Shown: positions 1 through 64,000 of the stretch, piece by piece
How the letters are laid out: each line of letters begins with the position of its first letter
Numbering within the stretch: position 1 is the first letter of the stretch
Assembly (NCBI GenBank): GCA_043819555.1
Contig: JBDREQ010000025.1
Location: 96,001-160,000 of the forward strand
Direction of reading: 5' to 3'
From: Candidatus Zixiibacteriota bacterium
GTDB taxonomy: Bacteria; Zixibacteria; MSB-5A5; GN15; JAAZOE01
Length of the DNA: 64,000 bases
Translations under genes and position numbers: made by a program
Notes under the pieces: model-generated
What the model was told of the DNA's origin: nothing
The model's database searches: none
What the model saw: only the letters and a program-made list of their open reading frames with translations

Positions 1-1218
1 CACATCCTGATTTTCTATCTGATAGCCTTTATTGCCGGGTATCTCGCGGAAAAACTGCAATCCAAGAATATCGAACTCGATTCGGCCTCGGCGGCTCTTA
101 AAAAAGCCAAACTGGAAACCGGAGATATTCTCTGGCATTTGAACTGCGGATTGGTAACGATTGATCAGAGCGGTGATATCGTGTACTTTAACCGAACCGC
201 TGAATCAATATTGGGATTGAATGAGGCGGAAGTTTCGGGCAAACCTTGTTTTGATATTTTCGTCAATCAATTGAAACCTATGGCCGAAAATCTGATGGGG
301 GTTCTGAATTCCGAACAACGATTATCGCGTTCTGAATTTGTTATAAAAAGAGGCGATGGAACGGAGATACCAATTGGATTGTCAACATCGACTCTTTATG
401 ATGAACAATTTGATACTCGCGGAGTGATTGCCATTTTTCAGGATTTGACGGAAGCGAAAATGTTCGAACGAAGAATCGGGCAGGCGGATAAAATGGCCGC
501 TATTGGCGAGTTATCGGCATGCATAGCGCATGAGATTAGAAATCCTTTGGCCTCGATTTCAGGTTCAGTAGAGGTTCTCAGAGATTCTATGTATCTTGAG
601 GGCGATAATGAAAAATTGTTATCGCTAATTATCAAGGAATCAGCCCGGCTGAACAAAATCCTGTCTGATTTTCTTCTGTACGCCCGTATAAATCGCCTGG
701 AAATGCGAAAGGTAGAAATTCTCGGACTTATATCGGAAGTGATTGAAGTAGCCCGTCGGCATCCATCGTACAATAAAAATATACTTATTCAGCCCATAGC
801 AAATGAAAATGTTATTTATATTTCAGGGGATGAAGATTATTTAAAGCAGATGCTTATTAATCTTTTGGTAAATGCGTTTGAGGCTATAGGTGATCGCGAT
901 GGGAGCGTTCAGATTGAATCGGATGCCGGATTGAATGACGGCGAAGTAAAATTGACTATAAGAGATACCGGACCAGGCATTCCCTTTGAGCAACTCGGGA
1001 AAGTTTTTATGCCATTTCATTCAACAAAAAAATCCGGCTCAGGCCTTGGATTATCAATCGTCTCGCGCCTGTCAGACGCAATGGAGGGCCGGGTAGAGGT
1101 TTCATCCGAGCCAGGATTGGGCACAGAGTTTTGCTTATATCTGAAAAAGTTCAATCAAGCGTATCCAAAATTGGAAATGAATAATCAAGTACAGTCATCA
1201 ATTCCACAATTGCCGTAA
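1..1218 (+). CDS. PAS-domain sensor histidine kinase, PilS-like (5' partial)
   Basis: Frame is open from base 1 (HILIFYLIAFIAGYLAEKL, TM-like); PAS domain, H-box AHEIRNPL, N-box NLLVNA, G-boxes DTGPG and GSGLGL. Confidence 0.85.
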   Translation, partial: HILIFYLIAFIAGYLAEKLQSKNIELDSASAALKKAKLETGDILWHLNCGLVTIDQSGDIVYFNRTAESILGLNEAEVSGKPCFDIFVNQLKPMAENLMGVLNSEQRLSRSEFVIKRGDGTEIPIGLSTSTLYDEQFDTRGVIAIFQDLTEAKMFERRIGQADKMAAIGELSACIAHEIRNPLASISGSVEVLRDSMYLEGDNEKLLSLIIKESARLNKILSDFLLYARINRLEMRKVEILGLISEVIEVARRHPSYNKNILIQPIANENVIYISGDEDYLKQMLINLLVNAFEAIGDRDGSVQIESDAGLNDGEVKLTIRDTGPGIPFEQLGKVFMPFHSTKKSGSGLGLSIVSRLSDAMEGRVEVSSEPGLGTEFCLYLKKFNQAYPKLEMNNQVQSSIPQLP

Positions 1219-1327
1219 GTTCGTCTGAGGCATTCCCAAAAAATGAAAATAAATCTCGAGGAACTTTTGCTTGATTTTTGAGTGTAATATCTTAATTTGA
1301 ACCCTAAATTCAACAGAGGTGACCTTT

Positions 1328-3100
1328 ATGAAAAAAGCAGCGCTAATTTTGGCTTTATGTGTAACAGCCTTAATTATTGTTGGGTGTCAAGGCGGCAAAA
1401 AAGCTGACATATTAAGTGAGAAATTTCCGGTCGACGAATTGCGCCCTTTAGTATTTGCGGAAAGTGATTTTCTTACCATTGATATTGATATGTTGGCTCA
1501 GAAATTCAATGATGATCAGGTGCCCATATCGAAAACAAAAATCGATTCTATTACGGCTTTAGAAACTGTTTATAATATGTACCTGGATTCACTCCTGGCC
1601 GTTGATGCCGCTAATTTTGATTTATCAACAACGCCATTACTGGAAAAACAGTACAAAACAATGTACGATGATTTTCTGGTGCGTTTTTTATATGATTATC
1701 ATATCGTCGCGAATGTCGTCGTTGATGATTCGCTGGTTTATGAAACATACGAGTTGATGAAAGATAAATTTATCAGTCCTGAGAAATACCGCGCCCGCCA
1801 TATCGTTATATCGGGATATAATCTCAAAACGGGTGAGGATTCACTGAAATATAAGGGTAAATCGAATGCCGAACTGGATGCCATTGCAAGGGATTTAGTT
1901 TCAGAATTGAGGCAAAGAGCTCTTAACGGCGAGGGATTTGATACCCTGGCGATAATGTATTCGTATGATGACAGGAGTTCCAAGAGTGGAGGCGATCTTG
2001 GATATTTTGAACTATCCAAAATGGTCGCGCCATTTGATTCCGCGGTTCAGAATACTCCGGTAGATTCAATATCGGGCTTAATAAAAACGAAATATGGATG
2101 GCATGTAATAAAGGTGGAGGATCATTCGGAAGAACATTACACGCCAATCGATTCATTGTATGATGGAATATTAAAATATTTAAAACAACAGCAAGCCGGC
2201 ATTAACGGGCAGGCGTTTTTGGATACTCTTAAAGCCAACGCGAATATTTATTTCGATACGGCCGCAATCGCTCTGGACGACACGCTGCATGAAATGACCG
2301 ACGCTTTAGCCATTGTTAATACGGATGGATCGGCTAATCGCGTTGATACATTGACATACAAGGAATACCGCGCCCAAATAGGTCTCTATCTGAAAAGAAA
2401 TGGTCTGGCATATCCCCCAAGTGTCCCTGAAAAGATTGAAGCCATTCGTGAATTTGCCCTGAAATACGAGATTATTCGTTATGCAATTGAAAATGGTTAC
2501 GCCGATCATCCTGAATTCCGAGAATGGTCGGATGGGACGATACTTAAATACGGGGTGGCTACTCTTAAAAAAGATTTATTGGAGGACGGATACGAACCGA
2601 CTGAGGAGGAACTTTTAGCCTATTATAACGATAATATTGAGAAATACCGGGCCGAAAAACCGTTAAAAGTACAGCATATCATTTTTGCTGATTCAAGTTT
2701 GGCTATCCATGTTCGCGATGTTGCCAATTCTGGCGCAGATTTTATGGAACTGGTCGATCAATACTATCCGGGTGACCCGGAAATCAAACAGGCCGCGGCT
2801 AATCTCGGATATATCGGTGAAAAAGATATGCCCGGCGCTTTCTGGAGGCGGGCTTTATCAACGAAGGTCGGCGAAGTGTCGCGTCCGGTAAAAACAGAAT
2901 ATGGATATCATATTATTAAGGTTTTGGAAAAATCTCCGGACAAGGAATTTGCGGCGGTAAAATCGGGAATTAGAAAAACGATGCAGGATAATTATAAGCA
3001 TGATAAAATCTGGGAATTTGTCGAACGCCGGCTGGGCGGTGCGCCGAAAATTTACTGGGATAGACTTGGTGATTTGTATCGCAAACCGATAGAGCCATAA
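1328..3100 (+). CDS. Lipoprotein peptidyl-prolyl isomerase with two parvulin (PpiC) domains
   Basis: Lipobox IIVG-C; ARHIVI...GGDLGYF...TKYGWHVIKV and VQHII...TEYGYHIIKV; ATG at 1328 preferred. Confidence 0.88.
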   Translation: MKKAALILALCVTALIIVGCQGGKKADILSEKFPVDELRPLVFAESDFLTIDIDMLAQKFNDDQVPISKTKIDSITALETVYNMYLDSLLAVDAANFDLSTTPLLEKQYKTMYDDFLVRFLYDYHIVANVVVDDSLVYETYELMKDKFISPEKYRARHIVISGYNLKTGEDSLKYKGKSNAELDAIARDLVSELRQRALNGEGFDTLAIMYSYDDRSSKSGGDLGYFELSKMVAPFDSAVQNTPVDSISGLIKTKYGWHVIKVEDHSEEHYTPIDSLYDGILKYLKQQQAGINGQAFLDTLKANANIYFDTAAIALDDTLHEMTDALAIVNTDGSANRVDTLTYKEYRAQIGLYLKRNGLAYPPSVPEKIEAIREFALKYEIIRYAIENGYADHPEFREWSDGTILKYGVATLKKDLLEDGYEPTEEELLAYYNDNIEKYRAEKPLKVQHIIFADSSLAIHVRDVANSGADFMELVDQYYPGDPEIKQAAANLGYIGEKDMPGAFWRRALSTKVGEVSRPVKTEYGYHIIKVLEKSPDKEFAAVKSGIRKTMQDNYKHDKIWEFVERRLGGAPKIYWDRLGDLYRKPIEP

Positions 3101-3127
3101 TGCTGTTGAGTTATTGCATTAACATAT

Positions 3128-3760
3128 ATGTATGAGGCAGAGGAAATTTCGCTGGGAGCGGAATTTATCCGCAAGGGTATCCATCTTTTTGCGCTCGTAA
3201 TTCCCGTTGGTTATGCTTTGGTTACTTTTCAGACTGCAGTCTTCTGGGTGAGTCTGTCCGCGGCAGTCGCGATATTTATTGATATCTCGAGATTCAGAGA
3301 TTGGAAAGTCTGGAAATACCTGTCAATAGTATTAATGCCGATTATTCGCGATCACGAGGTCAAGGGAGGCTTTACCGGTGCCAGCTATATTTTAACGACG
3401 GCATTAATCTGTATTATTTTTTTCCCCAAGCCGATCGCCATTGCGGCCCTTGTTTTTATAATAATCGGCGATACCGCCGCCGCTCTGGTCGGGCGCAAGT
3501 ATGGAAAACATAAACTTTGCAGGAAGAAATCGATTGAAGGTTCGCTAGCCTGCCTGGCATCACTGGCGGTGGTTTCATTCTTAATACCGGGATTACCGAC
3601 ACCAATTGGCCTTGTCGGGGCTTTAACCGCAACTTTAGCCGAAGCATTTTGCGGCAGACTGGATGATAATTTGTTTGTTCCGATAAGTTCCGGTTTGGTA
3701 ATGCTTGGAATTATGTATTTACTGGATTATCCTGAAGCGTTTTTTTTCTCGGCCTTTTGA
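3128..3760 (+). CDS. Dolichol/phytol kinase-like (CTP_transf_1) membrane protein
   Basis: RKGIH, GDTAAALVGRKYG, KSIEGS, DDNLFVP motifs; multiple TM segments. Confidence 0.85.
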   Translation: MYEAEEISLGAEFIRKGIHLFALVIPVGYALVTFQTAVFWVSLSAAVAIFIDISRFRDWKVWKYLSIVLMPIIRDHEVKGGFTGASYILTTALICIIFFPKPIAIAALVFIIIGDTAAALVGRKYGKHKLCRKKSIEGSLACLASLAVVSFLIPGLPTPIGLVGALTATLAEAFCGRLDDNLFVPISSGLVMLGIMYLLDYPEAFFFSAF

Positions 3761-3803
3761 TTATATTGTTTATTTCTGCGAAGATTGATGAAGGATAAGG
3801 GAG

Positions 3804-4859
3804 ATGCTCATGGCTCAAAATGATTTTATTGATTTAAGATCTGATACCGTTACCAGGCCAAGCGCGGAAATGCGGAAGATGATGGCTCAGGCGGTCGTCG
3901 GCGATGATGTTCTGGGAGATGACCCAACCGTCAAGGAGCTTGAGCATAAAGTAATGCGGTTATTGAATAAAGAAGCGGCCGTTTATGTTCCGTCGGGGAC
4001 AATGTCCAATCAAATCGCGCTTTATACCGCCAGCAACCGGGGCGATGAAATCTTATGTGAAGCGGGATGCCATATCGTTAATTATGAAGTCGGCGCACCG
4101 GCCGCGATTTCCGGACTTCTGGTTCATTTATTGCCCGGTGAGCGGGGCATCTTGTCGGCGGAAACGATTGAGCAAAATATTAGACCGATAAATATTCACT
4201 GCCCTCGAACAAAAATAATCGCGCTGGAAAATACTCATAACCGCGCTGGCGGGACAATATACCCCAGAGAAACAATCGCAGAGATTGAACAGGTTGCCCG
4301 AAAGAATAATCTCTGGATGCATCTTGACGGCGCCCGGCTCTGGAATGCTCATGTCGCGACCGGGGTTCCGCTGGCGGATTATGCTTCCCACTTTGATTCC
4401 GTATCGGTGTGCCTGTCAAAAGGTCTTGGGGCTCCGATTGGATCGGTGCTTTCGGGATCGGCGGAATTTATCGAACGGGCAAGGCGAACACGGAAAATGT
4501 TCGGCGGCGGGATGAGGCAGGTCGGGATTATTGCCGCGGCCGGGATTTATGCCCTTGAAAATAATATTTCCCGTTTGGCCAATGATCATATAAACGCCAA
4601 AACTCTCGCGACAGGTATGTCGCAAATCACTGGTCTGACGATTGATATGGAAACGGTGCAGACAAATATCGTTATCGTTGATATTAATCCGAATAAATAT
4701 ACGGCTGAGACATTTATTGAGGCGCTCAAAAAAGAAGGGGTTTTATGCGTACCCTTCGGACCGGCCCGCGTCCGATTTGTCACTCATCTTGACGTCAATG
4801 AAGAAGATTGCAAAAAGGCGGTTACGGCCGTTGCCGGGGTTATGTCCGCTGCCCGATAA
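3804..4859 (+). CDS. ltaE: Low-specificity L-threonine aldolase
   Basis: DLRSDTVT, SGTMSNQ, ENTHN, HLDGARLWNA, CLSKGLGAP (PLP Lys). Confidence 0.95.
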   Translation: MLMAQNDFIDLRSDTVTRPSAEMRKMMAQAVVGDDVLGDDPTVKELEHKVMRLLNKEAAVYVPSGTMSNQIALYTASNRGDEILCEAGCHIVNYEVGAPAAISGLLVHLLPGERGILSAETIEQNIRPINIHCPRTKIIALENTHNRAGGTIYPRETIAEIEQVARKNNLWMHLDGARLWNAHVATGVPLADYASHFDSVSVCLSKGLGAPIGSVLSGSAEFIERARRTRKMFGGGMRQVGIIAAAGIYALENNISRLANDHINAKTLATGMSQITGLTIDMETVQTNIVIVDINPNKYTAETFIEALKKEGVLCVPFGPARVRFVTHLDVNEEDCKKAVTAVAGVMSAAR

Positions 4860-4864
4860 TTTCG

Positions 4865-4967
4865 AAAAAAAGCCCGAATCCAGATGGATCCGGGCCGGAA
4901 GAAGTCATGAAAAAGGATGGTGTTGTATGCGCAACAATCCTTAGTCAAACCCTCATGTGGAGGGCAT
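4865..4967 (-). ncRNA. Candidate small regulatory RNA with intrinsic terminator
   Basis: Minus strand: two hairpins, a CU-rich linker, then GCCCGGATCC-atc-TGGATTCGGGC-T7 terminator; ECF-like promoter immediately upstream; ends are approximate. Confidence 0.45.
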
Positions 4968-4973
4968 TATTTT

Positions 4974-4999
4974 TTACGACTGAACCTTTAGGATGTTCC
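4974..4999 (-). promoter_or_regulatory. ECF-sigma-like promoter GGAAC-N16-CGTAA
   Basis: Minus strand reads GGAAC atcctaaaggttcagt CGTAA. Confidence 0.4.
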
Positions 5000-5060
5000 A
5001 AAACGAGGAGATGATTTCCGATTTAATTAGACAATTTTTTCAAATGTGAGGGAAAGGGGA

Positions 5061-5834
5061 ATGGTTAAAATTGAGTTCACAATTCTGGGGTCATCGGCAG
5101 GGATGCCGCAGGCCAATCGTGTCAATTCGGGATATATTCTGGATGTTAATGGCGCGCTTTATTTATTTGATTGCGGGGGAGGGGTGTCGTCGGCGTTTCG
5201 GCGAGCGGGGTTTGATCCTCCTGATGTAAAATCAATAGTAATTTCTCATACTCATCCTGACCATATCTCCGATCTACCGCTTTTTATTCAGATGCAATAT
5301 CTGGCTGATAGGAAAGAACCTCTTGATATTTATATTCCGTCCGAAATTCTTCAGCCGATTCAGGATTTTTTTCACGCCCTCTATCTATTTCCTGAAAAAC
5401 TGCCCTTTGAAATTAATTTTCAACCGGTGAATAAGGGTGAGAATATTAATCATGAAAGTATTTCAATTCATCCAATTCTCAATACTCATCTCATTGGACA
5501 TACTGATTTGATAAATGATTTTGGATTAAAAAATAAAATGCAGTGTTTTTCGTATCTGATACACGCCGGCGATAAATCGATTGTTTATTCGGCTGATTTG
5601 GGCTCGGAAAAAGATCTTGGCACTTATCTGACCGATGTTGATTTACTTGTTTTCGAATCGACCCATATTGAGATTGCGAGTTTAATTGATATGGTTATGG
5701 ACTATAACGTCGGCAAAACTGTTTTGACTCACCTCGCCGAAGATTTTGATACCAATAGCGCAGTTGCACAGGCTGAAAAAGCCGGATATAAAAATCTCCT
5801 CATCGCCGAGGATGGGATGAGGGTGGAGGTTTAA
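5061..5834 (+). CDS. MBL-fold metallo-hydrolase, RNase Z/BN-like
   Basis: LGSSAG, FDCGGG, SHTHPDH, YSAD, LTHL motifs; ATG at 5061 follows a purine-rich RBS. Confidence 0.85.
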   Translation: MVKIEFTILGSSAGMPQANRVNSGYILDVNGALYLFDCGGGVSSAFRRAGFDPPDVKSIVISHTHPDHISDLPLFIQMQYLADRKEPLDIYIPSEILQPIQDFFHALYLFPEKLPFEINFQPVNKGENINHESISIHPILNTHLIGHTDLINDFGLKNKMQCFSYLIHAGDKSIVYSADLGSEKDLGTYLTDVDLLVFESTHIEIASLIDMVMDYNVGKTVLTHLAEDFDTNSAVAQAEKAGYKNLLIAEDGMRVEV

Positions 5835-6334
5835 GATTCAATAAGACTATATTTAGCCATTAGCTTGTCTACGTACTCCTGAATTTTATTAAAAGCTCCT
5901 TTAATATCTTTCTCGTACTCAATATTAGGAGATTTGATGTTCTTAGATGTTCGATTAATTAGGCCGAGAAACGTATCCTGCAGAGCTTTTGGCATATAAA
6001 TTGAGTTTTCATCGTGGAAATTTCTAATTTCTTCGACAGTACTTTTCATATCTTGTGTTTTGTGCGTATCGCCATTTACAATTATATTGAGTTTTCGTAG
6101 CTTTTCATAAACCCCCTGCAAAGCATTTAGTTGTTTTTCGAGGATTATTTTGCCAACTTCCATTTGCCTTTGTTTTTCATTATCAAAAAGCTGTTTTTTC
6201 AGTATCTCATAATTATTCTGCCAGTCAATTTTATGACGTTTATTAGTAGCTCTAACAGTTAAATATGCGACAATAGCACTTAGAATTGGCGCGAATGCCA
6301 AAGGCGCCCATTTTTCTGCTATTGACAAATCCAT
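5831..6334 (-). CDS. Hypothetical protein, N-terminal TM anchor plus coiled coil
   Basis: 167-aa AT-rich ORF with RBS; no recognised motif. Confidence 0.7.
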   Translation of the reverse strand: MDLSIAEKWAPLAFAPILSAIVAYLTVRATNKRHKIDWQNNYEILKKQLFDNEKQRQMEVGKIILEKQLNALQGVYEKLRKLNIIVNGDTHKTQDMKSTVEEIRNFHDENSIYMPKALQDTFLGLINRTSKNIKSPNIEYEKDIKGAFNKIQEYVDKLMAKYSLIES

Positions 6335-6346
6335 AAGATTCCCCTT

Positions 6347-6568
6347 TCAATATTTCCAGATATAATAAATTATCACGAAAAGCCAGAATATGGTCGCGAC
6401 GTAAATACCGAGCATAAAATTACCTCGGTAAAGTGGTTTCTTTATCATCGCTTTGGGAGTTTTTAGATCAGCGTGGCAATGCGGACAGCGAACGGCGCTG
6501 CTGTTAATAAATTCCTTGCAGAACGGGCAAGTTTTGGTATTGCGGGCATTGTCGGAGTCAAATCCCAT
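6347..6568 (-). CDS. Small zinc-ribbon membrane protein
   Basis: CPFC...CPHC plus C-terminal TM helix. Confidence 0.8.
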   Translation of the reverse strand: MGFDSDNARNTKTCPFCKEFINSSAVRCPHCHADLKTPKAMIKKPLYRGNFMLGIYVATIFWLFVIIYYIWKY

Positions 6569-6600
6569 ATGTTATCTCCATGCAGAAATAATCTTAATGA

Positions 6601-6924
6601 TTATTCCTTTTGCTCGTCATCGCCTGAGCCCGAAGCGGCAAATCCGATATTTGACGGCTGTTCTTTTCCGTGCATTTTGATATCGCCAAACTGATTCTCA
6701 AATTTTTTGATATTATCCTGCAACGCCCCGAGGAGCATTTTGGCGTGCGAAGGGGTCATAATAATTCGAGAATATACTTTGCCTTTGCGAGTTCCCGGCA
6801 TAATGCGGGCAAAATCGAGAATAATTTCCGATGGCGAATGTGAGATAAGCGCCAGGTTAGCGTAAATTCCTTCAGCTTCCTTATCGCCCAGTTCAATATT
6901 GATTTGCGGTTTTTGCGGTTTCAT
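6601..6924 (-). CDS. DUF3467 family protein
   Basis: AEGIYANLALISHSPSEIILDF...SRIIMTPSHAK...FENQFGDI; AGGAGA RBS before ATG at 6924. Confidence 0.9.
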   Translation of the reverse strand: MKPQKPQINIELGDKEAEGIYANLALISHSPSEIILDFARIMPGTRKGKVYSRIIMTPSHAKMLLGALQDNIKKFENQFGDIKMHGKEQPSNIGFAASGSGDDEQKE

Positions 6925-7042
6925 AAGATCTCCTGTTCCCAAGCGGTCATCATGTGAATTTCGAAAAAAGCCAAGCGCCAATTCGCTTGCGGTTTTAATA
7001 AAAGCTAATATATTATCAGGTTAAGTCAACCAAAATCAAGAA

Positions 7043-8041
7043 TTGAACTATATGACGATTGATAAGATAAAAGCCAGATCGATAATAGATAATATTGGCG
7101 GGAATGAAATCGCCGTAATTGGCGATGTTATGCTTGATGAATATATGTGGGGCGAAGTGGAGCGGATATCTCCAGAGGCTCCGGTACCGGTTGTCCAAAT
7201 CAATCGCGAATCATCGGCGCCCGGAGGAGCGGCCAACGTCGCGGCCAATATCGTCGGATTGGAAGATAAACCGCTTTTGATCGGAGTTGTCGGCAATGAT
7301 AATTTTTCGGCGATTCTCGATTGGCTTCTCCGCGAACAGGGTATTGATACAGCCGGAATGATTATTGATCCTCAACGGCCGACGACGATAAAAACCCGGA
7401 TTATCGCCCACAATCAGCAGGTCGTCAGGGCTGATAAAGAGGTTCGTTCGGATATTTCGGAAGAAGTCGAATCCGGGGTAATGACGCTTCTTGATACGCG
7501 AAAAAATGGATTGAATGGGATTATCATTTCTGATTATGGCAAAGGCATGATTACCAAATCACTTTTGAAAAAGCTGATAGATTTCAGCCTAAAAGAAAAT
7601 ATTTTTATTGCCGTTGATCCCAAGGATGGGAATTTCCCGCTTTATAAAAAAGTATCATTGATCACTCCCAATCACCATGAGGCAGGACGGGCTTTTGGAC
7701 TTGAAATAACCGATGATAAATCTTTGAGGACCGTGGGCAGAGGTTTGATGAAAAAACTCGATCCCTTATCGATTTTGATTACGCTGGGCCCAAAGGGGAT
7801 GGCTCTATTTCAACGCGACAGTGACATGCGGTTAATTCCTACTGTAGCCAAAAAAGTATTTGATGTTACCGGAGCCGGAGATACGGTCATTGCCTCTTTT
7901 GTTTCGGCTGTTGCCGCGGGAGCTTCATTGGAGGAAGCGACTGTTATTTCCAATCAGGCGGCGGGTGTTGTTGTCGGAGAGGTTGGGACGGCTTTTATAA
8001 CCAGGAGCAAACTGACCGAGGCTTTGACAGAGAATTGGTGA
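7043..8041 (+). CDS. rfaE1: D-glycero-beta-D-manno-heptose-7-phosphate kinase (HldE domain I)
   Basis: GDVMLDEY, RISPEAPVPV, GGAANVA, SDYGKG, DVTGAGDTV. Confidence 0.93.
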   Translation: MNYMTIDKIKARSIIDNIGGNEIAVIGDVMLDEYMWGEVERISPEAPVPVVQINRESSAPGGAANVAANIVGLEDKPLLIGVVGNDNFSAILDWLLREQGIDTAGMIIDPQRPTTIKTRIIAHNQQVVRADKEVRSDISEEVESGVMTLLDTRKNGLNGIIISDYGKGMITKSLLKKLIDFSLKENIFIAVDPKDGNFPLYKKVSLITPNHHEAGRAFGLEITDDKSLRTVGRGLMKKLDPLSILITLGPKGMALFQRDSDMRLIPTVAKKVFDVTGAGDTVIASFVSAVAAGASLEEATVISNQAAGVVVGEVGTAFITRSKLTEALTENW

Positions 8042-8047
8042 TCATTT

Positions 8048-8539
8048 ATGAAAAACGTCATATCCAAAATAACCGCGAGAAAAGATATTGAGAAAAAATG
8101 TGCGCAAATGAGAAAACGCGGGAGAAAATTAGTATTCACTAACGGCGTTTTTGATATTTTGCATTTCGGTCATGTTCAATATCTACAAAAAGCAAAAACT
8201 CTTGGTGATGTTTTAATAATTGGTTTAAATACCGATAGTTCGATCAGAAAATTCAAGGGTCCCAACCGACCGTTAAATCGACAATCGGATCGAGCCGGAG
8301 TGTTATCTGCACTGGAATGCGTGGATTTTATAGTTTGTTTTTCCGAGCCGACGCCGCTGAATCTAATCAAGCTTATTAAACCTGATATTCTCGTTAAGGG
8401 AGCAGACTATAAAATAGATGATATCGTTGGGGCTAATTTTGTAAAATCATATAATGGTGCCGTAAAACGCATCAGGCTTTTATCCGGCCGTTCCACGACC
8501 GGACTTATTGGAAAATTGAAAAAGAAAATCGTTAGTTAA
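8048..8539 (+). CDS. rfaE2: D-glycero-beta-D-manno-heptose 1-phosphate adenylyltransferase (HldE domain II)
   Basis: FTNGVFDILHFGH, GLNTDSS, KGPNRP, LVKGADY, STT. Confidence 0.93.
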   Translation: MKNVISKITARKDIEKKCAQMRKRGRKLVFTNGVFDILHFGHVQYLQKAKTLGDVLIIGLNTDSSIRKFKGPNRPLNRQSDRAGVLSALECVDFIVCFSEPTPLNLIKLIKPDILVKGADYKIDDIVGANFVKSYNGAVKRIRLLSGRSTTGLIGKLKKKIVS

Positions 8540-8654
8540 TTCCTGATTGATGTCTTGTGAAAATTCTTTTTATTTGAATCAAACGCTAAAGTCTTATATA
8601 ATTCACCTGCAAATCGTAATTCAGTATTTTAGGGCAGCAAAAGAGGATTGAATT

Positions 8655-10562
8655 ATGAAACGGATATATAATGCGGCGATAGTATTTATTCTAATGTTCC
8701 CGGGCTTATTGATTACCGGATGTGACACCGAAAAACCGCCTGTTGAAATTCCATTGGAGATTATTTTCGCGCCCGGAGAAATAATCGATCCTCAATTATC
8801 TCCCGCCGGGGATAAGGTCGCATATCTGGGGCTGACCGGCAATTCGTACAATGTATTTATTCAGGATATAGCTACTTCAGAGGTTACACAGGTTACCGAA
8901 GAAACCGCCCTGGGGATAAATAACTATGCCTGGTCAGGAGATGGTTCAAAAATACTCTATTTGAGAGATCCTGATGGAAAGGGCAGGCAGAAACTATATG
9001 ATTATGACTTGTCAACGAAAGAAGTCCGTGAACTAACGCCAATAGATGGCGTTGATGTTCAGATATTAAAAATAAGCCCGGATTACCCCAACTCGGTTTT
9101 AATTAGTTTCGGGAGTTTCAATGACAATTTGCCGCACGTTTATAAGGTCGATTTAATAACTGGGAATTTTGATCTCATCGCCGAAAACTCAGGTACCATT
9201 TTAGGATGGTTGATTGACCATAAAATGAATGTTCGGGGATGTCTTGACGCGAGTCAGGATGGTCAGTATTATTTCAAAGTCACCGATACGGCCTCGAGCC
9301 ATTGGCGCGAGATTATGACCTGGAATTCTGAGGATATGCTAACCAGCAGTCCAGTTGGTTTTACGGCCGATGGCAAATATGCTTTTGTCCTTAATTCACA
9401 GGGGAGTAATACCAGTCGGCTCCAAAAAATCGATATAGCGTCAGGTGTTGTGGAGACAATTGCCGAAGACAATATTTTCAATGTGTCCGGAGCGATTATT
9501 CATCCCCGGACAGGAGAAATTCAGGGAGTTGTTTTTGAAAAGGAACGCGAAGAGACATTGATAATTGATGAAGCGATTCGTGATGATATTAAAGCCATCA
9601 GGAACATACATCATGGTGATTTCTTTATTAGCAGCCGGGATAGGAAAGATGAAAATTGGCTGATTGGATTTAAAACCGATGATGGTCCGGTACCATTTTA
9701 CATTTATAATACGGAAACTTATAAGGCGACTCAATTATTCACTCATAATTCAGAGATGGAAAAATATGTTTTCTCCGCAAAGGAACCGATTTCATTTACC
9801 TCACGCGATGGAATGACCATTTACGGCTATATAACATTTCCCAGTGGTGCGGATAAAAAGAACCTGCCAATGGTCGTCCTTGTTCATGAAGGGCCATGGC
9901 AAAGGGATAAGTGGGGATATGATCCTGAAGCGCAATGGCTGGCCAATCGCGGTTATGCCTGCCTGCAAATAAATTATCGAGGCTCGACCGGATTTGGGAA
10001 GAGATTCTATAATGCCGGAAATAAGCAATGGGGCATGGCTATGGCTGATGACCTAATTGACGGTGTGTCCTGGGCAATTGATAAGGGGTACGCCGATTCC
10101 AAGCGTGTCGCCATATGGGGATGGCGATACGGCGGGCATGCGTCATTAATGGCTGCCATACGATATCCCGACGTTTTTGCCTGCGCCGTAGATGTTTGCG
10201 GATATCTGGATTTAAAAACTCTTGTTGAGGCAATTCCGCCTTCGTATAGTAGCCAGGTTTTGATGTTTCACAATCGGGTCGGCAATCTGACTCATGAACT
10301 TGATATACTTCAAAAGGCTTCCCCGGCCAATTATGTCGATAGTATGAACACGCCGTTATTGATTGTCCAGGGAGGGCGTGACAGGCTGGTTTCCAGGAAA
10401 GCGGCCGATGCGTTTGTGAAATCTTTGGAGAATAGAGGCATTGATAATCAGTATTTGCTGTTTGACAATGAAGGCCATGGGCTTTCAGTTTCAACCAATC
10501 GCCTACTTTTTTATCAGACTGCCGAAGAATTTCTAAATAAGCACCTTGGCTCAGGTATATAA
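8655..10562 (+). CDS. S9 (prolyl oligopeptidase/acylaminoacyl peptidase) family lipoprotein, nucleophile Ser replaced by Arg
   Basis: Lipobox ITG-C; beta-propeller repeats; INYRGSTGFG, GWRYGG, QGGRD, NEGHG. Confidence 0.88.
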   Translation: MKRIYNAAIVFILMFPGLLITGCDTEKPPVEIPLEIIFAPGEIIDPQLSPAGDKVAYLGLTGNSYNVFIQDIATSEVTQVTEETALGINNYAWSGDGSKILYLRDPDGKGRQKLYDYDLSTKEVRELTPIDGVDVQILKISPDYPNSVLISFGSFNDNLPHVYKVDLITGNFDLIAENSGTILGWLIDHKMNVRGCLDASQDGQYYFKVTDTASSHWREIMTWNSEDMLTSSPVGFTADGKYAFVLNSQGSNTSRLQKIDIASGVVETIAEDNIFNVSGAIIHPRTGEIQGVVFEKEREETLIIDEAIRDDIKAIRNIHHGDFFISSRDRKDENWLIGFKTDDGPVPFYIYNTETYKATQLFTHNSEMEKYVFSAKEPISFTSRDGMTIYGYITFPSGADKKNLPMVVLVHEGPWQRDKWGYDPEAQWLANRGYACLQINYRGSTGFGKRFYNAGNKQWGMAMADDLIDGVSWAIDKGYADSKRVAIWGWRYGGHASLMAAIRYPDVFACAVDVCGYLDLKTLVEAIPPSYSSQVLMFHNRVGNLTHELDILQKASPANYVDSMNTPLLIVQGGRDRLVSRKAADAFVKSLENRGIDNQYLLFDNEGHGLSVSTNRLLFYQTAEEFLNKHLGSGI

Positions 10563-10607
10563 AAATTGGCAGTTGTTTTAATGACGCCGGGGGTTGAATA
10601 GGAGAAT

Positions 10608-11486
10608 ATGGGATCGTTCGAAAAAATAAAAAACTGCTCGTGTTCCATTTGGGATACAATAAAATATTATTCAAAAGGTCTTTATAACCGTGCCGGCGAG
10701 CATCATATCTTTCTACTGGCCAGCGGACTTTCATTTTCGATTTTTATATGCATCATACCGCTGGTACTTATTGTTTTCGCTGTCCTGGGATCTTTGTTCG
10801 AACAGCCTTCCATCGTAAAAGAGATCAATGGTTTTATCGATCGGGTCATTCCCTATGAAGATTATGCCAAAGATGTCAAGCTGTTTGTTTTTGCGCGGCT
10901 TGAGGAGTTTAAGATCTATCGCGGTGTTGCGGGTCTAATAGGTTCGGTTGGTTTATTATTCGCGTCTTCCGGACTGTTCAGTAGTATGCGAACAGTTCTA
11001 AATATGATATTCAGGGCCCGAAAATCTCAATCGGTCTTGATTGGCAAATTGCATGACCTGGGATTGGTTCTTCTTGTCCTGATTTTCTTTTTATTATCCA
11101 TTATGATTATTCCGGCCTTTGGGATCGCCAAGAGATTCGCGTATAAGATTGAATTTCTCAGCGGTTTTCGCACTGATTTTATTGAGGGTGTTGGTCTATT
11201 GGCGGTGTCATTCATAATCATTACCGGAGTGTTTTATCTGATCTATTTTCTGGTGCCTAATTTTAAATTATCAAATCGGATTCTTTGTGTCGGAGCTCTG
11301 TCTTCGGCGCTTTTATGGCATATTGTTGAACGATTATTCGGCTACTATATTTCACATTTTGTTACCCTTAAACGAATTTATGGGACATACGCCTTTTTGA
11401 TAGTAGTGGCATTCTGGATATTTTACACTTCTCTGGTATTCATACTTGGGGCCGAAATAGGACAATTATACCGGGAAAGGAAATAA
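10608..11486 (+). CDS. YihY/virulence factor BrkB family membrane protein
   Basis: LASGLSF...PL, IYG.....WIFY...FILGAE; about 6 TM segments. Confidence 0.88.
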   Translation: MGSFEKIKNCSCSIWDTIKYYSKGLYNRAGEHHIFLLASGLSFSIFICIIPLVLIVFAVLGSLFEQPSIVKEINGFIDRVIPYEDYAKDVKLFVFARLEEFKIYRGVAGLIGSVGLLFASSGLFSSMRTVLNMIFRARKSQSVLIGKLHDLGLVLLVLIFFLLSIMIIPAFGIAKRFAYKIEFLSGFRTDFIEGVGLLAVSFIIITGVFYLIYFLVPNFKLSNRILCVGALSSALLWHIVERLFGYYISHFVTLKRIYGTYAFLIVVAFWIFYTSLVFILGAEIGQLYRERK

Positions 11487-11656
11487 CTTCTTTAGAAAGA
11501 CCGAAAATCGTTCGATATCTTCAAATTTCCTTATAAAACTTTTTCTTTGTTGAGTCCAAATAGTTGCGACCATGTATAAAAAAACTGGAGCATATAGCCA
11601 TCAATTTGATTATTATTGGGGATAAAAATGCGAGGCAATTTTAAGCAGGAGTCAAA

Positions 11657-12604
11657 ATGGCCAAAAATTTCGCCATAATTGGAGTCGGCGGGTATGTCGC
11701 TCCCCGGCATCTGAAAGCAATAAAAGATACCGGCAATAATCTTATCGCCGCCGTCGATCCGAGCGATTCGGTCGGTATTCTTGATAGATATTTTGATAAC
11801 GTCAGTTTTTTCGTGGAGTTTGAACGCTTCGACCGTCATCTGGAAAAATTGCGCCGGGCGGGACAGGAGAGGCGTGTCAATTATGTCAGTATCTGTTCAC
11901 CCAATTATCTCCATGACGCCCATGTCCGCTTCGCCTTGAGAGTTAACGCCGACGCCATTTGCGAAAAGCCGCTGGTTTTGAATCCCTGGAATATAGACGC
12001 ACTTGCCGAACTTGAACAGGAAAGCGGCCGCCGGGTTTACACTGTATTGCAATTGCGCCTGCATCCATCGCTAATAAAGCTGCGGGAAAAGCTCGTTAAA
12101 AAAGGCGATAAAATCCATGACGTCGAACTGACCTATATTACTTCGCGGGGCCGTTGGTACGACGTTTCGTGGAAAGGCCAGATTGAACGTTCCGGAGGAA
12201 TCGCGACCAACATCGGAATTCATTTTTTTGATCTTTTGATTTGGCTTTTTGGCGAGGTCAAACACAATGAAGTTCATATCTCCGAAAAAACAAAATCAGC
12301 CGGATATCTGGAACTTGAACGGGCCCGTGTAAAATGGATGCTATCGATTGACCGTTCCGATTTGCCTCCCAATGCCGTAAAAAACGAACCGCCGACATAT
12401 CGTTCGATTACGATTGACGGTGGTGAAGTTGAGTTCTCAGACGGATTCACCGATTTGCATACGGCTGTGTATCAGGATATTCTTGACGGTGGAGGATTTG
12501 GGCTTGATGCTGTACGCCCATCAATAAAAATAGCCCATGATATCCGGGAAGCAAAAGTTATCGGCCGCAATGAAAATACGCATCCCTTATTAAAGTTTGA
12601 GTAA
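11657..12604 (+). CDS. wbpB: UDP-GlcNAcA 3-dehydrogenase (Gfo/Idh/MocA family)
   Basis: GYVAPRH, SICSPNYLHDAH, CEKPLVLNP, YITSRGRWY, SWKG, GGIATNIGIHFFD, EFSDGFTDLH. Confidence 0.88.
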   Translation: MAKNFAIIGVGGYVAPRHLKAIKDTGNNLIAAVDPSDSVGILDRYFDNVSFFVEFERFDRHLEKLRRAGQERRVNYVSICSPNYLHDAHVRFALRVNADAICEKPLVLNPWNIDALAELEQESGRRVYTVLQLRLHPSLIKLREKLVKKGDKIHDVELTYITSRGRWYDVSWKGQIERSGGIATNIGIHFFDLLIWLFGEVKHNEVHISEKTKSAGYLELERARVKWMLSIDRSDLPPNAVKNEPPTYRSITIDGGEVEFSDGFTDLHTAVYQDILDGGGFGLDAVRPSIKIAHDIREAKVIGRNENTHPLLKFE

Positions 12605-12611
12605 TTGAAAA

Positions 12612-13310
12612 ATGAAACCATCTGCCTGGCAAATAATTTTTATTCTCATAGTTATTCTGGGAGCGATTATAAATGCTGATGACGGCCCAAAAAATCGCCG
12701 GGTGACGATAAATTTGGGAAGTGTTGAAGTTTCACGGGAAGATTCTGTCATTGTAGTGCCTGTATATTTTTCCAATCCTTATGATACCGTTTCGGGAATT
12801 GAGCTTCATGTACGCATTGAAGAAAACCGGCATGTTGTTTTTGCGATAGATGATATAGGGGAGGACGGTTTAGTCAAAGCGATTGATACGACCGGAACAC
12901 TGATATCCGGTTGGGAATGGGTTGGAGTCAATTCAGGCGAGGAAAATCATTATGATTTTATGCTGGCGGCTTTGGCCGACTGGCCCGATGGAACGGTGAC
13001 ACCGCCTTTGTATCCTCAAGAGGGAGGAGTGCTTGTTAAACTGGTTTTCCGCCAGGACGATCTATTTCCATTTACGATGGATACACATATAAAAACGACC
13101 ATTGAAACCGAACGAACCGGCGTGTCTGATTATCTGGGTAATACCATCGGGATCGTAACGACGATTGAACGGCAATGCGAACAGTTTGTTGGTGATTCCT
13201 GCCTCTCGTGGAAACAGGTCCGCGTCGGCAAACTTGATTCTACGGTTGTTAAGTTTAATCATGGGGGGATAAGTGTGGTTGATAGTGTTGGGAATGGGGG
13301 CGAGAGATAA
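12612..13310 (+). CDS. Secreted protein with a cohesin-like beta-sandwich domain
   Basis: Signal peptide; V-x-V-P-V-Y-F-S-N...SGIEL...GVLVKLVF...GGISV pattern; paired Cys. Confidence 0.6.
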   Translation: MKPSAWQIIFILIVILGAIINADDGPKNRRVTINLGSVEVSREDSVIVVPVYFSNPYDTVSGIELHVRIEENRHVVFAIDDIGEDGLVKAIDTTGTLISGWEWVGVNSGEENHYDFMLAALADWPDGTVTPPLYPQEGGVLVKLVFRQDDLFPFTMDTHIKTTIETERTGVSDYLGNTIGIVTTIERQCEQFVGDSCLSWKQVRVGKLDSTVVKFNHGGISVVDSVGNGGER

Positions 13311-13316
13311 ATTTTG

Positions 13317-13833
13317 ATGGCCCACAGCTTGCTGTGAGAAGTATAAGAATATTGAAAATAAAGGGATAGGCGGGTACTTTTGTTGCCCACTGGGTTTAAA
13401 TCAGATATGAATGTAGATAATTCTCCTGGAAGTAAGCATGCGGAAGTGCGCTTATATAATCCGATGGTAATTCTTACTTATTATGTATTGGGGGGACTCC
13501 CTTTGGGATCTCTATTATATGGCATTAATTTATCAAGACGTGGCAATCGTGTAATGGGTAATATCCTTACGATTCTTTTTGGTTTAACCTATATTCTGAT
13601 TCTAATTCTCATTGCAAAAAGGATTAACGTAATTACATTGCGATTATTATCCATATTTATTGGAATTAATGTGATGAAGATTGAATGGAATCCCTATAAA
13701 GAGGCGATTGATAAAGGAGCAATACCTGCAAAATGGTGGCATCCTTTGTTGGTGGCATTTGCGATTTTTATCTCAATAATATATAGTTACAGTTTTTGTT
13801 GAGTGACATGGTGGCCCACAGCCTGCTCTGCGG
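13317..13833. repeat. Imperfect direct repeat (TGGCCCACAGCyTGCT) flanking the 13380-13802 ORF
   Basis: gatggcccacagcttgctgtgag at 13317-13339 and ggtggcccacagcctgctctgcgg at 13810-13833. Confidence 0.6.
13380..13802 (+). CDS. Hypothetical membrane protein (AT-rich)
   Basis: About 4 hydrophobic segments; start may be ATG 13407. Confidence 0.65.
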   Translation: MLPTGFKSDMNVDNSPGSKHAEVRLYNPMVILTYYVLGGLPLGSLLYGINLSRRGNRVMGNILTILFGLTYILILILIAKRINVITLRLLSIFIGINVMKIEWNPYKEAIDKGAIPAKWWHPLLVAFAIFISIIYSYSFC

Positions 13834-13847
13834 AAAAGAAAACCAGC

Positions 13848-14161
13848 ACACCCCACCGCTTCGCGGCACCCCTCTCAAGACAGGCGATAGCCTGGTTGGG
13901 GAATAAGCGTATGCTTTATTTCGGCTGTCGCGCGGTGTACCATACTTTGTTCAACCATTTGGTAGGGATGGAGCCCAACGGGCTCCAGCCAAAAATAATA
14001 TTTAATCAACACGCAATACGGGATAGGCAGGAGCCTTTCAGGCTCATGCCCTACAATACTTAATCAATCATGGAATTGGTAGGTCGGGTTCTGAGGCCGG
14101 GAGGCCGAAAAATCCGACAAACAGAAATGTCGGGTTTATCACTTCGTTCGGAACCCGACCT
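13848..14161. repeat. Cluster of REP/REPIN-like palindromes
   Basis: GTAGGG...CCCTAC inverted pair with internal hairpins (13962-14054); AGGTCGGGTTC...GAACCCGACCT (14081-14161); CCCCACCGCTTCGCGGCACCCCTCT (from 13851). Confidence 0.65.
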
Positions 14162-14218
14162 TGTATTCAACGATTTTAATTTATGGGGAGATAGTAATTC
14201 CCTCGCTTCTAAATTCCC

Positions 14219-14249
14219 TTGACTTAACGGCGATAAAAAGTATTATATA
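14219..14249 (+). promoter_or_regulatory. Sigma70-type promoter of tRNA-His/hisS
   Basis: TTGACT (14219-14224), then TATTAT/TATATA at 14241-14249. Confidence 0.6.
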
Positions 14250-14261
14250 TGCCTTGTAAAT

Positions 14262-14335
14262 GCTGGGGTAGCTCAGACGGTCAGAGCGCCTGACTGTGGA
14301 TCAGGAGGCCGGCGGTTCGATCCCGCCCCCCAGTA
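14262..14335 (+). tRNA. tRNA-His(GTG), no G-1, G1.U72, A73, CCA not encoded
   Basis: Acceptor GCTGGGG/CCCCAGT, anticodon arm CCTGA-ctGTGga-TCAGG, T arm GGCGG-TTCGATC-CCGCC. Confidence 0.96.
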
Positions 14336-14358
14336 TTTTTTGTTTTTATCAGAACATA

Positions 14359-15810
14359 ATGAGTAAAAAAAAGAACAAGCCAAAAAAGATTAAACCGGAA
14401 GTCCTAAAGGGTTTCAAAGACTATCCGCCGTCCGAAGAGATTGCGCGGCAAAAGCTTGTAGCGGTTTTTCGGGAAGTGTTTGAGTCGTTTGGATTCTCTC
14501 CGCTTCAAACCCCGGCTCTTGAGCGAGTCGAAGTTCTGAAAGGTTCGGATTACGGACAGGATAACCTGGAGACGATTTTCAGCTTTGTTGGCCCGGAAAA
14601 AACCGATATGGCTCTGCGTTTTGAACTGACCGCTTCGCTGGCGCGGTATGTCGCCGGATATCCGGAATTACCGCTTCCGTTTCGCAGATATCAGATCGGC
14701 CCGGTCTGGCGCGTCGATAAACCCGGTCCGGGAAGGTTTCGAGAATTCACTCAGTTCGATATCGATTCGGTAGGAACGTCGAGCATGCTGGCCGATGCCG
14801 AGATTATGGCGGCGATCTGCAAATCATTCGAGAAACTTGGCCTGACAAATTACAAAGTCAAATACTCCAATCGAAAAATACTGAATGGCCTCGCGCAGTA
14901 TGCCAAAATCCAGCCGGAAACGGCCCCTGATGTTTTTCGAGTGATCGACAAGTTAGATAAGCAGGGAATGGACGCGGTAAAGCTCGAACTTGGTCCAGGG
15001 CGAACAGATATTTCGGGCGATAAGATTCCGGGATTGAATTTACCCGGTGAACAGATTGAGATTCTTGAAAAGTTTCTATTACTGCAATCTTCAGAAGAAA
15101 ATAGTATTGAAGCCGCCGGAAAATTATTGTCTGGGATTGCCGATGCCGAAGAGGGCATTGATGAGCTAAAACTTATTGCATCCTATCTCAAAAATCTCGG
15201 TGTTCCAGAAGAGAAGGCTCAAATTGATTTGACCATTGTGCGGGGACTCGGATATTATACCGGGCCGGTGTTTGAGACGGTGCTTGAAGATATTCCCGAG
15301 ATCGGATCGGTGTTTGCCGGAGGGCGTTATGACGGTTTAGTCGAGCGGTTTCTTGGAAAGAAAATTCCGGCAACGGGGGCGTCGGCGGGAATTGACCGAC
15401 TACTGGCGGCGCTGATGCTAAAAGGAGTTATCAAAACCGAGCCGACGATATCTCAGGTTCTCGTTACCGCGATGGACAAGGATCGGATGCCTGATTATCT
15501 CAATATACTAAATGAAATTAGAGACGCCGGTATCAAGGCCGAGATTTTTCTTGGCGAAACGCAGAATTTCACCAAGCAGATTAAATACGCTGACCGGGTT
15601 GGCATTCCAATCGCGGTCATTCTTGGTTCGGATGAATTCGAAAATAACCAGGTGACGGTTAAAAATCTCGTTGCGGGGAGAGTCCAGGCTGAAGAAGTCG
15701 CCGATCGCGAGGAGTGGCTCAAGGCTGAAGATATTCAGGCGACAATTCCCCGAGGGGAATTGATAGATTATCTGAAGAAGCTTCTTAAAGAAATTAATCA
15801 GACAAATTGA
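14359..15810 (+). CDS. hisS: Histidine--tRNA ligase (long, alphaproteobacterial/eukaryote-like type)
   Basis: KGFKD, LRFELTASLAR, WRVDKPGPGRFREFTQFDID, VRGLGYYTG, GGRYDGL; ATG at 14359 because the ORF-track start lies inside the tRNA. Confidence 0.96.
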   Translation: MSKKKNKPKKIKPEVLKGFKDYPPSEEIARQKLVAVFREVFESFGFSPLQTPALERVEVLKGSDYGQDNLETIFSFVGPEKTDMALRFELTASLARYVAGYPELPLPFRRYQIGPVWRVDKPGPGRFREFTQFDIDSVGTSSMLADAEIMAAICKSFEKLGLTNYKVKYSNRKILNGLAQYAKIQPETAPDVFRVIDKLDKQGMDAVKLELGPGRTDISGDKIPGLNLPGEQIEILEKFLLLQSSEENSIEAAGKLLSGIADAEEGIDELKLIASYLKNLGVPEEKAQIDLTIVRGLGYYTGPVFETVLEDIPEIGSVFAGGRYDGLVERFLGKKIPATGASAGIDRLLAALMLKGVIKTEPTISQVLVTAMDKDRMPDYLNILNEIRDAGIKAEIFLGETQNFTKQIKYADRVGIPIAVILGSDEFENNQVTVKNLVAGRVQAEEVADREEWLKAEDIQATIPRGELIDYLKKLLKEINQTN

Positions 15811-15814
15811 TTTG

Positions 15815-16005
15815 GTGTCAGGTCACAATTTCGCTTCGCGAAATCAGGACCCGACACAACCACTTCAATAGTTATCGTTGTCATTCTCGAGAGCGAAGTC
15901 CTGTCAGGGACGAAGCGAATCGGGAATCCATGCAGACCTATTAAAAATTAATACCGTTGTCATTTCTATGAAAGCTGTATGGATGCCAGCGTCCGCCGGC
16001 ATGAC
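15815..16005. repeat. Palindromic intergenic elements (REP-like hairpin and GTCAT...GGGAATCCA/TGGAT...ATGAC element)
   Basis: GTGTCAGGTC...GACCCGACAC at 15815-15857; GTCATTCTCG...GGGAATCCA and TGGATGCCAGC...GGCATGAC at 15880-16005. Confidence 0.6.
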
Positions 16006-16103
16006 ATTAATGATTTATTAAAACAATTCTGGTTACTTGACCTGAATCAATTCCTGAAATGGATTTGTTTTTTAATTTGCCTCTAAGATTATAAGGTGAT
16101 TTA

Positions 16104-17225
16104 ATGGAAGCAGTGAAACAAGAAGCGACAATTATAGAAAACGGCATTAAACGTAAAAGTTTTTCGACTCGTAAATTCCGGTTTTGGGCGCAGGTTTTTT
16201 CTCTCGCAATAAGTATCTGGATGGGCGTGGAGTTTTATCTTTTCGTTCGATATCTGGAAGCCGGTAAAATTATGGGGATGGCTCCGACTCGCCCGCCGGG
16301 TGTGGAAGGATATTTGCCGATTTCAGGTCTGATATCTCTTCGGGACTGGTTTATCACCGGAGTCTTAAACAATATCCATCCGGCCTCGTTGATAATATTA
16401 CTCGCCATTATCTTAATTTCATTTGTCTTTAAGAAGAGTTTTTGTAGCTGGGTCTGTCCGGTCGGGTTTATATCGGAAATGATTGGCAATATCGGCGATT
16501 TTCTTGTGAACCAAAAGTATTTGCCTTTCAAGTTTTTGAAAAGTAAAAATGGAGAGAATGAAGAAAGCCCAATCCGATTAAAGCTGCACCCTTTTCTTGA
16601 TTATCCTTTACACTCGTTGAAATATCTGCTTCTGGCATTTTTTGTTTATGCCGTATTCTTCCAGATGTCAGCGGTCGATATTCGTCAGTTTGTTGAGTCA
16701 CCTTACAATAAAGTCGCTGACATTAAAATGATGAAGTTTTTCATCGACATTGACGCTTTTGGACTGTGGACAATAATAATTCTATTCGGTCTTTCGATTT
16801 TTCTGCGCGGATTCTGGTGCCGGTATCTCTGTCCGTACGGAGCCTTGGTTGGCCTGTTTTCATTGGCTGGTCCGGCTAGAATAAGACGCGAAGAAAATAT
16901 TTGCATTTCCTGCGGGAAATGTGCTCAGACGTGTCCGTCGTTTATAAAAGTAGATACGGTCAAACAGGTAGTATCAGATGAATGTTCAGGCTGCCTTGAC
17001 TGCGTTGATATCTGCCCGGCCAAAGGATCGTTGACTCTCGGCTTGACGGGATTGAAGAAAAGGATTTCGAAACGGGTCTGGGCGATTGGCCTGATAATTA
17101 TTTTTTGGGGGCTTTTGGCTGGGTTTAAGATGTTTGGGCCGTGGCAAAACTTGATTTCCACAGAAGAATATATGTATCATACAAAAAGGATGGAGAGCGG
17201 AGAATATGATCATCCGGGCAGGTGA
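16104..17225 (+). CDS. Membrane 4Fe-4S binding protein (NapH/YccM-like polyferredoxin)
   Basis: FCSWVCPVG, WCRYLCPYG, CISCGKCAQTCP, CSGCLDCVDICP. Confidence 0.9.
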   Translation: MEAVKQEATIIENGIKRKSFSTRKFRFWAQVFSLAISIWMGVEFYLFVRYLEAGKIMGMAPTRPPGVEGYLPISGLISLRDWFITGVLNNIHPASLIILLAIILISFVFKKSFCSWVCPVGFISEMIGNIGDFLVNQKYLPFKFLKSKNGENEESPIRLKLHPFLDYPLHSLKYLLLAFFVYAVFFQMSAVDIRQFVESPYNKVADIKMMKFFIDIDAFGLWTIIILFGLSIFLRGFWCRYLCPYGALVGLFSLAGPARIRREENICISCGKCAQTCPSFIKVDTVKQVVSDECSGCLDCVDICPAKGSLTLGLTGLKKRISKRVWAIGLIIIFWGLLAGFKMFGPWQNLISTEEYMYHTKRMESGEYDHPGR

Positions 17226-17968
17226 ATATGACTGATTTCGCGGATATTGCGCCTTTCTATGATAAAATGACAGGTTACGCCAATCGATTGATCGGTGATT
17301 TCGGAACCATCAAACATCTCGTCAAGAAATTTAGTATTAAAAACGCGCTTGATGCCGGCTGCGGAAGCGGGGTACACAGTATAATTCTCTCTAAAATCGG
17401 AGTCGATACGATCGGTTTAGATTCCTCCAAACAGATGCTCGATATTGCCAGAGCCAACGCTTTGAAAGAAGGCGTTAAAATCCAATTTGAAAAGGGTTTT
17501 TTTGAATCAATGCCGAATGAATGGACCGGCAAATTTGATTCCGTGTTCTGTCTGGCTAATTCTCTGGTTGGGGCTGAAACTGACAAACGATTATCTCAGG
17601 CAATGAAATCATTTAACAGGGTATTGCGTCCCGGGGGCAAGATTATAATTCAATTGGTAAATATTTTGAAATACCGAAAAGAAAATAACCGGATTATCAA
17701 AGTGTCGTCTGTTGAAAACCTGACCTTTGTTCGGTTTTTTGATTTTGAAAAAGGATCGACTCGCCTTAATGTCCTTATAATTGAAAATGATACGGGGCAG
17801 ATTAAACATAAACTTATTTCGCAGCCGATTCTTCCGATAAGCGCTGAATTAATCCGTGATTCCGCCAAAATTGGCGGTTTTTTATTTTATGAGTTTTTCT
17901 CTGATTTATCCCTGACCGCTCCGTTTTCGGATGACTCCGACAATATGATCGTCGTTTTGACAAAATAG
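17222..17968 (+). CDS. Class I SAM-dependent methyltransferase
   Basis: LDAGCGSG, GLDSS, FDSVFCLANSL, LRPGG. Confidence 0.9.
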   Translation: MNMTDFADIAPFYDKMTGYANRLIGDFGTIKHLVKKFSIKNALDAGCGSGVHSIILSKIGVDTIGLDSSKQMLDIARANALKEGVKIQFEKGFFESMPNEWTGKFDSVFCLANSLVGAETDKRLSQAMKSFNRVLRPGGKIIIQLVNILKYRKENNRIIKVSSVENLTFVRFFDFEKGSTRLNVLIIENDTGQIKHKLISQPILPISAELIRDSAKIGGFLFYEFFSDLSLTAPFSDDSDNMIVVLTK

Positions 17969-18080
17969 CTATATTTGGGCTCTATATTTTTCTTCAATTT
18001 AATCCGATAAAATTAATGATAATCTTGGACAAAGGTGTAACCACGCACGTCTGAAATTGAATGGCTGAAGGACTTTTGTT

Positions 18081-18800
18081 ATGATAGGTTTGATGGGCAG
18101 TCTTGAGGAAGAAATTGAACTCTTTTGCAGACACGCCAAAATTGAAAAAAAGTACAAATATGCCGGAATTGATTTCTATCGCGGAATGATAGATGATGAG
18201 CCGGCAGTTATAGTTCAATGTGGGATTGGGAAAGTGAATGCAGCTTTTTCAACTCAGATTTTACTAAAACGATTCGATATTGACAGAGTCGTATTGACCG
18301 GAGTGGCCGGTCCCCTGGTACCATATCTGCAACAGGGCGATATCGTAGCCGCCAATTATCTGATACAACATGATTCTGATCCGGCCGCTTTTGAGCTGCG
18401 CCAGGGTGAACGCACTTCGGCGGGACGGATGCTTGAAGCCGATCCAAGTATGCTAAGGAGAATGAATGAAGCCTATAATTCTACATATGGATGCCAAACC
18501 AATCGGCCCCAGATGGTCGTTGGCACCATAATTTCCGGACATATATTTATATCAGATAGAAAAACCATCGCTTTTCTTCATCGAGAATTCGGGGCTGTCG
18601 CGGCGGATTTGGAGGGAGCCGCGGTCGCTCATGTTTGCCAATTAAACTCTGTTCCTTTTATAGTGATTCGCACGATATCAGATGAGTCGTCCGGCAACGC
18701 CAATGGGCAGTTCAAAACGTTTCTTGATATGGCTCCGATCAATGTATTTGCCATGATAAGGAATTTCCTCGGGTCGGAAAAATTACAAGTTGTCGGCTGA
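18081..18800 (+). CDS. mtnN: 5'-methylthioadenosine/S-adenosylhomocysteine nucleosidase
   Basis: EEEI, GIGKVNAA, TGVAG, QHD, DLEGAAVAHVC, IRTISD. Confidence 0.85.
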   Translation: MIGLMGSLEEEIELFCRHAKIEKKYKYAGIDFYRGMIDDEPAVIVQCGIGKVNAAFSTQILLKRFDIDRVVLTGVAGPLVPYLQQGDIVAANYLIQHDSDPAAFELRQGERTSAGRMLEADPSMLRRMNEAYNSTYGCQTNRPQMVVGTIISGHIFISDRKTIAFLHREFGAVAADLEGAAVAHVCQLNSVPFIVIRTISDESSGNANGQFKTFLDMAPINVFAMIRNFLGSEKLQVVG

Positions 18801-18947
18801 GAAAAATACTCTCTTTAAATTAATTTCAAAAATAATGAATCAGGCGGAAACAATCATGGGCAATTCCATGTTGACACAATTGAAACCAAAACTATATTAA
18901 GGTGTCATATCACAATGAACCGGCACATGCAGCCCTTGGGAGTTAAA

Positions 18948-21527
18948 ATGTTTAAGAAATTGTTTCTTGCCACCCTCACCACAGCAACATTAATTTTTTT
19001 CTCCGCCCATATATTTGCAGTAGCGCCTTCGCCTGAAATTCTTCAAAAGCTTAAAGATGAAGGCGAGTACGAACAGTTTTTGAATACCATTGCTTCAGCC
19101 CACGCCAAGGGTGTTGATGCCCCAACTGTAAACAGTAACGGCAAGTTGCGTTCCCCTCTGGCATCATTGTCAACAGTCAGGGCCTTAGTCATTCTGATTG
19201 ATTTTGACGATAAACCTTACACCGCCGGTTATACTGCCGGTACGCCGCAGGATTTTGATGAACTATTATTTTCAGAGGGAATTATACCGACCGGTTCCAT
19301 GCGGGAATACTATATTGAAAATTCCTACGGTGAAATATTTATGGAAGGCGACATTGCCGGGTGGTACCGAGCACCCCAATTTTCGGACTATTATGTAAAT
19401 TACTGCGACGGTTCTCATGGTTTTGGTGATTATCCCAATAATGCCCAAAAACTGGTAGAGGACGCCATAAATCTTGCCGACCCCGATATTGATTTCTCTC
19501 TTTACGATAATGATGGCGATGGCTGGGTTGATGCCCTGTTTATCGTTCATTCCGGAACCGGTTATGAAAATACCGGTAATCATTGCGAGATACATTCCCA
19601 CAAATGGGGAATCGGTACGGTTATGAAGGATGGAGTGAGGATTAGTACTTATTCAATGGAGCCGGAAGAAAGCCCCGGCAGCGGCGGCCTTATTCCCATC
19701 GGTGTTTATTGCCATGAACTGGGTCATGTTTTCGGACTACCCGATTTATATGATTATGATTATTCCACATCCGGTGTTGGCCGATGGTGCGTCATGGCCA
19801 CCGGAAGCTATAATGGCGGTTCCCGGACTCCGGCTCAATTTAGCGCCTGGTGTAAGGAACAGCTGGGTTGGGTAAATCCAGTAATTGTAAACGACAACTT
19901 GACCAATGTGGAAATACCAATGACGGTCTGGAATCCGGTATCATATAGACTCTGGGCGGGTGGAGCGATTGGTCCTGAATATTTTCTCGTAGAGAATAGG
20001 CAAAAACAAGGATATGACGCGGCTCTGCCGGGAGGCGGTATTTTAATCTGGCATATTGATGAAACGGTTAATACCGGCAATGATAATGAATGGCATAAAT
20101 TGGTGGCGTTAGAGCAAGCCGATGGGGATTTTGATCTTGAGAATGATAATAATTCCGGAGATATTTATGACCCGTACCCCAGTCCCGCCGGTGTAACTGA
20201 TTTCGGGGTGGGAACAGTCCCCAATTCCAATGATTATGATGATCAGGAAACACAGGTTGGAGTATGGGACATTTCTGCGTCTGATTCAATAATGACGGCC
20301 AATTTTGATATCATGTGGAATCGACCCAATCTCTTATTTCTCCAGACTAATTTTACCGATGGCGGTTACGGAGATGGAGATGGCGTTATTGAGCCGGGGG
20401 AAACAATATTACTTTTTGTCGAGGTGGAAAATATCTGGGCTGATGCGGAAGGAGTTGATCTGACGTTTTCTGTCAATGATCCGGCGATAATAATCAATGC
20501 TTCGTCCGTGACTCTTGGCGATATCCCTCACGGGGCGACAGCTGGAAATACCGGATTTCCGATATCATTCACCGTTCCGGAAAATTACAAACCGCGCATT
20601 GATACTTTCTTTTTTGAGTTTACCGGGAATACCGGCGCATATAGTCAAATTACGCCGATGCAGAAGAATGTCGGCTCCGACGGGGTATTGATTATCGATG
20701 ATGATAATGGCGATGATTATGAAAAGTATTACATCGATCATTTGACAGCAGAATTGCTTCCTTATGTAAACCTTGATAAAACAACTTCTCCGGTAACCGG
20801 AGCAATTCTGGCCAAACATAATACCGTAGTATGGTTTACCGGCGCATATCAGGCGAACCCTCTATCAGTCAATGATATTTCGGCTTTGAAATATTTTATG
20901 GATAACGGCGGAAATCTTTTCCTTACCGGGCAGGGAATAGCGGCTCAGTTGGCGATCCTTGATAATAACTTTCTGACCAATTATCTTCGGGTCGAATATG
21001 TATCAACTTCAATGATTCCACCGGTTATACCTAATACGGGCGGCCAGGTTCTGAATGAGCTGGATACTTTGAACATTCATGGATTTATGGGCGCCAGCAA
21101 TCAATCCAGCCCGGATCATCTTAATGCCGTCAATAGCGGCGTGGTTGAGGCCAATTATGTAATTACCGAGCTGGCAGCAGCTGTTTCATATTCCGGTGAC
21201 TATAAATCAGTGTTTTTCGGTTTCGGATTAGAAGGTATCGGCGAGGACGATACTCGATTTGCCAAACGCTCAGATGTGCTCATGAAAGTTTTGGAATTCC
21301 TGGGCGAAATTAATAATTATGTCCCTGGAGATGCCAATGCAGACGGTTCTGCCAATGTTGGCGATGCTGTTTATATAATTAATCACGCATTTAAAAGCGG
21401 CCCTGCCCCGGTGCCGCCTGAGGCCGGTGATGCGAATGGAGATTGCGGCGTTAATGTCGGCGATGCCGTTTATTTGATAAACTTTGTCTTTAAGGATGGC
21501 CCGGTTCCTTTACCCGGGTGTAATTAA
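18948..21527 (+). CDS. M6 family (immune inhibitor A-like) metalloprotease with C-terminal dockerin
   Basis: Signal peptide; HELGHVFGLPDLYD; EYFLVENR; duplicated GDANxDGxxNVGDAVY dockerin repeat; GGGAG RBS before ATG 18948. Confidence 0.9.
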   Translation: MFKKLFLATLTTATLIFFSAHIFAVAPSPEILQKLKDEGEYEQFLNTIASAHAKGVDAPTVNSNGKLRSPLASLSTVRALVILIDFDDKPYTAGYTAGTPQDFDELLFSEGIIPTGSMREYYIENSYGEIFMEGDIAGWYRAPQFSDYYVNYCDGSHGFGDYPNNAQKLVEDAINLADPDIDFSLYDNDGDGWVDALFIVHSGTGYENTGNHCEIHSHKWGIGTVMKDGVRISTYSMEPEESPGSGGLIPIGVYCHELGHVFGLPDLYDYDYSTSGVGRWCVMATGSYNGGSRTPAQFSAWCKEQLGWVNPVIVNDNLTNVEIPMTVWNPVSYRLWAGGAIGPEYFLVENRQKQGYDAALPGGGILIWHIDETVNTGNDNEWHKLVALEQADGDFDLENDNNSGDIYDPYPSPAGVTDFGVGTVPNSNDYDDQETQVGVWDISASDSIMTANFDIMWNRPNLLFLQTNFTDGGYGDGDGVIEPGETILLFVEVENIWADAEGVDLTFSVNDPAIIINASSVTLGDIPHGATAGNTGFPISFTVPENYKPRIDTFFFEFTGNTGAYSQITPMQKNVGSDGVLIIDDDNGDDYEKYYIDHLTAELLPYVNLDKTTSPVTGAILAKHNTVVWFTGAYQANPLSVNDISALKYFMDNGGNLFLTGQGIAAQLAILDNNFLTNYLRVEYVSTSMIPPVIPNTGGQVLNELDTLNIHGFMGASNQSSPDHLNAVNSGVVEANYVITELAAAVSYSGDYKSVFFGFGLEGIGEDDTRFAKRSDVLMKVLEFLGEINNYVPGDANADGSANVGDAVYIINHAFKSGPAPVPPEAGDANGDCGVNVGDAVYLINFVFKDGPVPLPGCN

Positions 21528-21532
21528 ACTCC

Positions 21533-21560
21533 AAAAGGCGGGCAATTGGTCCGCCTTTTT
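21533..21560 (+). terminator. Intrinsic terminator
   Basis: AAAAGGCGGGC-aattg-GTCCGCCTTTTT. Confidence 0.75.
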
Positions 21561-21667
21561 ATTATCCGCATAACTCAATTCTCTTTTGTTCTTGAAAACG
21601 ATAGCTGTATTTGTTATAATCGCTTACGCTTTAGTTTCGTAGCATATTATAAATTGGGGAGATTATT

Positions 21668-22618
21668 ATGGCTTTCAATAAAGTTGATAAAATATGGATG
21701 AATGGGAAATTGGTCGATTGGGATGATGCCAGGATTCATGTCCTGTCACATGTAGTCCATTATGGTTCATCAGTATTTGAGGGAGAACGAGTTTATAAGA
21801 CATCCAAAGGTCCGGCTTGTTTTCGCATGTACGAGCACACCGACCGATTGTTTAATTCCGCCAAAATTTATCGCATGGAAATTCCATTCACTAAAGATGA
21901 GATTAATCAAGCCCGCCTTGATCTTATTAGAGTCAATAAACTTGACGCCTGTTATGTTCGGCCACTGGTTTATCGCGGGTACGAAAACCTGGGTGTGGAT
22001 CCGGGTACATGCCCGATTGATGTCGCTATCGCGGTATGGCCCTGGGGTAAGTATCTTGGGGAAGATGCCCTCGAAAAAGGCGTTTCTGTATGCGTCTCAT
22101 CATGGACGCGGCCAGCCGGGAATACTTTTCCGATGATGGCCAAATCAGGCGCCAATTACGCCAATTCACAGCTAATCAAGATGGAGGCGACTCGGCGCGG
22201 ATACGCCGAGGGAGTAGCGCTCGATGTCAATGGCATGGTCTCCGAAGGTTCGGCGCAAAATATATTTATCTTCTGGCGTAATGTTCTGTACACGCCATCC
22301 TTCTGCAATTCGATATTACCGGGAATAACTCGAGATACCGTTATCACAATGGCAAAAGATATGGGAGTAAAAGTTGTCGAGACGCCGATTCCGAGAGAAA
22401 TGCTATATATGGCCGATGAGGTTTTCTTTACCGGTTCTGCCGTTGAAGTCACTCCGATTTCCAAAATAGATGATATTGAAATCGGTTCCGGGCGCGCCGG
22501 GGAATTGACCCTTGCTCTGCAAAAAAAGTACTTTGATATCGTTGAGGGTCGAATCGAAGATAAACATAACTGGCTGACCTTTGTCAATCAGCCGGAATCA
22601 GTAAAACATCAGGTGTAA
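21668..22618 (+). CDS. ilvE: Branched-chain amino acid aminotransferase
   Basis: HYGSSVFEG, YVRPL, AKSGANY, EGSAQN, ILPGITR, ADEVFFTGSAVE. Confidence 0.96.
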   Translation: MAFNKVDKIWMNGKLVDWDDARIHVLSHVVHYGSSVFEGERVYKTSKGPACFRMYEHTDRLFNSAKIYRMEIPFTKDEINQARLDLIRVNKLDACYVRPLVYRGYENLGVDPGTCPIDVAIAVWPWGKYLGEDALEKGVSVCVSSWTRPAGNTFPMMAKSGANYANSQLIKMEATRRGYAEGVALDVNGMVSEGSAQNIFIFWRNVLYTPSFCNSILPGITRDTVITMAKDMGVKVVETPIPREMLYMADEVFFTGSAVEVTPISKIDDIEIGSGRAGELTLALQKKYFDIVEGRIEDKHNWLTFVNQPESVKHQV

Positions 22619-22620
22619 CT

Positions 22621-23079
22621 ATGAAGATAGCGATTGGTTCAGACCATGCAGGCTTTGAGTTAAAGGAAAAGGTTAAAGAAATACTTGAAGAATGGAACCA
22701 TGATATAATTGACTTTGGCACTGACTCGACAGATTCGGTTGACTATTCCGACTATGCCATAAAAGTCGCCCAGGCGGTTGCGGCAGGTGATGTTGAGCGC
22801 GGCATAGCGATTTGCTGGACGGGAAATGGAATGACAATCGCGGCTAACAAAGTTGAAGGAATACGCGCTACATTGGGGCTGAATCCCGATATGGCCATGT
22901 TATCGCGAGCGCATAATAATTCCAACGTATTGACACTTGCCTCAAAGTACTTATTAGAAGGTGAATTACGAGAGATACTTAAAGTATGGCTTGAAACTGA
23001 ATTTGAGGCCGGTCGACATACCAGACGTTTGTCGAAAATTCCAAATTCAGGCATGACGGAAAGCAAGACGGAGAAATAA
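22621..23079 (+). CDS. rpiB: Ribose-5-phosphate isomerase B
   Basis: GSDHAG, VDY, CWTGNG, ANKVEGIRA, HNNSN, FEAGRH. Confidence 0.94.
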   Translation: MKIAIGSDHAGFELKEKVKEILEEWNHDIIDFGTDSTDSVDYSDYAIKVAQAVAAGDVERGIAICWTGNGMTIAANKVEGIRATLGLNPDMAMLSRAHNNSNVLTLASKYLLEGELREILKVWLETEFEAGRHTRRLSKIPNSGMTESKTEK

Positions 23080-24345
23080 ATGATGTCTCATATAAAAAAT
23101 ACTGATCCAGAGCTTTATGATGCGCTTACGTCGGAAGCCAAAAGGCAAGCTTTTAAACTCGAACTGATCGCCAGCGAAAATTTCGTTTCCGAGGCAGTCC
23201 TTGAAGCCGCCGGCGGAATAATGACCAACAAATATGCAGAAGGTTATCCGGGAAAAAGATATTACGGCGGATGTGAGCACGTCGATGTCGCTGAAAACCT
23301 GGCCCGCGATCGGGCGAAGGAATTATTTGGGGCCGAACATGTCAACGTTCAGCCTCATTCGGGTTCTCAGGCGAATATGGCCGTTTATTTTTCTGTTTTA
23401 AATCCTGGCGATACAGTGATGGGGCTCGATCTTTCTCACGGCGGCCATTTAACCCATGGCCATCCCATTAATTTTACAGGCCGATTATACAATATCGTTT
23501 CCTATCAGGTTGATCCCCTGACAGAAGTAATTGATTATGATGCCTTGAAAAAGCAGGTTGTCGAGGTCAGACCCAAATTGATTGTTGCGGGAGCTTCGGC
23601 CTATCCTCGCGCTCTCGATTTTGAGAAATTCCGGGAAGCAGCTGATTCGGTCGGTGCTTACCTGATGGTTGATATCGCTCATATCGCCGGTTTGATTGTT
23701 GCCGGTTTGCATCCATCGCCGGTTCCGTTTGCGGATTTTGTAACGACTACGACTCATAAGACGCTGCGCGGACCGCGGGGAGGGATGATCCTGTGCAAAG
23801 AAAAATACGCGGAAGAATTGGATAAAACTGTTATGCCGGGCATTCAGGGCGGACCTTTGATGCATATTATTGCCGCCAAAGCAGTCGCTTTCAAGGAAGC
23901 CATGACTGATGAATTCAAAATTTATCAAAAACAGATCGTTGCCAACGCCGCTGTGTTGGCTCAATCTTTGATGGATAAGGGTATCAAACTGGTCTCTGGC
24001 GGAACAGATACGCATTTAATGCTGATGTCGTTTATCGGTCAGAATCAGGACGACGGCAAAAAAATTACCGGTAAAATGGTCGAGCGGGCTTTGGATCAAG
24101 CCAATATTACCGCCAATAAAAATACGGTGCCGTTTGATCCTGCCAAGCCGTTTGTGACTTCGGGAGTCCGGTTGGGAACTCCGGCGATAACAACGCGGGG
24201 TATGAAAGAGCCCGAGATGGAACAGATTGCCGGATTTATTGCCCGGGTTGTGGATAATCTTGGAGATAAAGAAATATATGCTGCTGTTGCCGAAGATGTC
24301 GTGCAATTATGCTCGAAATATCCGCTATATGTTGAAAGACAATAA
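23080..24345 (+). CDS. glyA: Serine hydroxymethyltransferase
   Basis: [36 protein letters not shown]. Confidence 0.98.
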
Positions 24346-24404
24346 TAACAGACTGGAGTTTACTGCGTATCAATAGGTAGTTTGATAAAAAGGAGAATTA
24401 TAAA

Positions 24405-24710
24405 ATGATCGCGCAGTTTACTATATTCCCGGTCGGAGCCAAAGAATCTTTATCAAAAGATGTTGCGAAAATACTTGACATTATCGATAAATCTGGCCTT
24501 ACTTACCGCTTCGCCTCAATGTCAACTATGGTCGAGGGAAACTGGGATGAGGTGATGGCTCTAATTAAGAAATGCCGTAACAGCATGAGGAGAGCACATA
24601 ATCGGATTTATCTCTCGATAACGATTGATGACCGCAAGGGTGCTCGCAAAAGGCTGAATGGAAAAGTTGAAAGTGTTGAGTACATCTTAAATAGAAAGCT
24701 GCAGAAATGA
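24405..24710 (+). CDS. MTH1187/YqgV thiamine-binding family protein
   Basis: FTIFPVG...SLSKDVA...SGL...STMVEG.WDEV...IDDR...KVESV. Confidence 0.88.
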   Translation: MIAQFTIFPVGAKESLSKDVAKILDIIDKSGLTYRFASMSTMVEGNWDEVMALIKKCRNSMRRAHNRIYLSITIDDRKGARKRLNGKVESVEYILNRKLQK

Positions 24711-25177
24711 GCGAATACCGCATTAGTTATATCACCGTACCGGTGGAAGTCGCCGAGCAGATTGCTCAAACTCTGGTTAAGGAAGAGCTGGCGGCCTGTG
24801 TTAACATTATCGATCAAATGCTGTCAATTTATCGCTGGGAAGGCCAGGTTGAAAAGGCGCATGAATCTTTGCTGATCGTTAAATTCATGTCTGAAAAAAC
24901 CGACGAGCTAATCCAGCGCGTTCGTGAAATTCATCCATACGAGGTTCCTGAATTTATTGCTTTTGACATCACCGCCGGAAATCCTGATTATCTCGATTGG
25001 CTGTCCGGAAAAGAAATCAATATTGATGATCTTGAAATTGACGATGAGGATCTTGATCTTGATGAAGATGAGGACGAAGAAGTAGAGGACGACGAGGATT
25101 CGGGCGACGAAGAAGAGGGCGAGAAAGCTACTGAGGTTATTGAAGAAGAGGAAGGCGAGAAAAAAGAAGACGAATAA
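24707..25177 (+). CDS. cutA: Divalent-cation tolerance protein CutA with long acidic tail
   Basis: LAACVN, SIYRWEG, HPYEVPE, YLDWL, then a D/E-rich tail. Confidence 0.9.
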   Translation: MSEYRISYITVPVEVAEQIAQTLVKEELAACVNIIDQMLSIYRWEGQVEKAHESLLIVKFMSEKTDELIQRVREIHPYEVPEFIAFDITAGNPDYLDWLSGKEINIDDLEIDDEDLDLDEDEDEEVEDDEDSGDEEEGEKATEVIEEEEGEKKEDE

Positions 25178-25461
25178 CCGGGTTTTCGCGTGGTCGCCGG
25201 CAGTTTTCTTATTTACCTAACATGTTGAAAAGTTAATCAATAATCTTCCTGCATTTAATGCCGGATAGAATATTCTCGGCAGCGCCTTGCCGGGCTATAT
25301 TACTGTTAGAAATAATTCGATACACACCTCTATAAGTGCCAAACCAAACAGTATGTTAAAACGTCCGCGGTCGTTTGATTTTGAAATTATGGTTGCGTAA
25401 TCCATTTTTATCATATACAATTCGATTCGCGCATAATATTAAGTAAGGCAGCAAAAACTAT

Positions 25462-25911
25462 ATGAAGTGTCCCTTCTGCAGTCATGAAGAAAACAAGGTT
25501 GTCGATTCTCGGCCGGTGCAGGACGGCCGCGCTGTCAGGCGCCGCCGGGAATGCCTGCAATGCGCGGAACGGTTTACAACTTACGAATATATCGAAGCGG
25601 TGACATTGACGGTCGTCAAATCCGATGATACGCGCGAGGCGTTCGACCGCAATAAAATAATTCATGGCATCAAACTGGCCTGCAACAAACGGCCGATAGG
25701 CTCCGAGAAAATCGAGGCGATGGTTTCCGAAATAGAAACATCTTTGCAGGAGTTGTCCCGAAACGAAGTCACCTCAAAATATATCGGCGAGATAATAATG
25801 GATAAACTCAAAGAAGTGGATGAAATCGCTTATGTTCGTTTCGCGTCGGTTTACCGCAAATTCGCCGATACCACCGAATTCCTCGAAGAAATTAAGAAGC
25901 TTCTAAAGTAA
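25462..25911 (+). CDS. nrdR: Transcriptional repressor NrdR
   Basis: MKCPFC, VVDSR, RRRRECLQC, RFTTYE, AYVRFASVY. Confidence 0.98.
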   Translation: MKCPFCSHEENKVVDSRPVQDGRAVRRRRECLQCAERFTTYEYIEAVTLTVVKSDDTREAFDRNKIIHGIKLACNKRPIGSEKIEAMVSEIETSLQELSRNEVTSKYIGEIIMDKLKEVDEIAYVRFASVYRKFADTTEFLEEIKKLLK

Positions 25912-26235
25912 AAACTCTGTGCAAGCCTGTAAATGGGTTTGTTTCCTCAGATTAACGTTTTGGGTCATATCAAATCAGTGGTGATTACGAATCACTTTTG
26001 AAATGCCATATCGAATTTAATTGTAATTTGCATTATTGGCCTTACCATTTTTAGTTACTCTCACATTAATTGGTAAGTCCATAATTAACGTCCATCTTGA
26101 AGGAAAAATGTGATTGCGATTATTGAATAAATGGTCTATTATTAAATGCATTTGATGAAAACGCTGGAGTGGCGAGTGATATATCTTTTTCCACCTCTAT
26201 AGCCGGGGAGTATCGTAAACTATGAGAATAATGCA

Positions 26236-26817
26236 ATGCCGAAAAATCAAATAACTCGGATAATTGGAATTGATCCTTATAATTGTTCGTTCAATGATCT
26301 TCATAAGATAATATCGAAACTGCATGATGGCAAAAGGGCAAAGCTTTTCCGTTTTTGCCAAAGATGTTTAATTGAGTCAGACATAGGAATAAATGAAGAG
26401 AAGCATGTAGTCATGGTGAGATTTTTAATGGCATTGTTGCCAGAATCCCTTGACGAAATATTAAATCTTTTGCAGAGCATGTATGATCGGACAACATATG
26501 AAATTCACTTTACAGTGTTTTGCTATCTTGACAGAGTATTGGATATATGTAAATCAAAACGAGTGTTGAATAAGATTCTCGTTACAATCTCAGAATACTT
26601 CCTAATTATCGAGACAAATACAGCATCAGCGGCATGGATGGCTGGTGATTTATTGGGTGACCATTGGCTAACAAATGAAACGTTTAAAATTTTACTAAAT
26701 TCCGCTAAACGGGCCAGGTTTGTTCCGGGTAGAATGGGAGCCTTGCATGGATTACAAATGAGATTAGAAAATTCATCATTAAATCATAAACAAATCATAA
26801 GTTATATAATGCACTAA
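26236..26817 (+). CDS. Hypothetical helical-repeat protein, possibly frameshifted near the 3' end
   Basis: AT-rich ORF; an alternative frame continues as ALKLISKSDRSASVRLFAKNLLS to 26882. Confidence 0.55.
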   Translation: MPKNQITRIIGIDPYNCSFNDLHKIISKLHDGKRAKLFRFCQRCLIESDIGINEEKHVVMVRFLMALLPESLDEILNLLQSMYDRTTYEIHFTVFCYLDRVLDICKSKRVLNKILVTISEYFLIIETNTASAAWMAGDLLGDHWLTNETFKILLNSAKRARFVPGRMGALHGLQMRLENSSLNHKQIISYIMH

Positions 26818-26896
26818 AACTAATTTCCAAATCAGACAGAAGCGCATCGGTGCGACTATTCGCAAAAAACTTGTTGAGTTGATTTCATATTTGATT

Positions 26897-26921
26897 GGCT
26901 GAAGCACCCTGGGCTTCAGCC
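26897..26921. repeat. GC-rich palindrome between convergent genes (REP-like or terminator)
   Basis: GGCTGAAGC-accctgg-GCTTCAGCC. Confidence 0.55.
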
Positions 26922-26934
26922 CTGTAAAATTATC

Positions 26935-27669
26935 TCAATTGGCATCAATCAGACTTCCGGAGCCGGTTACGGTCAGGTTAATTGAAGGCTGGCCTTTGTA
27001 ATAAATTGTTCCGACGCCGCTGAGTACTCCATTTAAATAATCATCGGCATAGAGTTCAATGTTTCCCACTCCGCTCAGATTAATAACAGTGGTATCGGTA
27101 ATGAAATCAAAGGCGATAACATTTCCCGCTCCGGGGTGGTTACAGGCATGATTGGTCGCCGAGCCGCTTAAAATAATATTTCCAGCTCCAGCTAACAATG
27201 AACTAAGTGTGGTAACGTAGGCGTTTAATATAATATTGCCTGCACCCGGCAAATCTATAATCAGTTCATCTTCCTGAATGGTTCCGGTGTTTGTGATATT
27301 TCCCGCGCCGGTCAATACCAACTCTTCGACGCCGGTCATAACCAGATTAACATTCAGGTCCATATTTGAAAAAGTCGTGTTGGGCGCCGAGCCAATTATC
27401 AGCACTCCATTTACCACGGTGGTGGTTATATATTGATGGATATTATCATCCACCGATATTGAAACTGAATGTTGCGCGCCCATCGTGATGTTAACGTCGC
27501 CGGCTGACCTGAAATTAACCGATTGAAAATTGGGCAGTGTTCTTTCGATTGTGGTTATATTGCCGGAGCCGGTAATTTTTACTGAGCTAGTCGGATTATC
27601 ATCAACTGAACATGATACAAACAACGTCAGCGATAATAAGCACAATATAAAAGATGGAATAGGTTTCAT
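26935..27669 (-). CDS. DUF2807 (head GIN, auto-transporter adhesin-like) lipoprotein
   Basis: Lipobox FVS-C; repeated GAGNI motifs; ITGSGN...ER, Y.GQPS; GGAGG RBS before ATG 27669. Confidence 0.88.
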   Translation of the reverse strand: MKPIPSFILCLLSLTLFVSCSVDDNPTSSVKITGSGNITTIERTLPNFQSVNFRSAGDVNITMGAQHSVSISVDDNIHQYITTTVVNGVLIIGSAPNTTFSNMDLNVNLVMTGVEELVLTGAGNITNTGTIQEDELIIDLPGAGNIILNAYVTTLSSLLAGAGNIILSGSATNHACNHPGAGNVIAFDFITDTTVINLSGVGNIELYADDYLNGVLSGVGTIYYKGQPSINLTVTGSGSLIDAN

Positions 27670-27822
27670 TTTTTGGCCTCCCTTTTTTAAAGATATCTTT
27701 GAATACTCCATTTCACGATAATTGTTTCAATTTAATGCGACGGATTTAATTATGCGAACTCAAAGTTAAGAGTTAATTGCTTTATTGACTTTTGGAGAAT
27801 AATCGGCTTTTATTAGCCCATT

Positions 27823-28548
27823 ATGATTGAAAAACCTCCAGAGAAGGAAATGTCGTTTCTCGACCATCTTGAGGAACTGCGCCGCAGAATCCTCCGCTCA
27901 ATCGCGGCGATATTTATCGGTGCAATTGCGGCTTATTTCGTTTCAGAATGGTTAGTCAATATTGTCTCGGCTCCACTGGCTGATGTGGGTGTCTATTTTA
28001 AGGCTCCGGCTGAGGCGTTTTTGACGCATATAAAAATATCTTTGTTTGCCGGAATAATAATCTCGTCACCGATTATCCTGTATCAAATCTGGATGTTTGT
28101 CGGACCGGGGCTTCTAAAAAGCGAAGTCATAATCGTAATACCGATTGTGGCATCATCGACGGTTTTTTTCCTTCTGGGCGGGTCTTTCTGCTTTTTTTAC
28201 GTCCTTCCGCTGGCGGTCAAGTTCTTGCTCGAATTTGGCACTGATAATATGAGACCGATGATTATGATTGGTGATTACATATCATTTGCCGGCGCTTTGG
28301 TTTTGGCCTTTGGAATTGTATTTGAGCTTCCGGTGGCGTCGTTTATTTTGGGGCGGATCGGAATTATAGATCATAAGATGCTGGGCAAGGGGAGACGCTA
28401 CGCCGTAGTTGGAATATTTATATTGGCAGCGGTAATAACTCCTCCCGATATGATTAGCCAGCTCCTATTGGGTATCCCTCTTTATTTGTTATATGAAGTA
28501 TCAATTATCGTTGTATGGATGACCGGGCGGGATCGGAATCGCGAATAA
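27823..28548 (+). CDS. tatC: Twin-arginine translocase subunit TatC
   Basis: MSFLDHLEELRRR, YQIWMFVGPGL, FELP, RRYA, AAVITPPD, LYEVS. Confidence 0.97.
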   Translation: MIEKPPEKEMSFLDHLEELRRRILRSIAAIFIGAIAAYFVSEWLVNIVSAPLADVGVYFKAPAEAFLTHIKISLFAGIIISSPIILYQIWMFVGPGLLKSEVIIVIPIVASSTVFFLLGGSFCFFYVLPLAVKFLLEFGTDNMRPMIMIGDYISFAGALVLAFGIVFELPVASFILGRIGIIDHKMLGKGRRYAVVGIFILAAVITPPDMISQLLLGIPLYLLYEVSIIVVWMTGRDRNRE

Positions 28549-28562
28549 TTGGCTCTGGTTGC

Positions 28563-28591
28563 TTGACAGAATTCGTATCGATTGTTAGATT
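28563..28591 (+). promoter_or_regulatory. Sigma70 promoter upstream of tRNA-Gly
   Basis: TTGACA-N17-TAGATT. Confidence 0.7.
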
Positions 28592-28682
28592 CTTTTCAAG
28601 ATTTTTCGTACATAATGCCAGATAACCGGGGCGTGTAATGAAACCTGTTCGCGTATTCCCGACTGGCCGATAAGAGAACCAA

Positions 28683-28754
28683 GCGGGTGTAATTCAGTGG
28701 TAGAATGTCAGCTTCCCAAGCTGGACGTCGTGGGTTCGAGCCCCATCACCCGCT
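28683..28754 (+). tRNA. tRNA-Gly(CCC)
   Basis: Acceptor GCGGGTG/CACCCGC, anticodon arm TCAGC-ttCCCaa-GCTGG, T loop TTCGAGC, U73; CCA not encoded. Confidence 0.96.
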
Positions 28755-28767
28755 TTTTTTTAATGTT

Positions 28768-30060
28768 ATGAAAGTAGTTGCGATAACAAAGTCTTCGCCA
28801 TTTTATGGTGAAATCAGGCCGGGAGCCGAATTGGTTTCTGTCAACGGGCATCCTATATCCGACGAGATCGATTTTCATTTTTACAATACCGAAGATGTTT
28901 TGCGTCTCGATTTTCTTATCGATGGGGAAAAAAAGAATATTGAAATCGAGGAGGCCTATGACTGTGGCGATCTGGGGTTGGAATTTGAAGGGACGAAAAT
29001 AAAAATCTGCAATAATAATTGTATTTTTTGCTTCGTTCATCAGCAGCCCAAAGGGATGCGCCGGAGTTTGTATATCAAAGATGATGATTACCGGTTTTCG
29101 TTTACTCATGGCAATTATATTTCTCTGTCGGGAATAACCGATGCCGATTTTGATCGAATCATTGAGCAGCGTTTGTCGCCTTTATATATTTCCGTTCATG
29201 CCACCGACGATAGACTGAGACGGTGCATATTTCAAAATGAAAAATTGCCCCGGATTATTCCGGCCATAGAGAAACTTGTCAGGAATGGAATTACGGTTCA
29301 TACCCAAACGGTTATTTGTCCCGGAATTAATGACGGCGAGCACCTCAAACAAACTATTGATAATCTGGCCGGATTTTATCCCGGAGTGGCCTCGCTGGCG
29401 GTGGTGCCGGTGGGGCTGACGAAATATAGAAAGCGCCTGCATGATTTGCGGACTTATTCTGAAAAAGAGGCTGATCAAATTATTAGAATTATTAATAAGG
29501 CGCAAAAACGATTTCAGAAAACAATCAAGACCCGATTCGTTTATGCCGCTGATGAATTTTATTTATTGGCTGGAATGGATTTCCCAACTCTGCTAAGTTA
29601 TGAAGACATGCACCAGTTTGAAAACGGCGTTGGGATGGCTCGTCAATTTATCACCGATTTCAATCGGAGAAGGAGATGGTTGCCAGGGGGCATTTCAAAA
29701 AAATTGCGAATAGGAATTATCACCGGCCGGTCGGCTGAGCCGTTTATGAAATCGGTTGTTATATCTGCTCTGGATAAAATTAAAAACTTAAAATCATCGT
29801 TGTATGTTGTCGATAATGATTTTTGGGGAGATACGGTTACGGTAACGGGATTATTGACGGGGAATGATATTCTGAAACGACTTAAAAATCAAAAACCGGA
29901 TATACTCCTTTTGCCGCCGAATTGTCTTAATGCGGATGAGCTGTTTCTTGACAATTTGAGCCTTGAGGAGTTTACTAAAGAAATTGGATGTCCGGTTTTG
30001 AACGGTTCATACGACCTTGTAAATCTTATCCATCGGGCTATTGAGATGAGGAATATTTAA
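28768..30060 (+). CDS. DUF512 family Fe-S (radical SAM-like) protein with PDZ domain
   Basis: CNNNCIFCF, KDDDYRFSF, SPLYISVH, QFENGVG, VTVTGLLTG; ATG 28768 because the ORF-track start is inside the tRNA. Confidence 0.9.
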   Translation: MKVVAITKSSPFYGEIRPGAELVSVNGHPISDEIDFHFYNTEDVLRLDFLIDGEKKNIEIEEAYDCGDLGLEFEGTKIKICNNNCIFCFVHQQPKGMRRSLYIKDDDYRFSFTHGNYISLSGITDADFDRIIEQRLSPLYISVHATDDRLRRCIFQNEKLPRIIPAIEKLVRNGITVHTQTVICPGINDGEHLKQTIDNLAGFYPGVASLAVVPVGLTKYRKRLHDLRTYSEKEADQIIRIINKAQKRFQKTIKTRFVYAADEFYLLAGMDFPTLLSYEDMHQFENGVGMARQFITDFNRRRRWLPGGISKKLRIGIITGRSAEPFMKSVVISALDKIKNLKSSLYVVDNDFWGDTVTVTGLLTGNDILKRLKNQKPDILLLPPNCLNADELFLDNLSLEEFTKEIGCPVLNGSYDLVNLIHRAIEMRNI

Positions 30061-31376
30061 TGCCATTGCCTATTGTCGCCATAGTGGGCCGCCCCAACGT
30101 TGGAAAATCATCAATGTTCAACCGTATGATAAAAAAACGACTGGCTGTGGTTGACAGCGTTTCAGGTGTGACCCGCGACAGGAATTTCGCGCCATGCGAT
30201 TGGAACGGCCGGGATTTCTATCTGGTTGACACGGGCGGAATGGTTCCCGGAACTGATGATCAAATGGAGCAGTTGATCCTGGAACAGGCTCAGATTGGTC
30301 TTGATGAGGCCGACATTATTATTTTTATGGTCGATTGCCAAACCGGAATTACCGATCTGGATTCACTAATCGCGCGGCAACTATTAAGGGCGGATAAATC
30401 GATAATAATATCACCCAATAAGGCAGATAATGAGCAACTCGAAATGAACGCCGGCGAGTTTTATAGCCTTGGCTTTAAGCGGTTGTTTTGCGTATCAGCG
30501 GCAAACGGTCGCGGGGTCGGCGATCTTCTGGATGAGATTATCCGACTTCTGCCAGAAACCGAAGCTGAAAAACAGAAAGACAACCGCATCCGTGTTGCCG
30601 TGGTAGGGCGGCCAAATGTCGGAAAATCGTCTTTTGTCAATTGCCTTCTGGGCGAAGAGCGGCATATAGTTTCAGAGCACCCAGGAACGACTCGTGATTC
30701 GATAGATTCAGTGATATCCCTGAATGACAAGTCATATGTTCTGGTGGATACGGCCGGATTGCGGAAAAAAAGTCGGATTAAAGAAAATATCGAATTTTAT
30801 ACGACTCTTCGAACTTTTCGCGCCGTGCAGCGTTGTGATGTCGCTTTGATTCTTCTTGATGCCAATGAAGGATTAAATGTTCAGGAACTGAAAATCATTG
30901 ATGAGGTCGCTGAAGCCGGACGGGGAATGGTTTTGGCAGTCAATAAATGGGATATATTTGAAAAAGATGAAAAATCGGCGATGTTTTATTCCCGGCAGCT
31001 GGCAGAGGCGATGCCAACTTTTAATTATATCCCGTCGATATTTACATCCGCAAAAACCGGCCAGCGGGTCGCGAAAACTCTGAGCTTAATTGATCGCGTG
31101 TATCATGAATATACCAAGCGCATTGAAACATCGGCGCTGAACAAATTTCTTGAAGGCGCCGTCAAGAGGCAGCCGCCGCCAGCTACTAAAGGCAAGTGGA
31201 TAAAATTTTATTACATTTCCCAGCCAAACACGGCGCCTCCGCTTTTTGTCGTCGCCACGAATTATCCTCAATATATTCAGGATCCATATCGTCGCTATCT
31301 GATAAATCGTTTGCGCGAGCAATTTGGTTTTGAGGGTATTCCTTTAAGAATTAAATTCAAGGGTCGTTCCGAATAA
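30060..31376 (+). CDS. der: Ribosome biogenesis GTPase Der (EngA)
   Basis: Two GRPNVGKS G-domains, DTGG/DTAG, NKWD, C-terminal KH-like domain. Confidence 0.97.
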   Translation: MPLPIVAIVGRPNVGKSSMFNRMIKKRLAVVDSVSGVTRDRNFAPCDWNGRDFYLVDTGGMVPGTDDQMEQLILEQAQIGLDEADIIIFMVDCQTGITDLDSLIARQLLRADKSIIISPNKADNEQLEMNAGEFYSLGFKRLFCVSAANGRGVGDLLDEIIRLLPETEAEKQKDNRIRVAVVGRPNVGKSSFVNCLLGEERHIVSEHPGTTRDSIDSVISLNDKSYVLVDTAGLRKKSRIKENIEFYTTLRTFRAVQRCDVALILLDANEGLNVQELKIIDEVAEAGRGMVLAVNKWDIFEKDEKSAMFYSRQLAEAMPTFNYIPSIFTSAKTGQRVAKTLSLIDRVYHEYTKRIETSALNKFLEGAVKRQPPPATKGKWIKFYYISQPNTAPPLFVVATNYPQYIQDPYRRYLINRLREQFGFEGIPLRIKFKGRSE

Positions 31377-31485
31377 TATCTGGCCTTTTACCTCGGGTAT
31401 GATATATAACCTTACCCCTTATTTGTTTTTAATTAATAAAATACATCTCCGGCCGATATATCGATAAATAGAATAAAAATACCTA

Positions 31486-33231
31486 TTGGAAGATAATTTG
31501 GAGTATCTGGACACTAAATACGATCTCGAGGAAAAGATCCATGAACTCGAGAACAAATTGGAAGCAAAGAATCAGGAAGTTCATGATTTAGCCAATATTG
31601 CCGCCGTCATTACTTCGATTCTTGACCAGGAATCAGTTCTTACCGTCGCAATGGAAATCGCTATCCGTCAGGTTGCCGGTGAAGTCGGCGCGGTAGTAAT
31701 GCTTGAAAATGATCAAATAACTGTCAAGGTTGCCTGGGGTTTGGACGCCGGTGTAATTGAAGGTCAGAAGTACAAAGATGATAAAGATATTGTCCGTTAT
31801 TGTCTCAATCAAAACCAGGCGTTCTATGATAATGATTGCCAAAAAGGTTTTACCAGTGATTTCCCCGCCAACAATTTTATAATTTCGCCTCTTGGTTCCA
31901 AGGCTGTATCAGGAGTAATGATAATATTTAATAAGGAGGCAGGCGGGGAATTTAGTGATCGTGATCTTGAAGCAATGGAAATGATATGTCAGTTCACATC
32001 GGTGTCAATGGAAAACTCCACTCTTCTTAAGGAATCTCTTGAGAAACAGAAAATGTAACAGGATTTGGATTTGGCTCAGCAAATCCAAACGACATTGCTC
32101 CCGGAAAATATCACCATAAATTGCATAGATGTTGCCTCGACCTATATCCCGGCACAAAAAGTTGGGGGAGACTATTACGATATTATGCCGGTCGGCAAAA
32201 ACAAAGTGCTCTTCATGCTGGGTGATGTTGCCAATAAGGGAGTTCCGGCCGCGCTGGTTATGGCTTCTGTTCATGCCATTATCCATGCCTATCTAAATCC
32301 CGGTCAGGACGTGCAGGTCACGAATATAATGTCTCAGTTAAATGATATTCTGTGCAATGATATTATCAAAGATCGCAGTATGTTTTTGACGATGTTCATG
32401 GGATATATTGATCTGGATTCGGGAATTTTGGAATACTGCAATGGGGGCCACCCGCCGGCGTTTTATTACCAGTCATCAAATAAAGAATTCCTGCGCCTGA
32501 AATCAATGGCGACTTTAGTCGGTCAATTCGCGGGATTGCCTTTCCGATCCTCCAAAATTAAAATTGGGCCGGGCGACCGGATTTTTATCTATTCGGATGG
32601 GTTGATTGAGGCGGAAAATAAGAGCGGTGTGCTGTATGGCTTGAATCGACTTGAGGAATTTTTCAAAGCCGGAATAGCTTTCGATATACAAAAATTCAAT
32701 CAGGTTGTCAAAGAAGAAATTGATCATTATCGAATCGGCTCTCGGGAGGAATCAATGGATGATTTTACAACACTTGTTCTCGATATCAATCAGCCGGAAG
32801 ATCAAAAAATGAAATATAATTTTGCATATGTATCCAGTCTGGCCCAATTGGAAAAGTTATATAATGATATCGAGACTGTAATAAGTGATAACAATCTGAG
32901 CGCCAGAATTGCTAATACGCTCAAAGTAGTTATATCCGAAGCGTTTACAAACGCTGTAATTCATGCCCATAAAAACGACGAATCAAAGAAAATTCAAATC
33001 TCTATAACTCTAAATAAAACAAGTGTTTCTGCCGATATTTTAGATGAAGGCTCTTGCCATGGTTTGGAGGAGTTAAGAAATCATAAAATAAATTCTAATC
33101 CCATGGCGGAAAATGGACGAGGGCTTGGAATAATAAGGGAATTAACTGATGAAGTTGAATTCTCAATGAGGCCTCAAGGGGGCCTCAGGATGAGAATTTT
33201 GCTGAATCTGGAACATGAAAATTTAAAATAA
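31486..33231 (+). pseudogene. GAF + SpoIIE/PP2C phosphatase + RsbW-type kinase fusion, split by in-frame TAA at 32056-32058
   Basis: Both ORF-track pieces are in one frame: EKQKM*QDLDLAQQIQ; GGDYYD, GDVANKG, YCNGGH, YSDGL, DDFT; EAFTNAVIH, GRGLGII. Confidence 0.8.
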
Positions 33232-33239
33232 ATATATGA

Positions 33240-33614
33240 ATGGAGAATGGAATGGAAATTATCATCAAAGCCAAAGATCATGTCCATGTGCTATCAATGT
33301 GCGGTAAACTTGATTTGGCCAATTCTGCCAAATTAAAGGAATCCGTGAAATCTCTTCTTGATAAAGAGCATAATTTGATACATCTGGACATGAAAGAGGT
33401 CGATTTTATAAATAGTTCAGGATTGGGAGTTATGGTTTCGATAATGAAAAAGATCCGGGTTCAGAAAGGCCGCATGACTCTTTCAAATTTGGCGCCATAT
33501 GTAAATGAGATATTCGAGATTACGCAACTTTCACATGTATTTGAAATATTCCCCACTGCTGAAGAAGCCATAACCAGCTATCAAACCGTCCGCACAAGCG
33601 TACTGAATAATTAA
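33240..33614 (+). CDS. STAS-domain anti-sigma-factor antagonist (RsbV/SpoIIAA family)
   Basis: GKLD, VDFINSSGLG (phosphoacceptor Ser), IFEITQL. Confidence 0.93.
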   Translation: MENGMEIIIKAKDHVHVLSMCGKLDLANSAKLKESVKSLLDKEHNLIHLDMKEVDFINSSGLGVMVSIMKKIRVQKGRMTLSNLAPYVNEIFEITQLSHVFEIFPTAEEAITSYQTVRTSVLNN

Positions 33615-33713
33615 ACGAGGGAAATATCAGGCACTATATAGAAAATTTGGCAAAACATTTTAAGAATCTATTTTCCATAAAGGGAAGCAATTGAGATTTT
33701 ACGGGGTAAACAA

Positions 33714-34109
33714 ATGAATAAATATAGAATATTGGTTGTTGATGATGAGCTGCTAATTAGAGATTTACTTTATGATTTTTTTAGCTCTCAGGATTGGGAT
33801 ATTATGGTTGCCGATGGCGGCAATAAGGCCATTGAGTATTTAAAAAATCAGGATTTTGATATTGTTTTAACCGATCTTAAAATGCCCGATATGGATGGTA
33901 TGGCCCTGGCTGGACGCATAAGAGAATTATATCAGGGATTGCCGGTTATAATCATGACGGGTTATCCCTCTCTGGATACCGCCATAGAAGCGCTCCGGTA
34001 TAAGATAGACGATTACATAATAAAACCATTTAATATAAATCAGCTTTTCAAGTCCGTGAAGCGAGTGGTTGAAGAATCAAACAGTGAAGTACAGGCGGGG
34101 GAAGCTTGA
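33714..34109 (+). CDS. Single-domain response regulator
   Basis: LVVDDE, TDLKMPDMDG, MTG, IKPF. Confidence 0.92.
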   Translation: MNKYRILVVDDELLIRDLLYDFFSSQDWDIMVADGGNKAIEYLKNQDFDIVLTDLKMPDMDGMALAGRIRELYQGLPVIIMTGYPSLDTAIEALRYKIDDYIIKPFNINQLFKSVKRVVEESNSEVQAGEA

Positions 34110-34273
34110 TATTTAATCTTTCTTTAAGCTCGTTGGAAATGTTCCAAAATGACTTCCTTATTATTGAGTGGTATCCGATTTAGTCTCACTTTTTTTAATC
34201 GAATTTAAGCGGCCATAATTGCTATAACTTTTTTGTTGATTTCTCCTGTTGTATTGCGCTTGTTTTTGTCACT

Positions 34274-35551
34274 ATGGAAGGTGAAAAGTACAATGGGCAG
34301 AGTGTTCAAACAAGTGACGAACTGACGCAGTTCAGTGAGTCATTTGAAACATTTAATAAAATCATAAATAATTTACAAAGGCAATACCTAACACTGGAAA
34401 AGGAATATAGCGGTCAAAGCCATGAGCTCGAAAAGATAAACTATCGTCTCAGAGAGACCATTGCCGAGAATCGATCAGTAACGGTATTTTTGAATTCTAT
34501 TCTCACCTCCTTGACTTCCGGCGTTTTGGTTGTGGATAAATCGGGCACGATTTCACATTTTAATCCGGCTGCCGAAAAGATAGTCGGTATTACGGCCAGC
34601 ACCGCACTAGGGAAAAAATATAATGAAGTGATTTCATGCTCTATGGGAGCCCGGTTTTCCGCTTGCGAAACGGTCATGACCGGCATTGAATTCGAGGCTG
34701 AAGGGAAAATAATTCGTAATAATGAGGGTAATGACATTCCGGTTTCCGTATCAACGTCCCTGCTTGATGATGGTAATGACGATACGTATGGAGCGGTTGA
34801 AATACTTTTTGATCTGACCAAAATCAAAAAGTTGGAAGCGGAAGTAAACCGCGTCAAAACTCTGGCGGCTCTGGGCGAAATGGCCGCGACAGTGGCGCAT
34901 GAAGTTCGTAATCCGCTGGGTGGAATAGGCGGTTTCGCGGCGCTGCTAAAACGGGAATTGGGCGATGATACCGCCAAAATGGATCTGGTCGATAAAATAA
35001 TCTCGGGGGTGGATGCATTGAACAAGACTGTCATTGCTCTGCTGGATTACACTCGCCAGGATCAATTGAATTTGCGGGAGGTTTCGCTTTGTACTCTTAT
35101 CGAAGACAGCGTCGAATATGAACTGGCCCAGGATGATGTAAAAGAAATTTCTATTGAGATTGATATTGAAAATGAAAAACGAAATATGACGGTTATTTGC
35201 GATCCGCATTTGATGAGGCAGGTACTTTTAAATCTGTATCGAAATAGTCGAGAAGCAATGAACGGAACCGGACGGATTACTATCAGAGCCGGGAAAGATA
35301 ATAGTATAAACGGTGACTCAAATAATGAAAACGAGGTATGGATCGAGATTGAGGATAATGGTCCGGGAATTCCCGCCAATCTGAGTGATAAGATATTCCA
35401 GCCTTTTTTTACGACCAAATCAAGTCAGAATGGCTCAGGTTTGGGATTGGCAACTGTTTGGAAAACTATTCAGGCGCATGGCGGCGATATAAGCGTTAAA
35501 TCGGAAGAAGGCAGGGGATCAAATTTTAAAATTATCCTGCCTTCCGGTTGA
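34274..35551 (+). CDS. Cytoplasmic PAS histidine kinase, FleS/FlrB/FlgS-like
   Basis: N-terminal F..FN....LQ..Y..LE coil, PAS domain, AHEVRNPL, DNGPG, GSGLGL; no TM segment. Confidence 0.88.
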   Translation: MEGEKYNGQSVQTSDELTQFSESFETFNKIINNLQRQYLTLEKEYSGQSHELEKINYRLRETIAENRSVTVFLNSILTSLTSGVLVVDKSGTISHFNPAAEKIVGITASTALGKKYNEVISCSMGARFSACETVMTGIEFEAEGKIIRNNEGNDIPVSVSTSLLDDGNDDTYGAVEILFDLTKIKKLEAEVNRVKTLAALGEMAATVAHEVRNPLGGIGGFAALLKRELGDDTAKMDLVDKIISGVDALNKTVIALLDYTRQDQLNLREVSLCTLIEDSVEYELAQDDVKEISIEIDIENEKRNMTVICDPHLMRQVLLNLYRNSREAMNGTGRITIRAGKDNSINGDSNNENEVWIEIEDNGPGIPANLSDKIFQPFFTTKSSQNGSGLGLATVWKTIQAHGGDISVKSEEGRGSNFKIILPSG

Positions 35552-35585
35552 AGAAATTTGCGAGTCTGGCAAAGGACGAGGAAAA

Positions 35586-36944
35586 ATGAAATTAAGCATT
35601 CTGGTCGTGGATGATGATAAGCTTGTAAATGAGTTTATCGGTGAGACCCTCCGCCGCGTTCGGCACACGGTGACAACGGCGTTTTCAGGTGAGGAAGCCA
35701 AAACAATATTGGAATCGCAATCGTTTGATTTGGTGATAAGCGATATCAAAATGCACAAGATGTCCGGAATGGATTTGTTGAAATTAATCAGGGAAAAATA
35801 TCCGGATACGGTTGTGATTTTGATGACTGCTTATGGCACTGTTCAAAACGCGGTTGAAGCCATGAAAATCGGCGCTTTTGATTATCTCGTTAAGCCATTT
35901 TCTCCCGATGAGGTTGAGATGGTGGTTAGCAAAGCGCACGAATTTATGGTGATGCGTTCGGAAAACATGCTTCTCAGGGCGGAAGTGAATGAAAAATATC
36001 GAACATTGATAGGCGCCTCAAAAAAGATGACCGAGATTTTTCAGTTAATTAAGGATGTCGCCCCGAGCCGTTCGACGGTCTTAATAAGCGGCGAATCCGG
36101 TACCGGGAAAGAACTAATCGCTCGGGCGCTCCATCTGTATTCTGATCGGGCCGAGAGACAATTTATAAAACTGAATTGCGCCGCTCTTCCTGACGGGCTT
36201 ATGGAATCGGAATTATTCGGTCATGAAAAAGGCGCTTTTACCGGGGCAGACAGGCAGACTCGGGGTAGATTCGAACTGGCCGATGGCGGAACTTTACTTC
36301 TCGACGAAGTTTCCGAAATCCCGATCAAACTTCAAGGGAAGTTATTGCGAGTTTTGCAGGAACGGGAGTTCGAGCGGGTCGGCTCGGGAGAATCAATGCA
36401 GGTTGACGTCAGAATTATCGCGACGACCAACCGCAATTTGAAAAAAGAAATAGCCGATGGGAATTTCAGGGAAGACTTATACTATCGATTGCATGTAATT
36501 CCTATTGAAGTTCCTCCACTTCATGAGCGCCTGGAGGATATCCCGCCTCTGGTTGGTCATTTCCTGAATAAGTTTTGCGAAGAAACCGGAAAAGAAAAGA
36601 AATCGCTTGATGAATCGGCAATGCGGCTCTTTATGAAATATCACTGGCCCGGAAATGTTCGCGAATTGGAGAATTTTATTGAACGCGCCGTAGTTATTTC
36701 ACAGGAAAAATCTCTATCGGCCAAAGATTTCCCTTCATCTTTGGTTTTAGGCAAAATCGAAGACAAAGGGGGGAATTTTAGAGTGGGCATGACGGTTCAT
36801 GAGGCCGAGAAACTGCTAATTCTGAAAACGCTTGAAGAACAGGATGGCAATCGAACCCGCGCAGCGGAAATATTGGGAATCAATCCCCGAACCCTGCGTA
36901 ATAAACTGCATGAGTATGGAATGGTTGATACTTCAGTTGATTAA
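35586..36944 (+). CDS. Sigma54-dependent response regulator, FleR/FlrC/FlgR-like
   Basis: REC domain, GESGTGKE, ESELFGHEKGAFTGA, WPGNVRELEN, Fis-type HTH. Confidence 0.93.
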   Translation: MKLSILVVDDDKLVNEFIGETLRRVRHTVTTAFSGEEAKTILESQSFDLVISDIKMHKMSGMDLLKLIREKYPDTVVILMTAYGTVQNAVEAMKIGAFDYLVKPFSPDEVEMVVSKAHEFMVMRSENMLLRAEVNEKYRTLIGASKKMTEIFQLIKDVAPSRSTVLISGESGTGKELIARALHLYSDRAERQFIKLNCAALPDGLMESELFGHEKGAFTGADRQTRGRFELADGGTLLLDEVSEIPIKLQGKLLRVLQEREFERVGSGESMQVDVRIIATTNRNLKKEIADGNFREDLYYRLHVIPIEVPPLHERLEDIPPLVGHFLNKFCEETGKEKKSLDESAMRLFMKYHWPGNVRELENFIERAVVISQEKSLSAKDFPSSLVLGKIEDKGGNFRVGMTVHEAEKLLILKTLEEQDGNRTRAAEILGINPRTLRNKLHEYGMVDTSVD

Positions 36945-36980
36945 TTAAAATAGCTCTGAAACAGGGTGAAAATTACCACC

Positions 36981-37010
36981 AGACCATCTCGACCGAGATG
37001 GTCTTTCTTT
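36981..37010 (+). terminator. Intrinsic terminator
   Basis: AGACCATCTCG-ac-CGAGATGGTCT followed by TTCTTT. Confidence 0.75.
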
Positions 37011-37091
37011 ATGAGTTTTAAAGGTGTTAAAAACGGGAGTTTTGCCGATATCCTGAATGATTACTGATTCGTATCAGATTAGAAAAAGGTT

Positions 37092-37985
37092 ATGGCAAGA
37101 AAAAAATTCTACATCGACTTAGCTACTTTCGGCGGGCTGGTGATCGGCGTTGGCGCCATTCTTGTGGCGTATTTTATAGATGGTGGGCGTTTGCAGGCCA
37201 TAACCCAGGCTGCCCCGATGCTATTGGTTATTGGCGGGACATTCGGCGCGGCGATGATTACCACTTCGTTTAATATTGTAAAAAAATTGCCGACCCTTTT
37301 GAAAATCGCGTTTTTCAGGAAAAGCCCTGATTCCCGGAAAACTATCGATTTGATAACGAAGATGGCCGAAAAGGCCAGGCGCGAAGGGGTTTTGGGACTT
37401 GAACGGGATTTGCCTGATATTGAAGATGGGTTTTTTAAAAAGGCAATTCAATTAGTTATCGACGGAACCGAAGCGACGACTCTGCGCCAGATATTACATA
37501 CCGAAGTCAATTATATGTTTGAACGCCATCGTGTCGGGATTGGCCTTTTTAAGGCATTAGGCGGTTTTTCACCGACGATGGGAATTATCGGGACCGTTCT
37601 GGGTTTGATTCATACTTTATCAAATACCTCCGACGCCGGTAAGATGGCCATTGCAATTGCAGGGGCATTTATCGCGACTCTGTGGGGTATTGCCATGGCC
37701 AATATCATTTATCTCCCCATAGGTGACAAACTGCGTTTTCGGCATGATGAAGAATCGAGCAATATGGAGCTTATCATCGAAGGCGTCATCGCCATTCAAT
37801 CGGGCGATAATCCCCGAATCATTAGGACTCGGTTGATGTCATTTATCACCCCTGAATTGCGCACTGAAAAATCGATTGAAGAAACTCGTCAGGCTGCTCA
37901 ACAAAAATCAAAAATGGCTGAAGAACTGATAGATATGAATCTGCGGCGCAAAAAATTTGAATCCCTGCTGAGAGTGGATAAGTAA
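37092..37985 (+). CDS. motA: Flagellar stator protein MotA
   Basis: LVIGGT, ARREGVLGLE, SPTMGIIGTVLGLI, AFIATLWG. Confidence 0.95.
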   Translation: MARKKFYIDLATFGGLVIGVGAILVAYFIDGGRLQAITQAAPMLLVIGGTFGAAMITTSFNIVKKLPTLLKIAFFRKSPDSRKTIDLITKMAEKARREGVLGLERDLPDIEDGFFKKAIQLVIDGTEATTLRQILHTEVNYMFERHRVGIGLFKALGGFSPTMGIIGTVLGLIHTLSNTSDAGKMAIAIAGAFIATLWGIAMANIIYLPIGDKLRFRHDEESSNMELIIEGVIAIQSGDNPRIIRTRLMSFITPELRTEKSIEETRQAAQQKSKMAEELIDMNLRRKKFESLLRVDK

Positions 37986-38806
37986 TGTTTATTCATCGCC
38001 GCAGATCAGATATTCCCCAGGATAATCCCGATCGCTGGTTGCTCACTTATGCCGATCTTATAACCCTGCTTCTGGCCTTCTTTATCGTTATGTATTCCAT
38101 GTCGCGCATCGATGCCAAGAAGTTTGGAAAAGTTTCGCAAGCCTTGCATGGTATTTTAACGGGAGGGCCATCGATTTTATTATCTCCCGAAGTTAATAAT
38201 TCCTTTACCGGACATGGTCTTCTCAAAGTCGGCAGTTTGAAAATGCTGCAGACCAAAATAAATGGCGAACTGATTAAGTCAGGACGAGTCGGAGATATTG
38301 TCACTGAGATTGATGAACGGGGCCTGACAATTCATATTATGGAATACGTCATGTTTGATGAAGCCGAAGCTGTGCTCAAACCGCGTGCGCAGGCACTGTT
38401 GGATTTTGTTGCGGCCGATATTCTGGAAATGCCCAATCATGTCAGGGTGGAGGGGCACACCGATAACAGCCCCATTCAGACTCCATCATTTCCATCCAAT
38501 TGGGAATTATCTACTGCGCGCGCCACACAGGTTGTCAGATATCTAATTGATAAGCATGGCTATCCGGCTGAAAAAATTTCGGCGGCAGGTTTTGCCTCAT
38601 ATCATCCTTTTTTGCCAAATACTACTCTTGAAAATAAAGCAAAAAATCGCAGAGTTGACATCGTCGTACAAACAATGGAGTTATCTATTGCTGAATCTCC
38701 ATCAAAGCTTGAACAGTTTACCAAAGATCAATTGAAGGCCATGAGCGAAATATCAACGGAAATAGATTCCTCACAGGACTGGAATAATTTTCCAGATAAT
38801 CAGTAA
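37985..38806 (+). CDS. motB: Flagellar stator protein MotB
   Basis: WLLTYADLITLLLAFFIV, VEGHTD, NWELSTARA, NRRVDI. Confidence 0.95.
   Translation: MFIHRRRSDIPQDNPDRWLLTYADLITLLLAFFIVMYSMSRIDAKKFGKVSQALHGILTGGPSILLSPEVNNSFTGHGLLKVGSLKMLQTKINGELIKSGRVGDIVTEIDERGLTIHIMEYVMFDEAEAVLKPRAQALLDFVAADILEMPNHVRVEGHTDNSPIQTPSFPSNWELSTARATQVVRYLIDKHGYPAEKISAAGFASYHPFLPNTTLENKAKNRRVDIVVQTMELSIAESPSKLEQFTKDQLKAMSEISTEIDSSQDWNNFPDNQ
38758..38793. promoter_or_regulatory. Paired GGAA-N5-TTCC putative enhancer for the flgB sigma54 promoter
   Basis: GGAAatagaTTCC (38758) and GGAAtaattTTCC (38781), 23 bp apart. Confidence 0.6.
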
Positions 38807-38882
38807 ATCATTCTAATACAAAAATTCTCCATAAAGCCATAACTTCTTATTCGTCAACAAGATGTTGTTTGAGTTTTTGCTT

Positions 38883-38898
38883 TGGCATTAGCCTTGCT
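38883..38898 (+). promoter_or_regulatory. Sigma54 (-24/-12) promoter of the flgB operon
   Basis: TGGCAT-tagcc-TTGCT. Confidence 0.85.
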
Positions 38899-38920
38899 TT
38901 TCGGTTTGTCGGAGATAACT

Positions 38921-39334
38921 ATGGCTGATTTTGTAAAAGTGGCAATATGGCAAAAAACCGGAGTGGATAAGCTCGGTAAATTTCTCGATATGGCGGCTCA
39001 ACGGCATAAGTTGATTGCTGCCAATCTTGCCAATACGACCACTCCCGGATATGCAGCCAAAGACATTGATTTTAAGGCCGAAATGAGCAAAGCCCTCGGG
39101 AATGGTCCGGTTTTGGCAATGAAATCAACAAATCCGGGACATATTTCCAATTCGGGTCCAGACAGCGAAGTTAAAATTTTGAAGCATGGTCCGGAATCCG
39201 ATGATGATTTGAACGGCGTCGATGTTGATCGCGAAGTCACCAATCTGGCGGTCAATCAAATGCGTTATTCAATCGGTTCCAAGATATTGCAGGGGAAAGT
39301 CCAGTTTTTAAAGAAAGCCATTAGAGGCAGTTAA
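38921..39334 (+). CDS. flgB: Flagellar basal-body rod protein FlgB
   Basis: IAANLANTTTPGY.AKDIDF, NGVDVDRE; GGAG RBS before ATG 38921. Confidence 0.95.
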   Translation: MADFVKVAIWQKTGVDKLGKFLDMAAQRHKLIAANLANTTTPGYAAKDIDFKAEMSKALGNGPVLAMKSTNPGHISNSGPDSEVKILKHGPESDDDLNGVDVDREVTNLAVNQMRYSIGSKILQGKVQFLKKAIRGS

Positions 39335-39348
39335 TAAAGGATTCGAAG

Positions 39349-39843
39349 ATGGATGGTATATTTTCAGCAATAGAAATCTCTGGGAAAGGGATGTCGGTAC
39401 AGCGGCGCAAGATGAATGTCGTTTCCGAAAATATCGCTAATGCCGAAACAACTCGGACCGAAAACGGCGGGCCGTATCGACGCAAAAGATTGGAAATTAC
39501 CGCCGAGTCGGAAAAGATACCATTCAAGACAATCTTACAAAAAAGTCAAAATAGCCTGATACGAACCCACAGTTCTCATATTGAGGCGCCTGCCATTACC
39601 AGCAAGTTTTATGGCAATGTTGAAGTAGCCAATGGCAAAGAAGTGAGCGAAGGACAGGATTCCTTTAAGTTGGTTTATGATCCCGGACATCCTGATGCGG
39701 ATGAAGAAGGTTATGTCAGAATGCCTGATATTGAAATTATAAATGAGATGGTCGATATGATCGCGGCCAATCGTTCTTACGAGGCCAATGCGATGGCCGT
39801 ATCGGCGTCAAAAGAGATGGCCAAAAATGCGTTGGATATTTAA
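39349..39843 (+). CDS. flgC: Flagellar basal-body rod protein FlgC
   Basis: NIANAETTRT..GGPYRRK, YDPGHPDA, EMVDMIAANRSYEAN. Confidence 0.97.
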   Translation: MDGIFSAIEISGKGMSVQRRKMNVVSENIANAETTRTENGGPYRRKRLEITAESEKIPFKTILQKSQNSLIRTHSSHIEAPAITSKFYGNVEVANGKEVSEGQDSFKLVYDPGHPDADEEGYVRMPDIEIINEMVDMIAANRSYEANAMAVSASKEMAKNALDI

Positions 39844-39873
39844 GGTTACGCATAGTGGAGAGGATAACAGATA

Positions 39874-40212
39874 GTGGAGATTAATACTAACCCGATTGAA
39901 GCTTATCGCCAGGCTGGGGGCCAACCAGCAAAAAAAAACCAGGTCGGTTCACGGGATAAGTTTGATTTACAAAAGGCTCAGGAAACCGAAAAGATTATTC
40001 TTACCGGCCAGACAACCGGAGAAACCGGGGCGATTCATGTTGGAGGTTCGTCTTCAATTCTCAGTAATATTTTGACCGCCGATGAAAACGAGGCGTTGAC
40101 AATTAGTTTTGCCCGATTTGGGGATTCAGTTGAATCTACTCAAATATACGGACGCAACGCTCGCACACAGGGAAGCGGCATCACCGGTCAGAAAGTGGAT
40201 TTAACGGGATGA
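39874..40212 (+). CDS. Hypothetical protein in flagellar operon
   Basis: GTG start after AGGA RBS; overlaps fliE start by 4 nt; C-terminal GQKVDLTG. Confidence 0.75.
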   Translation: MEINTNPIEAYRQAGGQPAKKNQVGSRDKFDLQKAQETEKIILTGQTTGETGAIHVGGSSSILSNILTADENEALTISFARFGDSVESTQIYGRNARTQGSGITGQKVDLTG

Positions 40213-40511
40213 GCAAGATAAGTCTGATTACACGGCCGATTCTTCCGGAATTTCCCGGTAAAGATCAAATTAAAGTAAATAAGCCTGATGGAGAAGGTTT
40301 TGGCGATTTTCTATCCAAAGCCATTCACAGTGTCAACGACATGCAATTGGAAGCCGGAGAAGCCCAGGATAAATTGATCCGGGGAGAGGCGGCTGAGTTG
40401 CATCAGGTTATGATTGCCGCGGAGAAGGCGGGAATCTCATTTGATCTTTTATTGGAAATCAGGAAGAAGCTGTTAGATGCTTATCAGGAAATTATGCGAA
40501 TGCCAATGTAA
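40209..40511 (+). CDS. fliE: Flagellar hook-basal body protein FliE
   Basis: LHQVMIAAEKA...EIRKKLLDAYQEIMRM. Confidence 0.96.
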   Translation: MSKISLITRPILPEFPGKDQIKVNKPDGEGFGDFLSKAIHSVNDMQLEAGEAQDKLIRGEAAELHQVMIAAEKAGISFDLLLEIRKKLLDAYQEIMRMPM

Positions 40512-40550
40512 GCATACGGCGCCTGATATTCATTTCAAATAGGATTTGAT

Positions 40551-42131
40551 ATGGAATATCTTAAACAAGTTATTGGACGCCTGGCCGATATCGTTAAACA
40601 AATGACCTTGAGCCAGGTCGTAATGCTCGTGGCGATTGTCGTGGGTTTCATCTTTGGTATTGTTGCCATTGCCGGATGGATCGGTTCGGTAACATATCAA
40701 CCATTATATACCAATCTTGAGGCGGCCGAGGCCGCCGAAATCACCGGCTATCTGGCTGAAAATGGCATTTCGTATAATATTACCGCCGGCGGAACAGCGA
40801 TTGAAGTTCCCGAGTCAGATTTATATGAAGCGCGATTATCGCTGGCCTCGCAGGGATTACCCAACACCGGAAATGTCGGCTACTCAATCTTTGATGAATC
40901 CAATCTGGGGATGACCGAATTTTTGCAGCAATTGAATTTTCGGCGCGCTCTTGAGGGTGAATTGGCAAAAACCATATCATCATTGCGCGAGGTTCAGACG
41001 GCGAGGGTGCATATTGTTATCCCGGAAGATAAATTATTTTCCGAACAGCAAAAGGAAGCGACGGCATCGGTTGTTTTGAAATTGAGACATTCGAACGGGC
41101 TTGGTAAAAAACAGATCAGCGGAATTACTCATCTGATTGCCGCTTCGGTTGAAGGTCTTAAACCCAACAATATTACAATTATTGATTATGACGGCAATAT
41201 GATTTCATCGGGAACCGGCGACAATGAAGTGGCAGCAATGACTTCTAATCAGCTGGAAATAACCCGATCAGTTGAAAATGATCTGGAGCGCAAGGCGCAA
41301 ACAATGCTTGACGGCGTTATGGGCCCCGGAAAAGCAATTGTCCGCGTCACGGCTGAATTGAATTTTCAACAATATGCGCGAACTTCGGAAAACTATGATC
41401 CTAATCTGGTGGCGGTGCGGTCGGAACAAAAAACAGAAAATGCCGGAAAGGCAACTCAAAAAGCGGCTGAGGACGCGGAGAATAATGAAGAAAATAATTC
41501 CGAAGTCACGGTAACCAATTATGAAGTTTCCAAAACAATTGAATCGGTCAGTAATGCCGTGGGAAATATTAGCCGCCTGTCAATTGCTGTTCTGCTTGAT
41601 GGAACTTATCAGACCATTGAAAACGCCAAAGGCGTTGAGGAAATAATCTATGAGCCGCGCACGCAGGAAGAGATTGACCGTTTGTCAGCCATCGTTAAAA
41701 ACGCGGTCGGTTTCACATCGGAAAGAAATGACCAGATTGAGATTGTCAATATTGCCTTTGATAAGACATACATGACCGAGCAACAAAAATCGCTCGACGA
41801 ACAATACACTCGTGAGTTTTACTATGATATTGGCAAAAAAATACTTCTGCTTCTGGCTGCCATATTAGCGCTCTTTTATCTTCGCAAGAAAATTAAAAAA
41901 CTTTTTGAAAGCATCGGGAAAATAATGCCCTCCACTCCGGTCCGATATAAAGAATCAAAACCCAACCCCTTGTCAGGCGGTGCGAAAATGGAAGAAGAGC
42001 CAATGGAAATTGAGGAAATAAAAATGGGAAAACGGCAACCCAGGCTCATCGATAAAATGCAAAGAGTGGCCAGAAATGAACCCGATGAGATTGCCAAAGT
42101 TATTAAAACTCTAATGGTTGATGTGGATTAG
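40551..42131 (+). CDS. fliF: Flagellar M-ring protein FliF
   Basis: YQPLY, GMTEF, RALEGELAKTI, ARVHIV, ASVEGL, RLSIAVLLDG. Confidence 0.96.
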   Translation: MEYLKQVIGRLADIVKQMTLSQVVMLVAIVVGFIFGIVAIAGWIGSVTYQPLYTNLEAAEAAEITGYLAENGISYNITAGGTAIEVPESDLYEARLSLASQGLPNTGNVGYSIFDESNLGMTEFLQQLNFRRALEGELAKTISSLREVQTARVHIVIPEDKLFSEQQKEATASVVLKLRHSNGLGKKQISGITHLIAASVEGLKPNNITIIDYDGNMISSGTGDNEVAAMTSNQLEITRSVENDLERKAQTMLDGVMGPGKAIVRVTAELNFQQYARTSENYDPNLVAVRSEQKTENAGKATQKAAEDAENNEENNSEVTVTNYEVSKTIESVSNAVGNISRLSIAVLLDGTYQTIENAKGVEEIIYEPRTQEEIDRLSAIVKNAVGFTSERNDQIEIVNIAFDKTYMTEQQKSLDEQYTREFYYDIGKKILLLLAAILALFYLRKKIKKLFESIGKIMPSTPVRYKESKPNPLSGGAKMEEEPMEIEEIKMGKRQPRLIDKMQRVARNEPDEIAKVIKTLMVDVD

Positions 42132-42138
42132 GTGAGAT

Positions 42139-43152
42139 ATGCCCAATTATGATGAATTAACAGCGACTCAGAAAGCCGCCATCGCTCTCGTGGCTTTTGG
42201 GACAGAAGTATCTTCTTTGGTCCTGAAATCACTAAGCGAGCAGGACCTTGAAAAAATAACCATCGAAATAGCCAATCTTCGCGAAGTTCCTCCTGAAGTG
42301 GAAGAGCAGGTCTTGAAAGAATGTCATGAAATTTTTATGGCTCGCCAGTATATATCTCAAGGCGGTATTGACTTTGCCAAAGATATACTGGAAAAAGCCG
42401 TTGGCGGGCGGCGGGCTCTTGAAATTCTCAATCGCCTGGAATCTTCTTTGAGAACATCAGGTTTTAACCTGTTGAAAAATATTGATCCACAGCAATTGGT
42501 GAATTTTATCCGTAATGAACACCCCCAGACGATTTCATTAATATTGACCCAATTGATCCCGCAGCAGGCTGCGGCGGTACTGTCCGAATTACCCCCCGAA
42601 TTGCAGGCAGAAGTGGCTCTGCGCGTCGCCAATATGGAAAAGATTTCTCCCGGAGTCCTGAAAGAAGTGGAATTGACATTGCAGGGTCAATTCGCCGATA
42701 GCGCCAGTCGTGATTTATCGGTTTCCGGAGGCGCCAAGACAATTGCTGAAATACTAAACCTGATTGAAACTACTTCCGAAAAAAATATACTTTACGCAAT
42801 TGAAGCTGAAGATCCCGATCTGGCGGCAGAAATTAAAAACATGATGTTTATCTTTGATGATATTGTACTCCTTGATGATCGCGGCATACAGAGGCTCCTA
42901 AAAGAAGTGGAGACCAAAGATCTGGCCATTTCTCTAAAGGCGGCTTCCGAAGAGGTAAGAAACAAAATCTTTTCCAATGTATCGGAGCGTGTGGCAGTCT
43001 TGATCAGGGAAGAAATGGAATTTATGGGTCCAATGCGATTAACTGATGTGGAAACGGCACAACAGAGAATTGTGGAATCAGTTCGTCGTCTCGAAGAAGA
43101 AGGTCAACTGGTTATCGCCGGTCGCAGCGGAAAGGAAGATATCATTGTCTAA
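42139..43152 (+). CDS. fliG: Flagellar motor switch protein FliG
   Basis: QKAAI, GGIDFA, EHPQTI, MFIFDD, MGPMRLTDVETAQ. Confidence 0.97.
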   Translation: MPNYDELTATQKAAIALVAFGTEVSSLVLKSLSEQDLEKITIEIANLREVPPEVEEQVLKECHEIFMARQYISQGGIDFAKDILEKAVGGRRALEILNRLESSLRTSGFNLLKNIDPQQLVNFIRNEHPQTISLILTQLIPQQAAAVLSELPPELQAEVALRVANMEKISPGVLKEVELTLQGQFADSASRDLSVSGGAKTIAEILNLIETTSEKNILYAIEAEDPDLAAEIKNMMFIFDDIVLLDDRGIQRLLKEVETKDLAISLKAASEEVRNKIFSNVSERVAVLIREEMEFMGPMRLTDVETAQQRIVESVRRLEEEGQLVIAGRSGKEDIIV

Positions 43153-43861
43153 AGTATTGTCTCTCCCATTGGCCAATGACAAGGTTCTTATCGGAGAATA
43201 CTCAATTGATTACGAGGCTGAGCGAAAGGCCGAATCGTTGCTTCAGACAGAATATCCGGGTTTGATGGTTCTCACATCACCCGAGGGGAAAAAACAAATT
43301 CCTTTGCAGGATCTAATCCAGCTTCATAATAAATTCAGTCAAGAGATAAAAGAGGCTTATAATAAAGGTTATGAAGAGGGAAAACAATCAGGTTATGAAG
43401 ATGGTTTAAATGAGGGATTGGAGGAGGCGCGGCAAGTTGTTGATTCGTTAAGCGGGGCGTTATCCGATATAATCAATCAGCGCCATCAGCTTTTGACTGA
43501 ATCAAAAAACAAAATCCTCGACTTGGTTTTGAAAATATCCAGGAAATTAACATTTTCCGCTGCGGAGTTTAATTCGCAGATTACTAAGTCTATCATTACC
43601 GGGTCGATTGAGCAATTAATCGATAAAAGGAACATCAAGGTTAAAGTTCATCCCGGTCATCTGGCCGAACTGGAACAGTACATTGACAAATTTATGGGCA
43701 GCAATGCTGCCATAAAGGAGTTTAATATTGAGCCTGATCCGCGCATCAGGGTTGGCGGTTGTTTTATTGAAACTCCATCCGGCGATATCGATGCCCGGCT
43801 CGAATCGATGTACGAAGTCATTAAACAGGCCTTACTTGACGGCGAGGATTCTCCGGAGTGA
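43145..43861 (+). CDS. fliH: Flagellar assembly protein FliH
   Basis: GxxxG repeats (AYNKGYEEGKQSGYEDG), KVHP, GGCFIET..GDIDARLE; probable TTG start at 43145. Confidence 0.88.
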   Translation: MSKVLSLPLANDKVLIGEYSIDYEAERKAESLLQTEYPGLMVLTSPEGKKQIPLQDLIQLHNKFSQEIKEAYNKGYEEGKQSGYEDGLNEGLEEARQVVDSLSGALSDIINQRHQLLTESKNKILDLVLKISRKLTFSAAEFNSQITKSIITGSIEQLIDKRNIKVKVHPGHLAELEQYIDKFMGSNAAIKEFNIEPDPRIRVGGCFIETPSGDIDARLESMYEVIKQALLDGEDSPE

Positions 43862-45207
43862 AAATAGAATACGACTATTACGGCGGCAAGATTGATTCTT
43901 TGCGATTGATAAAGCAATATGGAACTGTCAGCCGTGTCAGCGGATTGGTGATTGAATCGAAGGGCCCGGCGGTTCAGGTTGGATCTTTATGCCGCATTGA
44001 ATCAGCCGATTTGGAGATTTCCGTCCCGGCCGAAGTAGTCGGATTTAAAGATCATACAATTTTTCTTATGCCCCTGGGAAGTATCCAGGGCATTACTCCC
44101 GGCTCCATCGTGACAAGTACCGGCGAACAATTGCATGTGCCGGTCGGCGATCAACTTTTAGGCCGCGTAATAGATGGTTTGGGTAATCCCCTGGACGAAA
44201 AGGGGCCGGTTATAAGTTCGCATAACAGGTTATTGTATTCACAACCCCCAGCCAGCTTGAAAAGGGCACGCATAACAGAACCTCTTTATACTGGAATCAA
44301 AGCTATAGACACTATGATCACATGCGGCAAAGGCCAGCGATTGGGCATATTCTCCGGTTCCGGTGTCGGCAAATCGGTCATGATGGGTATGATTGCGCGC
44401 GGTACCAGCGCCGATGTTACCGTAATTGGCCTGGTGGGGGAGAGAAGCCGAGAGGTGAAAGAATTTATTGAAAACGATCTTGGCCCGGAAGGATTGGCTC
44501 GAACGGTCGTTGTGGCGGTTACATCAGATGAACCGGCCTTAATACGTCTCAAGGGAATATTGACGGCAACGACAATTGCCGAGTATTTCAGGGATCAGGG
44601 CAAAGATGTTATGCTTCTGGTTGACTCGTTGACCCGAGTCGCGATGGCGCAGAGAGAAATCGGATTATCAATTGGAGAGCCTCCCGCGACAAAAGGCTAC
44701 CCGCCTTCGGTATTTGCGCTGCTGCCCAAAATTCTGGAGCGATCCGGTTCGGGCATTCGTGGTTCAATTACCGGTTTGTATACCGTGCTGGTAGAGGGAG
44801 ATGATTTCAATGAACCGATTTCCGATGCGGTCAGATCAGTTATTGACGGCCATATTGTCCTGTCGAGACGACTGGCATCTCGCAATCATTATCCGGCCAT
44901 TGATGTCCTGGATTCGGTGAGCCGCCTGATGCCGCAAGTGGCGAATGAAAATCATAAAAAATCGGCGGGACAAATCAAAGAACTTCTGGCAACCTATCGC
45001 GATGCAGAAGACCTGATAAACATCGGAGCCTATGTCAAAGGCTCCTCCAATAAGATTGACGACTCCATTTTCTGTAATGACAGGATAAATGAATTCATGA
45101 AACAGGGGATATATGAACAGGCTGATCCTCTCGAAGCAATTGCGGCTCTGCCATCCCTGATTGAAATACCTGATAATGAAAGAGAAAAAACCGTTGAAAA
45201 AATTTAA
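43858..45207 (+). CDS. fliI: Flagellum-specific ATPase FliI
   Basis: GSGVGKS, GERSREV, DSLTRVAMAQREIG, DGHIVLSR, HYPAIDV. Confidence 0.96.
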   Translation: MKIEYDYYGGKIDSLRLIKQYGTVSRVSGLVIESKGPAVQVGSLCRIESADLEISVPAEVVGFKDHTIFLMPLGSIQGITPGSIVTSTGEQLHVPVGDQLLGRVIDGLGNPLDEKGPVISSHNRLLYSQPPASLKRARITEPLYTGIKAIDTMITCGKGQRLGIFSGSGVGKSVMMGMIARGTSADVTVIGLVGERSREVKEFIENDLGPEGLARTVVVAVTSDEPALIRLKGILTATTIAEYFRDQGKDVMLLVDSLTRVAMAQREIGLSIGEPPATKGYPPSVFALLPKILERSGSGIRGSITGLYTVLVEGDDFNEPISDAVRSVIDGHIVLSRRLASRNHYPAIDVLDSVSRLMPQVANENHKKSAGQIKELLATYRDAEDLINIGAYVKGSSNKIDDSIFCNDRINEFMKQGIYEQADPLEAIAALPSLIEIPDNEREKTVEKI

Positions 45208-45637
45208 TTACAGATTTGAAAAAGTTCTTTCATTCAAGAAACACCTCGAAAAGCAAAAACAGCGAGAGTTGGCCGAGGCGATCGCTTTTGAACAAAAACA
45301 AAAGCAGGAAATTCTGGCGGTTCTGGACGATAGATCAAATCATCAACTACAGGAAAAGAAATTTCTCACTGGAAAAATCGATGGCAATCTTTTGACGCGA
45401 TACTCCAGATATTATATGAAATTAAAACAAATGGAAATTAACGGCCGTGAATTGCTGGCAAATATCAAAGAAGAAGTAGGGAAGAGGCATGAAAAGTTGG
45501 TGGGAGCCACAAAGCAAAGAAAAATATATGAAAAATTGAAAGAGCGCCACCTTGACAGGCATACAAACGAATTGAAGTTGCTACTGCAAAAAGAAAATGA
45601 TGAAATCGGGCAGACGATGTTTTTTAGAAATAAATAA
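45194..45637 (+). CDS. fliJ: Flagellar export protein FliJ
   Basis: KKFNYRFEKVL...YEKLKE...QKENDE; follows fliI; probable TTG start at 45194. Confidence 0.88.
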   Translation: MKKFNYRFEKVLSFKKHLEKQKQRELAEAIAFEQKQKQEILAVLDDRSNHQLQEKKFLTGKIDGNLLTRYSRYYMKLKQMEINGRELLANIKEEVGKRHEKLVGATKQRKIYEKLKERHLDRHTNELKLLLQKENDEIGQTMFFRNK

Positions 45638-45650
45638 TCCTCTCTACAAT

Positions 45651-45686
45651 AAAAAAAGCCCTCTGGTTTTGCCGGGGGGCTTTTTT
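45651..45686. terminator. Bidirectional intrinsic terminator
   Basis: A7-GCCCTCTGG-ttttg-CCGGGGGGC-T6 between convergent genes. Confidence 0.85.
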
Positions 45687-45687
45687 G

Positions 45688-46962
45688 TTATTTTATCATT
45701 ACCATTTTTCGTATCAGAGTTTTGTCATTCGTTTTAAGCCGGTAAAAATAAATTCCGGATGAAAGGCTGTGCCCCTGTTCATTTTTTCCGTCAAAGGTAA
45801 TTTCCTTTTCTCCCGCCGGCATTATCCCGGAATGCAAAGTTTTTATCCGCTGCCCAAGTACATTGAAAACCTCAAGGCTGACCATTAATTGTTCAGGCAA
45901 TCCAAATTGAATAGTGGTAGTCGGGTTAAACGGATTAGGGTAATTTTGAGATAAATATAAAGTACCGGGCAGGGCCTTAGCGGATTTGTCATCAGCATCT
46001 GTTGTCATATCGATAAGGATTGAACCTGTGCCTAAGGCAGGATAGGCTTTGACATAATCATAAATTGGACCAAGCTGAGTCAACATTTCTGCGCCAGGCG
46101 TCATTGTGGTATCAAGAACGACAAACGGAGTCGTGCCGGTGGTGACGCTTGAAAAATATATTTTTGCCAGCGGACCGATACCGGGGGGGAGAAGTTGAGT
46201 GCTATAGAAGTCCAGACTCAACATTGCCTGCTTGAGATTATTATCAATGATAATATTAGCGTTGGCGGCATTTTGTGACCGCGTTTCGACAATCGATATT
46301 GAATCGATAAAAAGATTATCCGATGGATAAGCAAACGGCAATACGATTTTGCTAAGATCAATCTCAGTTAATCCATATATAATAACTTCAAAATCATCGC
46401 CGGCTTTTGTTTCCACATTATCAAACCAAATGGAATCATTGAGAGCCGGGGCAAAGGCGTTACTAATGTAACCCCTGTTGAAATTGGGAGTAAACCATTC
46501 ATTAGTCGATAAAACAAAAGTCAATTCGGTATTAACGGTCGTGGTGTCAAAATAAATCATCCGCTGAGGATAACCATTTGGTACGGTGACGAAAATTCTG
46601 GCAAGAAGTCCTCGCCCGGGATCAATAAAAGAATCATCCTGAGTAAGTTCAAGGGCGCCGATATGAATTCGGGCCAGTGATGGATCAATAATACCAAGAG
46701 TTGTTAATCTGCCTTCTGTCCTGCTTCCTGCGAAAGAAACCGAATCAACGATTAAATCGGGATAGAAATAGACGAGTGGCGCGTCTATCCCAGTTATATT
46801 TTCAGCATTCGAAAAATAAACCCCCAAAATGGCCTTTTGTCCGGAATGGGTCGAAATCGTATCAATCCAGAGAGTATCGGTGTCACTGATTGGATTGACT
46901 GCCCAAACAGGCGAAACCAAAATGATAAGTATTGCTGAAATGAATATCGTACTCTTTAACAT
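45688..46962 (-). CDS. Secreted protein with two cohesin-like domains and a T9SS/FlgD-type C-terminal domain
   Basis: Signal peptide; two repeats (DSVSFAGSR...GRGLLARIF and DSISIVETR...GIGPLAKIYF); LSQNYPNPFNPTT...SGIYFYRL...RKMVMIK. Confidence 0.8.
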   Translation of the reverse strand: MLKSTIFISAILIILVSPVWAVNPISDTDTLWIDTISTHSGQKAILGVYFSNAENITGIDAPLVYFYPDLIVDSVSFAGSRTEGRLTTLGIIDPSLARIHIGALELTQDDSFIDPGRGLLARIFVTVPNGYPQRMIYFDTTTVNTELTFVLSTNEWFTPNFNRGYISNAFAPALNDSIWFDNVETKAGDDFEVIIYGLTEIDLSKIVLPFAYPSDNLFIDSISIVETRSQNAANANIIIDNNLKQAMLSLDFYSTQLLPPGIGPLAKIYFSSVTTGTTPFVVLDTTMTPGAEMLTQLGPIYDYVKAYPALGTGSILIDMTTDADDKSAKALPGTLYLSQNYPNPFNPTTTIQFGLPEQLMVSLEVFNVLGQRIKTLHSGIMPAGEKEITFDGKNEQGHSLSSGIYFYRLKTNDKTLIRKMVMIK

Positions 46963-47193
46963 ATTTCTGCCAGTATCATATACTTATATGGCCTTTACAG
47001 CAAAAATTATGCACTAATTACCGACTAAGAAGGCTCCCATCCAAATATTGCGGTAGATAAATGTAATTAAGCCGACATTAAGGAGTTAGGCCCGATTACA
47101 TGAATATAATAGATTTTTGGCAGGTTCCAAATAAATATTGCATACCTCAATTTATGATTTTTGCGCAGGGTTTTGCGTAAAAAAAGAACCCAT

Positions 47194-47229
47194 GGAAAAA
47201 TCTTCAGGTCATCTCTGGAGCTTTTTTCC
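47194..47229. promoter_or_regulatory. Paired GGAA-N5-TTCC-like putative enhancer for the flgF sigma54 promoter
   Basis: GGAAaaatcTTCA (47194) and GGAGcttttTTCC (47217), 23 bp apart. Confidence 0.55.
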
Positions 47230-47324
47230 GAAAATCCACTTTTACAAAGCCCACTCATTTTTAGGCATTATCGCAACTCACAGTATAATATGGATTTAGA
47301 CGCATCGTTTGGTTTAGCCTTTTG

Positions 47325-47340
47325 TGGCATACTCCTTGCC
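47325..47340 (+). promoter_or_regulatory. Sigma54 (-24/-12) promoter of the flgF operon
   Basis: TGGCAT-actcc-TTGCC. Confidence 0.82.
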
Positions 47341-47364
47341 TATGATGGAAATGGAGGAATATCT

Positions 47365-48102
47365 ATGATTAAAGGTATATATAAGGCCGCATCCGGCATG
47401 GTACCGCGAATGAAAAAACAGGAGATAACCGCCAATAATATTGCCAATGCATCAACTCCCGGATTTAAGAAAGAATCGACTTTCATAAAAGAACTTGATT
47501 CTGCTACTAAATCGATATTACCGAAAAAATCAGACTGGCAAACGCCAATGATTGACCAAATATATACTGATTATTCTCAGGGGACTTTCAATAAAACAGG
47601 AAATCCGCTCGATGTCGCCATTGATGGTGAGGGATTCTTTGTTTTGGAAAACGTCGATGGGGACGATCGCCAGTATTCGCGCAACGGCAGCTTCTCTGTG
47701 GATCCTGAGGGTTTCTTAATCAGCAGCAGCGGTTATCGCGTGATGGGAGAAGGGGGGCCGATTGAAGCCGCCGGCGGCATGATTGAGATTAATGAGTCAG
47801 GTGAATTGATGATTGATGGAAATACCACCAATCGATTGCAGATTGTGAACTTTGAAGATAAAAACATATTGGGGAAAGTCGGCAGCTCCGGTTTTGTGGC
47901 GCAGGGAGATTCTGAGCCATTACCGGCAGTGGGATTCTCGGTCCGGCAGGGATATCTTGAAAATTCCAACATCAATGTTATCAAGGAAATGGTGGGGATG
48001 ATAATCACTCTTCGCAATTTTGAAACCGGTGCGAAGATGATTCAAACCCAGGATGAGAGTCTCAAGACGCTATTTACTCAAGTAGGCAAAACACAAATGT
48101 AA
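47365..48102 (+). CDS. flgF: Flagellar basal-body rod protein FlgF
   Basis: ANNIANASTPGFK, TGNPLDVAIDGEGFF, YSRNG, QGYLENSN; GGAGG RBS before ATG 47365; precedes flgG. Confidence 0.9.
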   Translation: MIKGIYKAASGMVPRMKKQEITANNIANASTPGFKKESTFIKELDSATKSILPKKSDWQTPMIDQIYTDYSQGTFNKTGNPLDVAIDGEGFFVLENVDGDDRQYSRNGSFSVDPEGFLISSSGYRVMGEGGPIEAAGGMIEINESGELMIDGNTTNRLQIVNFEDKNILGKVGSSGFVAQGDSEPLPAVGFSVRQGYLENSNINVIKEMVGMIITLRNFETGAKMIQTQDESLKTLFTQVGKTQM

Positions 48103-48120
48103 TAGATAAAGGAATTTATC

Positions 48121-48909
48121 ATGATTAAGGCCATGAACACGGCGGCGACGGGAATGGTCGCCCAGCAGACCAATATTGACAACATTGCCAACAACCTGGC
48201 AAACGTCAATACTACGGCATTCAAGAAATCGAGAATTGAATTTCAGGATATTTTATATCAAAATTTCCGCCGAGCCGGTTCGCCCTCGGCTGTCGGCGCG
48301 ATTATCCCCACCAATCTTGATGTTGGTTATGGATCCCGCGCTGTTGCGACTAATCGCGAGTTTAGTCCGGGTTCGGTGCAAATCACAAAGAGCGCGACCG
48401 ATCTGGCAATTGGGGGGAATGGCTTCTTTCAGATCGAAATGCCGGATGGCACGATCGGATATACTCGTGACGGATCGTTTAAGCTTAGCGCTGACGGTCA
48501 GTTTGTAACGTCCGACGGTTTTATTATGACGCCAAATATTACTGTGCCTGAGGATGCGACTGATTTATCGATCGGCATTGACGGCCAGGTATTTGCACTT
48601 ATTGTCGGGAATGACACTCCGCAGGAGGTAGGGCAGATTGAATTGGCGAAGTTTATCAATCCGGCCGGATTGTCGGCGGTAGGCCATAACATTTTTACCC
48701 AAACCCCGGCTTCGGGAACTCCGATTACCGGTTCGCCCGGTTCGGAAGGATTTGGTCCGGTTGAGCAGGGGCAACTGGAAACATCCAATGTTTCGGTCGT
48801 CGATGAAATGGTCAATATGATTATGGCGCAGCGAGCCTATGAGATAAACTCCAAAGTTATCCAGACATCTGATGACATGACACAAGTTGTGAACAGCCTG
48901 AAGAGGTAA
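48121..48909 (+). CDS. flgG: Flagellar distal rod protein FlgG
   Basis: ANNLANVNT, EFQDILYQ, YTRDGSF, FINPAGL, LETSNV..VDEMV.MI.AQRAYE. Confidence 0.97.
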   Translation: MIKAMNTAATGMVAQQTNIDNIANNLANVNTTAFKKSRIEFQDILYQNFRRAGSPSAVGAIIPTNLDVGYGSRAVATNREFSPGSVQITKSATDLAIGGNGFFQIEMPDGTIGYTRDGSFKLSADGQFVTSDGFIMTPNITVPEDATDLSIGIDGQVFALIVGNDTPQEVGQIELAKFINPAGLSAVGHNIFTQTPASGTPITGSPGSEGFGPVEQGQLETSNVSVVDEMVNMIMAQRAYEINSKVIQTSDDMTQVVNSLKR

Positions 48910-48911
48910 TT

Positions 48912-49616
48912 ATGCTAAGAACAGCTTTGATTGCGTTAGTCTGCCTGTTGATTATACCGGCCATATTAAAGGCTGAGAATAGCAGGGAAGATCTTGAATA
49001 TCTTGAATCCTTTCTCTCTGAAAAAATCATTTCTGATTATGGATTTAATTCGGATGAAGTCGAGATACAACTAATCAGATGCGGCGCCAGACTTGATAAT
49101 TTATCGACAAGCGAAATTCAGGCGTATCCATTGGCACAGTCCAATCCACGGGGCCGTTTTCCGATGCGAATCGAAATTTATCGAGATAATGCAATGACCG
49201 GAAAAGGGTCGGTTACAATTGATGTCCGTTTGTTTGCCGACCTGCCGGTTCCGGTTCGACGGATCAACCGCCACGCTATTCTGAATCCTCAAATGTTCAT
49301 TTTGAAGCGATTTGAGGTGACGTCAATCAGAGAGAAAATGCTCACTGATCTTGCTCAGCTGGATAATATACGGGCCAAACAAAATCTGGCCGAAGGACAG
49401 TATGTTTCACTGAATAAAATAGAGAAAATCCCTGATGTGGAAAATGGAATGTCGATCACGATTATTGCCTCAGCCGGTACGTTTGATATACGCGCCAAGG
49501 GAATGGCGCTTCAGAGAGGATATATCGGTGAATCGATCAAAGTCAAAAATGTTGATTCCAAAAAAATAATTATTGGGAAGATAACATCTCCCGGAGTCGT
49601 GGAAATAACGCTCTGA
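48912..49616 (+). CDS. flgA: P-ring formation chaperone FlgA
   Basis: Signal peptide, SAF-like region, GMALQRGYIGESIKVKN.DSKK. Confidence 0.88.
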   Translation: MLRTALIALVCLLIIPAILKAENSREDLEYLESFLSEKIISDYGFNSDEVEIQLIRCGARLDNLSTSEIQAYPLAQSNPRGRFPMRIEIYRDNAMTGKGSVTIDVRLFADLPVPVRRINRHAILNPQMFILKRFEVTSIREKMLTDLAQLDNIRAKQNLAEGQYVSLNKIEKIPDVENGMSITIIASAGTFDIRAKGMALQRGYIGESIKVKNVDSKKIIIGKITSPGVVEITL

Positions 49617-49631
49617 ACCATGGAGGGTCAG

Positions 49632-50219
49632 ATGAATATAAAACGAATTCTCATCATCACGGCGGTTATGCTGCTGCTGCCATTTACGCTTAAAATTTAT
49701 GGCGGCGATTTTGGGCAGGCCGCTTCACTGTTTTCGGATATCAAGGCAAATAAGGTTGGTGATATTCTTACAGTCAATGTCTATGAAAATACGCAGGCGA
49801 CCAATAAATCGGAAAGTAAAACCGAAAAAACCGGAACGTTCGAGACATCCGGGGGACCCGGTACGGGTATCCTTGATTTTATCCCGCTTTTTGGCGCCAA
49901 AGGTGAAAACAAGAATAGCTTTGACGGCAAAGGTGAAAATCTCCGGAATCGAAATTTAAGAGCTAAAATGTCAGTGACCGTAATGGCCGCCAAAGAAAAT
50001 GGCGATCTGGTCATCGAAGGCACGCGTACCATTGGAATTTCCAATGACCGAGAGACATTGACTCTCAGCGGCGTTGTACGCCAGCGCGATATAAACCCTG
50101 ATAACAGCATTGAATCGTATTTGATTGCCGATGCGCAAATAACGTATCGCGGTAAGGGGGCAATTACCGATGCCAGCCGCCCGGGACCGATCATGCGCTT
50201 TCTTAACTGGCTGTTTTAG
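49632..50219 (+). CDS. flgH: Flagellar L-ring protein FlgH
   Basis: LFSDIKA.KVGDILTV, NGDLVIEG, SGVVR..DI...NSI.S..IADA.I.Y.G; alternative start 49620. Confidence 0.93.
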   Translation: MNIKRILIITAVMLLLPFTLKIYGGDFGQAASLFSDIKANKVGDILTVNVYENTQATNKSESKTEKTGTFETSGGPGTGILDFIPLFGAKGENKNSFDGKGENLRNRNLRAKMSVTVMAAKENGDLVIEGTRTIGISNDRETLTLSGVVRQRDINPDNSIESYLIADAQITYRGKGAITDASRPGPIMRFLNWLF

Positions 50220-50227
50220 GAGGAATC

Positions 50228-51337
50228 ATGGAATTACTTAAAAAAATTCTTATGTTCATCATTCTCCTGAGCATGGTGGGCGTTTCGGTTATGGGTTCAT
50301 CGGTGCGAATCAAAGATATTTCCCGCTTCCAGAGCGACGCTGAAATGGACCTTATTGGATACGGTCTTATTATCGGTCTTGACGGCAGCGGTGATGGCAA
50401 AGGCACTCAATTTACTATTCAGGCCCTGGTCAATATGATGGAGAGAATGGGATTGACTGTTGATGCCAATCAAGTAAAAGTCAAAAATGTTGCAGCCGTC
50501 ATGGTAACAGCCAAAATCACTTCGGCCTCCAAGCCGGGTTCGCGCATAGATGTCACCGTATCTTCGGTTGGTGACGCTACATCATTACAGGGCGGAACTC
50601 TCCTGATGACGCCGCTTTCGTCATTGGATGGAACCGTCTATGCGGTGGCTCAGGGCGCTGTGTCAATTGGCGGGTTTAATGTTCAACTGGAAGATGGTAA
50701 CAAAATTGTCAATAATTATACTCTGGTCGGACGGGTTCCCAATGGAGCTTTAGTCGATCGCCAGCCGCCTGAAACCGGGAATAATAAAGATCTGTTTCTG
50801 TCGCTGATCAATCCCGATTACACAACGTCTTCGCGGATAGTCGATGAGATAAATAAAGAATATGGCCTTTGCGCCTATGCCGTCGATGAAGGAAGCGTAA
50901 GAGTACGCGTCCCCGATTCGCTGGCGCATCCCAATGATAAAATTGATTTTATTTCTCGCATTGGCCGTTTGCGGGTTTCTCCCGATGTGGTTGCCAAAAT
51001 TGTCATAAATGAAAAAACTGGCACGATTGTGGCAGGACAAAACGTGTCAATAGCTCCTGTGGCGATGGCTCACGGAAACATAACGATTAACATTCGGACA
51101 ATGCCGGTCATATCCCAACCGGAGCCTTTTTCGGAAGGTGAGACGGTGGTTACATCTGAATCGCGTTTGTCGGTCGAAGAAGAATTGGCGCGCGTCATTC
51201 AGCTTCCTGAGATTGTCACAATTTCACAGGTTGCCAGCGCTCTCAATAGTATTGGAGCGACGCCCAGGGATATAATTGCCATCTTTCAGGCTTTGAAGGA
51301 AACCGGAGCTTTAAGAGCCGAGCTGGTATTGATGTAA
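50228..51337 (+). CDS. flgI: Flagellar P-ring protein FlgI
   Basis: RIKDI, LIGYGLIIGLDGSGD, NVAAVMVTA, SLQGGTLL, INEKTGTIV. Confidence 0.97.
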   Translation: MELLKKILMFIILLSMVGVSVMGSSVRIKDISRFQSDAEMDLIGYGLIIGLDGSGDGKGTQFTIQALVNMMERMGLTVDANQVKVKNVAAVMVTAKITSASKPGSRIDVTVSSVGDATSLQGGTLLMTPLSSLDGTVYAVAQGAVSIGGFNVQLEDGNKIVNNYTLVGRVPNGALVDRQPPETGNNKDLFLSLINPDYTTSSRIVDEINKEYGLCAYAVDEGSVRVRVPDSLAHPNDKIDFISRIGRLRVSPDVVAKIVINEKTGTIVAGQNVSIAPVAMAHGNITINIRTMPVISQPEPFSEGETVVTSESRLSVEEELARVIQLPEIVTISQVASALNSIGATPRDIIAIFQALKETGALRAELVLM

Positions 51338-52231
51338 ATGAAAATTAATCCTTCACAGGCCGAGTTTGGAACGATTATAAAGCAATCGTTTGGCAAAATC
51401 TCTGGTGATGAATCCCTGGAGATGAAAAAGCATCGACTCCGCAAGGCGACCAAAGAATTTGAGTCGTATTTTGTTTTACATATGCTCAAGGCAATGCGTA
51501 AGACGATTCCTGAATCGGAATTGACGTCGGGCGGGCTCGGCCAGGGTATTTACACGGAAATGTTTGATGAACAGTTGGCCCGGAAGGTTTCGGGAACTTC
51601 GGCTAATAGTCTGGCCGATATGCTTTATAAATCGCTGGTGACCCAGCTTGAAGCGGGCGAAAATTCTGATAATGCCATAGATGATAAAATCAATACAGGA
51701 ATTTCAGATTTGCCTCGCAACGTGAATACTTCAGAAAAAAACGCAAATTCACTAAAGGCAGGGGAGAGTCAGATTGAAAAGAGCGAACACTCAATATCTC
51801 CACCTATTGTACTCAAACCGCAAATATCAAATGATCCCAGACTCTCCAAATTCGGACAGAGCATCAAGGCCGCCTCTCAAAAATACGCTTTAAGTCCTCA
51901 ACTGATTTATTCTGTGATACTGGCGGAATCGGGAGGTCAAGCGGATGCGGTTTCACACAAAGGAGCCAAAGGCCTTATGCAATTGACCGATACGACCGCA
52001 GTTGAAATGGGTGTGAGCGATAGCCTTGATCCGGCTCAGAATATCATGGGCGGAGCCAAATATCTGAGGATAATGCTCGATAATTTTGAAGGAAACCTAA
52101 AGCTGGCATTGGCCGCGTATAACGCTGGCCCCGGGATTGTTTCAAAATACAACGGTGTTCCACCATATCCTGAAACCGAAAAATATATTGAAAAAGTATT
52201 GGATATACTCCAGTCAAATAAAAGAGGATAA
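51338..52231 (+). CDS. flgJ: FlgJ-like protein: rod-binding domain fused to an SLT lytic transglycosylase
   Basis: FESYFV..MLKAMRKT...MFDEQLA; AESGG, AVSHKGAKGLMQL, LAAYNAGPG, ETEKY. Confidence 0.85.
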   Translation: MKINPSQAEFGTIIKQSFGKISGDESLEMKKHRLRKATKEFESYFVLHMLKAMRKTIPESELTSGGLGQGIYTEMFDEQLARKVSGTSANSLADMLYKSLVTQLEAGENSDNAIDDKINTGISDLPRNVNTSEKNANSLKAGESQIEKSEHSISPPIVLKPQISNDPRLSKFGQSIKAASQKYALSPQLIYSVILAESGGQADAVSHKGAKGLMQLTDTTAVEMGVSDSLDPAQNIMGGAKYLRIMLDNFEGNLKLALAAYNAGPGIVSKYNGVPPYPETEKYIEKVLDILQSNKRG

Positions 52232-52260
52232 TTGATTAAGACTTTGAGCTAAAGAGAATT

Positions 52261-52791
52261 ATGCAAAATACCGAAAATAGATATGTGGATGGAACCATGG
52301 AAAAACTATTGGATAGACTCATCAGTGTCATCGGCAGCGAAGCGACATTGTTCGAGAAATTTCTTGAATTGCTGGAAGTGCAACAAATGATGCTGGTTGA
52401 AAATAACACCGAAGAATTGCAATCGGTAACATCCCAATTACAAAGAATCGCGCTGGAATCCAGGAAGCTGGAAGATGAACGCGCCGAGATTGTCGAATCG
52501 ATTCGGATGCAGGGGGGCGAGAAAACGAATTTAAATGTTTCCCGAATTTGTGAAATGGCTGACCGATCCCGCTCGACACAATTGAAAACACTTCGGGAAA
52601 CGGTACTGGGTTTATATTCGCAAATCGAGGAAACCCGAATGCGCAATGGCCTTCTGATAAAGCAGTCGATGGATCAAATTAGAAATACAATGGAATCAAT
52701 CGGGCGAATTCCGGCCCAAAAGGACATCTATCAGGGAAAAGGAAACATCTTAAAAGAATATGCACCGATCGGTGTGGATAGGAGAATTTAG
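52261..52791 (+). CDS. flgN: Flagellar chaperone FlgN
   Basis: Helical protein, N..LI motif, directly upstream of flgK; start may be ATG 52297. Confidence 0.8.
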   Translation: MQNTENRYVDGTMEKLLDRLISVIGSEATLFEKFLELLEVQQMMLVENNTEELQSVTSQLQRIALESRKLEDERAEIVESIRMQGGEKTNLNVSRICEMADRSRSTQLKTLRETVLGLYSQIEETRMRNGLLIKQSMDQIRNTMESIGRIPAQKDIYQGKGNILKEYAPIGVDRRI

Positions 52792-52793
52792 AG

Positions 52794-54191
52794 ATGTCTG
52801 GCTTATTTCATGGATTGGAAATTGGCAAACGGGCATTACTCACGCATCAATTGTCAATGACGACGATTGGACATAACCTCGCCAATGTCAATACTCCCGG
52901 GTACTCCCGCCAGAGGGTCTCCATTACCTCGGCGATGCCGCTGGATATGGGCAAATTTAATATTGGTTCAGGCGTCACGGTCACGACAATCAACCATGTT
53001 CGTGATTTATTCCTGACTGATCAGTACCGGCGGGAAAGCAGGTCCCTCGGCGAATGGACTTATAAAGAAAAATCATTATCACAAATAGAATCGTTTTTCG
53101 CCGAACCCGGCGATGATAGTCTGGGAAGCGCCCTTAATAATTTCTGGGATAGCTGGTCCTCTCTTGCGGCCGGTGACGCCGATTCCTCGACTCCGCGGAA
53201 TCAGATTGTTGCCAGCGCAAGGACGCTTATCAATCACTTTCATGCAATGAACAGACAGGTAACTGAACTTATTTCGTCAACTGATAATGATATAGTAGAC
53301 CGGGTAGGACAACTTAATCAATATGGAAAGCAAATCGCCACTCTGAACAGATTGGTATCCAGTGAAGAACTGGGAGGACAAAACGCAAATGATTTGCGCG
53401 ACCAGCGGGATTATTTAGTTGATGAGCTTTCGAAACTGGTCGATGTGACAACTCGCGAAGAGAAAAATGGGAGTTTAAATGTTTTTGTCAATGGCCTTGC
53501 ATTAGTTGAAGATGCGGATATGCACGAGCTGATGACCAGAAAAATTAGTAAAGACAATATGGCGATAAATGAAATAATCTGGAAAGATACTTCAACCGCG
53601 GCCAAGCTAAAGGGCGGAGAATTGAAAGGCCTACTTGACGTGAGAGATACGATCGCTCCCCGCTTTCGCAGTCGTCTTGATGATATGGCCCAGACCCTGG
53701 TGACAGAACTGAATACTCTGCATCGGGCCGGAACCGATGTACACGGCGACACAGGATATAATTTCTTTAATCCGGTGTTCACGACCGCCGGGACAATCCA
53801 GCTTGATAATAACATTGCGCTTGATTCCGGACGCATTGCCGCGTCTTTAAGCGGCGAAATTGGGGATAATTCTAACGCCTTGGCCATCTACGATATCAGG
53901 AATAATCTGGTCGGAACGTTAGGGGAAACTTCTATTACGGAATACTATAATTCTACCGTGGGAATGATTGGGATAGAGACGCGTGAGGCGAAGACCTTCA
54001 AGGGCAATTTTGAGATACTGATACAGCAGATATCCAATTCGCGGGAATCTGTTCAGGGCGTTTCGCTTGATGAAGAAATGGCGAATCTTGTGAAAATGCA
54101 GCATTCATATAATGCGGCCGCCAGAGTTATAACGACAATGAATGATGCGCTCGGCACAGTCATTCAAGGAATGGGCGTAGTCGGGCGTTAA
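52794..54191 (+). CDS. flgK: Hook-associated protein FlgK
   Basis: GHNLANVNTPGYSRQ, ANDLRDQRD, GGELKGL, GVSLDEEMANL. Confidence 0.96.
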   Translation: MSGLFHGLEIGKRALLTHQLSMTTIGHNLANVNTPGYSRQRVSITSAMPLDMGKFNIGSGVTVTTINHVRDLFLTDQYRRESRSLGEWTYKEKSLSQIESFFAEPGDDSLGSALNNFWDSWSSLAAGDADSSTPRNQIVASARTLINHFHAMNRQVTELISSTDNDIVDRVGQLNQYGKQIATLNRLVSSEELGGQNANDLRDQRDYLVDELSKLVDVTTREEKNGSLNVFVNGLALVEDADMHELMTRKISKDNMAINEIIWKDTSTAAKLKGGELKGLLDVRDTIAPRFRSRLDDMAQTLVTELNTLHRAGTDVHGDTGYNFFNPVFTTAGTIQLDNNIALDSGRIAASLSGEIGDNSNALAIYDIRNNLVGTLGETSITEYYNSTVGMIGIETREAKTFKGNFEILIQQISNSRESVQGVSLDEEMANLVKMQHSYNAAARVITTMNDALGTVIQGMGVVGR

Positions 54192-54225
54192 TTAAATTTA
54201 GGCAAGTTTCACCAAGGAGGGTGAC

Positions 54226-54540
54226 GTGCTGATATTGACAAGGAAGTTGGGGGAGTCTATCACCATTGGCGATGATATCAAGGTGACGGTTCTTGGTATC
54301 TATGGACGCCAGGTTAGATTAGGCATAGAAGCCCCTTTACGAGTGGTGGTGCATCGCGAGGAGATTTACGTAAAAATACAGAACGAAAATCATAAAGCGG
54401 CCAAAACCATTAAGGAGGACCTGACCAATGTGATGCGGGTTCTTAAGCATAAGTTGAAAAAAGGAGATGGCAGGCCCAAAAAGCCGCCTCAAATAAAACT
54501 TAAGCGCGACAATGATCATGGTTCAAGACCAAATGATTAA
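54226..54540 (+). CDS. csrA: Carbon storage regulator CsrA with C-terminal extension
   Basis: [17 protein letters not shown]...VRLGIEAP...VHREEIY; AAGGAGG RBS. Confidence 0.96.
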
Positions 54541-54555
54541 TCTGGAGATGATGAA

Positions 54556-54726
54556 ATGTTTGGAAGTAAAAAAAAACCAAAAGAAGACTATGAAGACCCG
54601 GCCACTAAATACGGTCGGATGGTAAGGGACAAAAAAGGTCGGAAGTGCTATGAAAAAAAACCCTCGTTATTATCCCGAATATTCAGTATCGGGCATGATA
54701 GCGATTTTGTTTATCACGAAGACTAA
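54556..54726 (+). CDS. Small basic hypothetical protein (56 aa), not in the ORF track
   Basis: GGAG RBS 8 nt upstream; MFGSKKKPKEDYEDPATKYGRMVRDKKGRKCYEKKPSLLSRIFSIGHDSDFVYHED fills the csrA-flgL gap. Confidence 0.6.
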   Translation: MFGSKKKPKEDYEDPATKYGRMVRDKKGRKCYEKKPSLLSRIFSIGHDSDFVYHED

Positions 54727-54741
54727 ACCGATAGGTGAGCT

Positions 54742-56670
54742 ATGCGTGTAACTAACCAGATGATGATCAACCGGACGATTTTTAATTTATCCCGGAACGC
54801 GTCAAGATTTATGGATCTGCAAAGCATGCTATCCACCGGAAGACGAATAAATATCCCGTCCGATGATCCCATCGGAACGCAGAAAGATTTAAACTATCGA
54901 TCAAGACTGGCAGAAATAACTCAATTCAAATCCAATGTCAGCCAGGCGTCCGGCAGACTGTCATTCTATGAAGACACGCTGAGCGATTTAAAAAGCTTAT
55001 ACGAATCAGCGACACTGACCGCTACGGCTATGTCAAATGATACCTACACCGAAGTCGAACGTGAGGCGGCCGCCAATGAAGTGGATTCCATCTATCAACA
55101 GATACTTCAGCTGGCCAATAAACAAATTGACGGGCGCTATATTTATTCCGGGCATCGCATTCGAACGGCCCCGCTGGAAGCCAGTACGAATGGGGTTATT
55201 TATAACGGCGATACCGGGATTTTGGAAAGCGGAATAGAGGGCTCGGAGCGGTTTATCACTAACCTAAACGGACGGGAAACATTTTTTTCACCGCTTATGA
55301 CTCTCGGTGAAAACGGAAATCTCAGCGTTGGTATTACTGATATCACAAATCTTGCGGATTTAAATACCGGCGCCGGAATTGATCAAATACCGGGCACTTT
55401 TGAGATTCACGATGCTAATCGCGACCTTACTTATGTTATAGATATCTCCGGTGATACCACTATTGGCGATGTAATTTCAAACATAAATACAAATATAGGA
55501 GTCGGTGGAAATCTGACACTTGATATTTCCGGTTCAGGTAATTCCCTGGTTTGGCAGCCCGAAATAGGAACAATTAATACCGTAACCGATCTGACCCCGC
55601 TTGCCAATCTTCGCGAAGGAAGCGGAATATCCAAAGCCCCGGGACTTTTTAGAATCCGAAACTCTTCTTCCACTATAGATTTTACTGTAGATGTTTCAGG
55701 CGCGACAAATCTTGGCGAAGTCCGAAATGCAATAACCTCAGCCCTTACCGATGCGGGGATTTCAAATGTGTCGGTAGGTTTTAATGCCAATGGAACCGGA
55801 CTAGCCATTACCGATTCCAATGCCGTTCCTCTTGATTTGATTATTGAGGATATGGACGCGGAACAATCGACGGCTTCCGAACTTGGTATAGCTGGCAATG
55901 TTGGGGCCGGTCTCGAGGGCGCTGATTTGCGTCCCAAACCTGTATTTACAATACGAGACATCGGCAGTCAGACGACTGCGGCAAACTTGGGATTATTGGG
56001 AAGTATCCGCCAAAACACTGTCGGTCAGGAAATTCGCCCCCGATTGACAGGTGATTCGACTCTTTCTTCATTAAATAATAATAATGGCTTTGGATTGGGA
56101 GAAATCCAGATTTCTCAGGGTATTAGGACGGTAGTTATCAATCTGGGTAATTCATCTTTGACCACAATCGATGACGCGATCAATGCCCTAAACTCATCCG
56201 GTCTCGATATACAGGCGTCAATTAATGATTCCGAATCCGGCATTCAAATAGTCTCAACAATTCCTGATGAAACCTTGATTATCAAAAGTGCCGATTCATC
56301 AAGAACAGCCGAAGCGCTTGGTATCGCGGGCTCTCCTGATATGCTGGGTTCTATGATTTTGCTTTCCGATGCGCTGCACAATAATAATAGAGAATTAGCG
56401 GCGTCGTTAATGGAAAACCTTGATTTGGCCATGCAGAAATTATTGAAATCCCGCGCCGATGTAGGGTCGCGCATGATGAGACTGGATGCGACCCGGAATA
56501 GACTTGAATCATCCGAGACAACGATAACCAAAATGCTATCAGAGGTTGAGGACGCAGATATTATCAGCCTCATCAGTGATGTCGCGCGCGAAGAAAACCT
56601 GTATCAGGCGGCATTGGTGGCCAGCTCCAAGATAATTCAGCCATCTTTGATGGATTTTTTACAATATTAG
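54742..56670 (+). CDS. flgL: Hook-associated protein FlgL, extended (642 aa)
   Basis: MRVT, STGRRI..PSDDP, LAN...GRYIYSG, SEVEDAD...YQAAL..SKIIQPSLMDFL. Confidence 0.93.
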   Translation: MRVTNQMMINRTIFNLSRNASRFMDLQSMLSTGRRINIPSDDPIGTQKDLNYRSRLAEITQFKSNVSQASGRLSFYEDTLSDLKSLYESATLTATAMSNDTYTEVEREAAANEVDSIYQQILQLANKQIDGRYIYSGHRIRTAPLEASTNGVIYNGDTGILESGIEGSERFITNLNGRETFFSPLMTLGENGNLSVGITDITNLADLNTGAGIDQIPGTFEIHDANRDLTYVIDISGDTTIGDVISNINTNIGVGGNLTLDISGSGNSLVWQPEIGTINTVTDLTPLANLREGSGISKAPGLFRIRNSSSTIDFTVDVSGATNLGEVRNAITSALTDAGISNVSVGFNANGTGLAITDSNAVPLDLIIEDMDAEQSTASELGIAGNVGAGLEGADLRPKPVFTIRDIGSQTTAANLGLLGSIRQNTVGQEIRPRLTGDSTLSSLNNNNGFGLGEIQISQGIRTVVINLGNSSLTTIDDAINALNSSGLDIQASINDSESGIQIVSTIPDETLIIKSADSSRTAEALGIAGSPDMLGSMILLSDALHNNNRELAASLMENLDLAMQKLLKSRADVGSRMMRLDATRNRLESSETTITKMLSEVEDADIISLISDVAREENLYQAALVASSKIIQPSLMDFLQY

Positions 56671-56687
56671 GAAAATAAGGATTAGAC

Positions 56688-57164
56688 ATGAAAGTCATAA
56701 CTGAAAGATTTGGCGAGCTTGAAATAAGCGAAGATTTGATTATAACCATGACAAAACCGCTCCTGGGTTTTGAGCATTTGCGGGAATATGTCATTGTTGA
56801 AACCGATGATTTCGAGCCATTTAAGTGGTTCCAGTCTATCGAGGATCCCGGCGCGGCTTTTGTTATAATAAATCCTCTTAATTTTTTCAAAGAATATACT
56901 GTCGAAGTCAATCCCAAAGAGGTTGAAGAGTTAAATGTTGACCGGGTTGAGGATGTTCTGACTTACACGATTGTAACCATACCCCAGGATTATACAAAAA
57001 TGACCGCGAACCTGCAGGGTCCGATTTTGATAAATTCCGTAACACGGCTGGCAAAACAATTAGTCATGGTGAATTCTCATTACAATATAAAACACCGCAT
57101 GTTTGAGGATTTAAGGAAAGACTATGAACCGGCAGTAGAGCAAAGGGAATTGGCGGAAGTGTAG
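56688..57164 (+). CDS. fliW: Flagellar assembly factor FliW (CsrA antagonist)
   Basis: TERFGE, LLGFE, WFQS.EDP..AF.IINP, TANLQGPILIN. Confidence 0.95.
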   Translation: MKVITERFGELEISEDLIITMTKPLLGFEHLREYVIVETDDFEPFKWFQSIEDPGAAFVIINPLNFFKEYTVEVNPKEVEELNVDRVEDVLTYTIVTIPQDYTKMTANLQGPILINSVTRLAKQLVMVNSHYNIKHRMFEDLRKDYEPAVEQRELAEV

Positions 57165-57244
57165 ACAAATATCAAAACCCCGAACAATTCATACTTGCCG
57201 CCATGCGTCCATTCGAGTGAAACTTCTTTTCTTGGCAAATAAAC

Positions 57245-59929
57245 ATGAGCAAACGAAAGAGCCGAAATAAAAAAATATCTCATAGAAGAAAATCGCGCTT
57301 AAGCTCTATTCAGCCTGATGAAAATAACCTGAGACGACAATTGGAAAAAAATCCAGGGGACGACGATGCGCGATATCAACTGGCTCAATACTACTTTGAA
57401 TCAAAACATGCTGAGAAAGCTCTCGAAATTGCCCTGCCGCTTGCTCAAAATATCCCAGAACAAAATAAAAACAAAAAAGCGATAATTTATCGTTTTATTG
57501 CCTTTGCGGCTCTTTATGCCAATAGACTCGAAGAAGCTGAGGCATATTCAAAACAAGGAATCGTACTTGCGTATCATTCTCTCGATTTTTATTTTGTCGC
57601 CGCAATAACATCCGCCCGCCTAAATAAATTTGAATCGGCCAAAAAATATGCGGAAACATATCTGGATATTTGGGGCATGATAGACCATGGCGATAAAATA
57701 GCCAATCCCCTCAATCTTTCCTATAATATGAAATATCAGCTTCTCAGCGCTTACGGTGCCATTTTAAATGAATTGAATGACAGGGAAAAGGCCGAACAGG
57801 TTTTAATGGAAGCGATAGAAAATAATCGGGGGTTCGAACCAAGCTATATCAATCTTGCGGTTCTTTACAAATCACAAGGAGATTTTACAAAGGCATTTGA
57901 TATAATAAAGCAAGGTCTAAAATCCAATCCTAATTCTCCCAAACTGCGGAAAATGATCGACTGGTCTGACAATCGGGCTACAATTTCGGCCTGCATGATA
58001 GTGAAAGACGAAGAAGAATTTCTGCCGCGATGTTTGAAATCAATCAAGGATGTAGTTGACGAAATTATCCTCGTCGATACCGGATCGACCGATCGCACTA
58101 TCGAAATTGCCAAAGAATTCGGCTGCAATATTTATCATTATCCATGGAAAGGTGATTTTTCCTCAGCGCGAAACGAATCCATGAAGTACGCCACCAAAGA
58201 CTGGATTTTTATTATCGATGCCGATGAAGAACTTCCACCTGAAGAAATACCCCAGTTAAGACTTGTTACCAGTCAAAATGAGTTTGATATTATATCAATT
58301 TCGGTAATCAATAAAAATCTGGAATCTGGTCAGGTGACTTCTTTCTTACCTTCGGTTCGGCTGGTAAAAAGACATCTCGATTTGAAATATTACGGCATCG
58401 TCCACAACCGGCTTGATATTCCAAAAGACCTGCTCGCTTTGCGAAGCGAGATTCAGCTATTTCATTATGGGTATGATATCGCCCAAGACAAACTGGATAA
58501 AAAACTGAAGCGGTCAAAGGAACTTTTGGATAAACAGCTGGAGAAAAACCCAGATGATGTTTATGCCAATTTTAATATGGCCCAGCTTCTCCGGGGATAT
58601 AAAAACTCATCCAGTGAGGAAATTAGCCATAAAATTGTCGAACATGCCAACCGTGTCATAAATAATCCCGATTCAAAAAAACCGATGTATTTCGGGCAAC
58701 GAATAATGGCCCTTTATCAAAAAGCAATCGGTCTTTGTGCCTTGCGAAAATATGAAGAAGCGGAGGAGTGTTGCCGGGAAGCGTTAGAAAAGAAGCCCGA
58801 TTACCTTGATCCCATCCTTACTCTGGGTGATATTTATAATTATTTGACCCAATTTGAAAAAGCCAAAAAGTATTACCATTTATATCTGGATTCACAAAAG
58901 AGTTATAACGCGGGGGATGAAAAAGACAATATTATTTTGCATAATCTTGAAGCTCGACATAAAGCCTGGTTTGGATTGGGATTGATAGGCGAAGGGGAGG
59001 ACAATCCGGAGGAAGCGATAAATGCCTTTCGGCACGTTCTGAAAAACAAAGATCCCTACCTTGATACAGGCATGCGTCTTGGCAAATTGTATCTGGATAA
59101 CCATCGCATGGATGAGGCCGAAGGAATATTCCTCAAGGAAATTTCCCGAAATGACGCTGATGCCATTGCATATCATGGTATGGGCTGTGTTATGACAATA
59201 AGGAGAAAAGACTCCGAGGCCATTATATATTTGGGAAAGGCAATTCAATTAAAACCTGATTTTGCGGAATGCCGGCTTATGTTAGGCCAATTACAATCAA
59301 AATCAGACAATATTGACGAGGGATCAAAAAATATAATTACGGCCGCGGAATCAAACCCCTCAGATTCAGAAATCAATTTTGAAGCGGGAAATAGTCTATT
59401 TGAAATCGGCAATTTTGAAAAATCGATTGACTGTTATACAAGAATTCTGGCGACAAATCCGGATAATGGAAAGGCCCTTAACAATCTGGGAAACTGTTAT
59501 TTTAAGATGAATCAATACCAGCGAGCCGTTGAGATATACAATCAATTGCTAAAAATAAATCCGGATTACTGGCCGGCTTACAAGAATCTCGGCCTTTCAT
59601 ATTCCCACAATCAGGCCCCTGAAAAAGCCATTCCGGTATTAATGCAATACTCTAATAAAACGCCTGATGATATTGGAATATATAATGTTATGGGATGTTG
59701 TATGTCGGATTTGGGGAAGTATAATAATGCTATAATGTGCTTTGAAAAATATCTCAAAAGTTATCCCCGCGATTATATCTGTCTTTTAAATATGGCCGAT
59801 GCCTATTATAAGCTGGGAGCGATTGACGCCGCTGGGATGGGGTACCGGCAGGTTTTGGAAATTTCTCCCGATTGTTCAATGGCAAGGGAGAGACTTGACC
59901 GATTGGAAAGCGTTGGGGCGGCAAATTAA
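57245..59929 (+). CDS. TPR-rich GT2 glycosyltransferase (probable flagellin glycosylation)
   Basis: ISACMIVKDEE, VDTGSTD, DFSSARN, IDADE, HYGY, flanked by TPR repeats; adjacent to flagellin. Confidence 0.88.
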   Translation: MSKRKSRNKKISHRRKSRLSSIQPDENNLRRQLEKNPGDDDARYQLAQYYFESKHAEKALEIALPLAQNIPEQNKNKKAIIYRFIAFAALYANRLEEAEAYSKQGIVLAYHSLDFYFVAAITSARLNKFESAKKYAETYLDIWGMIDHGDKIANPLNLSYNMKYQLLSAYGAILNELNDREKAEQVLMEAIENNRGFEPSYINLAVLYKSQGDFTKAFDIIKQGLKSNPNSPKLRKMIDWSDNRATISACMIVKDEEEFLPRCLKSIKDVVDEIILVDTGSTDRTIEIAKEFGCNIYHYPWKGDFSSARNESMKYATKDWIFIIDADEELPPEEIPQLRLVTSQNEFDIISISVINKNLESGQVTSFLPSVRLVKRHLDLKYYGIVHNRLDIPKDLLALRSEIQLFHYGYDIAQDKLDKKLKRSKELLDKQLEKNPDDVYANFNMAQLLRGYKNSSSEEISHKIVEHANRVINNPDSKKPMYFGQRIMALYQKAIGLCALRKYEEAEECCREALEKKPDYLDPILTLGDIYNYLTQFEKAKKYYHLYLDSQKSYNAGDEKDNIILHNLEARHKAWFGLGLIGEGEDNPEEAINAFRHVLKNKDPYLDTGMRLGKLYLDNHRMDEAEGIFLKEISRNDADAIAYHGMGCVMTIRRKDSEAIIYLGKAIQLKPDFAECRLMLGQLQSKSDNIDEGSKNIITAAESNPSDSEINFEAGNSLFEIGNFEKSIDCYTRILATNPDNGKALNNLGNCYFKMNQYQRAVEIYNQLLKINPDYWPAYKNLGLSYSHNQAPEKAIPVLMQYSNKTPDDIGIYNVMGCCMSDLGKYNNAIMCFEKYLKSYPRDYICLLNMADAYYKLGAIDAAGMGYRQVLEISPDCSMARERLDRLESVGAAN

Positions 59930-59976
59930 CCCCCTTAATTTCAGCCATTTAATACAAAATACCTTCCAAAAACTTA

Positions 59977-60003
59977 TAAAGTCAAAGCGTAATATGCCGA
60001 TTT
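59977..60003 (+). promoter_or_regulatory. Sigma28 (FliA) promoter of flagellin
   Basis: TAAA-N15-GCCGATTT. Confidence 0.85.
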
Positions 60004-60050
60004 AATTAATGAATAAGTAGATAAGTACGGTCACGCTAACCGAACAATAA

Positions 60051-60181
60051 AAGGAATGGCGGAAGACTTGAATTTTGAATTGAAAAATAAACGATTGTTA
60101 ATAGGAATATTGTGCCATGGAGTGGCGGCAATCTTAATCCAAGGACATCGCGGGCATGGACGTCTCGCCATGTTTCAAGGA
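60051..60181 (+). promoter_or_regulatory. CsrA-binding sites in the flagellin leader
   Basis: ANGGA at 60051, 60117 (hairpin loop), 60141, 60156 (hairpin loop) and 60177 (over the SD). Confidence 0.7.
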
Positions 60182-60191
60182 GGAAAAGTAA

Positions 60192-62345
60192 ATGTCACTT
60201 CGCATTAACAACAACATTGCTGCAATCAACGCGCACCGCAATTTAACGGGAACCACCAGGTCGTTGGCCGGATCGATGGAAAAGCTCTCATCCGGTTATC
60301 GCATAAACCGGGCCAGTGATGACCCGGCCGGTTTGGTTATCTCAGAACAGTTCCGTGCTCAAATTGCCGGCCTTGGCCGCGCAATCGAAAACTCGGAAGG
60401 TTCCATTAACATGATTCAGACCGCTGAAGGCGCTCTGAATGAAATGAACAATCTCCTGGTATCCATGAGAGAATTGGCTATTCATGCCGCCAATGAAGGT
60501 TTTAATGACACCGATCAGCTGGCTGCTGACCAGGCCGAAATTGCAAACGCGATTGCTACAATCGATCGTATTGCCGCCAACACTCAATTTGGTACCAAGA
60601 AGCTGCTTGATGGCAGCAACGCCAACACGGCTACCATTACATCCTCAAATTCGTCATTATTGACGGTTTTGAACAGTCAGTTGACCACCGGCATCCATTC
60701 GGTTTCTTCTACCAAGTTAACTGATTCGACCTCGACTTTGAATTCCACCGCTCTGGGCCTTTCCCTGAGCAACACCGACGGCGACCCGGACAACCTGACC
60801 CAGGGCATCCATAATATTGATGTCGTTCAGGCTTCAGGTGGAGCCACTAAAACTTCAAATACCGTTTATGTGCAGGATTATTGGGGTAATGGCATGAGAC
60901 TCGCCGCCGCATCGGCAGTCGGAACAATCAACAGTACTGCCGTTGGAACAGTCTTGGCCAACAATCAGACCGTCACGGTTTCGTTCCGAGTGCAGGAAAG
61001 CGGAAGCGCAGTTTCTCAGAAGCAGTCGTTAACTGTTGCCCTTGCAACCGCTGATGGTCTAAACGAATTTGCCACCAAATTTAATACAGCTATTACCGCA
61101 AATTCAATTTTGAACGGCAAAATCGAAGCCTCGACGGATTCTCAGCGCCTCATCTTTGGAACAGTCAATGCCGGTTCTCAGTATTCATTCGAGATTGATG
61201 ATTGGTCGGCCGCTGCCAGTGTCGCCACTTTCACCAATGGCACGTCGGTTCGCGGTGTTTCCACAAACACGCTTGATTTTGATGTGGATAGTGAAAACCT
61301 GACTTTGGCCGCCAGTACCATGACGGTCGCGGCCGGTACGTACACCACTCTCGCTTCGCTGGTAACGGCTCTGGATGCCGCTTCAGGTACCGCCTACGGT
61401 AATATCGTCGGCGCCGTTCGCGAGATGGCCGTTCAGGCCAATGGCACCGATAAAATTAATTTCGTCACCAATGATGAAGGTTCCGATTATTCGGTCAGAA
61501 TGGTTGACACCGGAAGTGCTGATTCATTGCGCCAGGCTCTGGCATTGACTCTGGATGTAACATCGCACCAGGGTACCGATGCTATTGTTGCCTTTGATGA
61601 TTACAATAACAGCATCACCTCAGTCAAATATAATTCAACCGGAACTGCCACTCTGGCTAACAAAACCGGGACTACCGCGACTGTCGGCCGCGGTACTGTT
61701 GAGATGGTAGTTGGTAACGCCGTCAACGGTATTGATCTTGGCAATTTGCTGCTTGATGTTTCGGCGCCTACCTATAGTGTTTCATTAGACGGCGCCCCCG
61801 GCGCCACCGTTATAGGCGGCATAGATTCTTTGATTTACAATCGGGATCGTACCGAATCAATCAAGATGAATGTCGGCCTTCGCTCGACGGGCGGATCTGA
61901 AACCATAAATAATGTTGACCAGTCATTAATCTTCCAAATCGGCGCTAATGTCGGCCAGACCGCGAGGATTGGCGTCAGCAATATGGCGGCTTCAACACTT
62001 GGTAAGGGAATTGCCGGCAACTTGTTCTCGGATCTGTCTAAAATTGATGTAACCACCGCGGCTGGCGCTCAGGATTCTCAATCAGTTATTGACGCAGCCA
62101 TTAACGAAATAACAAGTATTCGTGGCACGCTTGGTAGTTTCCAGAAAAATACCCTGGAATCCAACCTGCGCAGTCTCCAAATTGCCAAACAGAATCTTAC
62201 CGCTTCAGAATCCACCATTCGTGATACCGATATGGCGGCCGAAATGTCAACTTTTGTAAAAAACCAGATTCTGCTTCAGGCCGGTACGGCAATGCTTGCT
62301 CAAGCCAACCAGATACCACAGGTTGTCTTGTCGCTCTTTAGTTAA
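60192..62345 (+). CDS. fliC: Flagellin (717 aa)
   Basis: MSLRINNN, LSSGYRINRASDDPAGL.ISE, QTAEGAL, FQIGAN, ESTIRDTDMA, LAQANQ. Confidence 0.97.
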   Translation: MSLRINNNIAAINAHRNLTGTTRSLAGSMEKLSSGYRINRASDDPAGLVISEQFRAQIAGLGRAIENSEGSINMIQTAEGALNEMNNLLVSMRELAIHAANEGFNDTDQLAADQAEIANAIATIDRIAANTQFGTKKLLDGSNANTATITSSNSSLLTVLNSQLTTGIHSVSSTKLTDSTSTLNSTALGLSLSNTDGDPDNLTQGIHNIDVVQASGGATKTSNTVYVQDYWGNGMRLAAASAVGTINSTAVGTVLANNQTVTVSFRVQESGSAVSQKQSLTVALATADGLNEFATKFNTAITANSILNGKIEASTDSQRLIFGTVNAGSQYSFEIDDWSAAASVATFTNGTSVRGVSTNTLDFDVDSENLTLAASTMTVAAGTYTTLASLVTALDAASGTAYGNIVGAVREMAVQANGTDKINFVTNDEGSDYSVRMVDTGSADSLRQALALTLDVTSHQGTDAIVAFDDYNNSITSVKYNSTGTATLANKTGTTATVGRGTVEMVVGNAVNGIDLGNLLLDVSAPTYSVSLDGAPGATVIGGIDSLIYNRDRTESIKMNVGLRSTGGSETINNVDQSLIFQIGANVGQTARIGVSNMAASTLGKGIAGNLFSDLSKIDVTTAAGAQDSQSVIDAAINEITSIRGTLGSFQKNTLESNLRSLQIAKQNLTASESTIRDTDMAAEMSTFVKNQILLQAGTAMLAQANQIPQVVLSLFS

Positions 62346-62353
62346 TAAATATA

Positions 62354-62391
62354 GGGATTTGGGGGAGGCTCAATTCGCCTCCTCCAATCTC
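62354..62391 (+). terminator. Stem-loop after flagellin (weak terminator or stabilising hairpin)
   Basis: GGGATTTGGGGGAGGC-tcaattc-GCCTCCTCCAATCTC; no U-tract. Confidence 0.5.
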
Positions 62392-62618
62392 ATAATCGCG
62401 CAGAATATATAGTCAGGGGAATCTTAAAATCGATTTTGCAATGGATAGCAAAAGATACAGGACGACAATAAGAATTTTAGACAGGGATTCGGGGGAAACG
62501 GTTGCGTCAAATCTTGCCGGTCATATACTGAGTCTGAGCGGCCATTTAAAAGAACTCCCTGGTTTAATTGTCGATCATATGGATCGATAAACAGAATTAT
62601 TGTACATAGGAGTTAAGT

Positions 62619-64000
62619 ATGCCGGGAACAAATTCAATAGACGGTCTGGCATCGAATCTTGATACTACCGCCATTATTGACGCAATGATTAATGCCGATC
62701 GCCAGCCAGCTGTCTTCATGGAAAGAGACAAAGCCTGGAAATCTCTAGAGATTACTAAGTTCAAGGCATTATCGGCGAGACTTCTTGCGCTGCAGTCAAG
62801 TATAAATGTTTTAAATGATGCTCGTGGTTTTTCGCAGGCCAGTATTCAGGTTTCCAATTCCGATATTTTGACTGCCTCGGCCGAATCGGCAATTGGTACC
62901 GGTACATATACATTGAATGTCAATTCTCTGGCTTCAAATCACCAGATTGCATCTCAAGGTTACACGGATGCCACTTCCGCCCTTTTGGGCACGGGAAGCA
63001 TTACTATTTCAATCGGCAATGATAATCCTACAACAATAAATTTAAGCGAAGATAATAATTCATTAATAGGTTTGAAAAACGCCATTAATGACGCCAATAT
63101 TGGCATCACGGCATCAATTATTAATGATGGTTCAACTTCAAAATCTTATCGCCTTGTACTGAGCGGAAATGAAACCGGAGCCCAGGAGACAATTTCATTT
63201 TCAAACACCTTGACCGGCGGAGCGGCGCCGGATTTTGTAAATTCTTCATTTGATAATCCGGAAACGGCAGGATTCTCGATTTCGGCGACATCTTTGGTTT
63301 CATTAGGAGCGACGTCATCCTATACCGGAACGACCAATAAAACGTTTACCTTTACAGTCGCTGGTGCGGGAACTCAAACTGTTGGTTCTGGAGATATCAC
63401 CTTAAACTGGACAGACGGAACAAATTCCGGGTCAATCGTTGTATCCGCCGCTGATACGGAAATCACCGGGCCGGAAGGTTTAAAATTGTCATTTGCCGAT
63501 GGCGATTTAATTGCCGGCGATACGTTTACCGTCTCGACTTTCGCGCCGCTGCTTCAGAAGGCTTCCGATGCTCAATTATCAATCGGTTCCAGCGATGATG
63601 GCGCCTCGCCAATCGTCATTAAATCGTCAACCAATACCGTCAAAAATATTATCACCGGATTAACGGTGGAGCTGAAAGAAATCACTACCGCCGAAACCGG
63701 TCCGGTTGTCATCAGCGCCGGAATCGATACCTCCGCCATTAGAACCAAACTTGATAACTTTATTAACGCCTATAACGACGTAATGGAGTTTATCGATACT
63801 GAAAATTCCTTTAACGCCGATACGGAAGAAGGCGGCGTCCTCATGGGGGATGTTACCGTTCAGACAATCCAATCACGGCTCTCAGGAATAATTATTAATC
63901 CCATTGTGGGGCTTGACAGGTCGATGAATGCACTTTCGGCGATTGGCATTCGCGTTGATCCAAAGGGTAAATTAGCCCTTAAATCTTCTGCCAAACTTAC
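62619..64000 (+). CDS. fliD: Flagellar filament cap protein FliD (3' partial; absent from the ORF track)
   Basis: AGGAG RBS; MPGTNSIDGLASNLDTTAII...LASNHQIAS...NAINDAN...YRLVL...FINAYN; frame runs off the window. Confidence 0.92.
   Translation, partial: MPGTNSIDGLASNLDTTAIIDAMINADRQPAVFMERDKAWKSLEITKFKALSARLLALQSSINVLNDARGFSQASIQVSNSDILTASAESAIGTGTYTLNVNSLASNHQIASQGYTDATSALLGTGSITISIGNDNPTTINLSEDNNSLIGLKNAINDANIGITASIINDGSTSKSYRLVLSGNETGAQETISFSNTLTGGAAPDFVNSSFDNPETAGFSISATSLVSLGATSSYTGTTNKTFTFTVAGAGTQTVGSGDITLNWTDGTNSGSIVVSAADTEITGPEGLKLSFADGDLIAGDTFTVSTFAPLLQKASDAQLSIGSSDDGASPIVIKSSTNTVKNIITGLTVELKEITTAETGPVVISAGIDTSAIRTKLDNFINAYNDVMEFIDTENSFNADTEEGGVLMGDVTVQTIQSRLSGIIINPIVGLDRSMNALSAIGIRVDPKGKLALKSSAKL

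Follow-up and report, generated by a model that had tools for sequence, protein, structure and literature searches.

The window is a stretch of 64,000 nucleotides from a Candidatus Zixiibacteriota bacterium (contig JBDREQ010000025.1, positions 96,001 to 160,000). Between two groups of palindromic repeats it carries a single tRNA-His gene directly followed by hisS. The features of the locus, in window coordinates (a dot marks features given without strand), are:

13958..14170, strand., three short palindromic dispersed repeats upstream of the unit (blastn-short against the genome)
14219..14246, strand +, sigma70-like promoter, TTGACT-16 nt-TATTAT, 10/12 consensus matches
14261, strand +, leader base -1, a T and not a G, preceded by a purine (direct reading)
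14262..14335, strand +, tRNA-His(GUG) of the G-1-less type (ARAGORN, Rfam RF00005, direct reading)
14336..14358, strand +, T-rich spacer of 23 nt between tRNA and hisS (direct reading)
14359..15810, strand +, hisS, histidyl-tRNA synthetase (HisRS) of the G-1-less type, 483 aa (Pfam, NCBIfam, structure model)
14710..14748, strand +, motif-2 loop RVDKPGPGRFREF, residues 118-130, with Gly replacing the canonical HisRS Gln
14989..15021, strand +, signature hairpin LGPGRTDISGD of the insertion domain, residues 211-221 (alignment, AlphaFold model)
15667..15735, strand +, insert of the anticodon-binding domain with DREEW, residues 437-459 (alignments, AlphaFold model)
15812..16008, strand., three palindromic dispersed repeats downstream of hisS (BLAST against the genome)

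Rfam RF00005 covers the tRNA-His gene over 14262..14335 (70.1 bits, E 1e-14). The acceptor stem reads GCTGGGG/CCCCAGT, with a wobble pair at 1-72 (G1 at 14262, U72 at 14334), the neighbouring pair C2-G71 (C14263/G14333) and the discriminator A73 at 14335. A first-pass annotation of the letters had picked out the T before G1, the G1.U72 pair and A73, and all three are confirmed by direct reading, ARAGORN and RF00005. As read, the gene has neither the G-1:C73 nor the C72 of canonical bacterial tRNA-His. The anticodon is GTG and G37 is present; the gene does not encode CCA, and A73 is directly followed by a T-run. The D-loop, AGACGGTCA, has 9 nt and its extra base (position 20a) reads C; that of most relatives' tRNA-His is AGTTGGTTA. 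T precedes only 6/43 of the other tRNAs in this genome, which is 97.13% complete and encodes 44 tRNAs as well as a type-A RNase P RNA (G000:C3:65437-65814). The first-pass annotation had proposed searching it for further tRNA-His genes and a second hisS; none was found besides the single copies at 14262..14335 and 14359..15810.

The hisS product matches PF13393 (2.3e-47) and PF03129, and scores 374.6 bits against the NCBIfam equivalog for histidine--tRNA ligase, TIGR00442 (cut-off 286.75). Its AlphaFold model (pLDDT 93) has the class IIa HisRS fold. The motif-2 loop is of the KPGPGR type and not the E. coli type, as had been claimed, and differs from the PQKG/PQAG of canonical Zixibacteria HisRS in those sequences where the loop was read. 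In T. thermophilus HisRS, Gln117 contacts positions 71/72 (accessible part of Tian 2015), and the accessible part of Amrine 2014 gives Gly123 in place of the motif-2 Gln in HisRS of the RRCH alphaproteobacteria. Two further marks are present as motifs, but not as the elements for which they had been taken. LGPGRxDxSGD, described as an insertion, is a conserved signature hairpin within the insertion domain (strands at residues 214-216 and 222-224 in the model). DREEW (residues 449-453), described as a C-terminal extension, lies inside the anticodon-binding domain, in an internal insert of some 20 residues that the model shows as a pair of short helices (437-454) flanked by strands 431-436 and 460-464. 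Alignments show this insert to be absent from the type-B HisRS discussed below.

The hisS ATG at 14359 lies 24 nt past A73, after the 23-nt spacer, which contains no promoter-like site; the claim that hisS follows the tRNA at this distance behind one sigma70-like promoter is thus upheld. Upstream of tRNA-His, 9/9 loci of family f1 keep a TTGACT box together with an AT-rich -10, most f1 relatives have T-rich tracts 3' of A73, and in each of the 14 f1 genomes tRNA-His immediately precedes hisS. The tRNA-hisS unit is vertically inherited inside this family. The flanking palindromes had been called mobile. They are real dispersed repeats, with 10, 5 and 4 genome hits for the upstream elements (blastn-short; inverted repeat I4, at 14126..14162, is among them) and 7, 14 and 2 for the downstream elements (inverted repeat I1, at 15815..15857, among them), each element itself being counted. 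As the repeats are dispersed and intergenic and the unit is present in all 14 f1 genomes, we dropped them as a sign that the unit moves.

Yuan 2011 characterized a group of tRNA-His without encoded G-1, with A73, G1.U72 and a neighbouring C-G pair (written C3-G71 in that text), and a 9-nt D-loop with U20a. This alphaproteobacterial RRCH (RCS) pair is also the subject of Ardell and Andersson 2006 and Wang 2007, as represented in papers citing them. The window's tRNA resembles that of Caulobacter and the RRCH group in its lack of G-1, G1.U72, C2-G71, A73, 9-nt D-loop and G37, and its HisRS shares the motif-2 Gly, the GRxDxSGD hairpin, the anticodon-binding-domain insert and membership of the same clade. 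It differs from the RRCH pair in its Zixibacterium host, in a HisRS only 33-40% identical, in the arrangement of tRNA and hisS as one operon, in a -1 base that is nearly always U, in the CCA that is not encoded, and in having C and not U at position 20a. With E. coli and T. thermophilus it has in common the class IIa HisRS fold, the GUG anticodon and a type-A RNase P RNA. In canonical bacteria RNase P cuts at -1 and so keeps G-1:C73, and HisRS carries the motif-2 Gln (accessible part of Tian 2015); the window has no G-1, U72/A73 for C72/C73 and Gly for Gln, and its HisRS matches these enzymes at E 1e-33. The nearest solved structures are type B (Nostoc 3NET, 2.6e-72, 32% identity; Elizabethkingia 6NHI, 7.1e-70; TM 0.77-0.78). 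Type-B HisRS is close to eukaryotic cytosolic HisRS and has a PQxG loop, no hairpin and no insert. HisRS of Acanthamoeba and Trypanosoma offers a looser analogy: by the accessible part of Rao and Jackman 2015 it histidylates tRNA without G-1 by way of the anticodon, much as the window's enzyme may, but it is of eukaryotic origin and shows no strong dependence on G1.U72. By sequence, the T. cruzi and T. brucei enzymes also lie further away (E 1e-43 to 1e-46).

The three HisRS marks co-occur among 150 library representatives, and the sequences that carry them make up one clade (IQ-TREE), with 98.6 SH-aLRT at the node joining it to a canonical-type sister (P0160). Supports in the HisRS trees (one set of 130 sequences) are SH-aLRT values from fast IQ-TREE searches, which are less thorough than ultrafast bootstrap. 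The clade branches from inside the canonical-type type-B group. Its named members are Zixibacteria, Planctomycetota, Uabimicrobium, Phycisphaerales, Saprospiraceae, Lernaella, Pelagibacteraceae and Hyphomonadaceae, and among the matches listed it also takes in Blastocatellia and Thermoanaerobaculia (Acidobacteriota included) and many RRCH alphaproteobacteria. The window's enzyme thus groups with the RRCH enzymes and not with canonical bacterial HisRS, which answers the phylogenetic question raised in the first pass. Among the matches listed, its 120 named relatives are mostly Zixibacteria, GN15 or FCB group (two are only "bacterium"); the host is not alphaproteobacterial, as the first pass had judged. 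The alphaproteobacterial sequences form a subclade (97.6 and 99.6 aLRT) that is nested among other phyla, with the Zixibacteria sequences outside it, a topology that fits the suggested "ancestral reservoir". The window's HisRS is on a separate deep branch, 33-40% identical to them, with WRVDKPGPG and GRTDISGD where the alphaproteobacteria have WRNEKPGPG and GRKDESGD; the insert of the named alphaproteobacteria shows ..EW..Q.

HisRS type and tRNA type go together. Across phyla, all genomes with G-1-less-type HisRS have a tRNA-His ending in ...GTA (13/13), and all with type-B HisRS have one ending in ...CACC (7/7), that is, a G-1/C72/C73 tRNA, as do type-B carriers in Zixibacteria families f7 and f8. 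tRNA-His is directly upstream of hisS also in Blastocatellia, Thermoanaerobaculia, an uncultured bacterium and two Pelagibacterales. The contig scan behind these phyla samples them without being exhaustive, and in it the pair occurs in at least six phyla.

Within Zixibacteria, 166/285 genomes have a U72-type tRNA-His, with T at -1 in 146 and another base in 20. They belong to families f1-f4, f9, f10, f16 and f19, with one genome each from f8 and f20, while the canonical G-1:C73 system is still used by other families (G-1/C72/C73 tRNA-His in f5-f8, f11, f13-f15, f17, f18 and f20). Matches of a first, loose tRNA pattern in f5, f13, f14 and other families were set aside as chance (control columns, stricter patterns and five f13/f14 genomes), as were canonical-pattern matches in f3, f4, f9 and f10, with the exception of G168 and G103, which have additional tRNA-His genes. 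In a sample of 20 Zixibacteria genomes outside the window's own order, HisRS type equals tRNA type in 20/20. The 9 with G1.U72 all have G-1-less-type HisRS (49-58% identical; 44-47% for the f16 sample, whose match is in two pieces), and the 11 with canonical tRNA have either E. coli-like HisRS (25-36%, partial matches) or type B (38-42%). Where the loop was read in canonical samples, it is PQKG or PQAG in E. coli-like enzymes, and PQKG in the type-B enzyme of the f8 sample. For G274 and G068 the HisRS type was predicted from the tRNA and then confirmed. These single odd genomes could reflect MAG contamination, yet tRNA and hisS adjoin on one contig in each.

The tRNA is directly upstream of hisS in f9, f10, f16, G274, G068 and G267. 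In a marker tree built on one protein (Der), whose deep nodes are weak, the canonical family f17 is the sister of f16 (98.7/98) and the canonical family f20 that of f19 (100/100), whereas the f16 and f19 HisRS are on different branches of the G-1-less clade. This conflict between marker and HisRS trees indicates that the linked unit was swapped in several times: within one phylum, it displaced the canonical pair repeatedly. Support for co-transfer, proposed in the first pass, therefore comes from this conflict and from the conserved neighbourhood of tRNA and hisS in several phyla; the palindromes contribute none.

We consider it probable (about 0.83) that the locus functions as a G-1-less histidine identity system of the Caulobacter kind, organized as one operon in a Zixibacterium. 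That it is the alternative system of the alphaproteobacteria, as the first-pass annotation held, is supported by a HisRS within the RRCH clade with shared marks. A single promoter would transcribe tRNA-His and hisS together, and RNase P would cut at the ordinary +1 site, leaving a mature tRNA that starts at G1 with no -1 nucleotide. The 3' trailer would be removed and CCA added, with the remaining transcript serving as hisS mRNA. HisRS, with its motif-2 Gly for Gln and an extra element in the anticodon-binding domain, would then select the tRNA by G1.U72, A73 and probably the GUG anticodon, and not by G-1:C73. Charging without G-1 and dependence on U72, A73 and the anticodon are predictions supported by co-variation of the genes. 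The recognition rules and orthogonality were established in Caulobacter (Yuan 2011); by analogy with that work, the window's pair would be orthogonal to canonical pairs and indifferent to the -1 nucleotide. The weight of the anticodon may differ, since one alphaproteobacterial HisRS does not need it (accessible part of Mukai 2020). If G-1-less and canonical pairs do not cross-react, a linked unit could arrive in a genome, persist there beside the resident pair and eventually supplant it, a route that may have been taken repeatedly within Zixibacteria and across phyla.

The predicted 5' end draws on the leader context. Canonical tRNA-His genes have a purine at -3 and a pyrimidine at -2 ahead of G-1 in 26/26; in genes of the G-1-less type, -2 is a purine in 46/54 and -1 a pyrimidine in 46/54, with G at -1 in only 3/54 as against 26/26. 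This one-base shift of the purine-pyrimidine context speaks for RNase P cutting normally at +1 and hence for a mature end at G1. A search for sequencing runs that contain this genome listed two DNA runs with small shares and no RNA run. A uridine just 5' of the RNase P cut is a positive determinant (accessible part of Heinemann 2012), and with the context one base further 3' the conserved U falls where a determinant of +1 cleavage is expected.

The same U might have a different role. RNase P could cut one base early on account of a U-1:A73 pair, leaving the encoded U-1 in the mature tRNA, whose acceptor helix would have the 8 bp of canonical tRNA-His; HisRS would read or tolerate the extra pair. 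The abundance of T-1 is compatible with this (146/166 in Zixibacteria against 6/43 for the other tRNAs of the window's genome, and 6/7 genes from outside both Zixibacteria and alphaproteobacteria). So is the joint change of positions -1 and 73: the three genomes with another discriminator carry a matching -1 (G-1/U73 twice, C-1/G73 once), f19 having T/A in G267 and G/T in G268 and G269, and G068 having C/G. An added G-1 also costs Caulobacter HisRS only 5-fold activity (Yuan 2011, Table 1). However, A, C or G faces A73 in 17/166 U72-type Zixibacteria genomes, the purine-pyrimidine context lies one base further 3' than in canonical genes, with a purine preceding U-1 in 46/54, the -1 base varies among alphaproteobacterial genes, and isolated Caulobacter tRNA-His has no -1 residue (accessible part of Rao and Jackman 2015). 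We regard retention of U-1 as unlikely. It is equally doubtful that carriers outside the alphaproteobacteria represent a third form of histidine identity, of which the alphaproteobacterial form would be a later simplification; were it true, G-1-less-type HisRS would read an 8-bp acceptor helix capped by U-1:A73, G-1.U73 or C-1:G73.

Zixibacteria might also have altered the loop and added the inserts in a resident HisRS, making the alphaproteobacterial likeness convergent. Convergence has been raised for the eukaryote-like A73 of alphaproteobacteria (accessible part of Mukai 2017, Life), and some type-B relatives outside the clade (P0217, P0221) likewise have no Gln, with a PGPG loop but no hairpin. 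Still, all carriers of the three marks, alphaproteobacteria included, fall into the one clade (with that 98.6 SH-aLRT at its node with the canonical-type sister), canonical Zixibacteria HisRS is quite different (25-42% identical), and sister families differ in type, which leaves convergence very improbable. Addition of G-1 after transcription by a Thg1-like or other enzyme, making the system functionally canonical, is least credible of all: A73 facing an added G-1 is the eukaryotic arrangement (accessible part of Heinemann 2012), but the suggested Thg1 search gave no PF04446 match at E <= 0.01 in the 97.13% complete genome, with a positive Methanosarcina control, and this HisRS has no motif-2 Gln and belongs with enzymes that have been shown to work without G-1.

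The accessible parts of reviews and primary papers limit the bacterial G-1-less system to one alphaproteobacterial clade with a single origin, and use it as a marker for placing SAR11. Our literature search, covering mostly journals outside subscription, returned no report of the pair outside Alphaproteobacteria. We find the pair to be a linked two-gene unit that occurs in six or more phyla, and the alphaproteobacterial enzymes to lie nested within the wider set. This nesting suggests that alphaproteobacteria likely acquired the system from other bacteria, and neither invented it within the clade nor received it from eukaryotes, and the trait is weakened as a phylogenetic marker. Natural sister lineages whose sole difference is their histidine identity make the swapping of a tRNA identity rule directly testable, and the pool of candidate orthogonal HisRS/tRNA pairs is enlarged.

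The window carries a tRNA-His without an encoded G-1, directly followed by a histidyl-tRNA synthetase (HisRS) of the matching type:

14219..14246, forward strand: promoter-like site TTGACT-16-TATTAT, the sole such site near the unit
14262..14335, forward strand: tRNA-His(GUG), 74 nt (ARAGORN and Rfam, 70.1 bits)
14359 onwards, forward strand: hisS, 483 aa, starting 23 nt 3' of A73 (PF13393 and PF03129; TIGR00442 over its cut-off)

The acceptor stem is GCTGGGG/CCCCAGT, making pair 1-72 a G.U; the discriminator (14335) is A, the base just 5' of G1 (14261) is T, and CCA is not encoded, with a T-run lying directly 3'. The -35 box ahead of the tRNA is kept in 9/9 loci of the window's family (f1 of the Zixibacteria families f1-f20). 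Together with the marks of the enzyme, these features confirm the first-pass annotation, which had read the locus as a G-1-less tRNA-His with its own type of HisRS. A second tRNA-His, a second hisS and a Thg1, for which it advised a search, are missing from the assembly (97% complete): tRNA-His is one gene among 44 tRNAs, hisS is single, and Thg1 gave no match, with a positive Methanosarcina control. A type-A RNase P RNA is present. At 5046-5834 a 262-aa metallo-beta-lactamase-fold protein is encoded; RNase Z models match its N-terminal half only, under their cut-offs (117.8 bits vs. 292.95), and it is at most a possible trimming enzyme for CCA-less tRNA precursors.

Three marks characterize this HisRS: the motif-2 loop (RVDKPGPGRFREF) has Gly at the Gln position of canonical enzymes, a GRxDxSGD hairpin lies in the insertion domain, and the anticodon-binding domain has an insert of ~20 residues. 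According to the accessible text of Tian 2015, Gln117 of the motif-2 loop is bonded to the tRNA backbone at 71 and 72 in the Thermus complex, and the available part of Amrine 2014 names the same Gln-to-Gly change Gly123 in alphaproteobacterial HisRS. AlphaFold models the window HisRS with high confidence (pLDDT 93). Among solved structures, this HisRS comes closest to those from Nostoc, Elizabethkingia and human; its E. coli and Thermus counterparts lie much farther away (E 1e-33). In the f1 genomes G001, G005-G008 and G011-G013 (e.g., loci L028 and L031) the HisRS frame spans 521-590 aa and matches the window enzyme in two pieces with a break near residue 256, implying a putative extra insert of ~40-110 residues in the insertion domain.

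Among the best 150 HisRS representatives (50% identity) the three marks co-occur and their carriers form one clade, recovered by FastTree and by IQ-TREE LG+G4 (126 and 130 sequences; fast searches, with SH-aLRT as the sole support measure). In the 126-sequence IQ-TREE run, 98.6 SH-aLRT supports the node that unites this clade with the closest canonical-type sister. Members by name are Planctomycetota, Uabimicrobium, Phycisphaerales, Lernaella, Pelagibacteraceae, Saprospiraceae, Hyphomonadaceae and Pseudomonadota; genome records, among the matches listed, add Blastocatellia, Thermoanaerobaculia and dozens of Rhodobacterales, Hyphomicrobiales and Caulobacterales, with 73 of the 80 listed loci of G-1-less type by motif. 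Alphaproteobacterial HisRS all group in one subclade (97.6 and 99.6 aLRT) nested among sequences of other phyla, and the window HisRS belongs to a different branch, made up mainly of Zixibacteria (95.3-95.5 aLRT), so the phylogeny that had been suggested places it in one clade with the alphaproteobacterial G-1-less enzymes, on its own branch. An alphaproteobacterial origin of the contig, a concern of the first-pass annotation, is contradicted by the phylum of the genome and by the labels of the best 120 named HisRS relatives, mostly Zixibacteria, GN15 or FCB group (two merely ‘bacterium’).

U72-type tRNA-His was counted with a full-length sequence pattern in the 285 species genomes (20 families) searched for the phylum, and occurs in 166 of them, 146 with T at -1 and 20 with another base.

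tRNA-His type by Zixibacteria family (genomes with type/genomes in family)
U72-type: f1 14/14 (window included); f2 4/5; f3 92/108; f4 30/33; f9 6/6; f10 6/6; f16 9/10; f19 3/3; one genome each in f8 and f20
No U72-type found with the full-length pattern: f5-f7, f11-f15, f17, f18
Canonical (…CACC, G at -1): f5 20/21; f6 3/3 (one match is a chance row); f7 3/3; f13 7/9; f14 18/20; f17 13/14; f18 5/5; f20 12/15

HisRS type follows tRNA type in 20 sampled Zixibacteria genomes, all outside the window's order. The nine with G1.U72 tRNA all have G-1-less-type HisRS, with 49-58% identity to the window enzyme (f16 sample: 44-47%, matched in two pieces); for two of these nine, G274 (f20) and G068 (f8), a forecast of HisRS type based solely on the tRNA proved correct. 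The other 11 have canonical tRNA: nine with E. coli-like HisRS (25-36% identical, partial matches; PQKG/PQAG loop read in six, three unread by regular expression) and two, from f7 and f8, with type-B HisRS, a canonical type close to the Nostoc enzyme (38-42% identical; PQKG loop read in the f8 sample, f7 fragment unread). Across phyla, in 20 genomes reached via HisRS loci among the matches listed, 13/13 with G-1-less-type HisRS have …GTA tRNA-His and 7/7 with type B (Pirellulaceae, Planctomycetaceae, Planctomyces, Poribacteria, Eubacteriales and one further genome) have …CACC. The Zixibacteria genome G168 (L124, G168:C1:33971-37012) has a canonical-looking tRNA-His at 1470..1545 of that locus (G at -1, C72, C73, CCA encoded) adjoining selA on its single 4-Mb contig; its sole hisS type is G-1-less, and 8% contamination is listed. 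In G103 (L091, G103:C157:3878-5651) a short contig holds seven tightly packed tRNA genes (Pro, Pro, Tyr, Asp, His, Asn, Gln), with tRNA-His of C72/C73 type, which looks like a phage-type array within a G-1-less host bin.

The tRNA immediately precedes hisS, in the same orientation, in 14/14 f1 genomes, in the sampled f9, f10 and f16 genomes, in G274, G068 and G267, and in a Blastocatellia, a Thermoanaerobaculia, an uncultured bacterium and two Pelagibacterales. A tree of a single marker, the Der GTPase, was built from 33 Zixibacteria genomes (window's included) and three outgroup genomes. This tree recovers the window's order (100/100), places f16 beside canonical f17 (98.7/98) and f19 beside canonical f20 (100/100), and puts f9+f10 (96.5/93) away from the window's order; its deeper nodes are poorly supported. 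In the HisRS tree, by contrast, f1-f4, f9 and f10 share the main branch, part of f4 joins G068, G267, G268 and G274 in a second, and G269, f16 and G080 each branch elsewhere. The simplest reading of this conflict is that the tRNA-hisS unit was transferred repeatedly and the resident pair then lost. Since Caulobacter and E. coli HisRS were shown not to charge each other's tRNA-His (Yuan 2011), an incoming unit could persist alongside the resident pair; a genome with two complete pairs was not found among those examined. Shared clade, linkage and tree conflict support the earlier proposal of the same alternative identity system, spread by co-transfer; its idea of an ancestral reservoir fits the nested position of the alphaproteobacterial subclade. 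Its appeal to flanking mobile palindromes did not hold: the short REP-like intergenic repeats at 13958-14170 and 15812-16008 belong to families dispersed through the genome (2-14 matches each, self included), and the unit is in place throughout f1.

Variants of the arrangement occur. Blastocatellia genome G286 (C113:103754-106885; L275-L278, L237, L229) has two G-1-less-type hisS in tandem (517 and 580 aa) 3' of tRNA-His, and a second G1.U72/A73 tRNA-His elsewhere. In two SAR11 relatives (L183, L187) hisS starts only ~5-6 bases 3' of a tRNA-His with encoded CCA, with tRNA-Phe upstream. A Pseudomonadota MAG (L171, 2333..2406) has a tRNA-shaped gene with anticodon UUA, an ARAGORN ‘tRNA-Stop’ rather than tRNA-His, directly 5' of G-1-less-type hisS.

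T precedes G1 in 146/166 U72-type genomes vs. 6/43 other tRNAs of the window genome, and this base would be able to pair with A73. Where the discriminator differs, in three genomes that all have G-1-less-type HisRS and encoded CCA, the -1 base again matches it (G-1 with U73 in G268 and G269 of f19, L282 and L287; C-1 with G73 in G068, L284). Both patterns would suit a mature tRNA-His that keeps its -1 nucleotide, a retained-U reading that we consider improbable. In 17 genomes the base facing A73 is A, C or G, and the leader context, counted in 80 non-independent genes from related genomes, shifts along with the expected cut site: canonical genes have purine -3 and pyrimidine -2 ahead of G-1 in 26/26, and G-1-less genes purine -2 and pyrimidine -1, each in 46/54. 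A uridine directly before the cut is moreover a known positive RNase P determinant (Heinemann 2012, available text). These observations favour RNase P cutting at the ordinary +1 site.

The G-1-less system itself is already known, from Alphaproteobacteria. Yuan 2011 describes the bacterial case as alphaproteobacterial only, as do the accessible parts of Amrine 2014, Mukai 2020 and a 2023 identity review; the available text of Rao and Jackman 2015 calls it ‘the only exceptions … identified to date’. A literature search covering few subscription journals found no published report of the pair in other phyla. What this analysis adds is one phylum with canonical and G-1-less lineages side by side, and trees in which the alphaproteobacterial system belongs to a wider family that has spread horizontally. 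In the portions available, Amrine 2014 traced the alphaproteobacterial enzyme to a eukaryote-derived transfer, which Mukai 2017 reports as unsupported by a later study.

Elsewhere in the window, a flagellar gene cluster (37092-62345) encodes MotA, FliF, a FliI-like ATPase and FlgK, along with two unusually long flagellins (642 and 717 aa).
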